Shown here: positions 1 to 64,000 of the stretch, piece after piece | Layout of the letters: the number at the start of each line of letters is the position of its first letter | Numbering within the stretch: position 1 is the stretch's first letter | From: a virus | Strand: one strand, 5' to 3' | Length of the DNA: 64,000 nucleotides | Virus record (IMG/VR): IMGVR_UViG_3300049137_000157 | Location: 96,001 to 160,000 of that record | Notes under the pieces: generated by a model | Database searches by the model: none | The model's input: only the letters and a program-made list of their open reading frames with translations | Told to the model about the DNA's origin: nothing | Program-made: the position numbers and the translations under genes

Positions 1-789
1 GCCGACATCCCGATCCTCCCGATCATGACGAAGTACCGGAACGACCCGCGTGAGGGTCAGCTCCCGGGCTACAAGAACGAGAGGGGACTCGCCTTCCGTA
101 AGGCGGCCGAGGTCCTCGCCGAGGGCGAGACCATGACCATGGCCAACATGGAGGAGATCCACCTCCGCGCCAAGGGCACCGTCGTGATGGCCCAGCTCAA
201 CATCTACCAGAAGTCGAACCCGATCGCCCAGCAGGTCTGGGAGAACAACAAGCCGATCATGGTGCGTCTGGACCCGGCCGTGGGCGGACCGCTGCGGGTC
301 TTCAAGAACGAGGCCACCGGCCAGTACATCAAGGTCGGCACCGCCGAGGTCGTCGAGGAGCTGAACGATCTGGACGAGACGGCCGAGCGGGTTCTGCTTT
401 ACCCGCTGGGCGACGGCGAGTTCGCCATCCTCGACGACGGCCCGGCGGCCGGTCGCCTCACCAAGATGGTCAAGCCCTGGACCGACACTCTGATGCCGGG
501 CGGACAGCCGGTGCCGTTCCTCCCGGTCCCCGAGCGGGACATCCAGGTCGAGACCCTGGACGGCACCATGATGGCGGGTGAGATCACCTGGGACACGATC
601 GGCAACATCTGCCCGACCCTCGCCCCGGGTGCCTCGGTCGACGTGCTCCTCCAGAACGGCCGCACCGTCCAGGCGATCTACATGAAGTCGCACTGGGTCG
701 AGATGGCGACCGAAGGCACCCCCTCGGTCCCCGCTCAGCGGCAGGAGGCTCCGGCCCGTGAGGAGCAGGTGACCGGCCAGGCCGCCTGA
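1..789 (+). CDS. 5'-truncated hypothetical protein
   Basis: Frame is open from base 1 (ADIPILPIM...); strong GC3 codon bias; followed by a terminator hairpin. No family recognised. Confidence 0.7.
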   Translation, partial: ADIPILPIMTKYRNDPREGQLPGYKNERGLAFRKAAEVLAEGETMTMANMEEIHLRAKGTVVMAQLNIYQKSNPIAQQVWENNKPIMVRLDPAVGGPLRVFKNEATGQYIKVGTAEVVEELNDLDETAERVLLYPLGDGEFAILDDGPAAGRLTKMVKPWTDTLMPGGQPVPFLPVPERDIQVETLDGTMMAGEITWDTIGNICPTLAPGASVDVLLQNGRTVQAIYMKSHWVEMATEGTPSVPAQRQEAPAREEQVTGQAA

Positions 790-832
790 TCCCGCGCCGG
801 TAACGGTACGAAGGCCCCGGCCTTCACACGGC

Positions 833-870
833 AAGCCCCTCGGTCCTCCCTGTGGAGGCCGGGGGGCTTG
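833..870 (+). terminator. Intrinsic terminator
   Basis: caagcccc...ggggcttg stem followed by ttcgttttc, just after the stop at 789. Confidence 0.7.
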
Positions 871-1135
871 TTCGTTTTCGCTGATAACCCAATACAAGGA
901 AACTCAAAAGAAATTGACGAGCAACTCGAATAACTGAATGCGAGGAAACCTCGTTTCTTCTCCTTCCGTGTCCTTGCTTTTCCTCGGGAAGTTGCTGACT
1001 GAAGCGATACATCTGGCGGCGAAATAGCGTCGGGCGGATACGATCAGTTTTCAGTCCGTGAAATCGGGTGGGATCTCCCGTGACCTCCGCCCCTTCGCGC
1101 TCCCGGGAAACGTCGCAAGCACGAGGAGAAGCACA

Positions 1136-3403
1136 TTGAGTTTCGTCTTCTTCGATACTCTCTTCCCGCCGGTCTCCGAAGACGGAAAAGACCTGGGATT
1201 CGTTGCTGTCTCCCTCTACCCCGGCGGAACCTTCAACAACGAAGAGGGCCCCACCCAGACGCACTTCTTCGCGTGGCCCAGCCAGAGGGACGACCTCGTC
1301 GCCTTCTGTCTGCACAACACAGAGAAGGACATCTACACCGTCCCGGCGCTGTTCGGCACCCGCAGCAGCCGCAAGGCCGCCAACATCGTCCACCAGTGGG
1401 CCGCCTACGCCGACGCCGACGACCTCGACCTGACCAAGGTGAAGACCGAGCCCACCATGGTCGTCGAGACCAGCGAGGGGCGGCACCACCTGTACTGGGT
1501 GACCAACGTCGACGACCCCACCCGCCTGGTGGCGATATCCCGGGGCATCGCCGAGGTGCACAAGGCAGACGGCTGCGACCCCGGGGGCTGGGACGCAGGC
1601 CAACTCCTGCGAGTCCCGGGCACATCCAACAACAAGCGTCAGCGCTGGCAGATACCCCAGCCCAAGATGGGCCCGACGTACGACGTCGACGCGCTCGCCA
1701 AGATCTACCCGCCCTTCGAGAAGAGCGAGCGGCCGGTCGAAGGCGATGCGATGCCGCCCAAGACGACCTGGTACTACACGGCCCAGTCGATCCGCGAAAG
1801 CGCCGAGGCGTTCCGATCGTCGCCGGAGATCTACGAGCTGTACGCCCAGGACCTGCGCCCCGACCAGGACCGCTCCCGAATGCTGTGGAAGCTCCTCAGC
1901 CTGCTCTCCCGGCTGAGCGTCTCCCGGCTCACCGCGATGCACATCGCCTGGGACGCCAAGTGCAACAAGTACAAGATCGAGGGTCGCCCGGAAGAACACC
2001 TCTGGAACCAGCTCTGCAAGGCGTACCAGGACCCCGAGAACCAGCCGATCAAAAGCTCGTTCGCCAACCCGGAATTCCGGAGCGCCGTCGACAAGAGCGA
2101 CGAGAACCCGGAGAACAAGCTCCTCGCATTCGCCGAGTCGGTGGCCATTCTGAATCCGGAGGAGCGCGACCGGGTTCCCGAGGACACGTTCATCGACCGG
2201 TATGCGAGCTGGGCCTCCACTCGGACCGACGCGCCTGAGATCTACCACCGGGCCATGGCCGCCATGATTCTCTCGGCGATCTTCGGTGAATTCGGAAAGT
2301 GTCCCACGAAGTTCGAGACCAACCTGACGCTCTGGTTCTTCATTCTCGGCCCGACCACCCGGGCAAGGAAGACCACCGCGATGATGCTGGGCATCGACCT
2401 CATCGACGATTTGATGAACGACATGTTCCAGTACCTGCTCGGGTCGGACGTCACCTCCGAGGCCCTGTCCGCAATCCTTCCCCAGCGCAACGGCCGCACC
2501 TCGGTCTTCTACAGGGATGAAGCCCACGGGCTGTTGTTCGAACAGTCCCAGAAGCGCTACCTCGCGGGCGTCCGTGAGCACATGACCGAGCTGTTCTCCG
2601 GCCGCGTCCGCACCTCGCTCCGCGTCTCGAACCTGAAGGAGGTCGAGGAGCGGGACATGACGGTGATCCGTACGAACTTCATCATGTACCTGTGCGGAAC
2701 CCTCGACCAGGTGGCCGCCAACCTCACGCTGGAGGACTACCAGTCCGGCCACCTCGCGCGGTTCCTGATCGCCGAGGCCGACCCGCCGCCCATCACTCGC
2801 GAGGGCATGTACACCAGCCAGTTCGACGGTCAGACCCTTGAGGAGGACGCCGTCCGGCAGGGTCTGATCAACGACATGGCGGCGGCCCGCACCTTCTGGC
2901 TCCAGGTGACCGCCCCCGGCGACCCCGTCATCATCCCGTTCGCCCCCGACGCCTGGGACCGCCTCCAGGACGCGAAGTACGTGCTCTACAAGACGGCCGA
3001 GGACCACGAGCTGCGCGAGGTTCTGCTGCCCACCACGGCCCGCATGGGTGACTCCATGATGAAGCTGGCCGTCCTGATCGCCATGGGCGAGCGCGAGAAG
3101 GTGGTGAAGCTGCGTCACCTCTTCAAGGCCGCCGAGCTGGCCGAGGAGTGGTACCGGTGCACGGTGAAGGTCGCGGGCAAGATCCTGCACTCGGAGTGGG
3201 CGGCCCGGCAGAACGAGATCCTGACGGCGATCCAGACTCGGCGGGACGGACTGACCGAGCAGGACATCTACTCCAGGTTCCGGTCCAAGGCACAGGAGAA
3301 GGACATCGAGTCCGATCTCCGTGTGCTCTGCAAGGCCAAGCTGATCCACCGGACCGAGGAACGCGGGCGGGTGCGCTACATCCCCCTGAGCCGAGCTGCC
3401 TGA
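1136..3403 (+). CDS. Primase (RepB/AEP-like) fused to P-loop helicase (DUF3987-like)
   Basis: YADAD and GRHHLYW primase-type motifs; Walker A-like GPTTRARKTT and Walker B-like FYRDE. Start moved to TTG 1136 after a GAGGAG RBS. Confidence 0.75.
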   Translation: MSFVFFDTLFPPVSEDGKDLGFVAVSLYPGGTFNNEEGPTQTHFFAWPSQRDDLVAFCLHNTEKDIYTVPALFGTRSSRKAANIVHQWAAYADADDLDLTKVKTEPTMVVETSEGRHHLYWVTNVDDPTRLVAISRGIAEVHKADGCDPGGWDAGQLLRVPGTSNNKRQRWQIPQPKMGPTYDVDALAKIYPPFEKSERPVEGDAMPPKTTWYYTAQSIRESAEAFRSSPEIYELYAQDLRPDQDRSRMLWKLLSLLSRLSVSRLTAMHIAWDAKCNKYKIEGRPEEHLWNQLCKAYQDPENQPIKSSFANPEFRSAVDKSDENPENKLLAFAESVAILNPEERDRVPEDTFIDRYASWASTRTDAPEIYHRAMAAMILSAIFGEFGKCPTKFETNLTLWFFILGPTTRARKTTAMMLGIDLIDDLMNDMFQYLLGSDVTSEALSAILPQRNGRTSVFYRDEAHGLLFEQSQKRYLAGVREHMTELFSGRVRTSLRVSNLKEVEERDMTVIRTNFIMYLCGTLDQVAANLTLEDYQSGHLARFLIAEADPPPITREGMYTSQFDGQTLEEDAVRQGLINDMAAARTFWLQVTAPGDPVIIPFAPDAWDRLQDAKYVLYKTAEDHELREVLLPTTARMGDSMMKLAVLIAMGEREKVVKLRHLFKAAELAEEWYRCTVKVAGKILHSEWAARQNEILTAIQTRRDGLTEQDIYSRFRSKAQEKDIESDLRVLCKAKLIHRTEERGRVRYIPLSRAA

Positions 3404-3423
3404 CCACCTGAAAGGTCCCCCGA

Positions 3424-4395
3424 ATGCCCCGGGTGTACAAACCCACCGGGCGTCCCGTGGGGCGGCCGACCGGGGACCGCTCAGGATCACCTCTCGAACG
3501 GGTGGAGAGGGCCAAGACACTCCTCCCGAACCTGAGGCACTTCCCGCACCTCGTGCGGGCGGTGGATCGCGCCCTCGCCTACCCCAACCTGACCGTCCTG
3601 CGGAGCCCGTACCCGAGCAATCCCGTCGACGTGGACGTGATGCACGTCTACAGCCCTGCCGAGCGGGGGCAGATCCTCGCGTTCGTGTGGTGGGCCTACG
3701 TGAACCGGAAGTGGTGGGCCAAGCGCCGCAGGCTCGCCGCGATCACTCTGCTGTCACCGCTGATGTTGTTCTCGTCGACCTTCTTCGAGGAGATGACGGG
3801 GATCCCGTTCAAGAACGCCTCGAAGTGGATGACGCGGCCGGAGGGGATGAGCGTCAGCCGGGTCACGGGGTCCGTCGACATGCGGTCCGTGCACCTAGCC
3901 TTGGAGGCCGCTACGCGGGGGGACGAGGAGTTCCGGCTCTTCGCTTCCGAGATGCATTCCAAGGGCTTCCCGAAGGCCGCTGTGTCCCGCCTGACGGGTG
4001 TCCCGCCGAAGGGCCTGCTGGATCCGCACGAGGGTATCCAGTTCACGCCCGTGTGGCCGGACCTCCACACCTTCTCGGTGTCCTCCCGGGAGACGTACCT
4101 GTACTGGCTCCGGGACGCCAGTGAGCTGGAGAAGAACCTGATGCCCGTGGTGTACGGGCAGGAGTGGGTTCGAGACGTACTCCCAGAAACGGGCCTGATT
4201 CGTACCGTTTTTACGGCAACTCCCGTTCCAAGAAACGGTGAGGATTGGTACCATTTTTGTATCCCAGGACTGCCAAAACCGCACCGCGCGAAGCGGCTCG
4301 GCCCGCGCTACTTCGAGAACATCCTCGCCTGGGAGACCAAGTACCTCCTGCCTGGACTGATGCCTACACGCGACGACACCGGGACTGACACATGA
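3424..4395 (+). CDS. Hypothetical protein, possible HTH segment
   Basis: 323 aa ORF between primase and polymerase, overlapping the pol start by 4 bp; KGFPKAAVSRLTGVP is HTH-like. Confidence 0.65.
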   Translation: MPRVYKPTGRPVGRPTGDRSGSPLERVERAKTLLPNLRHFPHLVRAVDRALAYPNLTVLRSPYPSNPVDVDVMHVYSPAERGQILAFVWWAYVNRKWWAKRRRLAAITLLSPLMLFSSTFFEEMTGIPFKNASKWMTRPEGMSVSRVTGSVDMRSVHLALEAATRGDEEFRLFASEMHSKGFPKAAVSRLTGVPPKGLLDPHEGIQFTPVWPDLHTFSVSSRETYLYWLRDASELEKNLMPVVYGQEWVRDVLPETGLIRTVFTATPVPRNGEDWYHFCIPGLPKPHRAKRLGPRYFENILAWETKYLLPGLMPTRDDTGTDT

Positions 4396-6416
4396 CGACA
4401 GTTGGCTTCGACATTGAGACGGGATCCGTCGACGACCTCTACATGCTCGACCCGAGGAGCCCCGAGTACGACTACGTACGTCTCGTCGGCTGGGTCGTGG
4501 GAGACGGCGACGTCCAGATCTCCACGAACCCTCAGGACCTCATCGACGTCCTCAACGCCGCCGACATCATCTACGGCCACGGCATTCTGAACTTCGACCT
4601 CCAGGCCCTGTGCCGCTACCACGGAGCCGACTACTGGAAGCTCGCCGCCAAGTGCATCGACACCCTTGTCGTCGAGCGCACCATCAACCCGCCCTACCCG
4701 AAGGCCAAGCCCGGTATCCCGCTCAACCTCCAGGCCATGCGCAGGCGCGGCATCACCCCGGCCGACCTCCGCATCCCCTACAGCCTGGACGAAACCGCCG
4801 CGCGTTACGGCGTCGCGGGCAAGACGGACAACATCAAGGAACTCGCGGCCAAGCACGGAGGCTTCCACCTCATCCCGCAGGACGACCCGGAGTACCGGGC
4901 CTACCTGAAGGGTGACGTCATCTCCTCCAGGGCGCTCTACCGGGCCACCGGACAGGCTGCGGCCAAGGCGGGCCTCATATCTGTGGTGCGTCGCGAGATC
5001 CGGATCGCCGCCATCCAGAACGGCATGCGGATCAAGGGCCTGGGCGTCGACCGGGCCGAGGTCGAGCACCAGATCGAACTCGCCGAGAAGCAGCGTCAGG
5101 ACGCCTACCACGTACTGCACGAGAAGGCAGGCGTCCCTCTCCCCGGCCAGGAGATCGTCTGGTACGAGGAGAAGGAGAAACCGATCCCGCGCACCACGCC
5201 CTACGGCAAGCGGGTCCGGCACCTGTGGCACGTCCTTCACCCGAACGACCCCTGTCCCGACCTGCGCACCGTCCGGGTGAAGAAGACCAAGCGGATCGAC
5301 AAGTCCCCGCTGTCCACCAACGAGGGACGCAACGCCTTCGAGAAGGCCCTGAAAGCTGCCGGGGTCAAGGACACGGACATCCCGTTCACCCTGCCCACCA
5401 AGTCCAACCCCGGGGGCAAGCTCGCCCTGTCCAAGGATGCCCTCGGCACCGGCCGCTGGGTGCGCGGCAAGGAAGCGGTCCCGGGCCTCCAGGCGAAGTA
5501 CCCCGACAACCCGGCGGTGAAGGAGTTGTGCGAGGCGGCCATCCTGGCCACGTCCACCTCCGGCAAGGCCGAGGAGGTCATGAAGTGGCTCAGCCCCGAC
5601 GGCCGGGTCCACTCCCAGATCGGCGACATCCAGGCGTCCGGCAGGTGGGCCCACATCAAGGCGTCCATCACCAACATCGGGAAGCGGGGGAAGGCCCAGA
5701 AGATGCAGCGCCGGATGTTCCGCTCCCGGCGTGGGTTCGTCTTCATCTGCATCGACCTCGACCAGGTCGACGCGCGCGCCGTCGCCGGATGGTGCCAGGA
5801 CCCGGAGTACCGGAAGATGGCCCTCCCTGGCATGGACATGCACTATGAGACCGCGAAGCGAGTCTTCGGGGTCGGGTCCTGCAACGACTGCCGCAACTGC
5901 GCGGAGTGTTCCGAGCGGCGCAGCAAGGCGAAGGCGAACACCCACTCCTGGAACTACGGACAGGGCGTCAAGGGGTTGGCTGCTTCGACGGGTCTTCCGC
6001 TGGAAGTCTGCGAGACGTTCGACAAGGGGATGAAGAGGTCTTTCCCGGTGCTGTGTGCCTGGAAAGACAAGGTCCGCAGGTACGCGGAACGCACCGGAGT
6101 GGTGCCCAGCAAGTGGGGTCGCCCGCTGCGCGTCATCCCCGGCCAGGAGTACACACAGGCCCCGGCGCAGATCGGCCAGTCGACCACGCGAGACCTGCTG
6201 TGCGACGGACTGATCCGACTCCAGGACGAACACCCGGAAGTTCTGGAATGCTTGGTCCTGGTGATTCACGACGAAATCGTCCTGGAGGTCCCGGAAAACC
6301 TCGCCGACGAGTACGGAGAAAAGGCGATGGCCGCCCTGACGACCTCCTTCGAAGGAGTGCCGATCACATGTGGAAGGTCGCCCGCAGCAAGCGTCTGGGC
6401 GGAGTGTTACGACTGA
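4392..6416 (+). CDS. DNA polymerase, family A, with N-terminal 3'-5' exonuclease
   Basis: ExoI FDIET, ExoII GHGILNFD, ExoIII YLKGD; motif A DLDQVDAR, motif B RSKAKANTHSWNYG, motif C VIHDEI. Confidence 0.93.
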   Translation: MTTVGFDIETGSVDDLYMLDPRSPEYDYVRLVGWVVGDGDVQISTNPQDLIDVLNAADIIYGHGILNFDLQALCRYHGADYWKLAAKCIDTLVVERTINPPYPKAKPGIPLNLQAMRRRGITPADLRIPYSLDETAARYGVAGKTDNIKELAAKHGGFHLIPQDDPEYRAYLKGDVISSRALYRATGQAAAKAGLISVVRREIRIAAIQNGMRIKGLGVDRAEVEHQIELAEKQRQDAYHVLHEKAGVPLPGQEIVWYEEKEKPIPRTTPYGKRVRHLWHVLHPNDPCPDLRTVRVKKTKRIDKSPLSTNEGRNAFEKALKAAGVKDTDIPFTLPTKSNPGGKLALSKDALGTGRWVRGKEAVPGLQAKYPDNPAVKELCEAAILATSTSGKAEEVMKWLSPDGRVHSQIGDIQASGRWAHIKASITNIGKRGKAQKMQRRMFRSRRGFVFICIDLDQVDARAVAGWCQDPEYRKMALPGMDMHYETAKRVFGVGSCNDCRNCAECSERRSKAKANTHSWNYGQGVKGLAASTGLPLEVCETFDKGMKRSFPVLCAWKDKVRRYAERTGVVPSKWGRPLRVIPGQEYTQAPAQIGQSTTRDLLCDGLIRLQDEHPEVLECLVLVIHDEIVLEVPENLADEYGEKAMAALTTSFEGVPITCGRSPAASVWAECYD

Positions 6417-6469
6417 CCGGAGGCCGGAAACACAACGAACTCCGGACCCTGTTCGACAGGCTCGACCTG

Positions 6470-6790
6470 ATGAACCGCCGGTACTCCCTGGGGGTGGCGC
6501 TGAAGGAACCGCCCAACCCCTGGGGCACCGAGGAGGCGATGATGGTTCTGCGGGTCAACGTCTCACGGATCCGCAAGGCCGTTGACCTGCTCGACTATGA
6601 GGTCAACGGCCCCGAGTTGCGGACTCTCGCTCAGATCCTGAACGACGCGGTCGAGGATGCGGTGCTCTGCCGGATGCGCATCCCCGACCCGGGGGGCCGC
6701 TCGCCCGATGTCGTCGCGCGGAATCTCCGCTACGACGTCGCGGTGCTCTCCTCCCACGGCCGGGTCCGGGCGGAGGACCTCCTGTCGTAG
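6470..6790 (+). CDS. Hypothetical protein
   Basis: C-terminal part of the 5906..6790 frame has coding-like bias after the pol stop; start uncertain. Confidence 0.5.
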   Translation: MNRRYSLGVALKEPPNPWGTEEAMMVLRVNVSRIRKAVDLLDYEVNGPELRTLAQILNDAVEDAVLCRMRIPDPGGRSPDVVARNLRYDVAVLSSHGRVRAEDLLS

Positions 6791-6795
6791 AGGTG

Positions 6796-6840
6796 GCCGA
6801 TCTGCTTCTCCAGAGCGCCGACCTGGAGAAGTAGATCGGC
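6796..6840. terminator. Long hairpin, probable terminator
   Basis: gccgatctgcttctccag ... ctggagaagtagatcggc, 18-bp stem with one wobble. Confidence 0.7.
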
Positions 6841-6904
6841 CATCATGCGGTTCGCACGTCGGTTCCGCCAGAGAGAAAGAAGGGAGGAAATCACGGAAAA
6901 CTCC

Positions 6905-6910
6905 TAGAAT
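6905..6910 (+). promoter_or_regulatory. -10 element of a probable leaderless transcript
   Basis: TAGAAT sits 6 nt before ATG 6917; no SD. Confidence 0.55.
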
Positions 6911-6916
6911 TACCCT

Positions 6917-7447
6917 ATGAACTCACCTTACTTCCTCAACGCGATGGACCCCGGTGGAGACACGGGGATGATCCTTCTTTCTGTGCAGCCGGAGCGGTTC
7001 GAACTGATCGAAGCGGCCACCGTCGAGTTCCGCCCCGACAAGGGTGTGCATCCCGTCGACACACTGGTCCGCTGGCAGCGTGAACATCCCGGTGACCATC
7101 GTCTCGTCTACGAGAGCTTCCACGTCACCAATCAGGCCGGGGCAGCAGGCATCGACCTGACGGCCCTGAAGGTGCTGGAGGGCCTCCAGGAAGCCCTGAA
7201 GACGCGCACCCTCACGTATTCCTCGGTGACGGTCCAGCAGCCCACCCAGCGCAAGCTCCAGGGCACTGACGACAACTTGGAGAAGACGGGTCTGCACTTC
7301 GGGCACAAGCATGCGCAGCGCCACGTCCGTGACGCCGCCCGGCATGCCGTCACTCACCTCGTCCGCCGCAGCTACCGGCCGCTGTGCGAACTGATCGCCC
7401 CTAGGAGCCAGGCGTCCCGCCCGGCGGGTGGAGCTTGTTCCAGGTAA
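6917..7447 (+). CDS. RuvC-like Holliday junction resolvase
   Basis: N-terminal MDPGGDTG, central YESF and C-terminal HVRDAARH fit the RNase H-fold acidic residue pattern; located at the end of the replication module. Confidence 0.7.
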   Translation: MNSPYFLNAMDPGGDTGMILLSVQPERFELIEAATVEFRPDKGVHPVDTLVRWQREHPGDHRLVYESFHVTNQAGAAGIDLTALKVLEGLQEALKTRTLTYSSVTVQQPTQRKLQGTDDNLEKTGLHFGHKHAQRHVRDAARHAVTHLVRRSYRPLCELIAPRSQASRPAGGACSR

Positions 7448-7895
7448 CCCAGTCCACGACCTTGATCGTGGCGATGTCCACCCAGTCCGACAGGACCGGC
7501 TGCTCGCCGAACCAGAAGAACGGATAATTCGGATAGCCGCTCTCCGTCTGGACGCCCGCGATGGACACCGTGGCGGTGTGGTTGGCCAGGGCGTTGGTGC
7601 CTGAGTCGGTCCACAGCAGCAGTTCGGCGGGCCAGGGCGCGGTGAAGAACCGGGGCATGTAGTCAGGATCCTGGCAGGGAATCTCGATGACCGTCCCGCT
7701 CGGTGCGTAGTCCGACACCGGTCGCAAGTACTCCCCGCCGGGACCTGTGATCTCGCACATCAACTGCTGAGCTGCCACGGAGTCCCAGGTCACCCTGACG
7801 ACGACCCCCGAGAACGACCCGACGCTGGGCATGGGGATCGAATCCACCGTCAGGGTGGTCCGTTCCGAATTGGGCGGTATGACGACCTCGATCAT
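7401..7895 (-). CDS. Hypothetical protein, last gene of tail operon
   Basis: 164 aa beta-rich ORF translationally coupled to 7892..8077. Confidence 0.6.
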   Translation of the reverse strand: MIEVVIPPNSERTTLTVDSIPMPSVGSFSGVVVRVTWDSVAAQQLMCEITGPGGEYLRPVSDYAPSGTVIEIPCQDPDYMPRFFTAPWPAELLLWTDSGTNALANHTATVSIAGVQTESGYPNYPFFWFGEQPVLSDWVDIATIKVVDWVTWNKLHPPGGTPGS

Positions 7896-8077
7896 CGGGC
7901 GATCTCCTCGTTGGCCTGGGTCTCCCTGAAGTGGTTGCGTGCCTGCTCGACCTGCGCCTCAAGGATGGCAACGCGATGCAGGGCGTCGGAGAGCTGCCGT
8001 CGGTAAGACTCGATCACGGCGTCCGACGAGACGGCGCTGAAGGGGGCGCTCAGGGTGGAGATGTCCAAGGTGTTCAC
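7892..8077 (-). CDS. Small coiled-coil protein
   Basis: 61 aa, heptad-like LSDALHRVAILEAQVEQ; 4-bp overlap with next gene. Confidence 0.55.
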   Translation of the reverse strand: MNTLDISTLSAPFSAVSSDAVIESYRRQLSDALHRVAILEAQVEQARNHFRETQANEEIAR

Positions 8078-8099
8078 CTTCGGCTGTACAGGATTTCTG

Positions 8100-8867
8100 T
8101 CACTGGTGGATCGCGGCCAGGGATCGCGAGATTTCGGGAATCATTCGCCGTTCCTTCGCGATCATGTCGAGTTGGTACGCGTAGAGCGATGCTCCCGATT
8201 CCCTGAGAGCGTAGCCTGCGTGACGGTCGGCGAGGAGGGAGATGTCTTCGGACCTTTTGGTGAGGTCTACATGAATTTTCCCCAGGACGTCGTTCTTCGT
8301 GACGGATACTTCAGCGTGAAAATTCCTTAGCCGGTCCACACGCTTCCCTCGTCGCTCTTTGAACTTCGACGACAGGCCGGAAAGATCTGCACTCGTCCGC
8401 AGATTCATCATCCCGGCGGGCACCGCAGCCGATCGGAGAAAGTCGCGGGAATTCTGCATGAGCACCTCGCCGGGGGTTGCCGAACTGGCGAGAGAGAACT
8501 CGGAAATGTCCCGCAAGGCTACGGTCTGTTGCGAGAGAGTCTCGAAGGAGTCTTTCGCGTAGTCGTGGGCCGTCTGGAAGTAGTCGGCCACCAGTTCCTG
8601 CCAGGTCAGGTCCTCGTCGGGGATCTCGTCACCATTGGCCTCCTTGATGATGTGGTCCAGGGAGTCCTTTTCGGTGGCCAGGCCGAGCAGTTCCATTCGG
8701 TGGGCCAAGGCGTCGAAAGGGACGACATGTCCGTGGGACTTGGCTGTCGGATCCCCTCGGAAGGGATACTGAAGAAGAAGATTTGGAGGACCGGGGTCTT
8801 CACTGAGCAGCAGCTTGGGTGGAGTCTTGATCCAGTATTCCTGGATTTCGATTGTCTTTTTTGCCAC
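8100..8867 (-). CDS. Hypothetical tail-region protein
   Basis: 255 aa ORF directly after the large minor tail gene. Confidence 0.6.
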   Translation of the reverse strand: MAKKTIEIQEYWIKTPPKLLLSEDPGPPNLLLQYPFRGDPTAKSHGHVVPFDALAHRMELLGLATEKDSLDHIIKEANGDEIPDEDLTWQELVADYFQTAHDYAKDSFETLSQQTVALRDISEFSLASSATPGEVLMQNSRDFLRSAAVPAGMMNLRTSADLSGLSSKFKERRGKRVDRLRNFHAEVSVTKNDVLGKIHVDLTKRSEDISLLADRHAGYALRESGASLYAYQLDMIAKERRMIPEISRSLAAIHQ

Positions 8868-8879
8868 TTGAACACGCTT

Positions 8880-11800
8880 TCAGATGTTGGATCCACCGGC
8901 AAAGCAGAAGATTTCCATGCGAGTGGTCGCGAGAGAAGATTTCACGGAGAAGGACGTCTCGTCTCGCTTGAGAACCAAACAGGTGGCGGCGTCCGTGTTG
9001 GTGGTGGAGGTTCCACTGAGAACCGTAGGCTGGCAGATCGGATAGTAAAGCCAGTTCGGAGATCCCCAAGTGACGGTCCACATGTTCCAGCTTCCGCTGG
9101 CTGCTGCGTAGTTGATTCCACGGAACATGTCGTTGGACCTGTTGGTGGTTTCCATCAGTCCGCAAATCTGGAGACGTGCGTCGGAGGTCCTCCAGATGAT
9201 TCCTTGCGCGTTCTGCGTATTGGCACCCCAGTTTCGCTTCATGAAGCTGCCCGTAATTCCGTAGGCGAGCTGAATGTCCACCCTTCCGGTGTCGTTCACA
9301 AGCCTTTCAGGTCCAGCCATGACGAAACCGTTCGGATCCCAGCCTCCACTACCTGCGGGGTCAGTCAGGAAAATCTTGGGAGGTGCCGAAATGTTCTGTG
9401 AAGGGTTCGGTATGAAACGCATACCGGCCTGATTCACATAGTTGGCATTGTTCGTTATCTCGACACTGGAAACACCATCGGCACTCTTCATCATGTAATA
9501 CGAAGAGTCGATCCGGTGTCGCGCCTGAAGAGCGTTCACGTCGATCTTGTCGGCGGTCACCGCGTCCGCCGCCAGTAGCGGAGTGCGGATCTGGCCGTCT
9601 CCGATGTTGATCGAGGTCTCCTGCCAGATCTCGATCTGGTTGAGGGTGACGGTCACCCCAGAGAAGGATGCGCTGCCGGAGAGAACGACGACCGGCTGCA
9701 TGGCCGCCACGTTGAGCACGTTTGGCAGCAGGCCCTGACCTGCCGTCTCGTAGGTGAAGGTGCCGTTGCCCGTGAGGGTCGTGACCGGAATGAGGAAGGG
9801 AGGGCTTCCGCCTTGAGCTGAGCCGTCTCGGAGATACTGATACGCCTGCACGGCCATGATGAGGGATCCGGAAGGCGTAGTCGGGTATCCCGACACGGTG
9901 ACTTGAAGCCGAGCCTTGTATCCGCCGTTCAGAGGATCCCCGGTGTACTGAGGGCGTCGGTAGATCGGCCACGCCCTCTCCGGTGACGGCAGAATCATCG
10001 TCGGGCGGACGGCGTAGTTCAGAATCGGCATCAACGTGGTGTTGAGCAACGGGAAGACCGAGGTGATCTGGGCGGCCCCGCTGAAGGTACACACCGGTCG
10101 CATGCTCGCGTTGTAGGACCATGTCGCGTTCGTCGTGGAAGCTGTCGCAGCCTGAAGACGGTGCGCCCTCAGGTCGGACGACGTGAACATGGGGTCGACA
10201 AGCATGTTCCCGGCATTGCCCACAGACAGACTGTCAACGGACAGGCTGTGGGCCTTGATCTGCTCCGACGTCAGCGTGCCGGACACTACGTTGTTCGCCG
10301 TGATGGTATTGGCTTCGAGATCCGGGCCCTTCACGCCCTGCACGGCGACGGACGTCACGGCGGAAGGGCCGGTCGTTATCGCCGCACTGTTGCGGACCCA
10401 GAAGCGAACGTAGACGGTTTCGCCGACCGACCACGTAAGAGCGCCGTTCTGCCCGGATACGATCACCGAGGATTGCGGAGTGAAGATGTCACCCACGTGA
10501 TACCAGGTGTTCTGGTCCTTCGAGACCTCTATCTGGACTTCCTGGAACTGGGCGGGATACTCCTCACCTTCGTTGTCCGTGCCGTCCCAGGTCACCTGGA
10601 GAGTCGAGAGCTTCGATGTGACGATCGGAGCGGACGGAACCGGCAGACCTTCCTGGGGGTAGGACATCGTCGCGCTGATCGGATCCGACCAGTCCGAGCC
10701 CCTGCCGCTGTCCCGGATGGCCTGGACGTAGAAGTTGTACAGGTAGCCGGAGTCGAGGTCGTTCACGAAAGCGTGCAACCGCTGCTGGGACGGGGAGTTC
10801 GGCTGGTTCACCTGCACACTGCGCCCCTGGACGAAGGTCCAGTCGCTGCGGACCGCCATCACGTTGTACCGGTCTACAGTGATCTCTTCGCCTTCAATGT
10901 CCTGGGTGACCACGTCGAACGCGACGTCCGCCCGGGAGACCGGCCGCCCATCGGCCGCGAAGTACGGAGCCTGGGTGACCGCCAGGTTCGTCGGAACCTT
11001 CGGCTTCTCGAAGTTGTTCGGCGGAGCGGGCTGGGGTCGTCCGTTGCCGCCGGTTCCGCCACCGCCGACCGGGCCCCCGCCACCGGAGATTCGGTTGATC
11101 CAGCGCTGCGCCTGAAGGTCCCGGTCGAGGAACCTGTCGTTCAGGGTAAGGGCGATGTTCACTCCGTACGGGGCCGAGCCGGAGAGAGTGATTTGGTAGA
11201 TCCGCATGGCCGACTTCTGGCTTCCGAGGTCGTCGCGACCTCGGATCATGTCCCCTTGCCGGTAGTCCACCAGGGGGACCGGAGCCCCTTCGGTCCAGGC
11301 GAAATTCTTCGTGAACTGGGCTCGGGACTTGTATCGGGCACTCAAGAGGTGAGTGGCGAGCATGCTCAGGGTCGAGGTGTTGGTGACACCCTGAGCTTCA
11401 ATGGCCTCGTCCCACTTGCCCCAGGGAAGCTCGGCGGTTGCCGGTGCGGAGAGGGACACGGAGATCTTCTCGTCGCCGACCATGAGGAGTCGCCCGGCGG
11501 CATCCTCCAGTGATCGCTCTACCGGCTCCTCGGTCATCGCGAGCAGGGAGTGGACGATGACCCCGTTGTCATTGTCGAGGTCTCTGCGCAGGTAGGTGTT
11601 GGGATTGAAAACCCGGAGCTGACGCTTGTCGAAGATCCAGTCGATCAGTCCCTGGCGACTGAACTGGTCCGTGATCGCCCAGGCGTCCTGGCCAAGATCG
11701 AAATCCCCTTCGATCTTGTTCGCCCACGCAGCGTTGTTCGAGTCCTGTGTCGTGGTGAAATCCCAGGTCAGTCCGTTGAGGTTGTCTCGGCCCTTGGTCT

Positions 11801-12233
11801 CGTTCAACAGTTCCGTCAGGACGACTCCCGGAGAGACCTCCGGAAATCGGATGACCTTGTCCTTCTTGTTCCATCGGGAGATGTTCTTGGACATGAACCG
11901 AGCCTTCTTCAGCATCCACCCGTAGGACGGCATGGTGAAGGAGAGCGTCCTCGGTCGCTGCGCAAGATCCACGGATCGCTTGACGTTGATGAACCGGCAG
12001 CCCGGGTATTCCGCGAAGGTCCCTGTGCGGGGATTGGCTATCTCCAATGCCACTTCGCACGGGTTCTTCAGCAGGTCCGCGATGCCAGACACGTCCGGGT
12101 AAGTCATCGTCAGTGACGAGTTGTCGTTGAGCGGCAGGCCAGCTTCCCACGACAACGGGTGGGGCAGGATCCCCAGAGATGCTCCGTCCGGCTGATAGAC
12201 CCGGAATCGGACCACCAGGTTGTTGCCCGCCAC
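8880..12233 (-). CDS. Minor tail protein (tail-tip hub/central fibre, FN3-like domains)
   Basis: 1117 aa after the Dit-like gene; Gly/Pro linker, FN3-like YNFYVQA..SDWS, and ITANNVVSGTLT/AVTADKI repeats typical of siphophage central tail fibres. Confidence 0.8.
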   Translation of the reverse strand: MAGNNLVVRFRVYQPDGASLGILPHPLSWEAGLPLNDNSSLTMTYPDVSGIADLLKNPCEVALEIANPRTGTFAEYPGCRFINVKRSVDLAQRPRTLSFTMPSYGWMLKKARFMSKNISRWNKKDKVIRFPEVSPGVVLTELLNETKGRDNLNGLTWDFTTTQDSNNAAWANKIEGDFDLGQDAWAITDQFSRQGLIDWIFDKRQLRVFNPNTYLRRDLDNDNGVIVHSLLAMTEEPVERSLEDAAGRLLMVGDEKISVSLSAPATAELPWGKWDEAIEAQGVTNTSTLSMLATHLLSARYKSRAQFTKNFAWTEGAPVPLVDYRQGDMIRGRDDLGSQKSAMRIYQITLSGSAPYGVNIALTLNDRFLDRDLQAQRWINRISGGGGPVGGGGTGGNGRPQPAPPNNFEKPKVPTNLAVTQAPYFAADGRPVSRADVAFDVVTQDIEGEEITVDRYNVMAVRSDWTFVQGRSVQVNQPNSPSQQRLHAFVNDLDSGYLYNFYVQAIRDSGRGSDWSDPISATMSYPQEGLPVPSAPIVTSKLSTLQVTWDGTDNEGEEYPAQFQEVQIEVSKDQNTWYHVGDIFTPQSSVIVSGQNGALTWSVGETVYVRFWVRNSAAITTGPSAVTSVAVQGVKGPDLEANTITANNVVSGTLTSEQIKAHSLSVDSLSVGNAGNMLVDPMFTSSDLRAHRLQAATASTTNATWSYNASMRPVCTFSGAAQITSVFPLLNTTLMPILNYAVRPTMILPSPERAWPIYRRPQYTGDPLNGGYKARLQVTVSGYPTTPSGSLIMAVQAYQYLRDGSAQGGSPPFLIPVTTLTGNGTFTYETAGQGLLPNVLNVAAMQPVVVLSGSASFSGVTVTLNQIEIWQETSINIGDGQIRTPLLAADAVTADKIDVNALQARHRIDSSYYMMKSADGVSSVEITNNANYVNQAGMRFIPNPSQNISAPPKIFLTDPAGSGGWDPNGFVMAGPERLVNDTGRVDIQLAYGITGSFMKRNWGANTQNAQGIIWRTSDARLQICGLMETTNRSNDMFRGINYAAASGSWNMWTVTWGSPNWLYYPICQPTVLSGTSTTNTDAATCLVLKRDETSFSVKSSLATTRMEIFCFAGGSNI

Positions 12234-13076
12234 TTACACCACCGCTTCTCGAACGCGAACCCAGACGCCGTTGTTACTGCCAACGTGATTGATCGTAAAA
12301 GTACCTTGCCTGGCGGCAAACTCGCCCGATGTTCTGGCAGTGAAAGTGAGAGGTCCGTTGCCACGGAATTCCAGGGCTCCGGTCACGTTCGTGCCCGACG
12401 AGAAGTTCCAGTTGGTCATCGCGTCGACCACACGAGCCCTCATGTACTTCGGGTCAATGATCAGATATTTGCCACTGGCGACCGTCGTGTTTCCGTCGCC
12501 CCAGAAGATCGAGGTGTTCGAGGTGTTGTCGGTGAGCTGGAACGTGGTCACCGGGCCTGCGACCATCAACAGCGGATCGGCGATCGGGAGATTCGACGCC
12601 AGGGCGGCAGGCAACGTGTGCGTGCCGTTGAAGTACTGAGTCGTAACCTGCGGACCTCGCCAGGCCCCGCCAGGGATGTTGAAGACAATGGTCGCGTCCA
12701 CCCTGCTCCTCGGGCAGGAGAAGTCGGGAGTGGCCATGGAGACGAGCTGAGCGTCCGCCGTGTACGAGAAGCTGCCGGTGTGCCGGGTGAGCGTGACAGG
12801 CTGATTGGTGCCCATCCCCAGCAATGCCATCAGATCCATCCAGCGTGACTGCAAGTCGTCGGCGTCCACACCCTTCACCCGTATGGCGAGGGACACCGTG
12901 ATCTGCGACAGGGGGTCGTTCCACAGGGGCAGGGCGTAGTGGGTGTTCGGCACCTCCAGCACCGCACGGCGCGGCGCGAGGGCCGGGGCATACTCCGTCC
13001 CCTGAAGCAGATAGGTGCCCGGGTCGACGGCCTTGCCGCCGATCGGATACCCGTTTATCTCGTACCAGGTAGACAC
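12234..13076 (-). CDS. Distal tail (Dit-like) minor tail protein
   Basis: 280 aa immediately downstream of the tape measure gene. Confidence 0.7.
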   Translation of the reverse strand: MSTWYEINGYPIGGKAVDPGTYLLQGTEYAPALAPRRAVLEVPNTHYALPLWNDPLSQITVSLAIRVKGVDADDLQSRWMDLMALLGMGTNQPVTLTRHTGSFSYTADAQLVSMATPDFSCPRSRVDATIVFNIPGGAWRGPQVTTQYFNGTHTLPAALASNLPIADPLLMVAGPVTTFQLTDNTSNTSIFWGDGNTTVASGKYLIIDPKYMRARVVDAMTNWNFSSGTNVTGALEFRGNGPLTFTARTSGEFAARQGTFTINHVGSNNGVWVRVREAVV

Positions 13077-13080
13077 CGCG

Positions 13081-16000
13081 TCACCCCGACCCGCTGATCG
13101 TCGCCGCGTAAGCCAAGGACCGGTTGATCGTCGTGGACGTCGGCTCGGCCTGCGGGTACTGGTTGGTGATGTAGAAGGTCGTCGACGGGCCTGCCTGTTG
13201 CATCTGCGGCAGTCCGGCCAGATACGTCGACACCGATTCCGGCGGCATCTCCCGGACGAGGGACCGGGTCATCCGGGTCCCGCCGTCGTCACTGGAGAGG
13301 GTCACCGGGTTGTATTGCGGAGTGGCCGACTCGGACAGGTTGGAGAAGAAGTTCTTCAGCCCGGAGCCGCCGCCCCGGTTGATCATTTCCAGCAGTGCGC
13401 CGTACCGCTTCGCCGAGGCCGCGTTCACGACGAACTCACCGTTGGAGAGCATCATCGGAATCGAGTCGGACCTCGGACCGCCCGGCCCGTAGATCCAGCC
13501 ACCCGTCGCCGCCTGGCCCACCTTGGGCCCCGACGGCGGCTTGTTCTGCTGATAGTAGAAATACCCCACCCGAACCGTAGCGCTCCGCGTCAGGGCGCGC
13601 TGGATGCGCCCACCGGCCGTCTGGGCGGCCTGCACGATGCCGCCGAGCTGGCCCTTGAATGCTGCGACGTTCGCCAGTGTGACGCGGCCCTTCGGGTCGA
13701 GCTGGCCCTTGTTCGCCCGAGCGACCGCGTCCTTCAGGCCCTGGAGCAGTGCTTTGAACTCGTCGTCGTCGAGGTCGCCACTGCCGTCGACGTCGAACTT
13801 GCCGACAGCCTCCTCGCCCATGATCAGCAGGGCCAGGTTCTCCATCTGCTGCCGGTACTTCTCGTCGTGGAGCTGAGCGTCTCCCTTGGGGTTCAGCAGA
13901 CCCTGGCCCTCGGTGCTCGCGAGGAACTGCGTCAGGGCGAGGACCTTGGCCCGGAACTCTTCGTCGCTGAAGGCACCCTTGCCGTCCGCGTCCAGACGGC
14001 GTTCCAGCTTCAGCGCGTCGAGTTCACCGACCAAACGGGTGAGCTGCCAGTGGAAGAGGCGGGCGTCCAGGGTGGCGAGGCCCTTCGCGTCGAGCTTCCC
14101 GGACGCCTTCGCCTCGGCGATGATCTGCTGGAGCTTCCCGATGTCGAGTCGCGCCTTGATCATGTCGATCGCGATCTCGGGGGAGATCTTCAGCTTGTCG
14201 ACGTAGTAGATGTAGCGTTCGACCTCGCGCAGGCTGTTGAATGCCTCGACGTCGTTCGCCGACAGGGTGATCTCGACCTTCGAGTCCTTCAGCTTCCCGA
14301 TGATCTTCTGGTACTGGTCGGACACGTAGGCGAATTCCTCTGCGGTCTCCGCTTTGTTCACCAGGTTGCCGAAGGTGTTGGAGATCGCTGTCCGCATGTT
14401 CAGGCTGGCATTCTCGACCTTGCCCGAGTTCGCGATGATCGAGGTGGCCAGTTCGTTGACAGCGTCAGACCCGATCGCCCGGAGGCGGGGAGCCAGCTCC
14501 TCCATCTCGGCGGCCGACAGATTCGCCAGTTCCTCGACGGCCGGAGCGGCCTCCGGACCCAGCTTGCGGAACTGCTCCGCGATGTCCGGACCGAGGGTCG
14601 AGGCGATACGGATCAGGTTGGTCGACCAGTCCCGCTGCGCCTCTGCAATTTTCTCCAGTTGATCGAGGTACAGGTCCAGGCTGGCGCGTGAGTTCAGGGA
14701 GAACTTCTCGATCGCGTCCTCGGCCCCCGGGAACGCCGCCTCGGCCGCAGCCTTGAAGGCGTCCATCGGGCCGCCGAACCCCTCCAAGGACTTCGACAGC
14801 TCATCGATCACGGCCTTGGCGTCTTCGGCGCTCAGATCAAGATCTTCGAGAGACGCCGTGGTCAGCTTGATGGCCCCCGACGCCGAGCCGATCTCCTTGC
14901 CGGTCGAGCTGTACGCCTCTCCAAGCAGCGAGGCCGCAATCTCGTTCTTGGTGAACTCGCCCTCCTGCGCGATCAGCGTCGTCCGGAGGGCCTCAAGGAA
15001 TCCCTTCAGCCGCTGGGCGGCAGCCGCCTCGTTGCTGAGCTGTTCGGCGAACTCACCCTTCATGCCACCGGGCATGTAGTTGTCCGCCGTGGCGCTGACC
15101 TTGGTGATGGCCGCGTCGAGTTCGTCGAGCGCACCCTGCGGATCGGTCATGGACCGCTTCAGCAGCTCACCCACATTGAGGCCGGACTTGCCGAGCTGGT
15201 CCAGGGCGTCGGCACTGATCTTGCTGCCGTTGGCGAGCTTGGAAGAGCCGACAGCGGCCTCCGCCGTCGACCGGAGCCACGCTGCGGCCTGCTCGCCGAG
15301 AACCATCGTGTTCTCGCTGAGCGCCTGGGTGTTCTTGCGGATGACCCCTTCGGCCTTCTCCCATTCGGCCACGTAACCTGCGGCAGCCCGAGCAGATTCC
15401 CCGGTCCCCTTGGCCTGCTCACGCAGACTGCTGATAGAGGAGTTCGCCGTCTCAATGGCGATCTGCTCCGCCCTCGCACGGGCGATGGCGTTCTCGGCGG
15501 CCTCACGGTCCTTGGTGGAGGCGTTCTCCTTGGAGACCGTCAGGGTGCGATACGCGCCGATGCCCCGGAGAGCCTCGGCGGACCCACTGGCGACGGCAGC
15601 GTTGTACTTCTCCTGGCCTCCGGCCGCCTTGATCGCGGCCTCCGTGTCAGCACGGATTGCGTTGCCCAGCGCTTTCGTGCCGCCGGTCGCCTCAAGAGCT
15701 GCCTTGGAGATCTTCTCGGCCTCGCTCGTGAACAGGCCCATGCTTGCGATGGTCGGGCCGAAAATCAGAGCCAACGTGGTCAGGGCGATGCCCCACGGGC
15801 CGAAGGCGATCGAAGCCGCCCTGGCGGCCATGCCGGTCGCACCGATGGACCCCGCCGCACGACCCGACTGCACGGCAGCCGCCGAGATGGCAGCCGAGGT
15901 GGCGACACTCTGAGTGGCCAGACTCCTCTGTCCAATGGTGGCCTGAGCGGCGGCGGTGGTCTGCTGACGCAGGGAATTGGCCGAGGCGAAGGTGCCCGAC

Positions 16001-18585
16001 ACCAAGGCGGTCTGTCGCTGCGCCACCTGAGTGACAGCCTGACCCTGCTGCCGCAAGGCGTTGCCCGAGGCCGTGGCTCCCGCCGCCAGAACGGCCTGCT
16101 GCTGCGCGACCAAATGAGTGGCCTGCGCCTGGCGTTGGAAAGATCCTCCGGTCAGGGCGACCGCGTTCGTCAGACCCCGGGATGCCGCAGTTGCGACTGC
16201 CGAAGCTGTTGCCTGCTGCATCAAGGCGTTGGTCGCCTGGCTCGTGGCCAGGGCGTAAGCGCGGGCACCTGGAACGGCGGTGACCGTTGCCCGATTCTGG
16301 GCGAGGATGCTGGCGGTGTACCGAGCCGAATTCGTAGCCGCTTGTTGGTTCACCGTCAGGTTCTGCATGTAAGCCGAAGTGGCGACCCGTGTCGCGGCGG
16401 CCACTCGGCCCTGCGCGGCAACCTGAGACGCCATGGCCTGGCTGCTGGCGGTCTGCGCCGTGTTGAGTCGCCCCTGTGCGGCGGCGGCGGCGGGAAGGCC
16501 GTCGCGATAGATCGTCATGGCGTCCCGCATGCGCAGGGTCGTCGTGCCGAGAGTGGCCATCACCTCCCGGGATGCGATGGCGGCAGTGATGGCCTTCGCC
16601 GAGGCGATCCGCCACACCAGCCAGGCCGCAGCGCCCGCCGTTGCGGCCGTGGCGACCGAGCCGAGGATTCCGGCGATCGGACCCAGCTCGCCAACGAACT
16701 CGACAACCTCGGACAGGGCACCCGCAACCGTGCCGACTGCCTGACCGAGCGGTCCGCCCAGAATTGCCAGGGTGTTCTGGAAGGAGTCACCCAGGTTCTG
16801 GATCTCGGCGGCCGTGGTCTCGTAGATACCCTTGGACTGGCGCATCAGCTCGGAGCCCTTGGCGTACTCTTCGTCCGCTCGGCTGAACGACTCCCGGACG
16901 ATGTCGACGTTGTTCGCCAGACGCGAGAACACGTCGATGTCACGGACTGCGTTCACGCCGAGTTCGCGCAGAACACCTTGAACTTCGCCACCAGCTCCGG
17001 CGGCCCGAGACAGACCTTCCACGAACGTCAGGAAGAATCCACCGGGGTCCGTCTTGTACAGCTTCTTGGCCTCCTCGGACGTGATGCCCATGACGGTCGA
17101 GAGTTTGGCCACTTCGGTAGAGCTGCCGTTGACGGCAGTGCTGAGCTGGTTGAAGACACGTGTCAGGGCACCACGTGACAGCTCCGGGCGGACCTGAAGA
17201 GACGCCAGCGCTGCGGAGAGACCGGCCGTCTCCTGCTTGGTCAGTCCGAACAGGTTGGACACCGTGGCGATCGAGCTGTTGATCCGCAGGATCTCCTGGT
17301 CGGTGGCCACCGACGCCGTACCCAGCGCAAGGATTGCCGAGCCGAGCTGTTCCATCTCCGAGATCGGCACGTCCTGCATCTGCGCGATACGGCCGAGCAG
17401 CAGAGTCGCCTCGTCGGCGGACACCCCGGTCGTCAACGAGAAACGGACGATGGTGTCCGTGAAGTTTTCGAGCTGCTGAGTGGAGATGCCGATCTGCGCA
17501 CCGAGCTGACCGATGCGGGACACTTCCTCGAAGGAGATCGGCGCGTTGGCGGCGATGTCCTGGAAGGCCCGCTTCAGCCCCTGTGTCTCTTCTTCTGTGG
17601 CCACGATGACTCGGGCCACCTGGGCGAATGCCTGCTCCTGGGAGATGGCCGCCTGCGCCATCGCCAAAGGCAGATGGGAAATGATCTGGAGCAGCGACAT
17701 GAAGGACTGCTCCAGCTCGCCAACGGACGACCGCATGGCGTAGGACGACCTGGAGTACGAGGCGTTCGCCCCGGTCGCGGTGTTCGTCTGCATGGCCAGT
17801 CGCTGCCGGGACAGGGCCAGCCGTTCATCTTCCTGCGCCAGCCGCTGCGCCGCCTGAGCATGCTTCTCCCGGGCCTGCCGGAGCTTCTCCTCCTGGAGGG
17901 CGAGCTTGGAGGTGGCTTCCAGGGCCTTGAGGCGAGCCAATTCGGCCTTCTGTTCGGCCGCCGCCGCGTTCTGGGTGATCTGGGCCATGGTTCGCTGCAC
18001 TCCTGCGAGCCGGGTGACCACAGCCGCCATCCGCTCGTACAGCGTGATGGTGCGCGAGAGTCGGGCGTACTCCTTCTCGCCCATGCCCTGAACACTCGAC
18101 AGGGCATTGCGTAGCCCCGTGAAGGCTTTCTCCACGCCTTTGGAGGTCTGGCCCATCTTCCCTTGGGCCTGAGAAAGTGTGGAGACAATCGTCGCCAGGT
18201 TCTTGTACAGAGCCATCGTCCGCTGCATCTCGGCGGACTGCGCCCGGGACGTGCCGTTGACCGTCCCCATGATGGTGTTCAGGGCGGTGAGCGCCTGGGC
18301 CATCCGCTTGGACCCGCGCTCGATTTCCTTCTTCTTCTGCGGCAAGTTACTGATGGCAGATGCGTAATTGCCGACCGTGCTGATGAGCGAGTTGTAGACC
18401 GAAAGAGACTTACGCAGTTCCGCAGCGGTCTGCTTTTCGACCTTGGCGACACTGCCCATGACGTTGTTCAGGTTCTGGAATATTCGCTCCATGTGGCCAC
18501 CGGCTTTGGTGATGGCCTGGGAACCCTGAGCAAACGAGCGGAGGTCCAGGTTGATCCGAGCAGTTGCGTCGAACCGCGTGGCCAC
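13081..18585 (-). CDS. Tape measure protein
   Basis: 1834 aa Ala-rich helical protein; TP901-type core and C-terminal ATGGWIYGPGGPRSDSIPMMLSNGEFVV motif. Confidence 0.93.
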   Translation of the reverse strand: MATRFDATARINLDLRSFAQGSQAITKAGGHMERIFQNLNNVMGSVAKVEKQTAAELRKSLSVYNSLISTVGNYASAISNLPQKKKEIERGSKRMAQALTALNTIMGTVNGTSRAQSAEMQRTMALYKNLATIVSTLSQAQGKMGQTSKGVEKAFTGLRNALSSVQGMGEKEYARLSRTITLYERMAAVVTRLAGVQRTMAQITQNAAAAEQKAELARLKALEATSKLALQEEKLRQAREKHAQAAQRLAQEDERLALSRQRLAMQTNTATGANASYSRSSYAMRSSVGELEQSFMSLLQIISHLPLAMAQAAISQEQAFAQVARVIVATEEETQGLKRAFQDIAANAPISFEEVSRIGQLGAQIGISTQQLENFTDTIVRFSLTTGVSADEATLLLGRIAQMQDVPISEMEQLGSAILALGTASVATDQEILRINSSIATVSNLFGLTKQETAGLSAALASLQVRPELSRGALTRVFNQLSTAVNGSSTEVAKLSTVMGITSEEAKKLYKTDPGGFFLTFVEGLSRAAGAGGEVQGVLRELGVNAVRDIDVFSRLANNVDIVRESFSRADEEYAKGSELMRQSKGIYETTAAEIQNLGDSFQNTLAILGGPLGQAVGTVAGALSEVVEFVGELGPIAGILGSVATAATAGAAAWLVWRIASAKAITAAIASREVMATLGTTTLRMRDAMTIYRDGLPAAAAAQGRLNTAQTASSQAMASQVAAQGRVAAATRVATSAYMQNLTVNQQAATNSARYTASILAQNRATVTAVPGARAYALATSQATNALMQQATASAVATAASRGLTNAVALTGGSFQRQAQATHLVAQQQAVLAAGATASGNALRQQGQAVTQVAQRQTALVSGTFASANSLRQQTTAAAQATIGQRSLATQSVATSAAISAAAVQSGRAAGSIGATGMAARAASIAFGPWGIALTTLALIFGPTIASMGLFTSEAEKISKAALEATGGTKALGNAIRADTEAAIKAAGGQEKYNAAVASGSAEALRGIGAYRTLTVSKENASTKDREAAENAIARARAEQIAIETANSSISSLREQAKGTGESARAAAGYVAEWEKAEGVIRKNTQALSENTMVLGEQAAAWLRSTAEAAVGSSKLANGSKISADALDQLGKSGLNVGELLKRSMTDPQGALDELDAAITKVSATADNYMPGGMKGEFAEQLSNEAAAAQRLKGFLEALRTTLIAQEGEFTKNEIAASLLGEAYSSTGKEIGSASGAIKLTTASLEDLDLSAEDAKAVIDELSKSLEGFGGPMDAFKAAAEAAFPGAEDAIEKFSLNSRASLDLYLDQLEKIAEAQRDWSTNLIRIASTLGPDIAEQFRKLGPEAAPAVEELANLSAAEMEELAPRLRAIGSDAVNELATSIIANSGKVENASLNMRTAISNTFGNLVNKAETAEEFAYVSDQYQKIIGKLKDSKVEITLSANDVEAFNSLREVERYIYYVDKLKISPEIAIDMIKARLDIGKLQQIIAEAKASGKLDAKGLATLDARLFHWQLTRLVGELDALKLERRLDADGKGAFSDEEFRAKVLALTQFLASTEGQGLLNPKGDAQLHDEKYRQQMENLALLIMGEEAVGKFDVDGSGDLDDDEFKALLQGLKDAVARANKGQLDPKGRVTLANVAAFKGQLGGIVQAAQTAGGRIQRALTRSATVRVGYFYYQQNKPPSGPKVGQAATGGWIYGPGGPRSDSIPMMLSNGEFVVNAASAKRYGALLEMINRGGGSGLKNFFSNLSESATPQYNPVTLSSDDGGTRMTRSLVREMPPESVSTYLAGLPQMQQAGPSTTFYITNQYPQAEPTSTTINRSLAYAATISGSG

Positions 18586-18594
18586 CTGAACCTC

Positions 18595-19047
18595 CTAATC
18601 CGGCATGTCGTTTTGATATGCGTGCACGCGAGAAGGAAGTCTGTACTCCTCGCCCCACACACTACGGGGATTCACATAGCGAGTCTCGCCCTTCATTCGC
18701 TGACGTCCGCCCCGATTCCTCTCCATGTCCTCCCGGTCGCGCTCAAGTTCTGCGCACCCGTAACAGACCGAGGATTTCATGTCGAAGACGATTTCATTGT
18801 TCGTGGAATGGCCGATCCAGGCCGGAGTCCCACAGCTCTTGCAGGTCTCTTCTTCCAGAATCGTCAGGGCGGTGGCGAGTTTCCGATTCCGCTCGTCCGA
18901 CCAGTCAGACGGCCTCCCGGTCAGCATCTGGAGCGGGGGAATCCCCCAGGCTCTGGCTGTCTTCAGTACGGGCCTCAACCAACTTGACGTCTTCCACGTC
19001 AGAGCCTCCGCCAGGAAACCCGGCATCGAGCTTGCTGGCCCACTCAC
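18595..19047 (-). CDS. Tail assembly chaperone, downstream (T-like) frame
   Basis: Overlaps the upstream chaperone ORF and ends just before the TMP start; GIPPLQML..WS..RKLATA..CKSCG pattern. Confidence 0.7.
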   Translation of the reverse strand: MSGPASSMPGFLAEALTWKTSSWLRPVLKTARAWGIPPLQMLTGRPSDWSDERNRKLATALTILEEETCKSCGTPAWIGHSTNNEIVFDMKSSVCYGCAELERDREDMERNRGGRQRMKGETRYVNPRSVWGEEYRLPSRVHAYQNDMPD

Positions 19048-19705
19048 GCGAGGCCGACAGGCCCGTGCCCACCGACTCCATCAGTCGGACCATCTCGGAG
19101 GAGATCAGCTTGCGCATCAGCTTCTCGGCACCCTGCGGGGTGGGCGGGGCCACCACCCGGCCGTCGGACAGCGTCATGCGGATGCAGAAGTGCGAGATCT
19201 GCGCGGCCAGGGTGTACCGGGTCCGCGCGGTCATGTATTCGAGATCGTCCTCGGAGGCGTTCTTGTAGTTCGGGTGGTCGTGGAGGAATTTCCGAGCTGC
19301 CGCCCGGGTCACCTCACCCAGTTCCTCGGACGTCTTGACCTGGAACGTCAGCTTGATGGCCGTGGAGAGGATCTTCACTCGCAGCTCATCCTTGCGCTTC
19401 TGGAGCTGCTCGATCTCGGAGGTGATCGTGTCGCGGTCGTTCAAGTACTGGTCCAGGACCGGGTCGACGAGACCGCTGGCGGGGCTGTTCGACCGGTCGG
19501 ATATGACCTTGTCGAGCTTGTCCAGTTCCTCGACGAGGTCGTCCAGGGTGTCGGACACATCGGCCAGTTCGGCACCGCTGCGCTGGTCGATGTAGGCAAC
19601 GTGATCGAACTCGGGGAAGGTCGACTTTCCTTCGAGGTAGTCCTCGAAATTGAAAGTGTCGGGACCGGGTTCCGGGGACCCGGTGACCGTGGTGTTCTCC
19701 GTCAT
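18905..19705 (-). CDS. Tail assembly chaperone (G-like)
   Basis: Lies between major tail and TMP genes; GGGTTTC slippery-like site at 19021-19015. Confidence 0.75.
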   Translation of the reverse strand: MTENTTVTGSPEPGPDTFNFEDYLEGKSTFPEFDHVAYIDQRSGAELADVSDTLDDLVEELDKLDKVISDRSNSPASGLVDPVLDQYLNDRDTITSEIEQLQKRKDELRVKILSTAIKLTFQVKTSEELGEVTRAAARKFLHDHPNYKNASEDDLEYMTARTRYTLAAQISHFCIRMTLSDGRVVAPPTPQGAEKLMRKLISSEMVRLMESVGTGLSASREWASKLDAGFPGGGSDVEDVKLVEARTEDSQSLGDSPAPDADREAV

Positions 19706-19731
19706 GGAATTTCCCGTTCCTTGGAGGTGGA

Positions 19732-20298
19732 TCAGCTAGCGAGAGCGCCGACCTGAACCAGGCCGTCGGACGAAACGCCCTGGGGGTAGAAAGTCGGCTG
19801 GAGCTGGAGAGGGGCGGACGCGTCGGTGATGACGTTCGGGTCACCGGAAAGGAACTTGAAAACGGTGACCCAGTCACCGTCGACGATGTTCGGGTTCCGG
19901 ACCGGGTGCTTGGAAATCCGCTGCACCAGGTAGCCCTGACGAAGGGGCTTCTTGAACAGACGCATCACATCGTTGTAGATGGACTCGTCCACCTTGTTCG
20001 GGTCCTGGTCGACGAAAATGTTGAGCTGACCCTCATAGTTCTTGGCGGTCGGGTTGGCCACATTCGAGTCGTCACACAAACCACGGGTGTCGTCGGTGTC
20101 ACGCTCCGTCCAGCCGAGCGTGAGATCGGTGGTCAGGGCACACGTGATGTTCAGGCCCGCGTTGATTTCGGCGGCCGTCGGAGCATCGACGTTGACTATC
20201 CCCTCGCCGTAGACCCCCTCGTATCCGAGAGTGGTCTGGTCGCCGTCATCGACCCAGAAGATCGAGATGTTCGGCGGTAGTGCCTTCACTGCTGCCAT
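19732..20298 (-). CDS. Major tail (tube) protein
   Basis: APTAAEINAGLNITC...LC motif of actinophage tube proteins; AAGGAG RBS; position. Confidence 0.85.
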   Translation of the reverse strand: MAAVKALPPNISIFWVDDGDQTTLGYEGVYGEGIVNVDAPTAAEINAGLNITCALTTDLTLGWTERDTDDTRGLCDDSNVANPTAKNYEGQLNIFVDQDPNKVDESIYNDVMRLFKKPLRQGYLVQRISKHPVRNPNIVDGDWVTVFKFLSGDPNVITDASAPLQLQPTFYPQGVSSDGLVQVGALAS

Positions 20299-20349
20299 CG
20301 AGATCTCCTTGCATACGACGTCGTTGATCTCGAAGCTGATATTAACGAC

Positions 20350-20390
20350 GAAAAGGCCCCCTCCGTGAATGTCTTAGAGAGGGCCTTTTC
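20350..20390. terminator. Bidirectional-looking hairpin upstream of major tail gene
   Basis: gaaaaggccc ... gggccttttc. Confidence 0.55.
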
Positions 20391-20452
20391 GTCGAGAAGG
20401 ACGTCAGGCGAAACCCGGTTTCCGAGTTCCCTTATTCAGTTCTTCGAATTAC

Positions 20453-20956
20453 TCAGGAATTACCAGCCGAGATAGGCGGATTCGGTGAAGTGCTGGTCCG
20501 GCCCACCGCGATGACTCCGGTCCACCCGACCGAAAGATAGAACCTGCGAGTGTCGCCGATTCCCACCAGATACGGGTCCCGGACCGTGCCGGAACCGGCC
20601 TCGGTCAGCTCACCCAGGCCCACCGGCTGATACCCGGTCAGCAGATCCCGGACCGCCTGCGCCAACTGAAGAGCCGACAGGCCGGACGGTGCGACGTTCT
20701 GCACAAGGAAGGACGCCTGCTTCACCACGCTGTCACCACCCGTTCCGCAGAGGTCGGTCATCCCGTTCGATCCGCCATAGGTCGCCATGTCGTACGCCTG
20801 GCCGAACCACAGGATCAGAGACGGCTTGAAGAACGCGGACGGGTCCTTGACCACGTCGACGTTCTCGGTGATGCCCTCCAGGTAGACCGGGGTGTTGGGC
20901 AGCCCCTCCTCCAGTCGCCGTTTCACGTCGAGCTGCCAGTCGAGCAGTGTCGGCAT
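20453..20956 (-). CDS. Tail terminator protein (probable)
   Basis: 167 aa directly upstream of the major tail gene. Confidence 0.6.
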   Translation of the reverse strand: MPTLLDWQLDVKRRLEEGLPNTPVYLEGITENVDVVKDPSAFFKPSLILWFGQAYDMATYGGSNGMTDLCGTGGDSVVKQASFLVQNVAPSGLSALQLAQAVRDLLTGYQPVGLGELTEAGSGTVRDPYLVGIGDTRRFYLSVGWTGVIAVGRTSTSPNPPISAGNS

Positions 20957-20968
20957 ACTCTTCCCCTC

Positions 20969-21376
20969 CTACTTGAGCCGGGCCTGAAGCTCGGCGACCA
21001 CCTGCGTGTAGCCGTTCAACACGGCCTTCATCGCGGTGATGCCGTTCTGCGTGCCGAACTCCTGGAAGGGCGCGTAGTAGGGGGCCAGCTCCTCCCAGCC
21101 GAACGTGATCTTCAGGATGTCGGTGCCGAAGTCGCCCGTTCCCGTGACCTGGCGCTTCATCGATCCGGTATCCACACGGGACCGCGCCCGGACAAGACCC
21201 TCGCCACGACGCCGCGCATTCGACATATCCAGCACCAGCCGCTGTCGGGTCTGGTTCAGATGGTTGACCACGAACGCGGACAGCCCCGTGTTCTGAGCGC
21301 TGCGGATGCTCCCGCCCCGGTAGTACCGGTAGGAGCTGCCAAACTGGTAGTTGTACTTGAACTCCACGTACGCCAT
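20969..21376 (-). CDS. HK97 gp10-like tail completion protein
   Basis: RVDTGSMK and YAPFQEFGT motifs. Confidence 0.8.
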   Translation of the reverse strand: MAYVEFKYNYQFGSSYRYYRGGSIRSAQNTGLSAFVVNHLNQTRQRLVLDMSNARRRGEGLVRARSRVDTGSMKRQVTGTGDFGTDILKITFGWEELAPYYAPFQEFGTQNGITAMKAVLNGYTQVVAELQARLK

Positions 21377-21388
21377 GAGGAACGCCTC

Positions 21389-22237
21389 CTAGATCTGGTA
21401 GACGCCCCCCAGTGCGCCGACCTCCAGTGTCGTCGAAAGATTGCTGTTGAGGTCCACGGTTTCATGGTCCTTGTGGGAGACGGCGTGAGCGTTCAGTTCC
21501 CCGGAGGACATGGCCAGAAGACGTTCGGCGCGTTCCACCAATGAACCTCCGGACAGGGGCCGACCCTGCCGGTTGTATCCGTAGAAGCCCGCGTGATAGG
21601 CCCGGGGCCGCGCGGTGTAGACCGTCACGCCACCCACGCCTTCCCTCACCCGGTTGACGAGACCGTCCTGCTCGGCGAACGGGGCGGGGATCGCACTCGA
21701 AGGAAACGTCCGGGTGCAGTAGCCGACCATGTTCCGGAAGTACGCCGGGACCGCGTGCTCCAGGACGAGTTCCACCGCTTTCGGCCTGAGGGATACCCCG
21801 AGAGACTGGTACGAGGGATGCGTGTACGCGGCCCCGTCGTCCATGGCGTTCTGATTCCGGCAGGCACTCACAGCGAAGGCGTCCGGCACCGCCCGGTGCA
21901 TGTCCTCGTGGAACGAGAAGTACGTCGCGGCGACGAAGATGTCCTCCTCGACCACGTGCAGGAGGTCCGGCTTAAAGGTCAGACAGTCCCGCATCCCCGT
22001 CAGCACGTTGTAGGAGTTGCCGTGGAAGCGGTGCGGAGGGACCTGCCGCAGGTGCAGCCCGGCAAAAGCGTCCGAGGAGGCGAACGCCTGAGCCGCCTCC
22101 ACGCACTCGGAACTGCCCGCACGGTCAAGGCTGACCACAACGTGCACGTCCTCGGCTCGGGCGGCCTGAAGGCGCGTCAGGCAGGCGTACAGCATGTCGG
22201 GTCTACGCCAGGCCGGAACGAGGACGACATGCTTCAC
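21389..22237 (-). CDS. Glycosyltransferase, GT-A fold (probable)
   Basis: N-terminal VLVPAWRRPDML, VVVSLD and VVEED (DXD-like) motifs. Confidence 0.7.
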   Translation of the reverse strand: MKHVVLVPAWRRPDMLYACLTRLQAARAEDVHVVVSLDRAGSSECVEAAQAFASSDAFAGLHLRQVPPHRFHGNSYNVLTGMRDCLTFKPDLLHVVEEDIFVAATYFSFHEDMHRAVPDAFAVSACRNQNAMDDGAAYTHPSYQSLGVSLRPKAVELVLEHAVPAYFRNMVGYCTRTFPSSAIPAPFAEQDGLVNRVREGVGGVTVYTARPRAYHAGFYGYNRQGRPLSGGSLVERAERLLAMSSGELNAHAVSHKDHETVDLNSNLSTTLEVGALGGVYQI

Positions 22238-23142
22238 AGCTTCTCCAGCAGTTCGAGGGCCGTGTCCCGGAACGCATGATTGCGGACGAGGAAGTGCCTG
22301 CGGGCAAGACGTCCCATCTCCGAGCGGTCCTCCGGGGCGAGGGACGCAGCCCGGCGTACAGCTTCAGCGATCGAATCGGGGCCCGCCAACAGAAGATGCG
22401 ACTGATGATGCTTGGAGGGGCCTGTCGGGGCGTCTATCAGGAAACCCCAGCCCGGCCGGATGTGCTCGTTCATCGGGGATCCGTTGGTCGTGACGACCAC
22501 GGCCTCCGCCGACATGGCCTCGGTGATGTAGTGGCCCCAGCCCTCCGCCCTCGACGGGCACACGTGGATCTCCGCCTGGTTGATAAGGGTGTCCAGCTCC
22601 TCCACGCTGGGACTCACGACCAGCCGGACTCCGTACGGCACGGGCATGTCGTCCCGGGACACCACCGTGAGCGGGGGCAGATCGGGGTGGGCCCGCCAGG
22701 CTTCGAGGACCTGCATGGTCCCCTTCATGTCGGATTTCCCCCGGATGTGCAGGCACTCCAGACGACGGGGAACGGACCGGTCCATGCGGTCCTTCCCCAG
22801 GAAGCCCGTCATGTACGTCGTCCGGCTGCCGTGCCGGACGCAGGTGTTGTGCGCATCCCAGCCCTTGGCCCAGATCTGATCGAAGGCCGGAATGTAACGG
22901 AGCCACTCGCGGGGGTACCACTCCATGTTCGGAACGAGCACGTTCCGGTGTGCCCGCTTGGCGAGCGTCACGCTGACGAGTTCCAGATGGAACGCCGCGT
23001 CGGCCAGTTCCATCGTGCGCGACTTCCACGGCACAAAGCTGACCTGGTGTCCGGCGCTCTCGAAGAGATCGGTCAGCAGCTCGACATCCAGCGACAAACC
23101 CACCCCGTTGTCGTTGGTGAGCAGGGCTATCTTCAGGCCCAC
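22234..23142 (-). CDS. Glycosyltransferase, GT-B fold (GT4-like)
   Basis: HIRGKSDMKG and VCPSRAEGWGHYITEAMS (E-x7-E signature). Confidence 0.88.
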   Translation of the reverse strand: MGLKIALLTNDNGVGLSLDVELLTDLFESAGHQVSFVPWKSRTMELADAAFHLELVSVTLAKRAHRNVLVPNMEWYPREWLRYIPAFDQIWAKGWDAHNTCVRHGSRTTYMTGFLGKDRMDRSVPRRLECLHIRGKSDMKGTMQVLEAWRAHPDLPPLTVVSRDDMPVPYGVRLVVSPSVEELDTLINQAEIHVCPSRAEGWGHYITEAMSAEAVVVTTNGSPMNEHIRPGWGFLIDAPTGPSKHHQSHLLLAGPDSIAEAVRRAASLAPEDRSEMGRLARRHFLVRNHAFRDTALELLEKL

Positions 23143-23161
23143 GTTCGGGCTCCTCCGTTCG

Positions 23162-23677
23162 CTACGGTCCGTCCGGGCCCGACGAGTAGGGCGGGGGCAG
23201 GGTCTGCGGATGGGCCGCGTCCACGTCGCACAGGAGGTTTCGGATCCAGGCGTTCGACGACATGAGCGGGTTCCTCACATGGAAGATGTAGTTCGTCAGC
23301 TCCATGTCAGGAGGCGCGGACGTGACATGGACAATGTCACCGGCATGGATGGGCGGACATCCCCGGATGGGCACCTGGATGCGGACGGCGTGGACCGTGC
23401 CCATGTCACCTCGGCTGGTCCTCACGCGGGCGCGCCAGTCCTTGTTGTTGGCCACACGGGCTTGCCCCTCGTAGAGGGGGATCAGCTCGGGAAAGGTCGT
23501 CCCTCCCGAGCCGTCAGGAATCGTCAGCATGCCGCTGGCAGGGTCGAATCCGTAGTCGTTTCCGCTACCTGGTCGACGGAGGATTTTGACGATCGCGTTC
23601 ATGTGTCCGATGGGCACCGAACGCTGATGCCACGACCACCGTGGGTCGAGCGCCCTGCGTGAGTTGAGTGCGGCCAT
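23162..23677 (-). CDS. Head-to-tail stopper (DUF6093-like)
   Basis: LYEGQARV and GDIVHVT motifs; position after the adaptor. Confidence 0.65.
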   Translation of the reverse strand: MAALNSRRALDPRWSWHQRSVPIGHMNAIVKILRRPGSGNDYGFDPASGMLTIPDGSGGTTFPELIPLYEGQARVANNKDWRARVRTSRGDMGTVHAVRIQVPIRGCPPIHAGDIVHVTSAPPDMELTNYIFHVRNPLMSSNAWIRNLLCDVDAAHPQTLPPPYSSGPDGP

Positions 23678-23968
23678 GCCGCCTATTGTGCCGTCCGGAA
23701 GGAGAAGAGATCCCTTCGGATTCCTTCAAAGACCCGTCGGAGCCTTTCCGGAGCGCTCGGAGGGGCGTCTCCAGTCTGAGAGAACTCGACTTGTAAGCCG
23801 TCGCAACTGATGACACAGCCGCGACTGGACTCCCTGATGACGATCGGATCGGGGTACGTCTTCTCACCCATGCGGAACCTCATTCACCCGTAGTTCCGAG
23901 AACATACCCTTCTGGGATATTTCTCGTGAGGCTTTGATGCTTCCGATCCCAGATCCCGACGAGAATCA

Positions 23969-24460
23969 TCAGTAGAGCGACGTGAGCCAGCGTCCGATTC
24001 CAAGATTTGAAGCATAGGCCGGATCCACGGGAAACCCCCTGTTCCAGTAGGGGAGAGAGTCGATCGGATGAGGCTGGAAGTCCACGATCGCGAAGCCGCC
24101 GTCGGCCTCCTCGACCCTGTCCGCCTTGTCGTCGAGCTGCTTCGCACCGGCCAGCAGGGCGGTGGTGAGCTTCGCTCCGTCCGTCTGCAAGTCTTCCGTA
24201 CGGATGACCTTCTGGATCAGCCCTTCCGAGACGGCCACGGCCCGCAGGGCGGATGCAGCAGCGCGGTACACCCGAGGAGATCCCTCACCCTCCGCCGTCT
24301 GGTACAGGGCCTCCAGATGCGCGTCGGAGAACATGTACCCGGGGGTCCCCGAGTCCGTGTAATCCACCTGCTCGACATCGGGTATCTGGGCACGGATCTG
24401 ACCTATCGGACTTGACCAGTCCGGAGGGAAAACGTCGGGAGGTGAAGCCGGTGTAGTCAT
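23969..24460 (-). CDS. Head-to-tail adaptor/connector
   Basis: PDWSSPIGQIRAQIPD...FSDAHLEAL...YRAAASAL pattern of actinophage adaptors; start re-chosen at ATG 24460. Confidence 0.75.
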   Translation of the reverse strand: MTTPASPPDVFPPDWSSPIGQIRAQIPDVEQVDYTDSGTPGYMFSDAHLEALYQTAEGEGSPRVYRAAASALRAVAVSEGLIQKVIRTEDLQTDGAKLTTALLAGAKQLDDKADRVEEADGGFAIVDFQPHPIDSLPYWNRGFPVDPAYASNLGIGRWLTSLY

Positions 24461-24509
24461 GCTCAGGAGACTAGCTCGGAAAAGATCCAATGCGGCATAG
24501 CATCAGGAC

Positions 24510-25109
24510 GTGCTCCTTAGCGACTACCACCTGATCGCCGCGATCTCCACGCAGCGCATTTCCGTCGAGCCCTACAGCCCGAGGATGATCCAGCCCGCGT
24601 CCCTCGAAGTGAGTCTCGACCGAAGATTCCTGGTCTTCGACAGCCACCTCTACTCGCACATAGATCCGCAGGAAGAGCAGCCGGATCTGACGCGTCTCGT
24701 GGAGGTGGAGGACGACCAACCGTTCATTCTCCATCCCGGCGAGTTCGTCCTCGGCAGCGTCCTGGAGAAGACGACTCTCGGCAGTGACCTCGCAGCGCGC
24801 GTCGAAGGTAAAAGTTCCTTGGGGCGTCTCGGGCTTGTTGTTCATTCCACGGCGGGATTCATAGACCCGGGGTTCTCCGGTCACATCACGCTGGAGTTGT
24901 CCAACCTCGCCACCCTGCCGATCAAGCTGTGGCCCGGCATGAAGATCGGTCAACTCTGCTTCTTCGAACTGACAGGGCCAGCCGAGTTCCCCTACGGAAG
25001 CCCGGAACGCGGCTCCCACTACCAGGGGCAGTCCGGGCCCACGCCCTCCCGGTCATGGCAACGCTTCTATCGCAGCAAGATCCCGTCATCCGCAACCCGG
25101 CAGAGTTGA
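24510..25109 (+). CDS. dcd: dCTP deaminase
   Basis: [41 protein letters not shown] and YQGQ motifs. Confidence 0.93.
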
Positions 25110-25282
25110 TTCAGAATCGCTCCAGTGTCAGCGCTGACGGAATTCCGACCGGTCAGGGCCTCTACAGTGGATACCGCCCTTTCGGTGCTGAGGCTCCAAC
25201 CGGATGGCCGTGGCGCGGTCCCGCAGGCGTGATCCCTTTGGCGAGGGTGCGGGACCGCGTTTCACGTTGAAAGGAGCCCTTC

Positions 25283-25408
25283 GTGGCACGCATGCTCGGG
25301 ACTTGGTCGAAGCGCTGGTGCCCCGTCTGTCGAGGACCGGCCGGGATGGACTGCCTGGACACCTCCAGGCCGAAGAAGTCGCAGAGGGCCCGCGAGAACC
25401 GACAGTGA
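25283..25408 (+). CDS. 41-aa Cys-containing small protein (not in ORF track)
   Basis: AAAGGAG RBS, GTG start; MARMLGTWSKRWCPVCRGPAGMDCLDTSRPKKSQRARENRQ. Confidence 0.6.
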   Translation: MARMLGTWSKRWCPVCRGPAGMDCLDTSRPKKSQRARENRQ

Positions 25409-25440
25409 AAGAACGAGTCCAGGATTGGACATTGTCCAAA

Positions 25441-25486
25441 AACAGAACTGCCCCGGACGCGGTGATGCGTCCGGGGCAGTTCTGTT
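25441..25486. terminator. Perfect 20-bp inverted repeat, bidirectional terminator
   Basis: aacagaactgccccggacgc-ggtgat-gcgtccggggcagttctgtt between convergent genes. Confidence 0.8.
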
Positions 25487-25510
25487 CGTCAAGCCATCAC
25501 CGCAAAGCGG

Positions 25511-25888
25511 CTACCGCTTGAGGTGGTACGTGGAGGTGCACGTGCCGTCCTCTCGTAGGATGCTGTTGCAGTCGCCCCATTCGGCAGGTTCCTTGCAGCG
25601 GGGGATCCGCGTGTCACCCAGCGCGCGAAGCGCTTCGGCCAGCCGGTGGGCAGCGTTTATGGCGGCCTGCCACGACTCGTCGGTGAAATGTCCGTAACGC
25701 CGGTAGGAGTCCTTGTGAGCAAGTCGGGCTGCCGCGAACCCCTCCTGCGCGGGGCGGACCTCCGGGTGCAGCCACCCGAAGGCCAGGGTGGCTTCGTCGA
25801 GCATGGACAGGCCGCCTGTGTTGTGCGGGTGACCGTCCATGACCTCCAGGGCTTCTGCCAACTCCCGGGCGCTGCGATCCTTCAGCAC
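25511..25888 (-). CDS. Hypothetical protein
   Basis: GTG start overlapping the upstream stop; C-terminal Cys/His motif. Confidence 0.55.
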   Translation of the reverse strand: MLKDRSARELAEALEVMDGHPHNTGGLSMLDEATLAFGWLHPEVRPAQEGFAAARLAHKDSYRRYGHFTDESWQAAINAAHRLAEALRALGDTRIPRCKEPAEWGDCNSILREDGTCTSTYHLKR

Positions 25889-26112
25889 GCCGACCCCTCT
25901 CCCTTCGATGCCTGGATGATGTCGACCTGCTGCTCCCACGGCAGGTCGTGCAAGAACTGAGCCAAGCCGTAAAGCCTCGACTTGGCGGCACGCGCCTCGA
26001 TCTCGTTGCTGGCAGGCAAGGGGACCCAGGTGGCGGTGCACCACGGGGCACCCATGAAGCAGTGCAGCGCTCCGTGCGAGAAGCACCAGGCGTACTGAAG
26101 CGCCTCGGTCAT
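25882..26112 (-). CDS. Hypothetical protein
   Basis: 76 aa, GAGG RBS, part of a coupled small-gene chain. Confidence 0.6.
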   Translation of the reverse strand: MTEALQYAWCFSHGALHCFMGAPWCTATWVPLPASNEIEARAAKSRLYGLAQFLHDLPWEQQVDIIQASKGEGSAC

Positions 26113-26122
26113 GAACGGTTCC

Positions 26123-26590
26123 TCACTCGTTCGTCAGAGACTGGGTCATCAGGTTCACGGACCGGGTGAGGGGCGGGTAGTCCGCATCCACACCGCCCAC
26201 CGTCGCGTCGACGACCCAGGTCGTCACGGCGTACTCGAAGTCCTGCCGGATCCGGTGGTACTCGCTCACGGCCGAACGGATGTAGTCGACGGCGGCCGAG
26301 CTGTACCGGGTGTACTCGGTGGTGCACGTCAGCATCTCCGCCAGCAGAGCATCGACGGCCTCGTGCCACTCGTTGAGCAGCTTCGCCTGTTCCTTCAGCA
26401 TCAGACGGGTGTTGCCCGGCCCGAACTCACGGGCGTACCACTGGAGGTACGTGAGGTCGAACAGGTCGAAACCGTCACGCAGGCCACCCTTCTCCACCAC
26501 GCCTTCGTAGCGGCCGATCGCCGCCTTCTCTCCGTAGGTGGTGACGGTGAAGATCTCCGCCTTGCTCTCCTGAACCTCTTGCTCACCCAT
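26123..26590 (-). CDS. Hypothetical protein
   Basis: 155 aa, AGGAG RBS, strong GC3 bias. Confidence 0.65.
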   Translation of the reverse strand: MGEQEVQESKAEIFTVTTYGEKAAIGRYEGVVEKGGLRDGFDLFDLTYLQWYAREFGPGNTRLMLKEQAKLLNEWHEAVDALLAEMLTCTTEYTRYSSAAVDYIRSAVSEYHRIRQDFEYAVTTWVVDATVGGVDADYPPLTRSVNLMTQSLTNE

Positions 26591-26618
26591 GTTTCTTCTC
26601 CTTTCAGTCGACGTTGCT

Positions 26619-27353
26619 CTACTTGTCGGACTTCATGTCGGACGGGTACTGCGTGCACATGAAGCACCTGCCGTCGATGGTTCCGGCGTCCGGGTGCCGC
26701 GTGCACTTCTCGTAGAGCCCGAGGTTCTCGGTCTCGATCACAAGCTGAACGAGCGCCTTCTCGTGGGAGCACCCCGTCCCCGCGCACTGACCCCCCTCGC
26801 AGGGCTCGGACGCGGCTGCTTCGACAGGGCCCCGGGTACAGGCGCAGTCGCCAGAACCGGCCTCACCGCTGACGGGTCCCACGCACCCTTCCCACTCGTC
26901 GTGCCAGTCGGCGCGGTGGCCGCAGTACCCGCAGGGCATCTCATCGTTGACCTGCACAGTTGTCGGACGCAGGGCCCTGCCGACTGCGGTGTACAGCGTG
27001 CCCCAGTGGCCACTGTCCGGGTCGTTGCGCTGGATGGCCACGTTCACCCGGCTCATCAGGTCGGCGAACGTGCGGTCGCATCGGTGGCACCACCCGTTGA
27101 ACGCGCAGTGCTGGGTGGTGCGACAGGGCTTCCAGCCGTCCGGCGGCAGAGTTCCGTCAAGGTACGACAGCAGCATGTCGCTGGCGACACCCGCGAGGAG
27201 CGTGGCGTCGGTCTTCTCGCTTGCCGCGTTCTGCCACAGGCGGGCGAGATCCCGCACCCGGTCCAGTCGGGCGATCAGGCCGTCTCGGTCCTTCTCGATC
27301 TCCTGGGCCTTCGCCTTCCAGATGTCGCTTCGGCGCTGCTCCTTGTCAGACAC
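26619..27353 (-). CDS. Hypothetical protein with Cys/His clusters
   Basis: GTG start at 27353 overlaps upstream stop; several CxxC-like motifs. Confidence 0.55.
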   Translation of the reverse strand: MSDKEQRRSDIWKAKAQEIEKDRDGLIARLDRVRDLARLWQNAASEKTDATLLAGVASDMLLSYLDGTLPPDGWKPCRTTQHCAFNGWCHRCDRTFADLMSRVNVAIQRNDPDSGHWGTLYTAVGRALRPTTVQVNDEMPCGYCGHRADWHDEWEGCVGPVSGEAGSGDCACTRGPVEAAASEPCEGGQCAGTGCSHEKALVQLVIETENLGLYEKCTRHPDAGTIDGRCFMCTQYPSDMKSDK

Positions 27354-27561
27354 GGGTTGCTCCTTGTCGCTTGAGGGTGGCGATGCACTTGGTGCAGGTG
27401 ACCGGGTGATCACCGGGCAGCCACGTGTGGTCGATCCCGGGATCCAGCCAGACCAGACAGGCGGTGTTGTGGCCGCCCGCCAGGATGCTTCGGGCTGCAT
27501 GGACGGGGTCCATGCCGGGGTAGCGGACCCTCTCGGGGAATTCGACGGGGGGCAGAACCAT
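27346..27561 (-). CDS. Small Cys/His protein
   Basis: 71 aa with H...C...CxxC; GAGGAG RBS. Confidence 0.55.
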   Translation of the reverse strand: MVLPPVEFPERVRYPGMDPVHAARSILAGGHNTACLVWLDPGIDHTWLPGDHPVTCTKCIATLKRQGATRV

Positions 27562-27627
27562 GGGGGTCTCCTCAGGGTTGAGTGCGTGATTTACCTTCGG
27601 TGATCGCGGCGCAGTAGAAGGCGAACC

Positions 27628-27960
27628 TCAAGGCCCCTCCAGGTCATCCAGTTCACCGGCCAGCACCTTGCGTCCGTTCTTGGTGAGGGTGACCGGCTCG
27701 TGCCAGTCGCTGAACTCGTTTCCGCCGTCGATCCGGGGGCCGTGTTCCACGAGACCCAGCGCGACGAGAGCGGACAGGGTGGGCCGGGGGATGGTGATCC
27801 ACGTGGAGGGGGTCCGCTCCTGCGACGTGTACGACCGGTAGTACGTGTACCGGGTTCGGTCGGTACCGGGGATGTTCTGGTGAATGACGCGATAGTTCCC
27901 GACGGTGCGCAAGGCGTTGAAGCGCGCCACCGTCATCTTCTTCCTTGGAGCGTCGAGCAC
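27628..27960 (-). CDS. Hypothetical protein (winged-helix-like)
   Basis: 110 aa; PTLSALVALGLV and VTLTKNGRKVL patterns. Confidence 0.55.
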   Translation of the reverse strand: MLDAPRKKMTVARFNALRTVGNYRVIHQNIPGTDRTRYTYYRSYTSQERTPSTWITIPRPTLSALVALGLVEHGPRIDGGNEFSDWHEPVTLTKNGRKVLAGELDDLEGP

Positions 27961-27980
27961 GTGTCTTCTCCTTTCGCCCG

Positions 27981-28337
27981 TCAGTCGACGGGTCGGTTTC
28001 GGCGGACTCGGGGCCGACCGTTGCGCTCCAACAGTCGGTAGAGCCGCGAGGGGGCCATGGCGGCGGCGATACCGATCGCCTTACGGTCCGCGTTGGGGCT
28101 GGTCAGGTCCGCCTTGACGATGGCTTGCTCCCAGAACAGGTCCAAGTGGCGACGGACCTGAGACGTCCTGCTGAGCGTGGCGGTCAGTTCCTCGAAGGAC
28201 CGCGCGTGACGAGGCGGGTCCACCGTTGTCGACTGCTTCAGGGCCGCGAGAATCGCGTCCGCGAGATCCGGGTCGACATCGGAGACCGTCTCGTTGTTGC
28301 CCTCGGCGTCGTGGAACGTGATGACCTTCTTGTTCAT
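27981..28337 (-). CDS. Putative HTH DNA-binding protein
   Basis: RKAIGIAAAMAPSRLYRLLER HTH-like C-terminus; upstream TTGTGT-17-TAACGT promoter. Confidence 0.55.
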   Translation of the reverse strand: MNKKVITFHDAEGNNETVSDVDPDLADAILAALKQSTTVDPPRHARSFEELTATLSRTSQVRRHLDLFWEQAIVKADLTSPNADRKAIGIAAAMAPSRLYRLLERNGRPRVRRNRPVD

Positions 28338-28406
28338 GTACCGAACGTTACACGACTACCGATCGGTACACAAGAAGTTTCCGTACAACGTGCCACCGTT
28401 GACCGC

Positions 28407-28640
28407 GTGAGTGCATACGAAGACGACCCGACGCTCTATCCGCCGCAGCCCGACCCACCCGACGACCCCAGATTTGAGTGGATCGACGTGCAGGGCTTCG
28501 GCGACGAGGGCCCCAACTGGATCAGGGGTGCCTGTCGCCACCTGTTGTTCTCTGCGGAGTTCAGCGCCGACGGCAGGGGGCTCGCGGGCTTCCCCTGTCC
28601 GGACTGCGGGCGACGACTTCCGCCTGAGGGCAGCCCTTGA
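28407..28640 (+). CDS. Small Zn-ribbon-like protein
   Basis: GTG start; CRH...CPDCG. Confidence 0.45.
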   Translation: MSAYEDDPTLYPPQPDPPDDPRFEWIDVQGFGDEGPNWIRGACRHLLFSAEFSADGRGLAGFPCPDCGRRLPPEGSP

Positions 28641-28819
28641 AACGCCTCAGCGCCCGCCAGGAAAACGAGAAAGAAACCTGGCGGGCGCTGAAGGTTCATC
28701 TTGTCGTCGCGGGGACCATTTCCGTTTGCCCCGGGCGGCCCACGACGACATCCACTTCGCTCAACAGGTGAACCGAGAGCGTGGCCACCCTACTGAACTT
28801 GTAGACATGGAGGCAACGT

Positions 28820-29728
28820 TCAGCCGGAGAGCAGGTCGGCTATCGCCCGGGAGATGGGTTGCCCGGTGGCCAGCTCGATGAACCCGAACTGACCTCCCGG
28901 GTTGCACTCCAGGAACCACCACCGACCCTCGCGGTCCACGACGAAGTCGAACGCCCCGTAGGTCAGACCACTCAGCCCCATGAACGCGTTGACCGCAGCC
29001 TCCACGTACGGGGGTGTCGGAACTTCCTTCCACTGCACCCCTTCGGTGAACCGGACGTCCGCGTCGGCGCACTGGGCCTCGGCGCAGAACATCTCGGTGC
29101 CCACGACCGTGAGCCGGATGTCCGCGATCTTCTCCACGGCCTGCTGAAAACAGGTCGGAGACCCCGCAACCGAGGACAGGTCGACGTCGGGGGAGATCCG
29201 CGCAGTCGGCAGGGCAACGCCATCCGGCTGGCGGCCGGACACCGTCTTGCACACCATCGGACCATTGTGACTCCGAAAGTACCTGGCCTCGACATCGCAT
29301 GTCGTGACCAAGGTGGGGGGAGTGAGCAGTCCGGCCCGGTGGGCGAGGAGGAGCTGAGGCGTCTTGTAGCGAGCCCTCTCGTGGGCCTCCGGGTCATTGA
29401 CCCACCGGACCCCCGGCAAGGCCCTCAGGGAGCCGTAGAAGGCGTGCAGAGCTTCGTGCGCGGACCACTCCTGATGCGCCCCGGGAACCGCGCCAGGGAG
29501 CCCCGGGCGGCGCACCCAGACCGACCTGATCGACGACAGCAGGAGCCTGCGACGTCCGTCCCAGAGGTACCCATCGACCACCCCGTGCTCAGTGACAGAG
29601 GTGAGGTCGACCCGGCCCGGAAAATCGGCCGGGTCGACCCTGAAGACAGGCGTACCGGCCTGGTGGAGCTGGTGCACCACCATGTCCGCAGTCACGTCTT
29701 CCGGGCACGTGAGCACCAGCACCGTCAT
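28820..29728 (-). CDS. ATP-grasp RiPP maturase (graspetide synthetase)
   Basis: VWVRRP, RARYKTPQL, PPTLVT, CFQQ..K.ADIRLTVVG, YGAFDF and FLECNPGGQF ATP-grasp motifs; 9 bp downstream of a precursor-like ORF. Confidence 0.88.
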   Translation of the reverse strand: MTVLVLTCPEDVTADMVVHQLHQAGTPVFRVDPADFPGRVDLTSVTEHGVVDGYLWDGRRRLLLSSIRSVWVRRPGLPGAVPGAHQEWSAHEALHAFYGSLRALPGVRWVNDPEAHERARYKTPQLLLAHRAGLLTPPTLVTTCDVEARYFRSHNGPMVCKTVSGRQPDGVALPTARISPDVDLSSVAGSPTCFQQAVEKIADIRLTVVGTEMFCAEAQCADADVRFTEGVQWKEVPTPPYVEAAVNAFMGLSGLTYGAFDFVVDREGRWWFLECNPGGQFGFIELATGQPISRAIADLLSG

Positions 29729-29737
29729 GGCGAGGCC

Positions 29738-29920
29738 CTAGTCGTCGAAGTGGGTCTTCGACCCGGCCGTGGAGGTGGTGGTGCTGTAGAGCGAGGTGTC
29801 CGAACCAACCACTGCGGGTGTGCCATCGGACAAGATGTTGAGCTGGCGCTCCTGGTCGTAGACGTACGGAGCGGCCGAGACGCTGTGCGTCGGGACGGCG
29901 TAGTTCAGAGCGAAGTGCAC
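29738..29920 (-). CDS. ATP-grasp-modified RiPP precursor peptide
   Basis: 60 aa; leader FALNYA..PYVYD..QLN; Ser/Thr/Lys/Asp-rich core STTTSTAGSKTHFDD; GGGAG RBS. Confidence 0.85.
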   Translation of the reverse strand: MHFALNYAVPTHSVSAAPYVYDQERQLNILSDGTPAVVGSDTSLYSTTTSTAGSKTHFDD

Positions 29921-29974
29921 GGAGGTTCACTCCCTACGGGGATGAGTTTGCGAAAACTCCGGCAGCAGGGCGTC

Positions 29975-30328
29975 TCAGGAGAACATCACCAGTAGGACGT
30001 CACTTCGCCGGAGGGTGTTCCTCAGGTCCTCGAACTCGTGCTCATCAAGGCCCGTGTGCGCTCGGGACGGGATGGCAACAACTTCCGCTTCCCCGGAAGT
30101 GTGGTCGAGGACCTTCCGCCATCCTCTCCGATGATCCAGAGAGGCGTGGGGGTCTTCTTCGATCACGGTGGCCACGTGCGGCCATCCTCGGAACCGTGTG
30201 TACTCCTCCGCCTTACGGGTCAAGCGCTCCCGGGCGGCCTCGTCGGAGGTGCAGATGTATGCGACGACGGGCGTAGGCCCGTGGCGGCAGGGACGGTCGT
30301 CGTGACACCCGTACATGAGGTGAGACAT
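29975..30328 (-). CDS. Degenerate serine-resolvase catalytic-domain-like protein
   Basis: VVAYICTS..RL..KAEEY..GW..E..AS..RRGW.KVL; lacks the canonical YxRVS arginine; GAGGAG RBS before ATG 30328. Confidence 0.5.
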   Translation of the reverse strand: MSHLMYGCHDDRPCRHGPTPVVAYICTSDEAARERLTRKAEEYTRFRGWPHVATVIEEDPHASLDHRRGWRKVLDHTSGEAEVVAIPSRAHTGLDEHEFEDLRNTLRRSDVLLVMFS

Positions 30329-30493
30329 CGGGCTCCTCGGGTCGACCGGCGACAAACTCTGACGGAAGTTCACCAGGTATCTCCGGTCGTACCGCAAGAG
30401 TAGAGCCGCGAATTCACTCGAAGGAAGGCCCGGTCGAGAGAGTGGCATATGCCACTTTTCCAGCCGGGCCTTCTGTGTGCTGACCTGCGGAAA

Positions 30494-30913
30494 CTACTTC
30501 TTGGGTGGATCTTCCCGAGTGGTCCGCCGGGCACTCAGGCTGGAAACCCCACGACTGAGCGAGTCGGCGCGGTCCGCTGCGGCCAGAAGCACCATCGCCA
30601 AGCGACGGGCGTCGGTCGGGTGCATGGCCACGAAGTCGAGCTGACGCTCCCAGTCGGCCAGCACGTACGGATCCGGCTGGGCGACGTAGACGCTGTCTCG
30701 GGCCTCCGTCTCGTCCACCGACCGCACGACCCACATCGGCGGCCGATGGGCGAAGGGTGCGTGCTGCACCACCCTCCACTCGGCCCCGGCCATGGAATGT
30801 CCTGGCGGGTTGATGATGTCTGGCTTAGGGCGTTCTGCGCTCTCCGCGATGGCGACGAGCCGGTGCAGCTCTTCGCGGAGATCACCCAGCTTGAGATCGT
30901 CGAAGCCGGTCAC
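30494..30913 (-). CDS. Hypothetical protein
   Basis: GTG start overlapping the upstream stop. Confidence 0.55.
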   Translation of the reverse strand: MTGFDDLKLGDLREELHRLVAIAESAERPKPDIINPPGHSMAGAEWRVVQHAPFAHRPPMWVVRSVDETEARDSVYVAQPDPYVLADWERQLDFVAMHPTDARRLAMVLLAAADRADSLSRGVSSLSARRTTREDPPKK

Positions 30914-31077
30914 TGGCCGGAGGTTCGCTTCTGCTGCTCCCGCCACTCCAGGCGCAGCTCACGGAGATCGTTGCAGATCCCGTCGTAGACGCCTTTCGCG
31001 CGCACGAGAGTCTTTCGCGCATCTTCGGCGTCAGCTTCCAGACGCCTCTTTTGGTTTTCGTACTCTTTTTCGGTCAT
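30910..31077 (-). CDS. Small coiled-coil protein
   Basis: GGAGG RBS; charged helical sequence. Confidence 0.55.
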   Translation of the reverse strand: MTEKEYENQKRRLEADAEDARKTLVRAKGVYDGICNDLRELRLEWREQQKRTSGQ

Positions 31078-31739
31078 CACGTGACCTCCCCTTCCGATTG
31101 CAGCCAATTCAGCCCGAACGCCTCCAGAACTGAGGCAGAGACGGGGGATCCTGCGACTTCCATTTCATCGACGAGCCGTAGGGCCCGATCGGCGATCACC
31201 AGCTCCCGGGGGACGGGCGCAACGTCGTCGCCGAGGCCACGGAGGAACTCCGCGACCCTGGACCAGGAGTAGAGCGAGGTTCCCCCCACCTTCTCTTCAG
31301 GTTGCGGAAATCCTCCCGGACCTCTTTGTCCCTTTGACAGTTGCACCAGTGACTGTCGGCTTCTCCCTGCCCGTTGTGCGGCGATGTCCAGGGTTACTGT
31401 GTCGTCGTGGATCACGCGCGATGCGCGAAGCCCTTCCATCCGGCGGATCTGTCGAGAGACCAGCGCGATGGCCTCAAGGATCGAGTCAGCCTCCACGTCG
31501 CAGTACAGCTCCGACACGCCAGGGCCGCCCGTGGTGTAAGAAATGGATCCGTCTGCGAAGAGCGAAAACCATCCGTTGGCGTTGAAGTCGATCAGGTTGG
31601 TCTCAGCTCGGGTCAGTTGCCGATTGAGAGCCAGAGCGAAGGTCCATTCGACAGACACGCCCTTGTCCTTTTCTTGAGTTGCGGCATTTTTGCTCGTGGT
31701 AGTGACAGGGGTGGACTCGTTGCAATTCACCTCTGTCAT
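31077..31739 (-). CDS. DNA-binding protein (antitoxin-like N-domain plus HTH)
   Basis: VEADSILEAIALV followed by VTLDIAAQRAGRSRQSLVQL..GPGGFPQP..LYSWSRV. Confidence 0.55.
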   Translation of the reverse strand: MTEVNCNESTPVTTTSKNAATQEKDKGVSVEWTFALALNRQLTRAETNLIDFNANGWFSLFADGSISYTTGGPGVSELYCDVEADSILEAIALVSRQIRRMEGLRASRVIHDDTVTLDIAAQRAGRSRQSLVQLSKGQRGPGGFPQPEEKVGGTSLYSWSRVAEFLRGLGDDVAPVPRELVIADRALRLVDEMEVAGSPVSASVLEAFGLNWLQSEGEVT

Positions 31740-31902
31740 TTCTCGATCTTCAGGCGCTCCGCCTCCGGGTACTGATGTAGGGCTTGCCGGGTTCATGCCG
31801 CCCCTGGCAGTGAACCTTCTCGTCACCCCGGAAGTACTGGTGACCGTGATGGTTCATCTCCCCGAAGAGGTGGCAGCGGATGGTCCGGATGGCAGCCACC
31901 CC

Positions 31903-32133
31903 TCACCCCCCGGCCGATCGAGCGGCCTCAATTTCCGCCCGAGTCACGGTCTCGAAATGCCACCACCGGCCGCCCTCCCACTGCATGATCTTCGCGCTGG
32001 AGGCCGGACCCGACTCGGAGAAGACCTCGCGGATCTGGTCGTACGTTTTCCGTTCACTGGTGTGATCGGACTCGACAGGGTCCCCGGTGCCGGTCAGGAT
32101 CAGTCGCCACGGCTTACGCGGCCTCGACGCCAT
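31903..32133 (-). CDS. Hypothetical protein
   Basis: MASRPRKPWRL..., AGGAGG RBS. Confidence 0.55.
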   Translation of the reverse strand: MASRPRKPWRLILTGTGDPVESDHTSERKTYDQIREVFSESGPASSAKIMQWEGGRWWHFETVTRAEIEAARSAGG

Positions 32134-32138
32134 GATCG

Positions 32139-32408
32139 TCACCCCTCCTTGGGCGAAGCCTGATCGAGAGCGCGCTCGGTCTCGTACAGCTCCACGGCGT
32201 GCGTGGTGGCCTGGAAGATCGCCGCCCGCTCGCCGAGCTGCACCATCCCTTGCAGGGCCCGGTTGATGAGGCCGGTACTGATCCCGGCGTCGACGTCCTT
32301 GGCGAAACGGGCGAGCATCTCGGAGAGGTCCCGGGCTTCTCGGGTCAGGTGGTCCCGATCCGAGTTCATCTGGTTGGTGAGCATGCGGTGTGCATGACGG
32401 GTGGTCAC
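32139..32408 (-). CDS. Hypothetical protein
   Basis: 89 aa in a coupled chain. Confidence 0.55.
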   Translation of the reverse strand: MTTRHAHRMLTNQMNSDRDHLTREARDLSEMLARFAKDVDAGISTGLINRALQGMVQLGERAAIFQATTHAVELYETERALDQASPKEG

Positions 32409-32695
32409 GGGGCTTCCTTCTCTTCGGCGGAGCGCTGGTGGGTGACGAGCGGCAAGACGGCGGCGAGGACTTCACGGACACTGTCGGCGGAGAAAGCGCC
32501 TACGGCGCGGACTCCGGCCATGACGAGGTCGTGCGGAACGTCCTGGGGTCGAATCGGTGACGAGACGGGCTGGTCCGTGGGTGCGGAAGCCAGCAGGGCA
32601 TCTAGACAGGCGTTTGCGCGAGGAGTACTGAGTCCTGCCTGGGTCAGGTAGCCAATCAGGCGAGCCCGATGGGATACGTAGTCGTTGGTGGACAC
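32405..32695 (-). CDS. Hypothetical protein
   Basis: 96 aa in a coupled chain. Confidence 0.5.
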   Translation of the reverse strand: MSTNDYVSHRARLIGYLTQAGLSTPRANACLDALLASAPTDQPVSSPIRPQDVPHDLVMAGVRAVGAFSADSVREVLAAVLPLVTHQRSAEEKEAP

Positions 32696-32699
32696 GGCT

Positions 32700-33119
32700 T
32701 CACTCCCGGTCCTTGTCGGTGGGCGGCCCCATGCGGAAGAACACGCTGGCCAGCCCCGCGTTCACCCGATCGCGGCTACGGTTCGCCTGTTGCCGCTCGA
32801 TGCAGCGGTGCTCGGGCAGGGACTCCAGCGTCCGGGTCCGGACCCTCGTGCCACAGTCGGAGCACCGGATCAGGCCCGTCCGCTCCCACTCCCGCTCCTC
32901 CTCCAGCACCACAGCGTCGACGGCATCCGCAAGTCGGAGAATGGCGAGCCCGGGTGCACCAGACCAGTCATGACTCTCTCGCCGGATGCTCCATGCGTCA
33001 CGGCGCTCCACCGCACGGTTGATCTTCACGAACACGTCGTCGGCGAGAGGGGCCGCGAAGGCCACTAACTCTTCCTGTACCTGCCGACGGGCCTCGGCGA
33101 GCAGATCCTCGGCGCTCAC
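32700..33119 (-). CDS. Hypothetical protein
   Basis: GTG start; CSDC..HRC motif. Confidence 0.5.
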   Translation of the reverse strand: MSAEDLLAEARRQVQEELVAFAAPLADDVFVKINRAVERRDAWSIRRESHDWSGAPGLAILRLADAVDAVVLEEEREWERTGLIRCSDCGTRVRTRTLESLPEHRCIERQQANRSRDRVNAGLASVFFRMGPPTDKDRE

Positions 33120-33574
33120 TCGTCCTCCTCGACCTGGATGCTGTCCACCGGCAGTTCGGTGACGCTGTAGAAGTAGTCGCTGTAGTTGACGCAGCGCCGG
33201 GTCAGCTTCCGCATCTTCCACTCACGGCCGCCGTCGATCTCCGAGAGGTGGACCCACGTCCGGCCGATCTTGTCGACCCGGGCCGGGACGGGCGGAGTGT
33301 TGCGCATCTTGCGCGCCCCCAGGCGGACGAAGACGGTGTCACCCACGTCAGGGAGAGGCGACTCCTGCGCCATACGGGCGTGTCGGTAGTAGTCGTCGTT
33401 GACGTCGTTGAGGTTCTGGACCGAGAAGGGGACGGCTTCCTGCCAGAGTCGCTCGGCTCGCCCGAAGCCCTCCTGCTTCCACAGCCGGTGCCACAGGTCG
33501 TGCAGGTCCTCCGCCGGGGTCTCATCGATCAACACGCCGAGAACCTTCGGGTCGGTGGGGACGATGTTCGTCAT
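33116..33574 (-). CDS. Hypothetical protein
   Basis: 152 aa, GAGGAG RBS. Confidence 0.6.
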   Translation of the reverse strand: MTNIVPTDPKVLGVLIDETPAEDLHDLWHRLWKQEGFGRAERLWQEAVPFSVQNLNDVNDDYYRHARMAQESPLPDVGDTVFVRLGARKMRNTPPVPARVDKIGRTWVHLSEIDGGREWKMRKLTRRCVNYSDYFYSVTELPVDSIQVEEDE

Positions 33575-33825
33575 CGGGTCTCCTCCTCGGAGGTCTGCTC
33601 GGCGGTCACGGTGATCGTGTAGATGCCGAACCTGTCAACGTCGAAAGCACGGGAATGCCGGTTGTGCAGCTTTTGCTCAGCGCCCCCTTCGTCATCGAAG
33701 ACGCAGTAGCCCTTCAGGAAGCTCTCGTTGTCGGCGAGGACGGTGAAGGCGTTGCTCACTGCGGACCGCAGGTCCGGTGCGATGACGTACAGGGTTCGGG
33801 TGTACGTCTCGTGGATGCTGTGCAT
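33571..33825 (-). CDS. Hypothetical protein
   Basis: 84 aa, AGGAG RBS. Confidence 0.55.
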   Translation of the reverse strand: MHSIHETYTRTLYVIAPDLRSAVSNAFTVLADNESFLKGYCVFDDEGGAEQKLHNRHSRAFDVDRFGIYTITVTAEQTSEEETR

Positions 33826-33856
33826 CAGGGTCTTCTCCTTTCCGTTTCGTTTCGGG

Positions 33857-34174
33857 TCAGCAGGTTCTGACGTAGATCCTGCCGTTGTCGTCGTCGGTGA
33901 GCGTGATCACCCCGTTGTTCTCCTCCAGGTCGTCGGACCAGCAGATGTGGGTGTTGCGGCCGAGACCGTTGACCAGGGTGTCGCTGAGGATCTTCTTCAG
34001 CCGCAGGTTTTCCTCGGCGAGCGGCTTGACGACCTCGCGGTTGTGCAGGGTCACCAAAGCCTCGGCCCATTTGCGGGCGGTCTCCTCGTCCATCCCGTCA
34101 CCGGCCTTGACGAAAGCCTGCGCCAGGTAGGAGGTGATCCGTTCACCCGTGTCGTGACGGAGATCGTCGCTCAC
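33857..34174 (-). CDS. Hypothetical protein
   Basis: GTG start overlapping the upstream stop. Confidence 0.55.
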   Translation of the reverse strand: MSDDLRHDTGERITSYLAQAFVKAGDGMDEETARKWAEALVTLHNREVVKPLAEENLRLKKILSDTLVNGLGRNTHICWSDDLEENNGVITLTDDDNGRIYVRTC

Positions 34175-34476
34175 GTCCCACCGTCCTTGTGCTTCTTCAG
34201 GTGAGTCCGGACGCTCGCCTCGGTTCCCCGGTAGACGCATCCATTCTTGGGGCACTCCTGCCAAGTACCGGCTTCGACGGCCGCCAAGGTGACCGAGTTG
34301 TCCGGGCCGTACCCGTGAGCGGCAAGGAAGGCGGGGATCGAGGCCCCGTGATGGACCGCGATGTAAGCCGCTTCCGCCGCCTTGTCGTGACCCTGAGCGA
34401 AGTACCTGCGGTATCCGATCTGGGTGCCGCAACCGCAGAAGCAGTACCCGGTGGGTTCGGGGGGTGGAGTTGTCAT
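34171..34476 (-). CDS. Cys-rich hypothetical protein
   Basis: CFCGCG..YFAQGHD and CPKNGC..H motifs; first gene of the leftward operon. Confidence 0.65.
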   Translation of the reverse strand: MTTPPPEPTGYCFCGCGTQIGYRRYFAQGHDKAAEAAYIAVHHGASIPAFLAAHGYGPDNSVTLAAVEAGTWQECPKNGCVYRGTEASVRTHLKKHKDGGT

Positions 34477-34482
34477 GACGCC

Positions 34483-34512
34483 ACTCTAACAAGTCTTGGC
34501 CTATCAAGACAA
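34483..34512 (-). promoter_or_regulatory. Sigma70-type leaderless promoter with AGACTTGT direct repeats
   Basis: TTGTCT-18-TAGAGT, 6 nt before ATG 34476. Confidence 0.6.
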
Positions 34513-34940
34513 GTCTAGAAGTTTCCAGTTGCGCTTGAATGAAGCAAACCCAGTCTGACCTGCGTCTTTTCCTTGAGTTTCACTCCCGGGTCAACATTTT
34601 GAGCCTCGGAAGAGTCACGGGCTTTACAGAGCCGTCGAAGGACGCATGTAGCTCTCGTTTTTCCGAGAGCAAGCGCCGCCCTGACCAGCCGGTACGCCCG
34701 CGTAAGAACAAGTACTTATCCTCTAGGGAATCCGTCGCTGCGCTCCGGATGCCCTCCGGCCTCAGCCGGGTCGTCGTTCGGAGAAGATCTTCGATCTCCT
34801 CCTCCTCCTCCCCGGCTGGTGGGTTGGTCGCGTGCGGGGGCTTCGGGGAGGGGAGGAGGAGGATTCTCGCTTCGCTTCTCCAAGCCAGCTCCGCAGCCCG
34901 GCGCGGCGAAGGTGGTGGGCCGGAGTCCTCCCGGCTTCGC

Positions 34941-35168
34941 TTAGGGTGCGACCACTTCTATGCCCAGGGTGAGTCGCATGCCGCACAGGCTGAGTATCTG
35001 TTCCGCCCACCCAAGGCTCAGGGTGGCTTTCCCGGTCAGCATCTGGTTCAGGTGCTGGGGCGACAGACCTAGTTGCCGAGCGGCGTATGCCTGGGTGATG
35101 TCGGAGAGCAGGAGTGCTGCTCGTACCTGCTTGCGGAGTCGGTCTTCGGGGTCATGTGCATTTGTCAT
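34941..35168 (-). CDS. XRE-family HTH regulator
   Basis: ITQAYAARQLGLSPQHLNQMLTGK. Confidence 0.8.
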   Translation of the reverse strand: MTNAHDPEDRLRKQVRAALLLSDITQAYAARQLGLSPQHLNQMLTGKATLSLGWAEQILSLCGMRLTLGIEVVAP

Positions 35169-35341
35169 GAACGCAGCTTTCCTCGGGTTAGGGCCGTAAC
35201 GGCCCCCATCCTGCACCCTGTTGCGTCGTGGTTTGATCATCCGTGAAGACGAGAAAGACCTCGGTCTGCTCCATCAGTGACCCAAAGATGGGCCACTCGT
35301 AACCCAAAAATGGTAAGATCCTGCATCGAAAGGAGATTCTC

Positions 35342-35740
35342 ATGACCACACCTGATGAAAACGAAGTCCCGTCACCCGCTTCGAACGCTTCGGCCGGGCC
35401 TGTTTCCTCGGAGAGCCTCTTCGAGAACGTCCTGTCCACCGCCATGAAAACGGACCTGAGCCACGGAACCCAGAGGCTCTACACGATCCTGTGCGGAGTG
35501 GGGTATCAGACGCAGTCGGACCTGGTGCACGTGACGCCGTGGGGGCTGATGAACGTGCAACGAGGAACCAAGAACGGGCCGATGTCCCGGGCAACCGTCA
35601 CCCGGCACTTGAGGGAACTCCGCGACAAGGGCCTAGTGAAGATCATCGGCCCCCTTCGGTCCTCCGACCATCACCAGCTTCTTCTCATCCAGATCCTCCC
35701 CGTTTCACCGGTCGGGAACTTGGCGGAGAAGGTCCGCTAG
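35342..35740 (+). CDS. Winged-HTH protein
   Basis: MSRATVTRHLRELRDKGLV; AAAGGAG RBS. Confidence 0.65.
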   Translation: MTTPDENEVPSPASNASAGPVSSESLFENVLSTAMKTDLSHGTQRLYTILCGVGYQTQSDLVHVTPWGLMNVQRGTKNGPMSRATVTRHLRELRDKGLVKIIGPLRSSDHHQLLLIQILPVSPVGNLAEKVR

Positions 35741-35847
35741 CAGGGGGGACGTTCGCCTCCGGGTGTTTTCAACTACCTGCGCAACCATGCAGGTTACGAG
35801 CTAACGCAGGTTATTCTCCCCATGCCCGGCCCTGCCGGGAGGGGAGG

Positions 35848-36054
35848 ATGAGCGGCATCATGCGGGAGGAAATTCGGATACCGGACCAAGCTGGATCCGA
35901 GCGCGTGAGCGATGAAGGCCAGCAGGCACTGGATGCGTACAGAGAGTGGCGTCGCAGTCACCCAGTCCTTAGGTTTTATCCCACGAGACAGGCGCGAACC
36001 GTTCACGACGTTCTCGCGTTGATACGGGAAGAACCTGCGGTGGAGGACGAGTGA
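35848..36054 (+). CDS. Hypothetical protein
   Basis: GGAGG RBS; coupled to the next gene. Confidence 0.45.
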   Translation: MSGIMREEIRIPDQAGSERVSDEGQQALDAYREWRRSHPVLRFYPTRQARTVHDVLALIREEPAVEDE

Positions 36055-36320
36055 GGGCGACGTACGAAGTGACTGAGTGGAAGAACCGGGCTCATGCTGC
36101 TGGCGTGGGCCTGTCGGACGTGATAGCCGAGTTTCTGTCCTACGGCTTCTGCCGGGACCCCGATTTCGCGGCAGCCGTGATCCATGAGCTGGAAACCTTG
36201 ATCGGCATCTTGCGCCGGGAAGGCTACGACGAAGGTGTTCTCGACGAAGGGCGTCAGCGTCTGGACCTGCTGGCCTGGTCGGTGAAGCGGGTCGGGTGCC
36301 TCCCGGACGATCCCGCCTGA
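36051..36320 (+). CDS. Hypothetical protein
   Basis: 89 aa followed by a hairpin at about 36327-36360. Confidence 0.5.
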   Translation: MRATYEVTEWKNRAHAAGVGLSDVIAEFLSYGFCRDPDFAAAVIHELETLIGILRREGYDEGVLDEGRQRLDLLAWSVKRVGCLPDDPA

Positions 36321-36549
36321 AACGCAGAAACCCCCCGGCTCCGTGAGGAGAGGGGGGTCTCTCGGAAAGGAGAAGAAAACGTGGCTCCCCAACACAAGAA
36401 AGGAGGACGCTCTTCAGGGATGGGAGGGTGAAGTCCGCATCCGTGAACAACTTTGCCACACGATCTGGCAGCGTGCAAGCAACCAACACTGCCACGCACC
36501 ACTGACAGTCCCTCTCAAACTGCGAGAGCCCGCACCCGAACCAAGATAG

Positions 36550-36614
36550 CGAACAAGGTTGTTCGGCACCGAACACTTCTGTACGGTTGGTATATCACCG
36601 AACAACAGTGTTCG
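36550..36614. promoter_or_regulatory. Two palindromic operator-like sites CGAACA-N4-TGTTCG
   Basis: 36550-36565 and 36599-36614, plus a half-site at 36570. Confidence 0.55.
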
Positions 36615-36639
36615 GCATCGAGAGAGTGGGGGGGTAGCT

Positions 36640-36966
36640 GTGCCGCTGAGCCCGAAGGAAATCTGTCAGCTCACAGGACACGAGACGACGGACGCCGTCC
36701 GCATGGCCATGAAGCGGGGCGGAGCGACTCTCGGAGTACACGTCGTCCTCGACTTCAAGAGTTCCGTCAAGCGAGCGTACGAGGAGTCCGACGTGTGGCG
36801 GATCCTCGGCAGCCGAATCCTCGATCAGGCCGAGAAGGACCCGAAGGTGCGCGACCTGGCCTGGAAATGGCTGGAACCCGAGATCCGGCGCAGCGTGGTT
36901 CACAACCGTGCGGCCATGCTCTACCCGCAGGCCCTGGCATCGCAGGACGAGGGATCCGAGAACTGA
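36640..36966 (+). CDS. Putative DNA-binding protein
   Basis: LSPKEICQLTGHETTDAVRMAMKRG HTH-like N-terminus. Confidence 0.5.
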   Translation: MPLSPKEICQLTGHETTDAVRMAMKRGGATLGVHVVLDFKSSVKRAYEESDVWRILGSRILDQAEKDPKVRDLAWKWLEPEIRRSVVHNRAAMLYPQALASQDEGSEN

Positions 36967-37242
36967 TCCGGAGATTCGCATTGCGGGTCAAGTCCTAGGC
37001 CCGCTAGTGTTTTTCCTTCGAGGTCCACGAGGACCTTGAAGTGGAGCCAGGACATCCTCCGGACGGAGGACTCCTGGCTTTCGCGTTGAGATGCCTGGTG
37101 ACGTGGTTGCCGGGAAGTCGGACAGGGGTCTCCTGGGGCAGACCGGGAGCCCTGATCGGCGACGGGATCCGGGTGGACATGCGCAGCGCTGGCGTCCTCC
37201 CTGATGTACGGGTGGTGGGGCCGCGTACACACCAGAACAGCA

Positions 37243-37274
37243 CGAAGACCCCCGGTCGCAATCGGGGGTCTTCG
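37243..37274 (-). terminator. Terminator after the major capsid gene
   Basis: cgaagacccccg...cgggggtcttcg. Confidence 0.65.
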
Positions 37275-37351
37275 CTCTGCCCGGAGGAACGGGGTGCCGG
37301 GCAGCGGGACGGTGGGCGCTCTCCCGGATCACCCGCCGCCCGGCTCGTAGG

Positions 37352-38746
37352 TCAGGAACCCGACTTGGTCGAGCCCTTCGCCGAGGTGGTGCTGGACTTC
37401 GCCGACAGCGTGGTCAGGCCCGACGGAGCCGCGAAACCCGAACCGCCCGCCACCGGCAGGTTGCCCTCACCCGTGGAGACCGCGACGGCCGAGGCGTCGA
37501 TACCGGCCGCACCGATGATCGAACGCACGCGGTACTGGATGTCGTCGTGGCTGAAGCTGCCCTCGAACGGCGAGATCTCCGAACCGCCCAGCGCGCGGCC
37601 GGTGTCGCCCAGCGCACGCACCTCGGGGGTCTCGTGGCCACGCAGGAACGCGGTCACGATCGCCGGGCCACGCTCCGTGGTGCCGCCTGCGGGCAGAAGG
37701 TACCAGGTGGAGGCGGCGTTGGCCGACAGGTCGATCAGCGGCAGCCACGGGGACTCGACCACGGTGAAGCGACCCGCCACCGGGGACGCCACGTTCGTGC
37801 GGATCTCGGAGCCGTCGGGCATCCGCGACACGCGCATGTACGTGGTGGACCGGGCGATCTCCTGCGCGGTGAGCGCGAGGGACGGCGGCACCAGGAGCAC
37901 GAAGTTCTGCACGCGCACCTGACGACCCGCCACCTGCCGCGAGCCGATCTGGTTGATCGCCTGCTCGACGGCGTCCAGGCTCAGCGGCGGGTTGGTGATC
38001 GCGACGGTCTCGCCCGTCTCGTCCCGCACGTGCTGGACAACGTGGTTGCCGACCGGGGACATCGGACCGAAGTTCTCCGTGGTGGAGAAGAAGTCCGGGT
38101 TCGGACCCGACGCGGTCGCGAGGACGCCCGTGGTCAGGACGTCCTCGGTGTCACGCGCCCAGCGGGCCATCTCCGTCGGAAGCTGCTGGAGGACACCCAG
38201 CTCGTCGTTCATGAACGCTTCCCAGGAGAACGGGAAGCGCGCGCCGTACTTGTTGACGAAGAAATCCGTACCCTCGGTGGTGAGGTTGAAGGTCGGGTAC
38301 TCCGTCAGCTCCGGGATACGCGGCAGCGCGCGGACGTGACGCTCCGCACCACCGTTGCGGTCCGGCGACTGGTTGAAGCCGGTGTCCCAGCGGACCATGC
38401 GGGCCGGACGGAAGTCGGGCACCGTGGTCCGGACCGAGAAGGTCGGCCACTGCTGAGGCAGTTCGGCGTACTGGCCGATCATGGACGCCTGCGAGATCGC
38501 CTGAAACAGCAGCGGGAAGTCGCCGCTGGAGACGGCCTCACGCAGACGGCCCATCGGGACGGGGGCACCCGTCTCCGCCTCACGCTTCAGGCGCAGGAAC
38601 TCGATGGCACGGGACATCTTGAGCAGACGGGCGTCGGTCGACTCGCGCAGCGCAGCGCGGCGCTTGCCGTGAGCCTCGGCGATCCGGGCGAATTCCGGGT
38701 TCTCCGTGGCCTTGATTCCGTCGAGGAGGTTCAGCGCGGTGGTCAT
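37352..38746 (-). CDS. Major capsid protein
   Basis: 464 aa; KYGARFPFSWEAFMNDELG, LLVPPSL, W(Y)LLP and DDIQYRVR motifs of gpT-like HK97-fold capsids; very high GC3. Confidence 0.88.
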   Translation of the reverse strand: MTTALNLLDGIKATENPEFARIAEAHGKRRAALRESTDARLLKMSRAIEFLRLKREAETGAPVPMGRLREAVSSGDFPLLFQAISQASMIGQYAELPQQWPTFSVRTTVPDFRPARMVRWDTGFNQSPDRNGGAERHVRALPRIPELTEYPTFNLTTEGTDFFVNKYGARFPFSWEAFMNDELGVLQQLPTEMARWARDTEDVLTTGVLATASGPNPDFFSTTENFGPMSPVGNHVVQHVRDETGETVAITNPPLSLDAVEQAINQIGSRQVAGRQVRVQNFVLLVPPSLALTAQEIARSTTYMRVSRMPDGSEIRTNVASPVAGRFTVVESPWLPLIDLSANAASTWYLLPAGGTTERGPAIVTAFLRGHETPEVRALGDTGRALGGSEISPFEGSFSHDDIQYRVRSIIGAAGIDASAVAVSTGEGNLPVAGGSGFAAPSGLTTLSAKSSTTSAKGSTKSGS

Positions 38747-38763
38747 TACTCAGGAGCCTCCTT

Positions 38764-39249
38764 TCAGGATCCGGTGGCGGGCTGGTCGGGGACGGCGTTG
38801 GCGTCACCGGGGGCGGGCTGGACGACATTGACGATCGGAACGCCGTCCATGGTCTGGCCGACGATCACGCCGAACGGGTCGGAGTTGGCCGCCGTGGTCA
38901 GCCGGGCGCGGGTCGAACCCGAGGCCGGGAGGATGTAGACCGGGGTGCCGGATCCCATGGTCGCGGCGTTCCAGCCGGTGACCGGGAAAGCGAACGCGCC
39001 GACGAGGGCGACGGAGGCCCAGCCCGGTTCCAGGGAGTTCGCGGTGTTGCGCGCGACGGAGACCGTGGTCATGCCGGTGGTGTAGGAGACCGACTTGCCG
39101 CCGACCTCCTGAGCGAAGCCGACGATGGAGCCGACCTTGACCGGGTCGCCCGGCAGGGTGGGGTCGTCGTTCTTGGCCGGGTCGTCACCGCGCAGCGGAA
39201 GCGGAAGGCTGATCCACTGACCGTACTTGTAGACCTCGTTAGTCGCCAT
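38764..39249 (-). CDS. Capsid decoration/cement protein (DUF2190-like)
   Basis: MATNEVYKYG..GDPVKVGSIVGFA motif; between scaffold and MCP. Confidence 0.7.
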   Translation of the reverse strand: MATNEVYKYGQWISLPLPLRGDDPAKNDDPTLPGDPVKVGSIVGFAQEVGGKSVSYTTGMTTVSVARNTANSLEPGWASVALVGAFAFPVTGWNAATMGSGTPVYILPASGSTRARLTTAANSDPFGVIVGQTMDGVPIVNVVQPAPGDANAVPDQPATGS

Positions 39250-40328
39250 CAGTAGGTACCTCCGCCCAGCAGGGAGCGAAGCTCCGACAGATCGGTGTCG
39301 GAGGACGAGGAGGAGGAGAACGAGGTCGTCGACTCGGTGAGGCCGAGGTTCGAGGTCTCTCGGTGCTCCAGGCCGTTGCGCTCCGACTCGCGCATCAGCT
39401 TCTTGTAGTAGTCCCGCTCAGCGGTGATCGCCTCGTGGATGTCCGACTCGGGGCGCAGGCTCTCCGCGACACGGATGATGGAGGCCAGCGGGAGCTGGGA
39501 CTTCAGAAGCTCGGCGAGAACCTCGCCGTTCTTCTTCGACTCCTTCATCCTCTGCTCGGCGGTCTCGGCGCGGTCCCGGAGGAACGTGATCGCCTCGGCC
39601 AGCTTCTGGTTCTCCTGAACCTGCTTCTTCGACTCGCGCTGCGCTTCCTGGAGCTGCTGCGCCATGCGCGCCACGTCGACCGAGAGCTGGTCGAGGCGGT
39701 CACCGAAGGTGTTCTTCATGGAGGCGACCTCGTTGAGGAGCGCTCCGGTGCCGGTGGTGGACGGAATGTTCGACATCTCCGCGCGAGCGGAGGTCGCGGT
39801 CTGGTCCGCCGGAGGCGATGCCTCCGACGTGGCCGACTCGGTCATATTGACGAGCCTTCCTCCCGCTCCAGCGCGGGTGACGACATCTACGGACAGGCCC
39901 TCGGTGATGGCTCGCACCATCCGGCCTTCGGCCGTTTCCTCGATCTGGCCTGCCGCACGAATCGACAGACCCACGACCGGGGCGAGCTGGCCCACGAGGG
40001 CTTTCGCGTTCTCGGTGAACTGGATGCGAGCGAACAGACCCCGCCCGTCCGGACCTTCCTCGAACTCGGCGTCATCGAGAAGCCATCCCGCGATATCCCG
40101 CACGCTCCTTTCGGGGCGCTCCATTTCTTCCGACCCGGTCGGGTGGTCGAAATAGACGTGCGTTCCTGCGCGGAATGCCCGAGGGCCGTCGCGGTGGAGA
40201 ACTTCAGCGGGATAGAAACCGCTGGACCCCTGAACGTCGGCCTCGATAAGGCGAGCGCGCCAGATGCCCTTGCCCGAAGACAGGTCGGGCGAGAGAATCG
40301 ATGACTCCCGCAGCGTTTCCTGGCTCAT
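39249..40328 (-). CDS. Capsid maturation protease/scaffold fusion
   Basis: N-terminal GSSGFYP..DHP..RSVRD..GLSI..SVDVVTRAGAGG; C-terminal coiled coil; ATG 40328 after GAGGAG. Confidence 0.75.
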   Translation of the reverse strand: MSQETLRESSILSPDLSSGKGIWRARLIEADVQGSSGFYPAEVLHRDGPRAFRAGTHVYFDHPTGSEEMERPERSVRDIAGWLLDDAEFEEGPDGRGLFARIQFTENAKALVGQLAPVVGLSIRAAGQIEETAEGRMVRAITEGLSVDVVTRAGAGGRLVNMTESATSEASPPADQTATSARAEMSNIPSTTGTGALLNEVASMKNTFGDRLDQLSVDVARMAQQLQEAQRESKKQVQENQKLAEAITFLRDRAETAEQRMKESKKNGEVLAELLKSQLPLASIIRVAESLRPESDIHEAITAERDYYKKLMRESERNGLEHRETSNLGLTESTTSFSSSSSSDTDLSELRSLLGGGTY

Positions 40329-40395
40329 GCGCTCCTCACTCTGCAATGACGAGGTCAGCGTAATAGCACAAGCAGTAAAAAATCACGGCGGAAGA

Positions 40396-42099
40396 TTATT
40401 CGGAACCCTCGTCCCGAAGCTCGTGGTCGCCCCGGCTCATGGGGTCAGGCTGCTTTGGGGCCGCAGTTGCCCGGGAATTACCCGCCTTCAAAGGGTTGGG
40501 TGCACCCGGACCGCCCGTGCCGCTGTCGGGGTTTCCGTTGGATTCCCCGCCATTGACGGCCGAAGACATTTCTTGGATTTTCTTGAAGAGAACGGGCAGA
40601 TCTTCCATTGCCGGAGCCTTCGCGGCGAAGTCGTTCCACTTTCCGTTCCAGGCGTCCAGCACCATTGCCCGCGCTTCGTCCCCCGTGAAGAGTCCGAGAC
40701 GGATCGCCATGTCGAGAGCCTGAAGACGGCGGTGAACCGGCTCCTCGTCGATCTGCGGCCAGCGAATGCGCACCTTCAGGCCCACCAGCTTGAAGATGGA
40801 GGCGAACATCTCGTTCATCACCTTCTGGCGGGCCTGCATCACCAGAACGGTCGAGGTGTCCAGGCTGGTGGCTGCCGCATTGTTGGCGATCGACGGGTCC
40901 TCCGTCAGGGCGGGCAGAGGGACGTCCAGCGCTGCCGCGATCATCGCCGCCAAGGGGCGTCCGGCGTCGAAGTCGACGGCCGCGCTGCGCCCGACGGCGG
41001 TGAGATCCTGACCGGCCCCCAGAACGGCTGAGGCACCGACCGCCAAGCTCTGACCCGTCGCGGGGTCCATCCTCGGAGACTGGGCCATCGCAGCCGCTGT
41101 GCGACGGACCGAACGCGACTTGTCACTTGTCACCTTCCATGCAAATCGCGCGTACGCCTTTGTGAGGGTGGCGCAGTTTTCGAGGTATTCCTTGTATGCG
41201 CGGGTCCACCAGACGGCGGGAAGCACGTCGGGGACGCCCCAGCGCCAGCCGGTCAGGCGGTTGAAGGGGACGTGCACGAGGATCTTGTCGTAGTTGACCT
41301 TGTCCCCGGCTATCTCCTTCGGCCCCCGGCCTTTCCCGAGCTTCCGCAGACCGGCGGGGGTGGGGTACCACTCGTCCTGGAAGGCGAAGTTGGAGACGTT
41401 GCCGCCCTCCTGCGACACCTTGTGCCAGGTGCGGCCCCGGGCGGACATCTTCGGGTTGGTGACCGGGGACGTCTCGACCCCGGTGTCCAGGTCCAGGTCG
41501 AGGGTCCAGTCGTTCCAGGTGCGCCGGATGAAGAGCAGACTCTCCCGGTTCCCCCGCTGTGAGACGCCTTCGGACACCTCGTCGAAAGGGATTCGCTGGA
41601 TCTCCTTGGTGCGTCGGTCCACCAGAAACTGGAGGTTCCCGTCGGTGGCCGCCGTCGACTCCAGTTCGAGCTGCGCCAGGGTTCCGGTGAGAACTTCTTC
41701 CACGCCCTCGGGGAGTTCTGGTTCGAGGTTCACCGTGCGCGGGCGTCCGGGGCCTGCCATGAATTGCGTCGGAACGACGGAGACGCCACTGCCCCAGATG
41801 TAGCCAGTGCGGACTTTCAGGGCCCGCTCGATCAGGGGATTGATGGTGGCGACAGCCCTACAGAGTTCGCTGGCCCGCTTCAGGCCGTCCAGGGTGAAGG
41901 AGTTCGCGTCTTCGGCGAAACCCATGAGGGGCTTCCAGCCGATGTCCTCCAGTGCGAGCTGCGCCCTGCCGAACTCCCCGGCCTCCCGCATCTCGTCGGA
42001 TATGAGACCCGTGAGTTCTTCGTTCCGCTGCTCCAGGTTGGTCACGAAGGTTTCGATCTCGCTGATCGACATCTCGTTGAGCGGCTTGGACGTCTGCAT
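40396..42099 (-). CDS. Portal protein
   Basis: INPLIERALKVRTGYIWG, DGN and WRWGVPD motifs; between TerL and scaffold. Confidence 0.82.
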   Translation of the reverse strand: MQTSKPLNEMSISEIETFVTNLEQRNEELTGLISDEMREAGEFGRAQLALEDIGWKPLMGFAEDANSFTLDGLKRASELCRAVATINPLIERALKVRTGYIWGSGVSVVPTQFMAGPGRPRTVNLEPELPEGVEEVLTGTLAQLELESTAATDGNLQFLVDRRTKEIQRIPFDEVSEGVSQRGNRESLLFIRRTWNDWTLDLDLDTGVETSPVTNPKMSARGRTWHKVSQEGGNVSNFAFQDEWYPTPAGLRKLGKGRGPKEIAGDKVNYDKILVHVPFNRLTGWRWGVPDVLPAVWWTRAYKEYLENCATLTKAYARFAWKVTSDKSRSVRRTAAAMAQSPRMDPATGQSLAVGASAVLGAGQDLTAVGRSAAVDFDAGRPLAAMIAAALDVPLPALTEDPSIANNAAATSLDTSTVLVMQARQKVMNEMFASIFKLVGLKVRIRWPQIDEEPVHRRLQALDMAIRLGLFTGDEARAMVLDAWNGKWNDFAAKAPAMEDLPVLFKKIQEMSSAVNGGESNGNPDSGTGGPGAPNPLKAGNSRATAAPKQPDPMSRGDHELRDEGSE

Positions 42100-42120
42100 G
42101 GCCACACAATAACGGTGGAA

Positions 42121-42426
42121 TTATCGACGTGTTTTCCGGATGGACGGACGTCCTTTGTTCAACCAGATATCCAGAGATTCAGCCAGCATTGTGACTGCGC
42201 GAGACAGGGATCCGACATTTTCCTGGGGCTGCTCAAGGAGTTTCTCAACAACTCGAAGATAACTGTGACACACCTCCTGTTCGGCAGACCCTTCCGGGTA
42301 CTCGGAGATCCGCTGTGATATTCGGCTTCTCGCGGCATGCGCCGGGTTGAACACGTTGACTCCCGAGGAGGTGACGAATCCGCATCTGGTGAGTTCGTCC
42401 TGCAAGTTGACGGGAAACGCAGACAC
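42121..42426 (-). CDS. Hypothetical protein
   Basis: 101 aa filling the TerL-portal gap. Confidence 0.45.
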   Translation of the reverse strand: MSAFPVNLQDELTRCGFVTSSGVNVFNPAHAARSRISQRISEYPEGSAEQEVCHSYLRVVEKLLEQPQENVGSLSRAVTMLAESLDIWLNKGRPSIRKTRR

Positions 42427-42456
42427 GCCGTCAGCGGATAGCGGATCGAGGGTGGG

Positions 42457-44811
42457 TCAGTACGGCGAAATGGAGTACTCCGAGTCGTCGTCGTTCAGGG
42501 CGTCGAGGACGTCGTGCACCGAATCCGAAACCGTGTCGCCGACGTCCAGGAGGCTGTCCGAGACGGGGGCGACCGCGTAGGCGATGGCGTCGGAGTAGTC
42601 GGGGGAGCGGCCGTGCTCTTTCCTCATCTCTTCCTTGGAGAGGATGAAGAGGCGACCGTTCTTGATCTTGTAGAACACGATCTTCAGGTCGTCGGAAACC
42701 TTCTCGTCCGGATCCAGGATCTTCGCCGAACCGTTGCGCATCCTCTGGCGGAGCTGGTCGTACCAGTACGCACGAGCGTTGCCGTAGCCGTAGACCGAGC
42801 CACCCGTGTTCGTGGGTGGAGCCGCCGAACCGTGCATCTCGTAGACGGTGAACCAGGGCTCCGGCAAGAGCATGCTCCGGGCGTTCAGGGTGTCGACAAC
42901 ACCGGCACCCAGGCCGACGGCGTCGACCCGGATCTCCACCCAGGGTGCCTTCCGCTCCTCCTTCAGCCGCTCTGCAATTTCGAGGACCTTGTACGCCGAC
43001 GAAACGGTGTCCGTGCCGGACCAGCTTTCCTCGACCTTCGCGGTGACTCCCGAGTAGGACGCGACCACCGTCTGGTCGGAACCGAAACGGGCGACGTCGA
43101 CGCCGAGCCGGAGGATTGAGTGGAGCGCCGGAGCGGGGGGTTCGTCCCGGGCGTCGGCGATTACGTGCGGAGGGAAGAGACTCGACTGGGACTCCTGCGG
43201 GAACTCCGCCATGACCTTCGACAGGTAACGAGGATCGTTCTCGCCCCAGGAGTCGAGCCGGTCGGACACCCAGTCACGCGAGACCAGGACCTCGTTCAGC
43301 AGACGCGGAACAGGCTCCCCGGTGAAGTTCGGGGTGGTGTGGGCCGGGATGGAGATCCGGTTCCACAGATGCGCCGTGTTGCTGTCGAGGAAGTTTTTCC
43401 CGAATTCCGTGTTCCTGTCGTCCGGGTTACCGATCGCCAGGATGCGGCAGCCCATGTTGGTAGTGATGGCCTCGACACCCGTCCAGATTTCCTCCGGCAC
43501 GCCACATGCCTCGTCCAGAAGAGCCAGGACGTACCTGCGGTGAATACCGTGGAACGAGTGACGGTCTCCCTTGGCGGGTTTGCGTCCGAACCCGACAATT
43601 TGGCCGTCTCCGAGCTTCCATTCGTCGGCCTGCGTCACGCGGCCCGGCATGGGGTAGTCGCCACGTGCTGCCGACGAGTGGTGCTTGCGAATCTCTTCCC
43701 AAAGAATCTTGTTCACCTGGGCATAGGTCGGCGCGGTCGAGACAACGATGGCCTGTCCTGGAGGCTTGGTGGAGACCCACCAACACGCGAGCACAGAGGC
43801 GATCATGGAGTTGTGCGTGGGTATCCCGGACTCCCCGCATAGGTAGAGATGATCCGGAGAGTCAACCTGTATGCACTGAACGTGACGGTCGCCAACGGGC
43901 CTCACGTTTACGACACGCCATCCATCATCTCCCCACAAATCAGATCCGGACAGGAACTTGCACTGAGCCAGGGCCTGTTCGTCCTGATCGACGAGGAGGG
44001 TCGTGGCCCTCGTCCCCATCAGGGCAAGGTGATGCAGGTGCGAACCGTAAGACCGCTCTCTTCGGTAGACAGTGCGAATTCCCAGAGATTCCAGATGCCT
44101 CCTGGCTTCCTCCAGTTCTTGCACCCGACCTTCACGAGACCGCCAGAGCAGACTGGTCCGTCCGAGTGGGTCGAGCACTCCTCTTTCGCGCAAGAGTTCG
44201 GAGATCCACTCGTCCGGGTTCCAAAGCGGACCACGCGACTCCAGATCTGGTATCGAAGCGGGGATCACATAGGAATCACGTGAAGCCGCGAGTTCCCGGG
44301 TGGACAGATTCTTGGCTCGGTGATGCCACAGTCCCGTGTGGACCGTCACGCGAGCCCGATCCGAGCGAAGCTGTATCTGCGCGAATTCCCGGGAAGACAG
44401 GACCGGCCATATGTGATCACCAGAAGCCACGATCGTTTCCCGGACCCCGGCGTTCTCCAGAGTGACCTCGTACGAGTCGGCCACGTGGTGACCTGTGGTG
44501 GCCACCACAGGCACGACGCTCCGGTCCGACCCGAGAACCTTCATCCCAGGTCGAATCTCCCCCATGGCAACCAAACCTGACGGAGTATGAACGGGTTCGT
44601 CGAGTCCAAGAGCTTTGCCCGTTCCATGACAGGAGGCAACAACGGTCCTCTTGTTATGGATGAGGGAATCACAGATTTCCTGCTGCTTGGACCAGAGGTG
44701 AACACCAAGAACATCTCGGGCCCATCCGGCGGGATCATTTGCCCATCCGGCTTGCCGAGCCTGATTGCGGAAGTATTCCTCGGCACCCGAAAAGATCTTC
44801 TCTTCCAGCAT
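42457..44811 (-). CDS. Terminase large subunit, intein-containing
   Basis: SCHGTGK/S Walker A, LLDEA Walker B, IGNP, LGVDVARFGSDQT and SPDYSDA nuclease motifs; ATG 44811 after GGAGG. Confidence 0.92.
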   Translation of the reverse strand: MLEEKIFSGAEEYFRNQARQAGWANDPAGWARDVLGVHLWSKQQEICDSLIHNKRTVVASCHGTGKALGLDEPVHTPSGLVAMGEIRPGMKVLGSDRSVVPVVATTGHHVADSYEVTLENAGVRETIVASGDHIWPVLSSREFAQIQLRSDRARVTVHTGLWHHRAKNLSTRELAASRDSYVIPASIPDLESRGPLWNPDEWISELLRERGVLDPLGRTSLLWRSREGRVQELEEARRHLESLGIRTVYRRERSYGSHLHHLALMGTRATTLLVDQDEQALAQCKFLSGSDLWGDDGWRVVNVRPVGDRHVQCIQVDSPDHLYLCGESGIPTHNSMIASVLACWWVSTKPPGQAIVVSTAPTYAQVNKILWEEIRKHHSSAARGDYPMPGRVTQADEWKLGDGQIVGFGRKPAKGDRHSFHGIHRRYVLALLDEACGVPEEIWTGVEAITTNMGCRILAIGNPDDRNTEFGKNFLDSNTAHLWNRISIPAHTTPNFTGEPVPRLLNEVLVSRDWVSDRLDSWGENDPRYLSKVMAEFPQESQSSLFPPHVIADARDEPPAPALHSILRLGVDVARFGSDQTVVASYSGVTAKVEESWSGTDTVSSAYKVLEIAERLKEERKAPWVEIRVDAVGLGAGVVDTLNARSMLLPEPWFTVYEMHGSAAPPTNTGGSVYGYGNARAYWYDQLRQRMRNGSAKILDPDEKVSDDLKIVFYKIKNGRLFILSKEEMRKEHGRSPDYSDAIAYAVAPVSDSLLDVGDTVSDSVHDVLDALNDDDSEYSISPY
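43810..44613 (-). mobile_element. Intein (268 aa, Ala1, class 3 WCT signature)
   Basis: K/ALGLDEPVHTPSG start; block B ASGDHIWPV; block F VQCIQVD; end IPTHN/S. Confidence 0.88.
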
Positions 44812-44941
44812 GCGTGTCGCTCCTCCCGGGCTTCTCTCCATGCATACTGTCAGTACAGGTACAGTTTTCAGTAACACCCCCTCCGGATCAGCCGAGCGGC
44901 TGGACGGACCTCCACTTCCTCGGGGTGTTGCAATGCAAAAC

Positions 44942-44985
44942 CAGAAGCCCGCATGCATCCTTACGGCATGCGGGTTTCTGTTTTC
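44942..44985. terminator. Hairpin with T/A tracts on both sides
   Basis: cagaagcccgcatgc...gcatgcgggtttctg then ttttc. Confidence 0.65.
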
Positions 44986-45244
44986 GGGCAGCCTTCAGAT
45001 GGAAATGTCGACAGGGTGTAGGTGGAAAAGGGGCCTCCGAGCTGCACCGGAGGGGGTGGGCAGAAGGAACGTTTCCTTCGCCTCCGCAAAGATCGAGCGT
45101 CGAGCGGTGTCGTCCGAGCGGATGGCCTGGGCCAGTTCAGACCCTACGGTTACCAGACAACTGTCAGAGCAGTTAAGCCGTTTCGGGTAGGAAAACCCCT
45201 GAACCAACTTTCATTCTCAAGCGGCCTGTGCCATTCTGAGGAGC

Positions 45245-45619
45245 ATGATGAAGAACATGTACCCGCAAGCGTGCAACGTCTGCGATGGTCATGTTTCCGC
45301 TGGGGAGGGTCACCTTCGGAAGACCGCGTCATCCGGCTGGAGCGTGACCCACGACACCTGTCCACACGGACCCGTACAGCACGGCAACGCCAAGGCTTAC
45401 ACCCGGCGAGCAGTCCAAATCATGAATCGCACTGACGCAACTCGTGACGAGATCACAGAAGGTGTCGCGATGCTTGCCGAACTGATGCGCACCGGGTGGG
45501 CTCCTCGTGAATCCTGCGAAAGGGTTGTGCTGAACGCTCGCGCAATCCGTGATTGGGATCGCCTGGGGGTCGAAATGCTCCTGCACGTCTTCACCCTGGA
45601 AGAGTCGGTCTCCTCCTAA
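45245..45619 (+). CDS. Hypothetical protein
   Basis: GAGGAG RBS; CNVC..H.C motif. Confidence 0.6.
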   Translation: MMKNMYPQACNVCDGHVSAGEGHLRKTASSGWSVTHDTCPHGPVQHGNAKAYTRRAVQIMNRTDATRDEITEGVAMLAELMRTGWAPRESCERVVLNARAIRDWDRLGVEMLLHVFTLEESVSS

Positions 45620-45912
45620 GGCTTCTTCAGTCCAAGCATCAACAGAAGTTCCCGAAGTTCCGTCTGAGCGTTGGGCCGCCCGTACGCCCAGGCCGACGCG
45701 GAGAGCATTGCCGATCGCAGGCAGCCCTCGCACTCTGTGCACGTGCACGGGGGTGCCGAGGGCTTCTCTTTTTCCGTCATAGACCTACGAGGTTACTGCA
45801 CTTGCAAGTGGCCTAGGTCATGTGGTTTCGTAGAAGAGGTCAGGGCAACACACCCCGGTTGACCAACCGTCAGGGTGCCGCCCGACCTTGACACGGAAAC
45901 GGAGAAGAAGAG

Positions 45913-46362
45913 ATGTCCAAGGCTTCCATGACCGCCGGTACCGCCCTCCTCGTTACCCTCGCCAGCGGTGTCACGTTCCTCCTCGCCACCCCGGCCACCG
46001 CCGAAGGGATGTGCCCCAAGGGCTGGCACGAGGTGGTGAAGGAGGAGATGATGATGAACTCGGACACGGACCAGTACGAGCTGGCCACCATCACCGAGTG
46101 TGCCAAGGACGAACGTCCGTCCAACATCTCGGTCCGTACTTCCGTCACCGTCGACACCCACCTCCTGGACAACAACCTCCAGAAGACCGGCAGCGGCCTG
46201 GTCCCCGCCGACCGTTTCGAGTACCTCGGCGAGAAGTTCCCCGGCCCGGACGGCAAGATGTACATCGCCATCAAGCAGATCACCACCGGCAAGGGCGGCT
46301 GGGGCGAGAAGTACCAGGGCTGGATCCCCGTCGAGAACACGATCGACCCGGACATGTTCTGA
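45913..46362 (+). CDS. Secreted protein with Sec-type signal peptide
   Basis: Hydrophobic N-terminus ending PATA/EG; two Cys; very high GC3. Confidence 0.7.
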   Translation: MSKASMTAGTALLVTLASGVTFLLATPATAEGMCPKGWHEVVKEEMMMNSDTDQYELATITECAKDERPSNISVRTSVTVDTHLLDNNLQKTGSGLVPADRFEYLGEKFPGPDGKMYIAIKQITTGKGGWGEKYQGWIPVENTIDPDMF

Positions 46363-46793
46363 TGTCCACCGTCTTCCGGGCCCGACAGGGGCGTGACCCG
46401 AACTTCTGGCCGGTCACCTACCACGTACCTCAGCTCCCCCTGAACGACCTCCAGCAGAAGGTCTCGGAGGACCTGTTCGGGGTGGCATGCACCGCAGACG
46501 GATGGCTCGGCGTCGTCGAGGACATCAAGGACTTCAACGCCCGGCGAAAGTACTCCGGCGTCACGTGGACCCTGGGGTACGCCTTTCGTTCCGGACGACG
46601 GGGGCTGAAGTCCACCTGGTCCTGGATCCTCCCCGACGGAACCCTCCAGAGAGATCTGCCGGGAGGCTCCGAGCGCATCTTCTTCAAGGAAGTCTGCCAG
46701 GAACTGCTGGACGCCCATCAGGAGCCGGAGCGATTCGGCATCAGGGTGGAGCCGAGCGACTTCGCGGACAGGCTTCTGGAGAAGAAGAGCTGA
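46362..46793 (+). CDS. Hypothetical protein
   Basis: TGATG-coupled start; followed by hairpin 46804-46835. Confidence 0.6.
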   Translation: MSTVFRARQGRDPNFWPVTYHVPQLPLNDLQQKVSEDLFGVACTADGWLGVVEDIKDFNARRKYSGVTWTLGYAFRSGRRGLKSTWSWILPDGTLQRDLPGGSERIFFKEVCQELLDAHQEPERFGIRVEPSDFADRLLEKKS

Positions 46794-46803
46794 ACAATCG
46801 ACA

Positions 46804-46835
46804 AGGCCCCCGCCATCGGACCAGGGCGGGGGCCT
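46804..46835 (+). terminator. Terminator-like hairpin
   Basis: aggcccccgcc...ggcgggggcct. Confidence 0.5.
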
Positions 46836-46949
46836 CTCGGGGTGGCGCGGCCGACGACTGCCTGTTACATCCGCCGCGTAGTCGCAGACTGACACTCGAA
46901 CGCGGCAAACTTACCCAACACCCCGCAAGTACAGAAGGGTTCCCCCCCA

Positions 46950-47339
46950 ATGGCCGATATTTCGAGCCTGACCGACAACCAGATCGAAGCACTGCTGGAA
47001 CGAGCGGAGTATGACAGCGAGGCGCGAATCCTGGGTTTCGTCTGGGGCGGTGACCCTGTGCGGTCTTACGGATTCATCAAGGATGCCCCGGACTGGTGCA
47101 CGGGCTACCACGCCTCAGGCGATCTGGTGACCCGAGACTGGTTCCGGCTGGCCGTGAAGGAACTCCGGAAAAGCCGGGGCAGCCTTCTCGGGGACGAGCC
47201 CCGGGTTGTCCGCGCATACTGGGACACTGTGCGGAACGATCCCTCCGAGTGGTCCAACGAGACCGTCCTGACCCTGGCCTGCGTCGCACCCTTCCTCGGG
47301 GTCATGCAGGACATGGTGGACTCGGGTTGGGGCGACTGA
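46950..47339 (+). CDS. Hypothetical protein
   Basis: 129 aa. Confidence 0.55.
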   Translation: MADISSLTDNQIEALLERAEYDSEARILGFVWGGDPVRSYGFIKDAPDWCTGYHASGDLVTRDWFRLAVKELRKSRGSLLGDEPRVVRAYWDTVRNDPSEWSNETVLTLACVAPFLGVMQDMVDSGWGD

Positions 47340-47365
47340 ACGAAAAGGAAAAGGGAGGGTGAAGC

Positions 47366-47779
47366 ATGCTCAGTGCTGAACTGATCGAACAGGAACCGAC
47401 GGCACTCACTCCGCAGGACCTGACTCCGGACCTCGGCTGCTACGAAGCCGGATACGACCCGGCCCTGCTTGGCGGCAGCCACACGCTGGCGGACCTGGTC
47501 CGAGCTTCCCGGAATGGGGGGAACCCGCGATGCCGCGAGACCGGCCTCGTGGTCTCTTGCGACTGCTCTCGCTGGTGGGGTACCCGAGGTGCCCGCGTCT
47601 GGCTCCCGTGCTGCGGCAAGGAGCGCCGCAGGGTGCAGAACCGTCAGGTGCTCGTCTGTCCAGAATGCCGAGTCCAGTGGCGCTACCACTATCTCGACAC
47701 CGGGGATCACGTCTTCGTGTCTCTCGGGGTCAAGGCCAAGAAGACCAAGAAGGTCAGGATCCCGAGGTCGCGCCGATGA
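47366..47779 (+). CDS. Cys-rich hypothetical protein
   Basis: Several Cys pairs including CPEC; GGAGG RBS. Confidence 0.55.
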   Translation: MLSAELIEQEPTALTPQDLTPDLGCYEAGYDPALLGGSHTLADLVRASRNGGNPRCRETGLVVSCDCSRWWGTRGARVWLPCCGKERRRVQNRQVLVCPECRVQWRYHYLDTGDHVFVSLGVKAKKTKKVRIPRSRR

Positions 47780-48216
47780 ACGATCCGCAGCATCTCCTCG
47801 ACTGGCTGCTTGCAACCATCCGAGAACGGGAAGAGGCCGCAACGGCTGCGGCTCGACACTATGGCGGACGATGGGTGCGGGGAATCCCGGAGCGTCACAA
47901 GGACCCTGGTCTTCGCTACGGATGGGACGAGGACTGGGTGCATCTGTCCGAGACGGATCCCCACCTCGGCTACCAGTGCTTCAGCGACGAGATTGCCGTA
48001 CTGACGGTTCTTCACGACTCCGAGTCGGTTCTGCGTCGCTGCAAGTCCGACCGGAAGCTCCTCGAACTCCACGGAGGTCGAGGACACGGATGTCCCACCT
48101 ACGACTACGACGGGGACCTGGACGAATTCGCCCGGTTCTACAACCATGAAGTCTGTCCAGTGATCAGCTCCCTCGCGGAGTCATATGGCTGGCGGGAAGG
48201 AGAGGGGGAGACGTGA
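47776..48216 (+). CDS. DUF6221-like phage protein
   Basis: LLDWLLATIREREEAA...VLRRCKSDRKLLELH...CPVISSLAESY. Confidence 0.65.
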   Translation: MNDPQHLLDWLLATIREREEAATAAARHYGGRWVRGIPERHKDPGLRYGWDEDWVHLSETDPHLGYQCFSDEIAVLTVLHDSESVLRRCKSDRKLLELHGGRGHGCPTYDYDGDLDEFARFYNHEVCPVISSLAESYGWREGEGET

Positions 48217-48428
48217 ACGACGACGACCTGTGCACTTCGGAATACCCCGGCGACAGCAACTTCGCCGGACATCTCTGCAACCTGAAGGACAAGCACGAGG
48301 GCAACCATCTGGCACGTGGCATGGTCGGCCCCGGCTGGCGAATGGTCCTCGTCTGGACGCAGGACGGCAAGATCCTCCCGTACGTCATGGAGAACACGGA
48401 CGGAGCGAACCATGACCTCCTCCCCTGA
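48213..48428 (+). CDS. Small Cys/His protein
   Basis: C...HLC...H..NH; coupled. Confidence 0.55.
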   Translation: MNDDDLCTSEYPGDSNFAGHLCNLKDKHEGNHLARGMVGPGWRMVLVWTQDGKILPYVMENTDGANHDLLP

Positions 48429-48741
48429 GAGGCGCACTCGCTGGCCTGCCGCCTTGCACCTTCAGCAGGCCGCAGATCGCGCCCGGGAGACCCTGCCGGA
48501 GTTCGAGACCAGTACGGGGGCTCTTGTTCAGCCGATCGCCGACTGGTTCGACAGAATGGCCAACAACCTCGCGGCGTGGGCCCCGTACCGCGACCACGAG
48601 GGCGGCTACAAATATTGGCAGATGGCGACACGGATGGCCCATGCCGCCCTCGATCTGGAAGTCGAGGCTGACGTCTGTTCGGTCTGCCACACGCATACCT
48701 GGCCGGGCCCCCCGTCTCCCCTAAAAGAGGAGTCACGGTGA
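48412..48741 (+). CDS. Hypothetical protein
   Basis: Coupled chain. Confidence 0.5.
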   Translation: MTSSPERRTRWPAALHLQQAADRARETLPEFETSTGALVQPIADWFDRMANNLAAWAPYRDHEGGYKYWQMATRMAHAALDLEVEADVCSVCHTHTWPGPPSPLKEESR

Positions 48742-49025
48742 ACCATCCCGACGTTGCCGTTGTCGACTGCCACAGCATCGAACTCGACAACGGCGAGAAC
48801 CTCCGCCATCTCGGCGAAGGGAACTACCTGGAGCTGGACAAACACGTGGCAGGTCTCCGGCCCGGTACGTGGCTCGTCACCGGCTACCTGGGTGAGTACA
48901 AGGACCAGGCGACCCTCCGCCGACTCACTCACGAGGAGATCGAAGCGGCTTGGCGCAGCGTTGCCCCGTTCGTCGCCATCCTCGAAGAACACCTGTCGGA
49001 CCTGGCAACGCCGGAGTCGGGATGA
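48738..49025 (+). CDS. Hypothetical protein
   Basis: GAGGAG RBS; coupled. Confidence 0.55.
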   Translation: MNHPDVAVVDCHSIELDNGENLRHLGEGNYLELDKHVAGLRPGTWLVTGYLGEYKDQATLRRLTHEEIEAAWRSVAPFVAILEEHLSDLATPESG

Positions 49026-49282
49026 GTCGTTGCACCTGCGGTCAAATCGCCCTCGGGGCGATCGCGATTGACGTCCACAATTGGGATCCAAGCTGTGTCG
49101 AACACGGAATCGCTTCGACCTGGTGGAACTCGACAGATCAGCAATCTGCGCGTGCGATCAGGCGTGAACAGTCGATCGATCTTCAGCGTCGTGCACGAGA
49201 CGTCCGCAGATCAGCTACGTGGGCGAGAGTATCGGCCAGTCATGAAACGCAGGAACCTGCGGAAAGGGAGAAGAGGGCGTGA
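49022..49282 (+). CDS. Hypothetical protein
   Basis: CTCG..HNW..C..HG; coupled. Confidence 0.5.
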   Translation: MSRCTCGQIALGAIAIDVHNWDPSCVEHGIASTWWNSTDQQSARAIRREQSIDLQRRARDVRRSATWARVSASHETQEPAEREKRA

Positions 49283-49545
49283 CAGAAAAGACAGGCAAGC
49301 GCGACAGGAGCCCGGCGGACACCCTGGCGGACGCAGCCAAGTTCTTGCGGGAAATGAGGATGATCTCCAGCGCGTTCACCACCAACAGCTCGACAGCTCG
49401 TTACCTGTCCGCGCGAAAGGCCGTTGCTCTCGTTCTCCAGAGCGCGGCAGACGCCTGGGCCGAAGACCCCGACAACCACCCGGCAAACGACCATGAGGGG
49501 GATCTGCTGGCCCTTGCCGAAGACCTGATCAGGGAGGACGGGTGA
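49279..49545 (+). CDS. Hypothetical protein
   Basis: Coupled chain. Confidence 0.5.
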   Translation: MTEKTGKRDRSPADTLADAAKFLREMRMISSAFTTNSSTARYLSARKAVALVLQSAADAWAEDPDNHPANDHEGDLLALAEDLIREDG

Positions 49546-49907
49546 ACCCCACCGACGAGCTTCAGAAAGCCGCTGCCAAGCTCCGCAAGCTGGCAGAAGA
49601 AGCAACCTCCGGTTCCTGGCGACGCATCGGCAAGGGCTATCCCCACATCCTCGCGCAAGGAGAAGGGGGGCAGTACGTCGAGGAATCGGAAGGGTTGATC
49701 TCCACCAACCTCTCGGGAAACCCCGACGCCGACGCCCTGTACATCGAGGTCATGCAGCCGCGTGCCGGTCTCTCTCTAGCGACATGGCTCGACGTGGAGG
49801 CCGCTACATGGGCCGGGGATGAGGTGCACTACGCCTGCAAGCCTGGCACTTGCACTCAGGAAGCCGCGCTCGACTTCGCGCGCATGATCAACGGAGGAGA
49901 AGAGTGA
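49542..49907 (+). CDS. Hypothetical protein (Ead/Ea22-like N-terminus)
   Basis: LRKLAEEATSGSW..NPDADALYIEVMQP..LATWL. Confidence 0.6.
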   Translation: MNPTDELQKAAAKLRKLAEEATSGSWRRIGKGYPHILAQGEGGQYVEESEGLISTNLSGNPDADALYIEVMQPRAGLSLATWLDVEAATWAGDEVHYACKPGTCTQEAALDFARMINGGEE

Positions 49908-50188
49908 CCCCCGTCGAGACACTGCGGTCAGCAGCCGACCGCCTGGAGTCTCTTGCCAAAGCGGCGCAGAAGGATCTGGAGACCGACGACTTCTGGGCGT
50001 GCTACAACCCGGCCACCGCCTGGCGGGACGGCATGACCAATGGCATGGGGGGTGTCACGGGAGATCTGGCCGGGGCGATACCTCCCGCAGCCGTCGCCCA
50101 TCTGGTGCACTGGCTGCGAGCGGAAGCCAGACAGCCCAGCGCCAGCCCGTACGCTCTGGCCTTCGCCAGCCGGATCCACGGAACCTGA
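49904..50188 (+). CDS. Hypothetical protein, paralogue-like to the preceding gene
   Basis: LRSAADRLESLA..LVHWLRAEA..ALAFASRI. Confidence 0.55.
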   Translation: MTPVETLRSAADRLESLAKAAQKDLETDDFWACYNPATAWRDGMTNGMGGVTGDLAGAIPPAAVAHLVHWLRAEARQPSASPYALAFASRIHGT

Positions 50189-50196
50189 ACACGAAT

Positions 50197-50230
50197 AAGG
50201 GCGGCCTCCGAGTGGAGGGAGGCCGCCCTT
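50197..50230. terminator. Terminator between convergent genes
   Basis: aagggcggcctcc...ggaggccgccctt. Confidence 0.7.
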
Positions 50231-50361
50231 GCGTTTCACGGAAAACCCGGCTTGAGCCACTTTCGTGGATGCCGATCTACTGGGCCTGGGCCGTTCAGTC
50301 GGCAGACGGACTTTCCTGGGAACTACCGTAACACGACTGGGAGTTTATTCGGTACAAGTTT

Positions 50362-51147
50362 TCACCACTTGCGGGGATCGCACGACCTGCCGAGCTTGTT
50401 CCAGGCGTCGTCGAACCACGTGTTGGCCTGATCGAACCACAGGTGGTCGTACCTCTCCCGCTGGGGGTCCCTGGAGAACTGCCTGTCGTTCCGAGGGTGA
50501 TGGAACAACACGAGACCCGATCCCGTCGATTCGTCCGGTTGGACCGGGTGATAACCGAAGAAGACGTCCTCTTTGTTGACAATGCCGAGCATGAAGAACT
50601 GGGTTCCGTCGTGCACTCGCACCTGGGCACCCCCGTCCCGGATCAGCCCAAGCGTCTTCAGGTTGTCGACGAAGGTGACGATGCCGCGAAGGCTCTCCTC
50701 CACGTCGAACAGGGTCGACTCCGGCACGAGGATACGGATGAGAATGTTCTCCGGGGTGAACCGTCCAGAGCGGACTCCCTCGAAAGGTTCTCGAAGAGCT
50801 TTGCGGAGCACCTCGGTGGAAGGGCCCGCGAAGTCGATCAGCACGTTCGCGCGGGAGAAGGCCGCCTGGATGCAGGGCTGGAACCCCTCGGCAACCCCGG
50901 ATTCCTCTCGGACGAAAGATCCACTGCCTTGGATCGAGTAGATCAAGTCCTGATCTTCGAGGACTCGAAGGGCTCGCTGGACCGTTGCCCGCGCGAAACC
51001 GTAGTGATTCGTCAGTTCCGACTGAGAAGGGAGCTTCCCTCCGGGTGCGATTTTCTTGGTGAGAATGGCCGCTCGTAGGCCATGGAGCACTTGCTCGTAT
51101 GGCGCGCGGCTGTCGTCGGGATCCCGAGGTGCAAGGGGAGAAGTCAT
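50362..51147 (-). CDS. GntR-family transcriptional regulator
   Basis: YEQV..LRAAI..G.KLPSQSEL..YGFARATVQRAL..L..GSGSFV. Confidence 0.88.
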   Translation of the reverse strand: MTSPLAPRDPDDSRAPYEQVLHGLRAAILTKKIAPGGKLPSQSELTNHYGFARATVQRALRVLEDQDLIYSIQGSGSFVREESGVAEGFQPCIQAAFSRANVLIDFAGPSTEVLRKALREPFEGVRSGRFTPENILIRILVPESTLFDVEESLRGIVTFVDNLKTLGLIRDGGAQVRVHDGTQFFMLGIVNKEDVFFGYHPVQPDESTGSGLVLFHHPRNDRQFSRDPQRERYDHLWFDQANTWFDDAWNKLGRSCDPRKW

Positions 51148-51195
51148 ACCTCGGGATCCTAGACATGCTTGGCTAGCCTGGCCAGCCAGGTCGAG

Positions 51196-51486
51196 TCACC
51201 CTTCGCGCTCCGGCCAATGCCAGGTCCCACCTCGACGATCTTTTGGTGCCTGTGAGCAGGTCTTTCCCCCGAGGGCCTCGTACTGGAAACACCCCCCTAC
51301 CGCCAGCGGATGAAGGAAGTCGCCGGTCGGATTGAATACATGCAGACCCACTTGCATCGGCTCTTCGGGGTTGACCTCGGTCACGATTGCCGACCGACAC
51401 GTCGCCACATACGCCTGAGTTCCATCTTCCCGGACAGGCGTGCCATGGGAAACGTAGTGAACTATGCGCCCAATGCTCGGATTCAC
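51196..51486 (-). CDS. Conserved-looking phage hypothetical protein
   Basis: PSIGRIVHY...AIVTEV...VFNPTG...GTWHWPER. Confidence 0.65.
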   Translation of the reverse strand: MNPSIGRIVHYVSHGTPVREDGTQAYVATCRSAIVTEVNPEEPMQVGLHVFNPTGDFLHPLAVGGCFQYEALGGKTCSQAPKDRRGGTWHWPEREG

Positions 51487-51504
51487 CAGTTCAGCTCCTT
51501 TGCG

Positions 51505-52167
51505 TCAGCTAGCCAGCTTACGCGGTGGCTGAACTCGAAGAACCTCCCACAAAGGACTCTGTCCGGCCGCCCACATTGCCAGGGCATTCCGATCCACCAC
51601 ATAGAGTCCGTGCGTCTGAGCGAACGTCCAGGCAGGTTTCGTGACCCGGCCGTTCGTCAACATCACCGGGATGTCCGCGCCGTGCACGGGTCGAGCGGTT
51701 CCGTTCAGGGTCTGCATGTCGTGACCACCCACGGGGGAGCCCTGGGCCCCCTGCCGACGGTGCTTGCACTGGATCACCCACCGACGACCGAACGGATCCG
51801 TGGCGATCACGTCGGCACCCTGATCTCCAGCGCCACCCACCCGTCGGGCATCCCGGCAGCCGTCTCGGAACATCAGATCCCGGACGGCATCCTCGAACTG
51901 ACTGTGATGCAGGGAGTCCATCATTGTCAGCTCGTAGCGCAGGCCGCGCGCACGGACGCGGTCCCACTCCCTCTGCTGGTGTCGCAAATACCAGCGGGCC
52001 CCAACCACCCCGCCACCCACAAGCAAGGCGACGAGAATGATCCAGGGGCGCTCTGCGATCCACCGCAGAATCGCGATGACGACCACGACCCCCAGAACGA
52101 GAAGGGCTACGGCTCCGGAGTCGAACTGACCGGACTTGCGGCCCCGCCTGCGCTTCCTCTTCGTCAC
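51505..52167 (-). CDS. Membrane-anchored Mrr-like (PD-(D/E)xK) endonuclease
   Basis: Two N-terminal TM segments; FED..GG.GDQGADV..VIQCKH. Confidence 0.82.
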   Translation of the reverse strand: MTKRKRRRGRKSGQFDSGAVALLVLGVVVVIAILRWIAERPWIILVALLVGGGVVGARWYLRHQQREWDRVRARGLRYELTMMDSLHHSQFEDAVRDLMFRDGCRDARRVGGAGDQGADVIATDPFGRRWVIQCKHRRQGAQGSPVGGHDMQTLNGTARPVHGADIPVMLTNGRVTKPAWTFAQTHGLYVVDRNALAMWAAGQSPLWEVLRVQPPRKLAS

Positions 52168-52424
52168 CGTCCACCTCCCGAGAGATCCACCGGATAGGAG
52201 ACCTTCGGCATCGGGGGCGACGAGGGAAAGTTCTCCAGCTTGACCGGATAGACGGTCTGACCCCGAGGGGTGTTCGCCCTCCCGGGGCTGACACTGCTCA
52301 TCCCGATCACCAGCAGACCGATCGAGACGAAGATAGCCGCCTGTCGTTTACCTCCGGGCCAGTCGCGACTGTACGCGGCGACCTTCGTCCCACTGGCTTT
52401 GATGTGCGCCTTGACGCTTACCAT
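52164..52424 (-). CDS. Small membrane protein
   Basis: One TM segment; 4-bp overlap with the Mrr-like gene. Confidence 0.55.
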   Translation of the reverse strand: MVSVKAHIKASGTKVAAYSRDWPGGKRQAAIFVSIGLLVIGMSSVSPGRANTPRGQTVYPVKLENFPSSPPMPKVSYPVDLSGGGR

Positions 52425-52516
52425 CGGACCCCCCAGACCCGAGTTGAACAGAATGGCAACGTTGAGTATCTCAGCAGTTCTTACGCAAGAACAGCGGAAT
52501 CTGGGGGTCCGAAGGT

Positions 52517-53080
52517 CTACTTCACTTCTTGCACCAAAATATCCCGATTCGTCCAGGACGTCTTACGCTGAAGGAGACGGAACTCGGTGCCGGACTTCCG
52601 AAGCTGGGGGAGCAGCAGCACGCCCTTCCTGACCTCTTCGTCGTCCTCGTTCATGTCGTCCGCGAGGAGCAGCGCCGGACGTGCAGCCAGCTTCAGCGCC
52701 AGCCGGTAGTCCTCCAGGACGACGTCGGCATCGTTCGCTCCGTCCAGGTAGAGGATGTCGAACTCGGCCTCCTGGGCGATCAAGTCCAGCATCCTGCTGT
52801 GCGAGTCCCCCTGGAGGAGGGTGCACGTGGAGATGCAGGACTTGCCGCGCTCCTCCATCACGCGCTGGGCGACCGAGGTGTCCAGGTCGATGCCGGTGTA
52901 GGTGCCGCCGTACTCCATGGCCAGCGTCATCAGCGCCGGAGTGGAGTGACCGTCCCCGTCCGCGTACTCGACGCGGGCGTCACGGATGACGCCGACTTCG
53001 AGAATTCGGGGCGAGGACTTGCCGGTGCGCCGGAGGAATTCCGGAATCTCCGTGCGGAATATGTCTTCGATCGTGGTCAC
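52517..53080 (-). CDS. Class I SAM-dependent methyltransferase
   Basis: ILEVG, YTGID, GDS, DILYLDGAN, LLADD. Confidence 0.82.
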   Translation of the reverse strand: MTTIEDIFRTEIPEFLRRTGKSSPRILEVGVIRDARVEYADGDGHSTPALMTLAMEYGGTYTGIDLDTSVAQRVMEERGKSCISTCTLLQGDSHSRMLDLIAQEAEFDILYLDGANDADVVLEDYRLALKLAARPALLLADDMNEDDEEVRKGVLLLPQLRKSGTEFRLLQRKTSWTNRDILVQEVK

Positions 53081-53096
53081 GGAAAAAGAGTACTTC

Positions 53097-53678
53097 TTAC
53101 TCGACTACCTCACCCTCAATGATGGGGCGAAGCTCCACCGGTCCGGCCCCTCCACCCATGGCGACAAGAGCGGCCGAGTTCTGTGCGATGGCATCAGCGG
53201 CCATGGCCGGGAAAGTCTGATTCCACATCTCCTCGACCGAGTCCCGGGCCTCGTCCGGAATGATTTCGATGATCTTCTCCAGCATCCCGACCCGGATCAC
53301 GTCGATACAGGTGGTCACAAGCTGGGTCTGCGCCTGGGTCAACCGAACCTGTTCATCGCGCAGACGGTCCTTCTTCAAGTCCATCAGTTCAGTGATCTCA
53401 CGGACTGTGTCGATCAAGTTCTTGACGTTGCGTCCCTGGGTGAGAAGGTCACCCGCCATCACCTGATTCCAGAGCGCGGTGATGACGTGCTCCAGACGTC
53501 GGAGCTGAAGCATGCGCATCTGAACGACGGACATGGACGTCGCCTGCTGCTCCAGGTACGCCGTCATCCGCTCGTGGACGGCCTCGATCTCCATGCCGAC
53601 ACGGGCGGAGATCTGCGCCAGCGTCATGCCCTGAGCGGCGTAGTCCACCATGACTTCGGCGAGAGAGTCATGCGCCAT
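53097..53678 (-). CDS. Probable terminase small subunit
   Basis: N-terminal HTH (GMTLAQISARVGMEIEAV), long helical core, acidic tail; same strand as and upstream of TerL. Inferred. Confidence 0.5.
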   Translation of the reverse strand: MAHDSLAEVMVDYAAQGMTLAQISARVGMEIEAVHERMTAYLEQQATSMSVVQMRMLQLRRLEHVITALWNQVMAGDLLTQGRNVKNLIDTVREITELMDLKKDRLRDEQVRLTQAQTQLVTTCIDVIRVGMLEKIIEIIPDEARDSVEEMWNQTFPAMAADAIAQNSAALVAMGGGAGPVELRPIIEGEVVE

Positions 53679-53767
53679 GAAGGATCCTTTCCGTCTGACG
53701 AAGTACTTCTATTGTCAGACTCCTTGTCGTATGCTTGATGGACGGAAAGACTTCAGGAGGAGAAAAC

Positions 53768-53995
53768 GTGAGCAACAGCAAGCCCGGTCTCCACCGAGCG
53801 ACCGTCAACTTCTCATCCCGTTCCTGGCAGGCAGTCGAGCACGCCATGGAACTGCGAGGAGACAGCCAGACCGAGGTCCTCAACTTGGCAGCACGGGTTC
53901 TCGACCACATCGAGACCCAGCAGCACACCCGAGGCAAGGTCCTCTTCTGGGGTGATCCGGACGGAAGCAACCTGGAGCGTCTTCACATTCTGTGA
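53768..53995 (+). CDS. Small RHH-like DNA-binding protein
   Basis: RATVNFSSRSWQAVE...SQTEVLNLA. Confidence 0.5.
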   Translation: MSNSKPGLHRATVNFSSRSWQAVEHAMELRGDSQTEVLNLAARVLDHIETQQHTRGKVLFWGDPDGSNLERLHIL

Positions 53996-54006
53996 AAGAC
54001 GGTCGG

Positions 54007-54198
54007 CTACCGGACACTACGCTTCCGAGGGATCGACGAGGACTCCCTGTCCTCGCGTCCCCGTCGATCCCTCTTCACCACCTGGATGCCATTCTGATAG
54101 ATCGGGTGGTTGATGCCGTCCAGCAGGCGTTCGTACCAGTCGGCGACCATGTCGTTGTCCAGGTCCACCCGGATGACCAGTTCCTGCATGTCGCTCAC
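54007..54198 (-). CDS. Hypothetical protein
   Basis: Coupled to the upstream stop at 54195. Confidence 0.45.
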   Translation of the reverse strand: MSDMQELVIRVDLDNDMVADWYERLLDGINHPIYQNGIQVVKRDRRGREDRESSSIPRKRSVR

Positions 54199-54932
54199 TT
54201 CTCCGTTTCGTCGACGGACTTCAGGGCCTCTGGGGTCGTATCCCTCAGCGCGTCGCACATGCCGCAGGAGTAGGGGAGGTCCGTTCGGCCCTGAACCAGG
54301 CATTCCTCCAGGTGTCGCTGACGGACGAGAGTCAGAGTTCCCTCGGCCAAGCGGGCTCGCGACAGGAACTGATCTCGCTCCGCACGGGCGATGTCCCGCT
54401 GGGCGAACACCCCGACCCCCCGACCCGCCTCGTCACCAGCGATTTCCACCGGCACGTATGCAAGTCCGAGGCGCACTGCGATACGAAGTCGGTGATGGCC
54501 ATCCCACAGTCGACCGTCCGACCCGATCAACACCGGCATGGTGATGCCGTTCTCCCGGATTCGTCGCTCCAGGGCGTCCAGATATCCGGTCTGGGCGTGA
54601 CGGCGGTCGAGATCGGCCCACTCCTCGGCCCACGACCAGTCCCGGGATCCGCACCGGACTTCGGAGAGGACTCGGTCCAGCGGCCATACTTCGAGGCGTA
54701 CGTTGGAAGATTTCTCGGAGTCTTCCGCTCGCCACTTTCGCAGGTTCTTGGCGTAGACCACTCCGTACGCCAACGCCGAGGCGATGAATCCGTACTGCTC
54801 GGTAGTCAGCGCGTAGGCCATCCACAGGGCCTGCGCTCCTAAGCCGACCGCCCAGCCCAGACGGTTCCGGCGACCTGCCAGGTACAGCCCGAAAACCCCC
54901 ACTGCCGTGAGGAGCCAGCTCCAGAACTGCAT
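54195..54932 (-). CDS. PnuC-like membrane hairpin fused to a ParB/Srx-like domain
   Basis: WSWLLTAVGVFGLYLAG..GW..LW..YGF then GITMPVLI..LWDGHHRL; TGATG-coupled to the protease gene. Confidence 0.65.
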   Translation of the reverse strand: MQFWSWLLTAVGVFGLYLAGRRNRLGWAVGLGAQALWMAYALTTEQYGFIASALAYGVVYAKNLRKWRAEDSEKSSNVRLEVWPLDRVLSEVRCGSRDWSWAEEWADLDRRHAQTGYLDALERRIRENGITMPVLIGSDGRLWDGHHRLRIAVRLGLAYVPVEIAGDEAGRGVGVFAQRDIARAERDQFLSRARLAEGTLTLVRQRHLEECLVQGRTDLPYSCGMCDALRDTTPEALKSVDETEK

Positions 54933-55804
54933 CAGAAGGTGACACCTACCTCGGCCCAGGCATCCTTCACAGCCGGACCCATGTGGCCGCCGCCCGAGTG
55001 GTACCAGGTGCGGTATGCCATGTCGCGGAACGAGGCGTACGGGGTCATGTCGGCGAGAGCCTTCCGCCACATGGCCAGGGGGCGACCCCACGATTCTTCC
55101 CCGGTCGTCTCGCACAGCAGGGCGAAGGCCCGGTTCGGGATTCCGGAGTTGATGTGCACACCGCCGTCGTCGAAGGAGCCTTCGACGTAGTCCCTCATGT
55201 GTGCGGGCTGGGGGTCCTTGCCCATCGTGGGAGAGTCGTAGGCGGTACCGGGGTTCAGCATGTCCCGGACGCAGGTCGTTCCGTCGAGGAAGACTTCCTG
55301 TCCCATCTTCCAGTCGTGCGGGTTGCCGGAGAACTTCTGCTGGAGGCACACACCGAATACATCTGAGACGTGCTCGTTCAGCGCGCCGGACTGGGCTCGG
55401 TAGACCAGGTTCGGGCCGCGCGATACCAGGAAGTGTCCGAACTCGTGGGCGTAGACGTCCCGGGACTTGGTGAAATCACCGTAGATCTTGCCGTCCCCGG
55501 TGCCGAACACCAGGTAGGTGCCATCGAAGAAGGCGTTGGCGTAGTTCCTGCCGTAGTTGATGACGGCGTCGGGGCAGTCTTCGATTCCGAAGAGTTCCCA
55601 GGCTTCCTGCGAGTATTGCTCCAGACGCTCGGCCGCCTCGTCGGGAGAGTCCGCGCTCACCGGAACTCCGGGGAGTTTCGTCCGCCCGCGCGCATCGAAA
55701 ATGTGAGTCGGTCCGTCGACAGAAGGATCCTCGGCTCGCCAGGTTCGAGGCTTGATGTGTTCCGGCTTTCCGCCAAGGTGAGGCGGTATGAAAAAGCAGG
55801 TCAT
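54932..55804 (-). CDS. M4 (thermolysin/protealysin-like) zinc metalloprotease
   Basis: YANAFFDG, HEFGH, GALNEHVSD, DGGVHINSGIPNRAF; N-terminal CFFIPPHL propeptide motif. Confidence 0.92.
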   Translation of the reverse strand: MTCFFIPPHLGGKPEHIKPRTWRAEDPSVDGPTHIFDARGRTKLPGVPVSADSPDEAAERLEQYSQEAWELFGIEDCPDAVINYGRNYANAFFDGTYLVFGTGDGKIYGDFTKSRDVYAHEFGHFLVSRGPNLVYRAQSGALNEHVSDVFGVCLQQKFSGNPHDWKMGQEVFLDGTTCVRDMLNPGTAYDSPTMGKDPQPAHMRDYVEGSFDDGGVHINSGIPNRAFALLCETTGEESWGRPLAMWRKALADMTPYASFRDMAYRTWYHSGGGHMGPAVKDAWAEVGVTF

Positions 55805-55916
55805 GCGAGGAGTTTACGAGTCTCGTGCAAAGAATGGTGAGTAAGGTCAACATGCCTTACCTGCTTGAGAGTTGCTCCCGAACCACGATAGACTTCAGAT
55901 ACGGAGAGGGGGAGAA

Positions 55917-56429
55917 GTGAGCAAGAGAGGTCCGAACGGCGGCAAGCCGCAGTTCTTTCAGCCAGGAAGCGTCTTCGTTTCCTGGGTCATACGCGTCGGG
56001 CTTTTCGTGACGGCTCTCACTTGCATCCCCTTCTATCTCAGTTTCGAGGGCCCTCGGCAAACACTCGCTCCGGACTACGCGGCAACCGATCGCGCGATGC
56101 TGGTGTACCACTCGGGCGGTGAAGTCGATAAGTCGATCGAGCGTTCCGTCGAAGTGATCCTCTACAACGACACCTCGACCGCTTCAATTGCGGCGGGCGT
56201 CGAACCCATGGAGCGGCACACCGTGAAGATCGCCGCGAAGTGCATGGACGAGAACACCGTGATGCTCACAATCAGCTCGGACACTCTTGACCGCTGGATC
56301 ACGCTCGACGTGCAGGGTGTTCACGCCGAGGCTTCCGAGAGGATCGAGGCCAGTGGCGAAGGGTCATACGAAGTGGACATGACAACCTGCTCTCCTTCGG
56401 ATCTGACCTTCATCCAGCAGGCACCCTGA
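55917..56429 (+). CDS. Membrane-anchored hypothetical protein
   Basis: Single N-terminal TM segment. Confidence 0.55.
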   Translation: MSKRGPNGGKPQFFQPGSVFVSWVIRVGLFVTALTCIPFYLSFEGPRQTLAPDYAATDRAMLVYHSGGEVDKSIERSVEVILYNDTSTASIAAGVEPMERHTVKIAAKCMDENTVMLTISSDTLDRWITLDVQGVHAEASERIEASGEGSYEVDMTTCSPSDLTFIQQAP

Positions 56430-56459
56430 ACACCCCGCAAGCTCACTCTGGAGAACCTG

Positions 56460-56759
56460 ATGAACGACTTCGAGTGCCATCCGCAGTTCGGGTACACCCC
56501 GGTCACCTTCGAGGCACAAGGCTTCAGGGCGGTTCGATGGTTCGGGGAGGAGAACTGCAAGTACGTCTTCGCCTTCCTCGGCTTCGAGCACCCGGACGAC
56601 GAGCTGGACCACAGCCAAATCCACTTCAACTCCACCGACTCGCGCTCCGGAACCGTGACGGCCTACCCGGGGAACTGGATCGTGCGGGACGGCGCGGGTC
56701 TCCACCGTTACACCCATGAGGACTTTCTCAAGAAGGCCGGGATGGCAGATCGTGCCTGA
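56460..56759 (+). CDS. Hypothetical phage protein
   Basis: EAQ..W...AYPGNWIVRD...F pattern. Confidence 0.6.
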   Translation: MNDFECHPQFGYTPVTFEAQGFRAVRWFGEENCKYVFAFLGFEHPDDELDHSQIHFNSTDSRSGTVTAYPGNWIVRDGAGLHRYTHEDFLKKAGMADRA

Positions 56760-57276
56760 GGTTCCCGACCCGTACGACGACAGCCGACTGGACGAGATGC
56801 TTCTCCGTCAGGAGAGGCCGAAGATCACGGGCGACGTCAGCGAAGCCCGGGTGGAGATGGAGAGGCTGGTTGTTCTCGGGCTCCTGAAGAGCATGTCTCC
56901 CCCTGAGGCCCGGGTGTGTGCGAAGGCGCTGGTCGGACAGTTCGAATACCGGGTCCGTCAGGACGCCGAGAAGAAGGCGTTGGCGGAGATTCGCGAAGAA
57001 CTCCGCGAGTGCGGCATCGAGTCGGCGTTCTTCCCGAGAAGGCTCACCTACACCGTGGTCGCACGGCGTACGGGGAACTGGTTCGCTCTTGAGGTGCCCG
57101 ACCTTCCTGGCGTCTTCAGTCAGGTGAGGGAGATCGAACGGGCCAGCGGGGCTGCACGTCAAGCCATCTCCGCGATGCTTGACGTGGACGTGGACGAGAT
57201 CCGCGTCAAGGTCCAGCTCGCAAATTCCGAAGATGCGAGTGCCGAAGACTGCGACGAAAGTACACAGACAGGCTGA
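56752..57276 (+). CDS. Protein with C-terminal HicB-like domain
   Basis: YTVVARRTGNWFALEVPDLPGVFSQVREIE.A..AR.AIS.MLDV. Confidence 0.65.
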   Translation: MPEVPDPYDDSRLDEMLLRQERPKITGDVSEARVEMERLVVLGLLKSMSPPEARVCAKALVGQFEYRVRQDAEKKALAEIREELRECGIESAFFPRRLTYTVVARRTGNWFALEVPDLPGVFSQVREIERASGAARQAISAMLDVDVDEIRVKVQLANSEDASAEDCDESTQTG

Positions 57277-57300
57277 CATGCCACACGGAAAGGAGACGGG

Positions 57301-57483
57301 ATGATGGATGGGATCAATCAGAGTGTCTTCTGGGAAGACTTCGCGGAGGACTTGCAGGAACCGGAAGTCCGCCGCATGTACGTATCGGAGTCCATCCGCA
57401 TCGCCGCCATCGACCAGGCAGTCAACGCCTCCGGCGGGGAGAACGGCAGTGGCTCGTCGAGGGTTGGTGACGCAGATCGATGA
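57301..57483 (+). CDS. Antitoxin N-terminus-like small protein or remnant
   Basis: FWEDFAEDLQEPEVRRMY..ESIRIAAID; no HTH follows. Confidence 0.45.
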   Translation: MMDGINQSVFWEDFAEDLQEPEVRRMYVSESIRIAAIDQAVNASGGENGSGSSRVGDADR

Positions 57484-57845
57484 AAAACCCCTGCATATTC
57501 TGCGAAATCGTCGCAGGCCGGGCTCCGGCCACCTTTGTGCAGAAGTGGGACGACGCCATCGCGATCGTTCCGCTGCACCCGGTTGTCGAGGGGCACACTC
57601 TCGTCATCCCGCGAGACCATGTCCAGGACTTCGGAACGGACCCCGACGTCTCCGCCCTGACGATGTACAGGGCTTCGGAGCTGGCGCAGGGCCCACAGCC
57701 GATGAACGTCATCACCTCCCGAGGGCGGGAGGCCACGCAGTCTGTCTTCCACCTGCATCTCCACCTCGTTCCGCGAACAGAGAACGACGGCCTCGCCCTG
57801 CCCTGGTTCAGTGGACGCCGGAAGAAAGGGAACCCTCATGTCTGA
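57480..57845 (+). CDS. HIT-family nucleotide hydrolase
   Basis: CIFCEIV, GHTLVIP, QSVFHLHLHLVPR. Confidence 0.9.
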   Translation: MKNPCIFCEIVAGRAPATFVQKWDDAIAIVPLHPVVEGHTLVIPRDHVQDFGTDPDVSALTMYRASELAQGPQPMNVITSRGREATQSVFHLHLHLVPRTENDGLALPWFSGRRKKGNPHV

Positions 57846-58110
57846 TCTGCATCTCGTCATCAGCCGACCCGCACCGGGGGAGTGGCTGGGGCGCATGGAC
57901 ATCGTCGAGGCCCTGGAGGCGGCAGGCTGGCGGGGCGACGAAGACATGCCCCTCAGCGTCCTGCGTCACCCGTCCGGAGCGATCTGGGGTGTAACCGACT
58001 CCGGTGACTCCGGGCTCGACTGTCCGAACGGCGCGGTCGTCAGTTTCCCGGCCGATACGCCTTCGATCGTGGTCATCGCGGCATGCCTGGCGTCGGTCGA
58101 CGTCGCCTGA
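57838..58110 (+). CDS. Hypothetical protein
   Basis: Coupled to the HIT gene. Confidence 0.55.
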   Translation: MSDLHLVISRPAPGEWLGRMDIVEALEAAGWRGDEDMPLSVLRHPSGAIWGVTDSGDSGLDCPNGAVVSFPADTPSIVVIAACLASVDVA

Positions 58111-58314
58111 TCAGAACAGAGTCGGCTGCTGAGGGTCGCTGGGGCGGAACAGGGCCTCGGCGACCCTCACGTGCTGCATGGACCCGGAGCACAGCTTGAG
58201 GTCCAATCGCTTCTTCTTGTGGTCGGCCACGCTGACCACTCCCGGACGCTTCGTCGGAGTTCCGCTCACACCCCGCTTGCATCCCGGGCAGACGACACGC
58301 GGATTCTTCGCCAT
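58111..58314 (-). CDS. Small Zn-finger-like protein
   Basis: CPGC...H...C. Confidence 0.5.
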   Translation of the reverse strand: MAKNPRVVCPGCKRGVSGTPTKRPGVVSVADHKKKRLDLKLCSGSMQHVRVAEALFRPSDPQQPTLF

Positions 58315-58416
58315 TGCCACAGTCTGCACCCTCCCCGAATGGCCCATCCAGGCTGATTGCAGCCAAGTTGCCGGTCAACACCGGTATCGGCAAGTCTACT
58401 TCAGCCGGGAAACGCG

Positions 58417-58454
58417 AAGCCCCGCCGCTAGGATCTCCCCCAGCGGCGGGGCTT
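58417..58454. terminator. Terminator hairpin
   Basis: aagccccgccgct...agcggcggggctt. Confidence 0.65.
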
Positions 58455-58492
58455 TGTCAGGCAACGGGGCCCGATGCGTTGATCGCGCGAAG

Positions 58493-58780
58493 TTACCGTA
58501 CCCCAAGCTCCCAGCGGACCTGGGCCCAGTCCACCTGGTCGAATGCCTCAGGTGTGAACCTCTGCTGCAAGTCGTAGAGGCTCGGGATCGCCGACCCCGG
58601 GACGTCGTTGGACGAGTGGGCCAGTCCGCACTGGTTGAGACGACAGCGCATCCACTCGGCCAACGTGACCTGCGACTCCTCCTCCCGCTGCACAACACAG
58701 CGAGCGACAGCAGCCACCTCCACGTCGTGCAGGAGCCAGGCGATCACTTGTGCGGTCGGTTCGTTCTGCATTTCAGGCAT
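58493..58780 (-). CDS. Hypothetical protein
   Basis: ATG preceded by a G10 run. Confidence 0.55.
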   Translation of the reverse strand: MPEMQNEPTAQVIAWLLHDVEVAAVARCVVQREEESQVTLAEWMRCRLNQCGLAHSSNDVPGSAIPSLYDLQQRFTPEAFDQVDWAQVRWELGVR

Positions 58781-58808
58781 CTCGTTTCCCCCCCCCCTTC
58801 CGACGTGT

Positions 58809-59069
58809 CTACTCGGGCTGCGACAGGACCCGGAAGGAGCGACGACGCACACCCGTCACCCATCCGGAGCTGTTGAACTTCACAGGCTCGTTCGATCGGT
58901 GCACGGTGTACGCGACCCCGTCCGGGTAGTTCTCCTCCGGATCTGGCGTGCCGGGGCGCGGCTCCCCGTGCTGCATCACCTTGTACTCCGCGTCCCGGTA
59001 ACGAACGATCGCGCCCACGGGCACAGGGGTGTCGCCTGGCGTGTAGTCGGTCTGATCCTCGTTGCTCAT
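58809..59069 (-). CDS. Hypothetical protein (SH3-like)
   Basis: PVPVGAIVRY..YKV. Confidence 0.5.
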   Translation of the reverse strand: MSNEDQTDYTPGDTPVPVGAIVRYRDAEYKVMQHGEPRPGTPDPEENYPDGVAYTVHRSNEPVKFNSSGWVTGVRRRSFRVLSQPE

Positions 59070-59079
59070 CTTGATCCCC

Positions 59080-59757
59080 CTACAGGACTTCGGTCTCGAC
59101 GAGATGCGGCTCGTGCGGAAGGGCAACCACGATCCAGTCACCTTCGAGGTTGACGTTCTGGAAGTAGGACTGCTGCCCATCCCGAATGCCTCGGGCAACG
59201 AGCTTGCGCTGGATCTCCTCGAAGGAGCCGCCCGTCGTCCCGCGTCGGGTCTTCTTACCAGGCACCCAGCCGCGCTGGACGTGGTAGATGTCCCAACGCA
59301 GATCTCGGGTGGGGGCGGACTTCATGTTCCAGACCTCGACGACTCCCGGCCCGAACTCCGCCACCAGAGCCCTCTTCAGGCGCTCCTCGGCATCCTTCGG
59401 GTCGAGCCCGGGGAAGAATAGCGAGCTGGAGACCCGAGATCCGGCGACCGGCATCAGGAACCTCTCCTCACCGAGCGGGTCTTCCTCGAAGACCTTGTCG
59501 GCGTTCACCAGGTATGAGGCTCCGAAGTCGGAGAGGATGCGAACCTGCGGGTCGTTCTCCCGGGTGAGGTACGTGCCGCTCTTCCCGATCCGGGCGGGGA
59601 CGAGGAACTCCGGGTCGAGCACCCGGTGGTCCGGAACGAGGACGCGATCCCCCTCGGAAAGAGACCGGACCTGCTCCAAGGTCAGCGGGGTGACGCGCAC
59701 CTTCTCGGCCTGGACCGGCATCGACTCGGCCGTGCGGGCGTTGTCACTGTCAGCCAT
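59080..59757 (-). CDS. Hypothetical protein
   Basis: 225 aa; AGGAGG RBS. Confidence 0.6.
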   Translation of the reverse strand: MADSDNARTAESMPVQAEKVRVTPLTLEQVRSLSEGDRVLVPDHRVLDPEFLVPARIGKSGTYLTRENDPQVRILSDFGASYLVNADKVFEEDPLGEERFLMPVAGSRVSSSLFFPGLDPKDAEERLKRALVAEFGPGVVEVWNMKSAPTRDLRWDIYHVQRGWVPGKKTRRGTTGGSFEEIQRKLVARGIRDGQQSYFQNVNLEGDWIVVALPHEPHLVETEVL

Positions 59758-59925
59758 TTTTCCTCCTGTGTGGAACTGGGGGCTTCCCGGTTCCCTCGCG
59801 GATGGTGCGGCCGGGGGTTTCCCGGACGCTATGGATGAGCCCGGAAGCCGACCCTGTCAGGTGGGACAACTTCCGGGCTCGAAACCAACATAGCATGGCC
59901 TAGGCCGTGCCGGGAATTCCGGATC

Positions 59926-61743
59926 TCAGTTGGTCTGGTAGTTCGGCAGGTGCGGTCCGATGTGTCCGATGTAGATCAGGCCGGTCTCGCCGCTGGTGTC
60001 GTCGTGGAAGTGCATCCGAGGGGCCGGAGGCTTACCGGACCCGATCCGGATGTGTGCCTCCATGAGCACAGTGCCCGACGGGTCCACCTCCAGTGGAACG
60101 GGAAAGACGCGGGCGGTGCGGAACTTGGTGTTCATCATGACGCCCTTCGACTCCACCGCCGAGTACCGCATCCGAGGGATCACGTGCTCGGCTTCAGGGT
60201 CCTGAAGGTAGGCCGCGAAGTGGGGAACCTCGCCCGCGCCCCGCTTGTCCTTCATTCCGGCGTACTCGTCCAGAGCAAGCAGCGACTCCCAGGTGCGCCG
60301 GACCCAGGTCCTCTCCTGGTCCTGGCCGCGCAGCTTGCCGATCCCGTCCTCGACGCGGCCGAGCCGAATACTCTTCAGTCTGTCCGCAGCGGACAGGAGT
60401 TCGTCCCAGGTGTCGGGCGTGAACTCCTCGGTCTTCGTCTCCATGAGGACGCTGCTGCCCAGCCGGGCCAGCTCCCTGCGCAGGGAGAGGTTCTCCCGTC
60501 GCGCTGCGAGCAGCTCACGATGCTGCTCGTCGAGCAGATCCTCCGCCAGCTCCGCGCCCTCCTGTGCCTCCTGGAGAGCCTCGGACAGCCGTTGTGCCTC
60601 CCGAGCCGCACGATCACCATCCAGGCGCTCCTGAAGCTGCTGAACGTCCTTCAGGAGCTTGGTGTGATGCTCCTTGGCCTCGCGCTCCCTGTCCAGAGCC
60701 TCGTCAAGAAGCCCTCGCATGGTGTCCCGCTCCTGCTCGAACAAGGTGACCGAGGTCTTCAGGTCGTTGACCTGAGTCTTGAGGTCTTCCACCTCGGCCC
60801 GGGAGGCCCGGAGGTCTTCGGCGTTCTTCTTCGCACGCTCTTCCTCGGTGAGAAGCGTCCAGTGCTGGTTTATATCCCGCACGTCCGAGGGGTCGATCGC
60901 CATCACCTGCTCGTTGAACATGTCCGTGAGTACGGACGCGAGTTCCCGGACATCTCCGCCCTTGCTGAAGGGCATGTCCCGGGAAAAAGACAGATGGCTT
61001 TTCTCGATCCCTCTCCTGCGCCAGCTTGCAAGAAGAACCGCAGTGCCACATTCCGGGAGATGCGTACCGAACCGGGGGAGGATTTTCTTGTTGAGGATGT
61101 CCCGAGCCCCGTCGTCGACGGCCCGGATATCAAAGACCCGGCCGTACATGCTGTTCGGCAGACGCGGAATGAGGGGGTGAAGCTGAGGCCCTCTCCTCAT
61201 GGCAGCGTGCAGATCATCCAGATCCATGGGGTCATGAGTGATCACAGCGACGCCCCACTGCATCTCCGACAGTGCCTGGACGACGCTATGGAAAGGGGAG
61301 ATCGTCAGGCTGTGAATCAGGTTCGGGGTCATGTAGTTGAGCTTCAGGTACCCGGGCTTGTGCTTACCCCCCAGGAAGAAGCTCAGCGGAGATGGCCAGT
61401 GCGGGTTCCAGGGCCGATCCGCCTTCGCGTAGACCTGGAAGATCCCCTTCAAGGGGTTCGCCGTCGCGTCGTACTCCTCGGGCTCGATGTCCGGCCTCGG
61501 CTCTGCGAGCTGGTGGAGCGCCCCGAAGCGTCCACGGATGGTGGCCCCATCCTCGGTCGTCCAGAGGGCGTCGTAGTTCCACCACTGACCCTCGCGGGCC
61601 TCGGACCGGGGGCCGTGCTGGAGAACTCGGACGTCACGTTCCAGACGTTCAGCCATCCAGGAGATCTCCGGCATGACGTCCAACGTGCCGATCGTGCCCC
61701 AATGGTTGGGCTGTACCTCGACCTTGCTCTTCAACTTCCTCAA
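59926..61743 (-). CDS. Large coiled-coil protein with RelE/ParE-like C-terminal domain
   Basis: Central heptad region; C-terminal EAHIRIG...PRMHFHDD...YIGHIGPHL. Start may be TTG 61734. Confidence 0.6.
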   Translation of the reverse strand: MRKLKSKVEVQPNHWGTIGTLDVMPEISWMAERLERDVRVLQHGPRSEAREGQWWNYDALWTTEDGATIRGRFGALHQLAEPRPDIEPEEYDATANPLKGIFQVYAKADRPWNPHWPSPLSFFLGGKHKPGYLKLNYMTPNLIHSLTISPFHSVVQALSEMQWGVAVITHDPMDLDDLHAAMRRGPQLHPLIPRLPNSMYGRVFDIRAVDDGARDILNKKILPRFGTHLPECGTAVLLASWRRRGIEKSHLSFSRDMPFSKGGDVRELASVLTDMFNEQVMAIDPSDVRDINQHWTLLTEEERAKKNAEDLRASRAEVEDLKTQVNDLKTSVTLFEQERDTMRGLLDEALDREREAKEHHTKLLKDVQQLQERLDGDRAAREAQRLSEALQEAQEGAELAEDLLDEQHRELLAARRENLSLRRELARLGSSVLMETKTEEFTPDTWDELLSAADRLKSIRLGRVEDGIGKLRGQDQERTWVRRTWESLLALDEYAGMKDKRGAGEVPHFAAYLQDPEAEHVIPRMRYSAVESKGVMMNTKFRTARVFPVPLEVDPSGTVLMEAHIRIGSGKPPAPRMHFHDDTSGETGLIYIGHIGPHLPNYQTN

Positions 61744-61817
61744 CTCCTTTCGGGGACCATCCTCTCATCCCCGCCACCCGGACGGGCCAGCACCGGGTAG
61801 TGAGCTGTGACCTTCTC

Positions 61818-61833
61818 TCGAACAAAGGTTCGG
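61818..61833. promoter_or_regulatory. LexA (SOS) box-like site
   Basis: TCGAAC-AAAG-GTTCGG versus actinobacterial consensus TCGAAC-N4-GTTCGA; about 75 bp upstream of the 605-aa gene. Confidence 0.55.
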
Positions 61834-61989
61834 CCCACGTGTAGGCTCAGCGCGAGATTTTTTCGCCGGACGGAGTTCGGGGCTCGACCCTCTCCTGGGG
61901 TCTTCTGGAGGAAGTTGCCCACGGAGCCCACGTGTAGACGGACACACGCCTGTAACCAGGACCCAATTTCTAAACTCTCGCGCAAAACT

Positions 61990-62960
61990 GGTTTTCTCAT
62001 ACACGCATCCTTTTTCCTTTCCTTCTCGCGCGCCGCTCGCTTTTCTCTCTCGCTCCCTTTCTCGCTCACTTTTCTTTCTCTCTCACTCTCACATTGTCTG
62101 TGCTTATTCCTTTTCATTCTCTCTCGTGTGCCTGCCTATCTCTCGTGTGCTTATCCCTGTCGAATGCCTAGGCATATCCCTTTGCCTTCCTGCTGGCACC
62201 CTTCCTCTCTTTCTCCCGTGTCCTTTCCTGTCTATTGCTCATCCATTGCTCACCCTTTCTGAGTGGAGAAAAACACGAGAGAGATACGAATAGGGGCACG
62301 CCTATTCGCTTTCGATTGCCGCGCCCCTGCCCGCCCCTTTCCCCTTCCATATTCCTCACGTATTGCTAGGCATGGTGGAGTGATACGGGTAGGGAAAGAG
62401 GCACGAGAAACCGACGTGTACCGATATCCGATAGGGCGCGCCCATTCCTTTCACGTCGTCGCTCCCTTTCCTCCCCGTTCCTCTCTCTCGTGTCCTTTCC
62501 TTTCGTCGTCCCTTCTCCCTCCCTTTGCCGCGTCTCCTTTCCTCTCATGTCCCCTGCCCTTTCCTTTCGTTCCTCCCTGCCTTTTCTGGGGTGCCGAAAT
62601 ACCGGTGAGAGGAACACGCGTGTTTGCGCTGCATTCCTAACGGGCGTGCTCCGATGTTTCGCCTAAAGGCATGATCATCCTTGGGCCTAGGGCTTGCTAC
62701 AGAGAGCAATACAAAGAATCCCTGTACGCCTCCCTGCCCGCTCCACTCCCCGCCTAGGTCGAATGGCGCGCCCCGTGACCTATCCGTCCGCCCCTGCCCT
62801 CCCCCCGGCATTCCTCGCACCTTCCCTGCCTTCCCTCCTCCCTGCCTCTCCGTGCCATTCCCCGGCATGTCATGAGGCATGGGACCCGGTCGACCTAGGG
62901 CCGGAATGCAGGGACCGGGAGGGGAGGAATACCGGGAGAGAGAAAGAACGGGGGACCTAG
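61990..62960. repeat. Low-complexity polypyrimidine/polypurine tracts
   Basis: Long CT-rich runs on + (about 62010-62240, 62460-62600, 62790-62860) with GA-rich runs (about 62270-62290, 62920-62950). Confidence 0.75.
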
Positions 62961-63128
62961 TCGCATAGGAAGGGAGCAGAATTGATACATACGGGAATCA
63001 AAAAACTTCCATCCATACCCCAGCTCTCTATCTCTCTTCAATTCCTCTCCCTTTCGGTAGACGTCATCCCTTTCCCTTTCAAGGGTGATCTTGGGTAAGG
63101 GTCCGGGGGTGCCTAGATCATTTGGTAG

Positions 63129-63691
63129 TGATCACGCCCCTGACCTGCACTTTCTTTCTCTCTCGCGTAATCCCTCCCCATCCTGGGAACCAAGATCACC
63201 CGGGTGTCGGAGACCAAGATCATCGAGCCGGTGAGTCTAGTTCGAAGATCATGAATATCCGCAGGTCAAAGGCGTGATCACGAACTCAGGTCCGTGACTT
63301 CGATGAGTGTCTATATCCGCAGGTCAAGCCATGATCACGATTTCATCCGTCCGCCGGATTCTCTGTTTCGATGAATGTGAATATCCGCAGGTCACAGCCT
63401 TGCTCAACATCTCCGCCGACAGGGTGGCTGAGACTTCGGCAGACATCGATATTCGCAGGTCAGAGGCATGATCACGATCCTCAAGTCCCCTGCATCGATA
63501 TACGTCTATAACCGCAGATCAGAGCCTTGATCGTGAAATCAGAGTGTTTCAAGATCCTGATTCGCATGGGCAAAAAACCCGTTCGCATGTCCCGCATTGT
63601 CCGATTCGCATGGGTTCGATGTCATAGGTCGTTCACCCTATCTGACCTGGGAAAACAGGAAGTTGGAAAAAATCTCAACGCTCTGACCTGG
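63129..63691. repeat. Degenerate repeat array with GCAGGTCA core
   Basis: Cores at 63261, 63319, 63387, 63455, 63514; inverted unit at 63129-63148; TGACCTGG at 63643 and 63684. Confidence 0.85.
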
Positions 63692-64000
63692 GCTTTCCCG
63701 TTGTCAAGACTCATTTTACCAATCCTTTGCCTTTTTTCTTTTTCCGCTGGTCACAGCGTTGATCGTTCGCGAGAGGCCAGAGATCAACAGTCTCGGATGT
63801 CCGGTTCTGACACGTTCTGCACACCCGAATTAGCATGTCCGCAAAGGTGACGATCTTGTTTGCTGCGCTATGGTCCTGGCGTTCCACTTCGCAAGCACGA
63901 CACGGAGTGGAGCGACAGACCCAGACCTAGCGTCGCCGGATACGCCCCCGTGTGAGTGGCGGAACCGATGAGCGCACGAGACGGAAGCGGGTCGACGGAA

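Follow-up and report, generated by a model that had tools for sequence, protein, structure and literature searches.

The window, by which the whole 64,000-nucleotide stretch of DNA analysed here is meant, covers positions 96001-160000 of a 199,468-bp virus record that has direct terminal repeats and a CheckV completeness of 100%. On its minus strand, between two strong hairpins, lie in this order a gene for a small protein of predicted resolvase-like fold, a graspetide precursor gene and an ATP-grasp ligase gene. These features, together with one capsid and one tail gene that mark the two sides of the cassette, have the following window coordinates:

13084-18585, minus strand: tape measure gene (1834 aa), among the tail genes
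28647-28691, minus strand: hairpin with a perfect 15-bp inverted repeat, about 130 nt past the ligase stop
28820-29728, minus strand: ATP-grasp graspetide synthetase gene (302 aa), with matches to TIGR04187 and PF21068
29738-29920, minus strand: graspetide precursor gene (60 aa, GTG start), with matches to PF14404 and TIGR04186
29975-30328, minus strand: third gene (117 aa), predicted resolvase-catalytic-domain fold, directly upstream of the precursor gene
30424-30473, minus strand: hairpin formed by a 25-bp palindrome, about 95 nt before the third gene
37355-38746, minus strand: major capsid protein gene, on the capsid side of the cassette

The capsid region of the phage shares about 79% DNA identity with the large Streptomyces siphophages Kela, Satis and Frankenweenie. 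Along the minus strand, terminase, portal, protease and capsid genes are followed by about 12 kb of small accessory genes and then by the tail genes. The precursor and ligase genes lie within this accessory block, with the capsid genes on one side and the tail genes on the other. The block is hypervariable, as different genes occupy the syntenic position in Frankenweenie, and the cassette is absent from all three of these related isolated phages in INPHARED. The GC content of the cassette is 64-67%, against 63.8% for the phage. A preliminary description of this DNA had placed the pair in a phage accessory region, and that location holds. Because the record is complete, capsid and tail genes lie on both sides, the relatives lack the genes and the GC content matches, the cassette is phage cargo and not a host flank; flanking host DNA is ruled out on the same grounds. 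The cassette is thus accessory cargo that varies among related phages. A recent capture from a host chromosome is also ruled out, given that the closest host gene is at most 59% identical and that the GC content is that of the phage. Of the features by which a moron is recognized, a position inside a complete phage, absence from the INPHARED relatives and bracketing by hairpins were all found, and a promoter was not detected.

Most neighbours in the accessory block gave nothing with Pfam and PHROGs. PADLOC likewise returned no match for the cassette and its phage neighbours, with no defence or anti-defence family among them. None of the cassette neighbours matched a transporter, peptidase or isoaspartyl methyltransferase family, in agreement with the preliminary description, which had found no transporter, leader peptidase or isoaspartyl methyltransferase adjacent to the pair. 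At the tail-side border of the block is a dCTP deaminase-like gene (phrog_1663; window 24510-25106, plus strand), and a dCMP deaminase gene is found a few kb from the cassette of L014, a related phage-like contig. Two neighbouring glycosyltransferase-like genes (window 21389-23142, minus strand) lie inside the structural operon, and Frankenweenie genes 60 and 61, likewise annotated as glycosyltransferase-like, occupy the syntenic position. Elsewhere in the phage genome, outside the window, there is a tyrosine recombinase (PF00589, 64 bits, 410-aa frame) at G000:C1:14590-15078. Since the phage encodes this enzyme, a carrier state, either temperate or as a plasmid-prophage, is possible. Three further phage genes outside the window (G000:C1:69900-71914) have homologues that are 40-70% identical in IMG/VR provirus records, where they lie 4-5 kb upstream of distant graspetide ligases (L004, L006, L007, L009 and L013); one of the three overlaps a weak ParA-like match.

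The hairpin downstream of the ligase gene (28647-28691) has an RNA folding energy of -40 kcal/mol (z -7.9 against shuffles) and is likely the terminator of the cassette, a role stated no more firmly because a T-run is absent. The hairpin upstream of the third gene (30424-30473) has a folding energy of -33.6 kcal/mol (z -5.5); it lies 20 nt past the stop codon of the minus-strand ORF that comes before it and may shield the cassette from upstream transcription. Of another palindrome, one that recurs across the genome, only a copy with one mismatch is found within the third gene, which is at the chance level. No promoter was found by a sigma-70-type scan of positions 27500-31500.

The precursor was described at the outset as a 60-aa peptide with two terminal Asp residues, and both its ORF and that of the ligase proved to be exact and supported by HMMs, with 9 nt between the precursor stop and the ligase ATG. 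The precursor scores 72.3 bits with PF14404 'Strep_pep' (cut-off 25) and 38.5 bits with TIGR04186 (cut-off 25). A GGGAG box (29930-29934) is positioned 9 nt 5' of the GTG start. The GC3 values of the precursor and ligase genes, 0.88 and 0.85, are typical for the coding frames of the phage, and chance ORFs are ruled out by these values in combination with the HMM scores. The alignment identified the leader motifs FAL-x-Y and Y-x-YD-x-x-x-QLN-x-L-x-DG. The C-terminal core, TTTSTAGSKTHFDD, ends in two Asp and conforms to the group 11 consensus STAGS-K-THFDD, with Ser, Thr and Lys as donors and the two terminal Asp.

The core of the phage precursor is far better conserved than the remainder of the peptide. 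Its last 14 residues are identical to those of the S. prunicolor NBRC 13075 precursor. In the precursor alignments, the core is 14/14 identical while overall precursor identity is 53-62%. A scan of species genomes yielded more than 560 ligase relatives, and the counts for comparison use the best 80 of these. At all 80 Streptomyces species loci, a PF14404-type precursor adjoins the ligase and STAGS-x-THFDD is present, and the core TTTSTAGSKTHFDD itself is shared by 43 of the 80. The preliminary description had considered the pair the strongest candidate for a new system. In chemical terms the system is not new, since no other core is as common on Streptomyces chromosomes. Nor is the exact core preserved across all mobile copies, since three of the closest precursors from mobile elements end in DDTD and not in FDD.

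The ligase combines an MvdD-like pre-ATP-grasp domain with an ATP-grasp domain. It scores 51.4 bits with PF21068, the MvdD pre-ATP-grasp domain (cut-off 27), and 319.7 bits with TIGR04187 'ATP-grasp ribosomal peptide maturase', for which the next family scores 146.6. This value falls below the curated NCBIfam cut-off of 350, and the ligase is therefore regarded as a divergent member of TIGR04187. The structure-database matches were PDB 9bou (E 9e-80), MdnB 5ig8 (E 1.5e-31) and MdnC, the latter also weaker than 9bou. Among 119 homologues, 85 alignment columns show a conservation of 95% or more, and the ligase retains 81 of these, including the E274-x-N276 pair. As judged from this alignment, the ligase is intact at the conserved positions of its family, which bears out what had been said of it from the ORF. 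Its nearest relatives share 59% identity, the bulk of the Streptomyces enzymes 47-53% and the S. prunicolor ligase about 49%.

By these profile and structure matches, the two genes form a graspetide precursor and ATP-grasp pair, as had been proposed, and belong to graspetide group 11 of the prunipeptin type. The resemblance to prunipeptin that had originally been suggested is correct, given that PF14404 defines group 11 and that the last 14 residues are those of S. prunicolor NBRC 13075. Prunipeptin of S. prunicolor is itself a group 11 graspetide, and the group includes 3324 clusters, all of which have a PF14404 precursor; transporters and peptidases are not regularly present (Carter et al. 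2026, PMC13097080, supplementary tables). Because their absence is normal for group 11, the lack of a transporter and peptidase near the phage pair says little. The prunipeptin genes (PruA/PruB) and the phage cassette have in common the precursor family, the leader motifs, the last 14 residues, the enzyme architecture and a minimal layout from which transporter and peptidase are missing. In contrast, the prunipeptin system is chromosomal, whereas the cassette is on a phage and its ligase is placed in a separate mobile clade and below the NCBIfam cut-off. The phage operon also adds the resolvase-like gene, which is not among the listed co-occurring families of group 11 (PMC13097080).

The preliminary description had presented a pathway of two genes and had overlooked both the conserved third gene directly upstream and the two bracketing hairpins; the unit consists of three genes. 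The start of the third gene corresponds to M41 of a longer ORF, a choice based on four aligned homologues and on the presence of a GAGGAG box (30333-30338). Homologues are found directly upstream of the precursor and ligase genes in L014/L027, L018, L020/L021, L110, L114, L030 and L044, so that, in addition to the phage, at least six contexts have the gene together with the pair. It is kept in every member of the ligase clade described below, with 43-57% identity. Among the chromosomal loci with the best 80 of the more than 560 ligase relatives, it is missing at 78, and homologues with 31-32% identity lie upstream of the precursor at the other two. One member of the protein family was found without any graspetide genes.

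The third protein itself had no Pfam match at E <= 0.1, and a scan of the whole phage genome with PF00239 gave no match. Some of its relatives do pass the PF00239 Resolvase model, for example P0140 with 34 bits against a cut-off of 23.3. A profile search of 1.84 billion representatives recovered a small family, with 47 members at E <= 0.001 and 15 at E <= 1e-10. The ten structures nearest to the Atlas model of the protein all belong to recombinase/resolvase-type clusters (TM 0.73-0.81 by query), of which eight are named recombinase or resolvase and six have PF00239. Similarly, VIA-align placed ten serine recombinase domains among the top 17 matches, with Z of 4.3-6.0. Foldseek against the PDB gave no significant match, the best being an IS607-like recombinase domain at E 0.17. 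The resolvase-fold assignment therefore follows from the Atlas and VIA results and the Pfam matches of the relatives and not from Foldseek. A separate structure model of the protein made in this analysis is of middling confidence (pLDDT 66).

Despite this predicted fold, which it shares with the serine recombinase catalytic domain (PF00239), the third protein differs from that domain in several respects. It scores below the Pfam model, and neither the nucleophile Ser nor the Asp-Arg...Arg motif is conserved in the family alignment; the residue four after the invariant Tyr varies (S, R, P, S, E...). No DNA-binding domain is present, as the 117-aa chain ends after the catalytic-domain fold. On the other hand, an additional N-terminal Cys/His motif, GCHxDRxCRHGP, is invariant in the close family. 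From the alignment and the model, the protein is read as a non-catalytic resolvase-fold protein that was recruited to a branch of group 11. It is probably a pathway partner or regulator without catalytic activity and not a recombinase.

In a quick maximum-likelihood tree, the ligase groups with four proteins in a clade with an SH-aLRT of 99, in which all branches are long and which falls inside the diversity of group 11. According to this tree, the ligase belongs to a well-supported small clade on phage-like and integrative elements. One of the contexts is a contig family from several sequencing runs, up to 66 kb long and with a GC content of 64.5%, that has at least eight other genes and several PHROG families in common with the phage. 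Its cassette is located elsewhere, beside genes whose homologues sit about 100 kb away in the phage. The second context is a 7-kb contig with ThyX, PadR and a tyrosine integrase, and the third is a metagenome contig. The fourth is a low-GC island in the chromosome of Streptomyces sp. NPDC006704, which includes Prim-Pol, an XRE/DUF397 pair and an LmuB/mad3-like ATPase; the latter, an 840-aa SMC-like protein (L020:12700-15219) beside the cassette copy, matches the defence models mad3 and LmuB. The only genes common to these contexts are the three of the cassette. Because the nearest ligases are just 59% identical and the well-supported clade is found on mobile DNA, the cassette appears to have resided on mobile elements for a long time.

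The preliminary description had proposed a search of phage and prophage databases for the pair, and the outcome depended on the collection. INPHARED contains a ligase homologue in no isolated Streptomyces phage, and its only two ligase matches, a faecal contig and Leptospira phage LE1, are both distant. A plasmid collection gave no relevant match. In IMG/VR the pair was recovered. Most of the eleven ligase matches there (36-42% identity) represent other graspetide branches, and several are provirus calls. The only one shown to be related to the phage is L010/G001, an 89-kb phage whose terminase is 40% identical and which carries a distant pair. A search of IMG/VR with the core motif identified four further viral contigs. 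One of these, L122 (56.6 kb), encodes a precursor and a ligase with 49% identity and is without the third gene. The other three, L119-L121 (GC 57-60%), encode a PF14404 precursor with the same core and have no ligase within reach. L119 is IMG/VR record UViG_3300037510_000086 (58,253 bp), which is rated 100% complete as a CheckV estimate and is without end repeats. Its orphan precursor gene (5001-5195), with the canonical core, immediately follows a TerD-domain gene, and 2 kb further on lies a gene for a tail assembly chaperone. In the whole of the 58-kb record, an ATP-grasp ligase was not detected, and the maturation of its peptide would therefore depend on a host enzyme. A TerD-domain gene near the precursor was observed in two unrelated phage contexts (L014:7214-7957 and L119:4216-4887), which may be a coincidence or may point to a functional link with stress or development in Streptomyces.

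In conclusion, the locus is probably a self-contained, mobile, three-gene group 11 cassette that forms part of the accessory cargo of a large Streptomyces siphophage and makes a bicyclic peptide of host type inside the cell. Based on the chemistry of the family, the ligase would bind the leader through its pre-ATP-grasp domain and use ATP to phosphorylate the side-chain carboxylates of the two terminal Asp residues. It would then close one ester ring with a Thr or Ser and one isopeptide ring with the Lys, giving a bicyclic product by the loss of 2 x 18 Da. Unno & Kodani 2021, like Rubin et al. 2024, reportedly found one ester and one isopeptide ring in prunipeptin as well. Because an exporter and a leader peptidase are absent, the product is expected to remain in the cell, where general proteases may trim it.

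The phage peptide probably shares its conserved intracellular target with the host's own peptide. This suggestion comes from comparing the sequences: the host core is maintained exactly while the leader and the enzyme have drifted to 50-60% identity, and some phages carry the precursor only. The favoured guess as to what the phage gains is mimicry, whereby it would increase the amount of an effector of host type or set its timing. A broader proposal, which is tentative and rather unlikely as a whole, is that Streptomyces phages exploit a near-universal peptide pathway of their hosts, some with their own ligase and resolvase-fold partner and some with an orphan precursor that needs the host ligase.

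Other uses of the peptide, or none, have also to be weighed against this reading. The preliminary description had proposed a protease or defence inhibitor or a phage signal, all of which are guesses. The cyclised peptide could inhibit a serine protease of the host, such as an enzyme that breaks down phage proteins or sets off abortive infection, as the peptides of several graspetide groups are potent inhibitors of such enzymes (introduction, PMC13097080). This would parallel the microviridins, marinostatins and plesiocin, and it is consistent with the intracellular action implied by the absence of an exporter; moreover, the NPDC006704 copy shares its region with a gene for an HtrA-like trypsin/PDZ protease and adjoins the defence-type ATPase. 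However, we found no group 11 peptide recorded as a protease inhibitor, PADLOC gave no match in the cassette or its phage neighbours, and the core, on our own reading, seems to be without the bulky P1 context of microviridin-type inhibitors. Inhibition of a protease is considered unlikely.

It is less likely still that the peptide is an intracellular anti-phage or growth-modulating factor that shields the carrier cell from rival phages. There is a precedent in an intracellular lanthipeptide family of Streptomyces that has been reported to be anti-phage (bioRxiv 10.1101/2024.06.26.600839; PMC12360287). The phage tyrosine recombinase (PF00589, 64 bits) would permit a carrier state, the hairpin-bracketed unit resembles a moron, and related cassettes occur on an integrase-bearing element and beside a Lamassu-like ATPase. 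Yet phages with a precursor alone would then arm the host against phages like themselves, the group 11 peptides have no known link to phage resistance, and the related isolates Kela, Satis and Frankenweenie are without the cassette. The hypervariability of the accessory block, the content of which differs in Frankenweenie, and the empty promoter scan might instead suggest DNA of host or mobile origin that was recently captured or is decaying and does nothing for the phage. This is very improbable, given that no host gene exceeds 59% identity and the GC content is that of the phage, that none of the three ORFs is disrupted and the ligase retains 81 of its 85 conserved positions, and that a second phage-like lineage of distant relationship has kept the cassette as well.

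Two known systems resemble the cassette in other ways. In the rosaritide system (MirA/MirB/MirC), the partner protein MirC stabilises and activates the synthetase MirB (Carter et al. 2026, PMC13097080). There too, the genes for the precursor and the synthetase stand in strict linkage with that for a small protein of non-enzymatic appearance. The rosaritide partner, however, is a PpiC-type chaperone-domain protein, whereas the candidate partner in the phage cassette has a predicted resolvase-domain fold. Biosynthetic clusters are also known from phages, an example being sublancin on SPbeta (Dragos et al. 2020, bioRxiv 10.1101/2020.10.01.322628), and here as well a ribosomal peptide pathway serves as accessory cargo. 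Those clusters mostly encode bacteriocins that are exported and accompanied by immunity genes, and the phages concerned are temperate ones from Firmicutes and Proteobacteria. In contrast, the peptide of the cassette is host-like, an exporter is absent and the carrier is a 199-kb actinophage. ATP-grasp peptides are not mentioned in the survey of Dragos et al. 2020 (bioRxiv 10.1101/2020.10.01.322628). In the literature searched, no published description was found of a graspetide or other ATP-grasp peptide pathway on a phage, nor any report of a biological role for the group 11 graspetides.

While the chemistry is already known, the novelty consists of the phage setting and the mobile clade, together with the resolvase-like third gene and the presence of orphan precursors. 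The finding draws its weight from the identity of the core, from those precursors and from that gene. ATP-grasp peptides can thereby be added to the few natural-product pathways that phages are known to carry. In addition, a small resolvase-fold protein becomes a candidate third component of such pathways, of a kind that current genome-mining rules do not score. Group 11 graspetides rank among the commonest small biosynthetic clusters of Streptomyces, and the presence of the same core peptide in integrative elements and in several phages that are not related to one another, whether or not the enzyme accompanies it, offers a handle on their role. As phages carry this core, the target of the peptide should matter in infection. 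If Streptomyces phages do exploit the host pathway, the resolvase-like protein would represent a new kind of graspetide synthetase partner, and this widespread peptide would be an intracellular effector relevant to infection, for example in the control of development, stress or defence.
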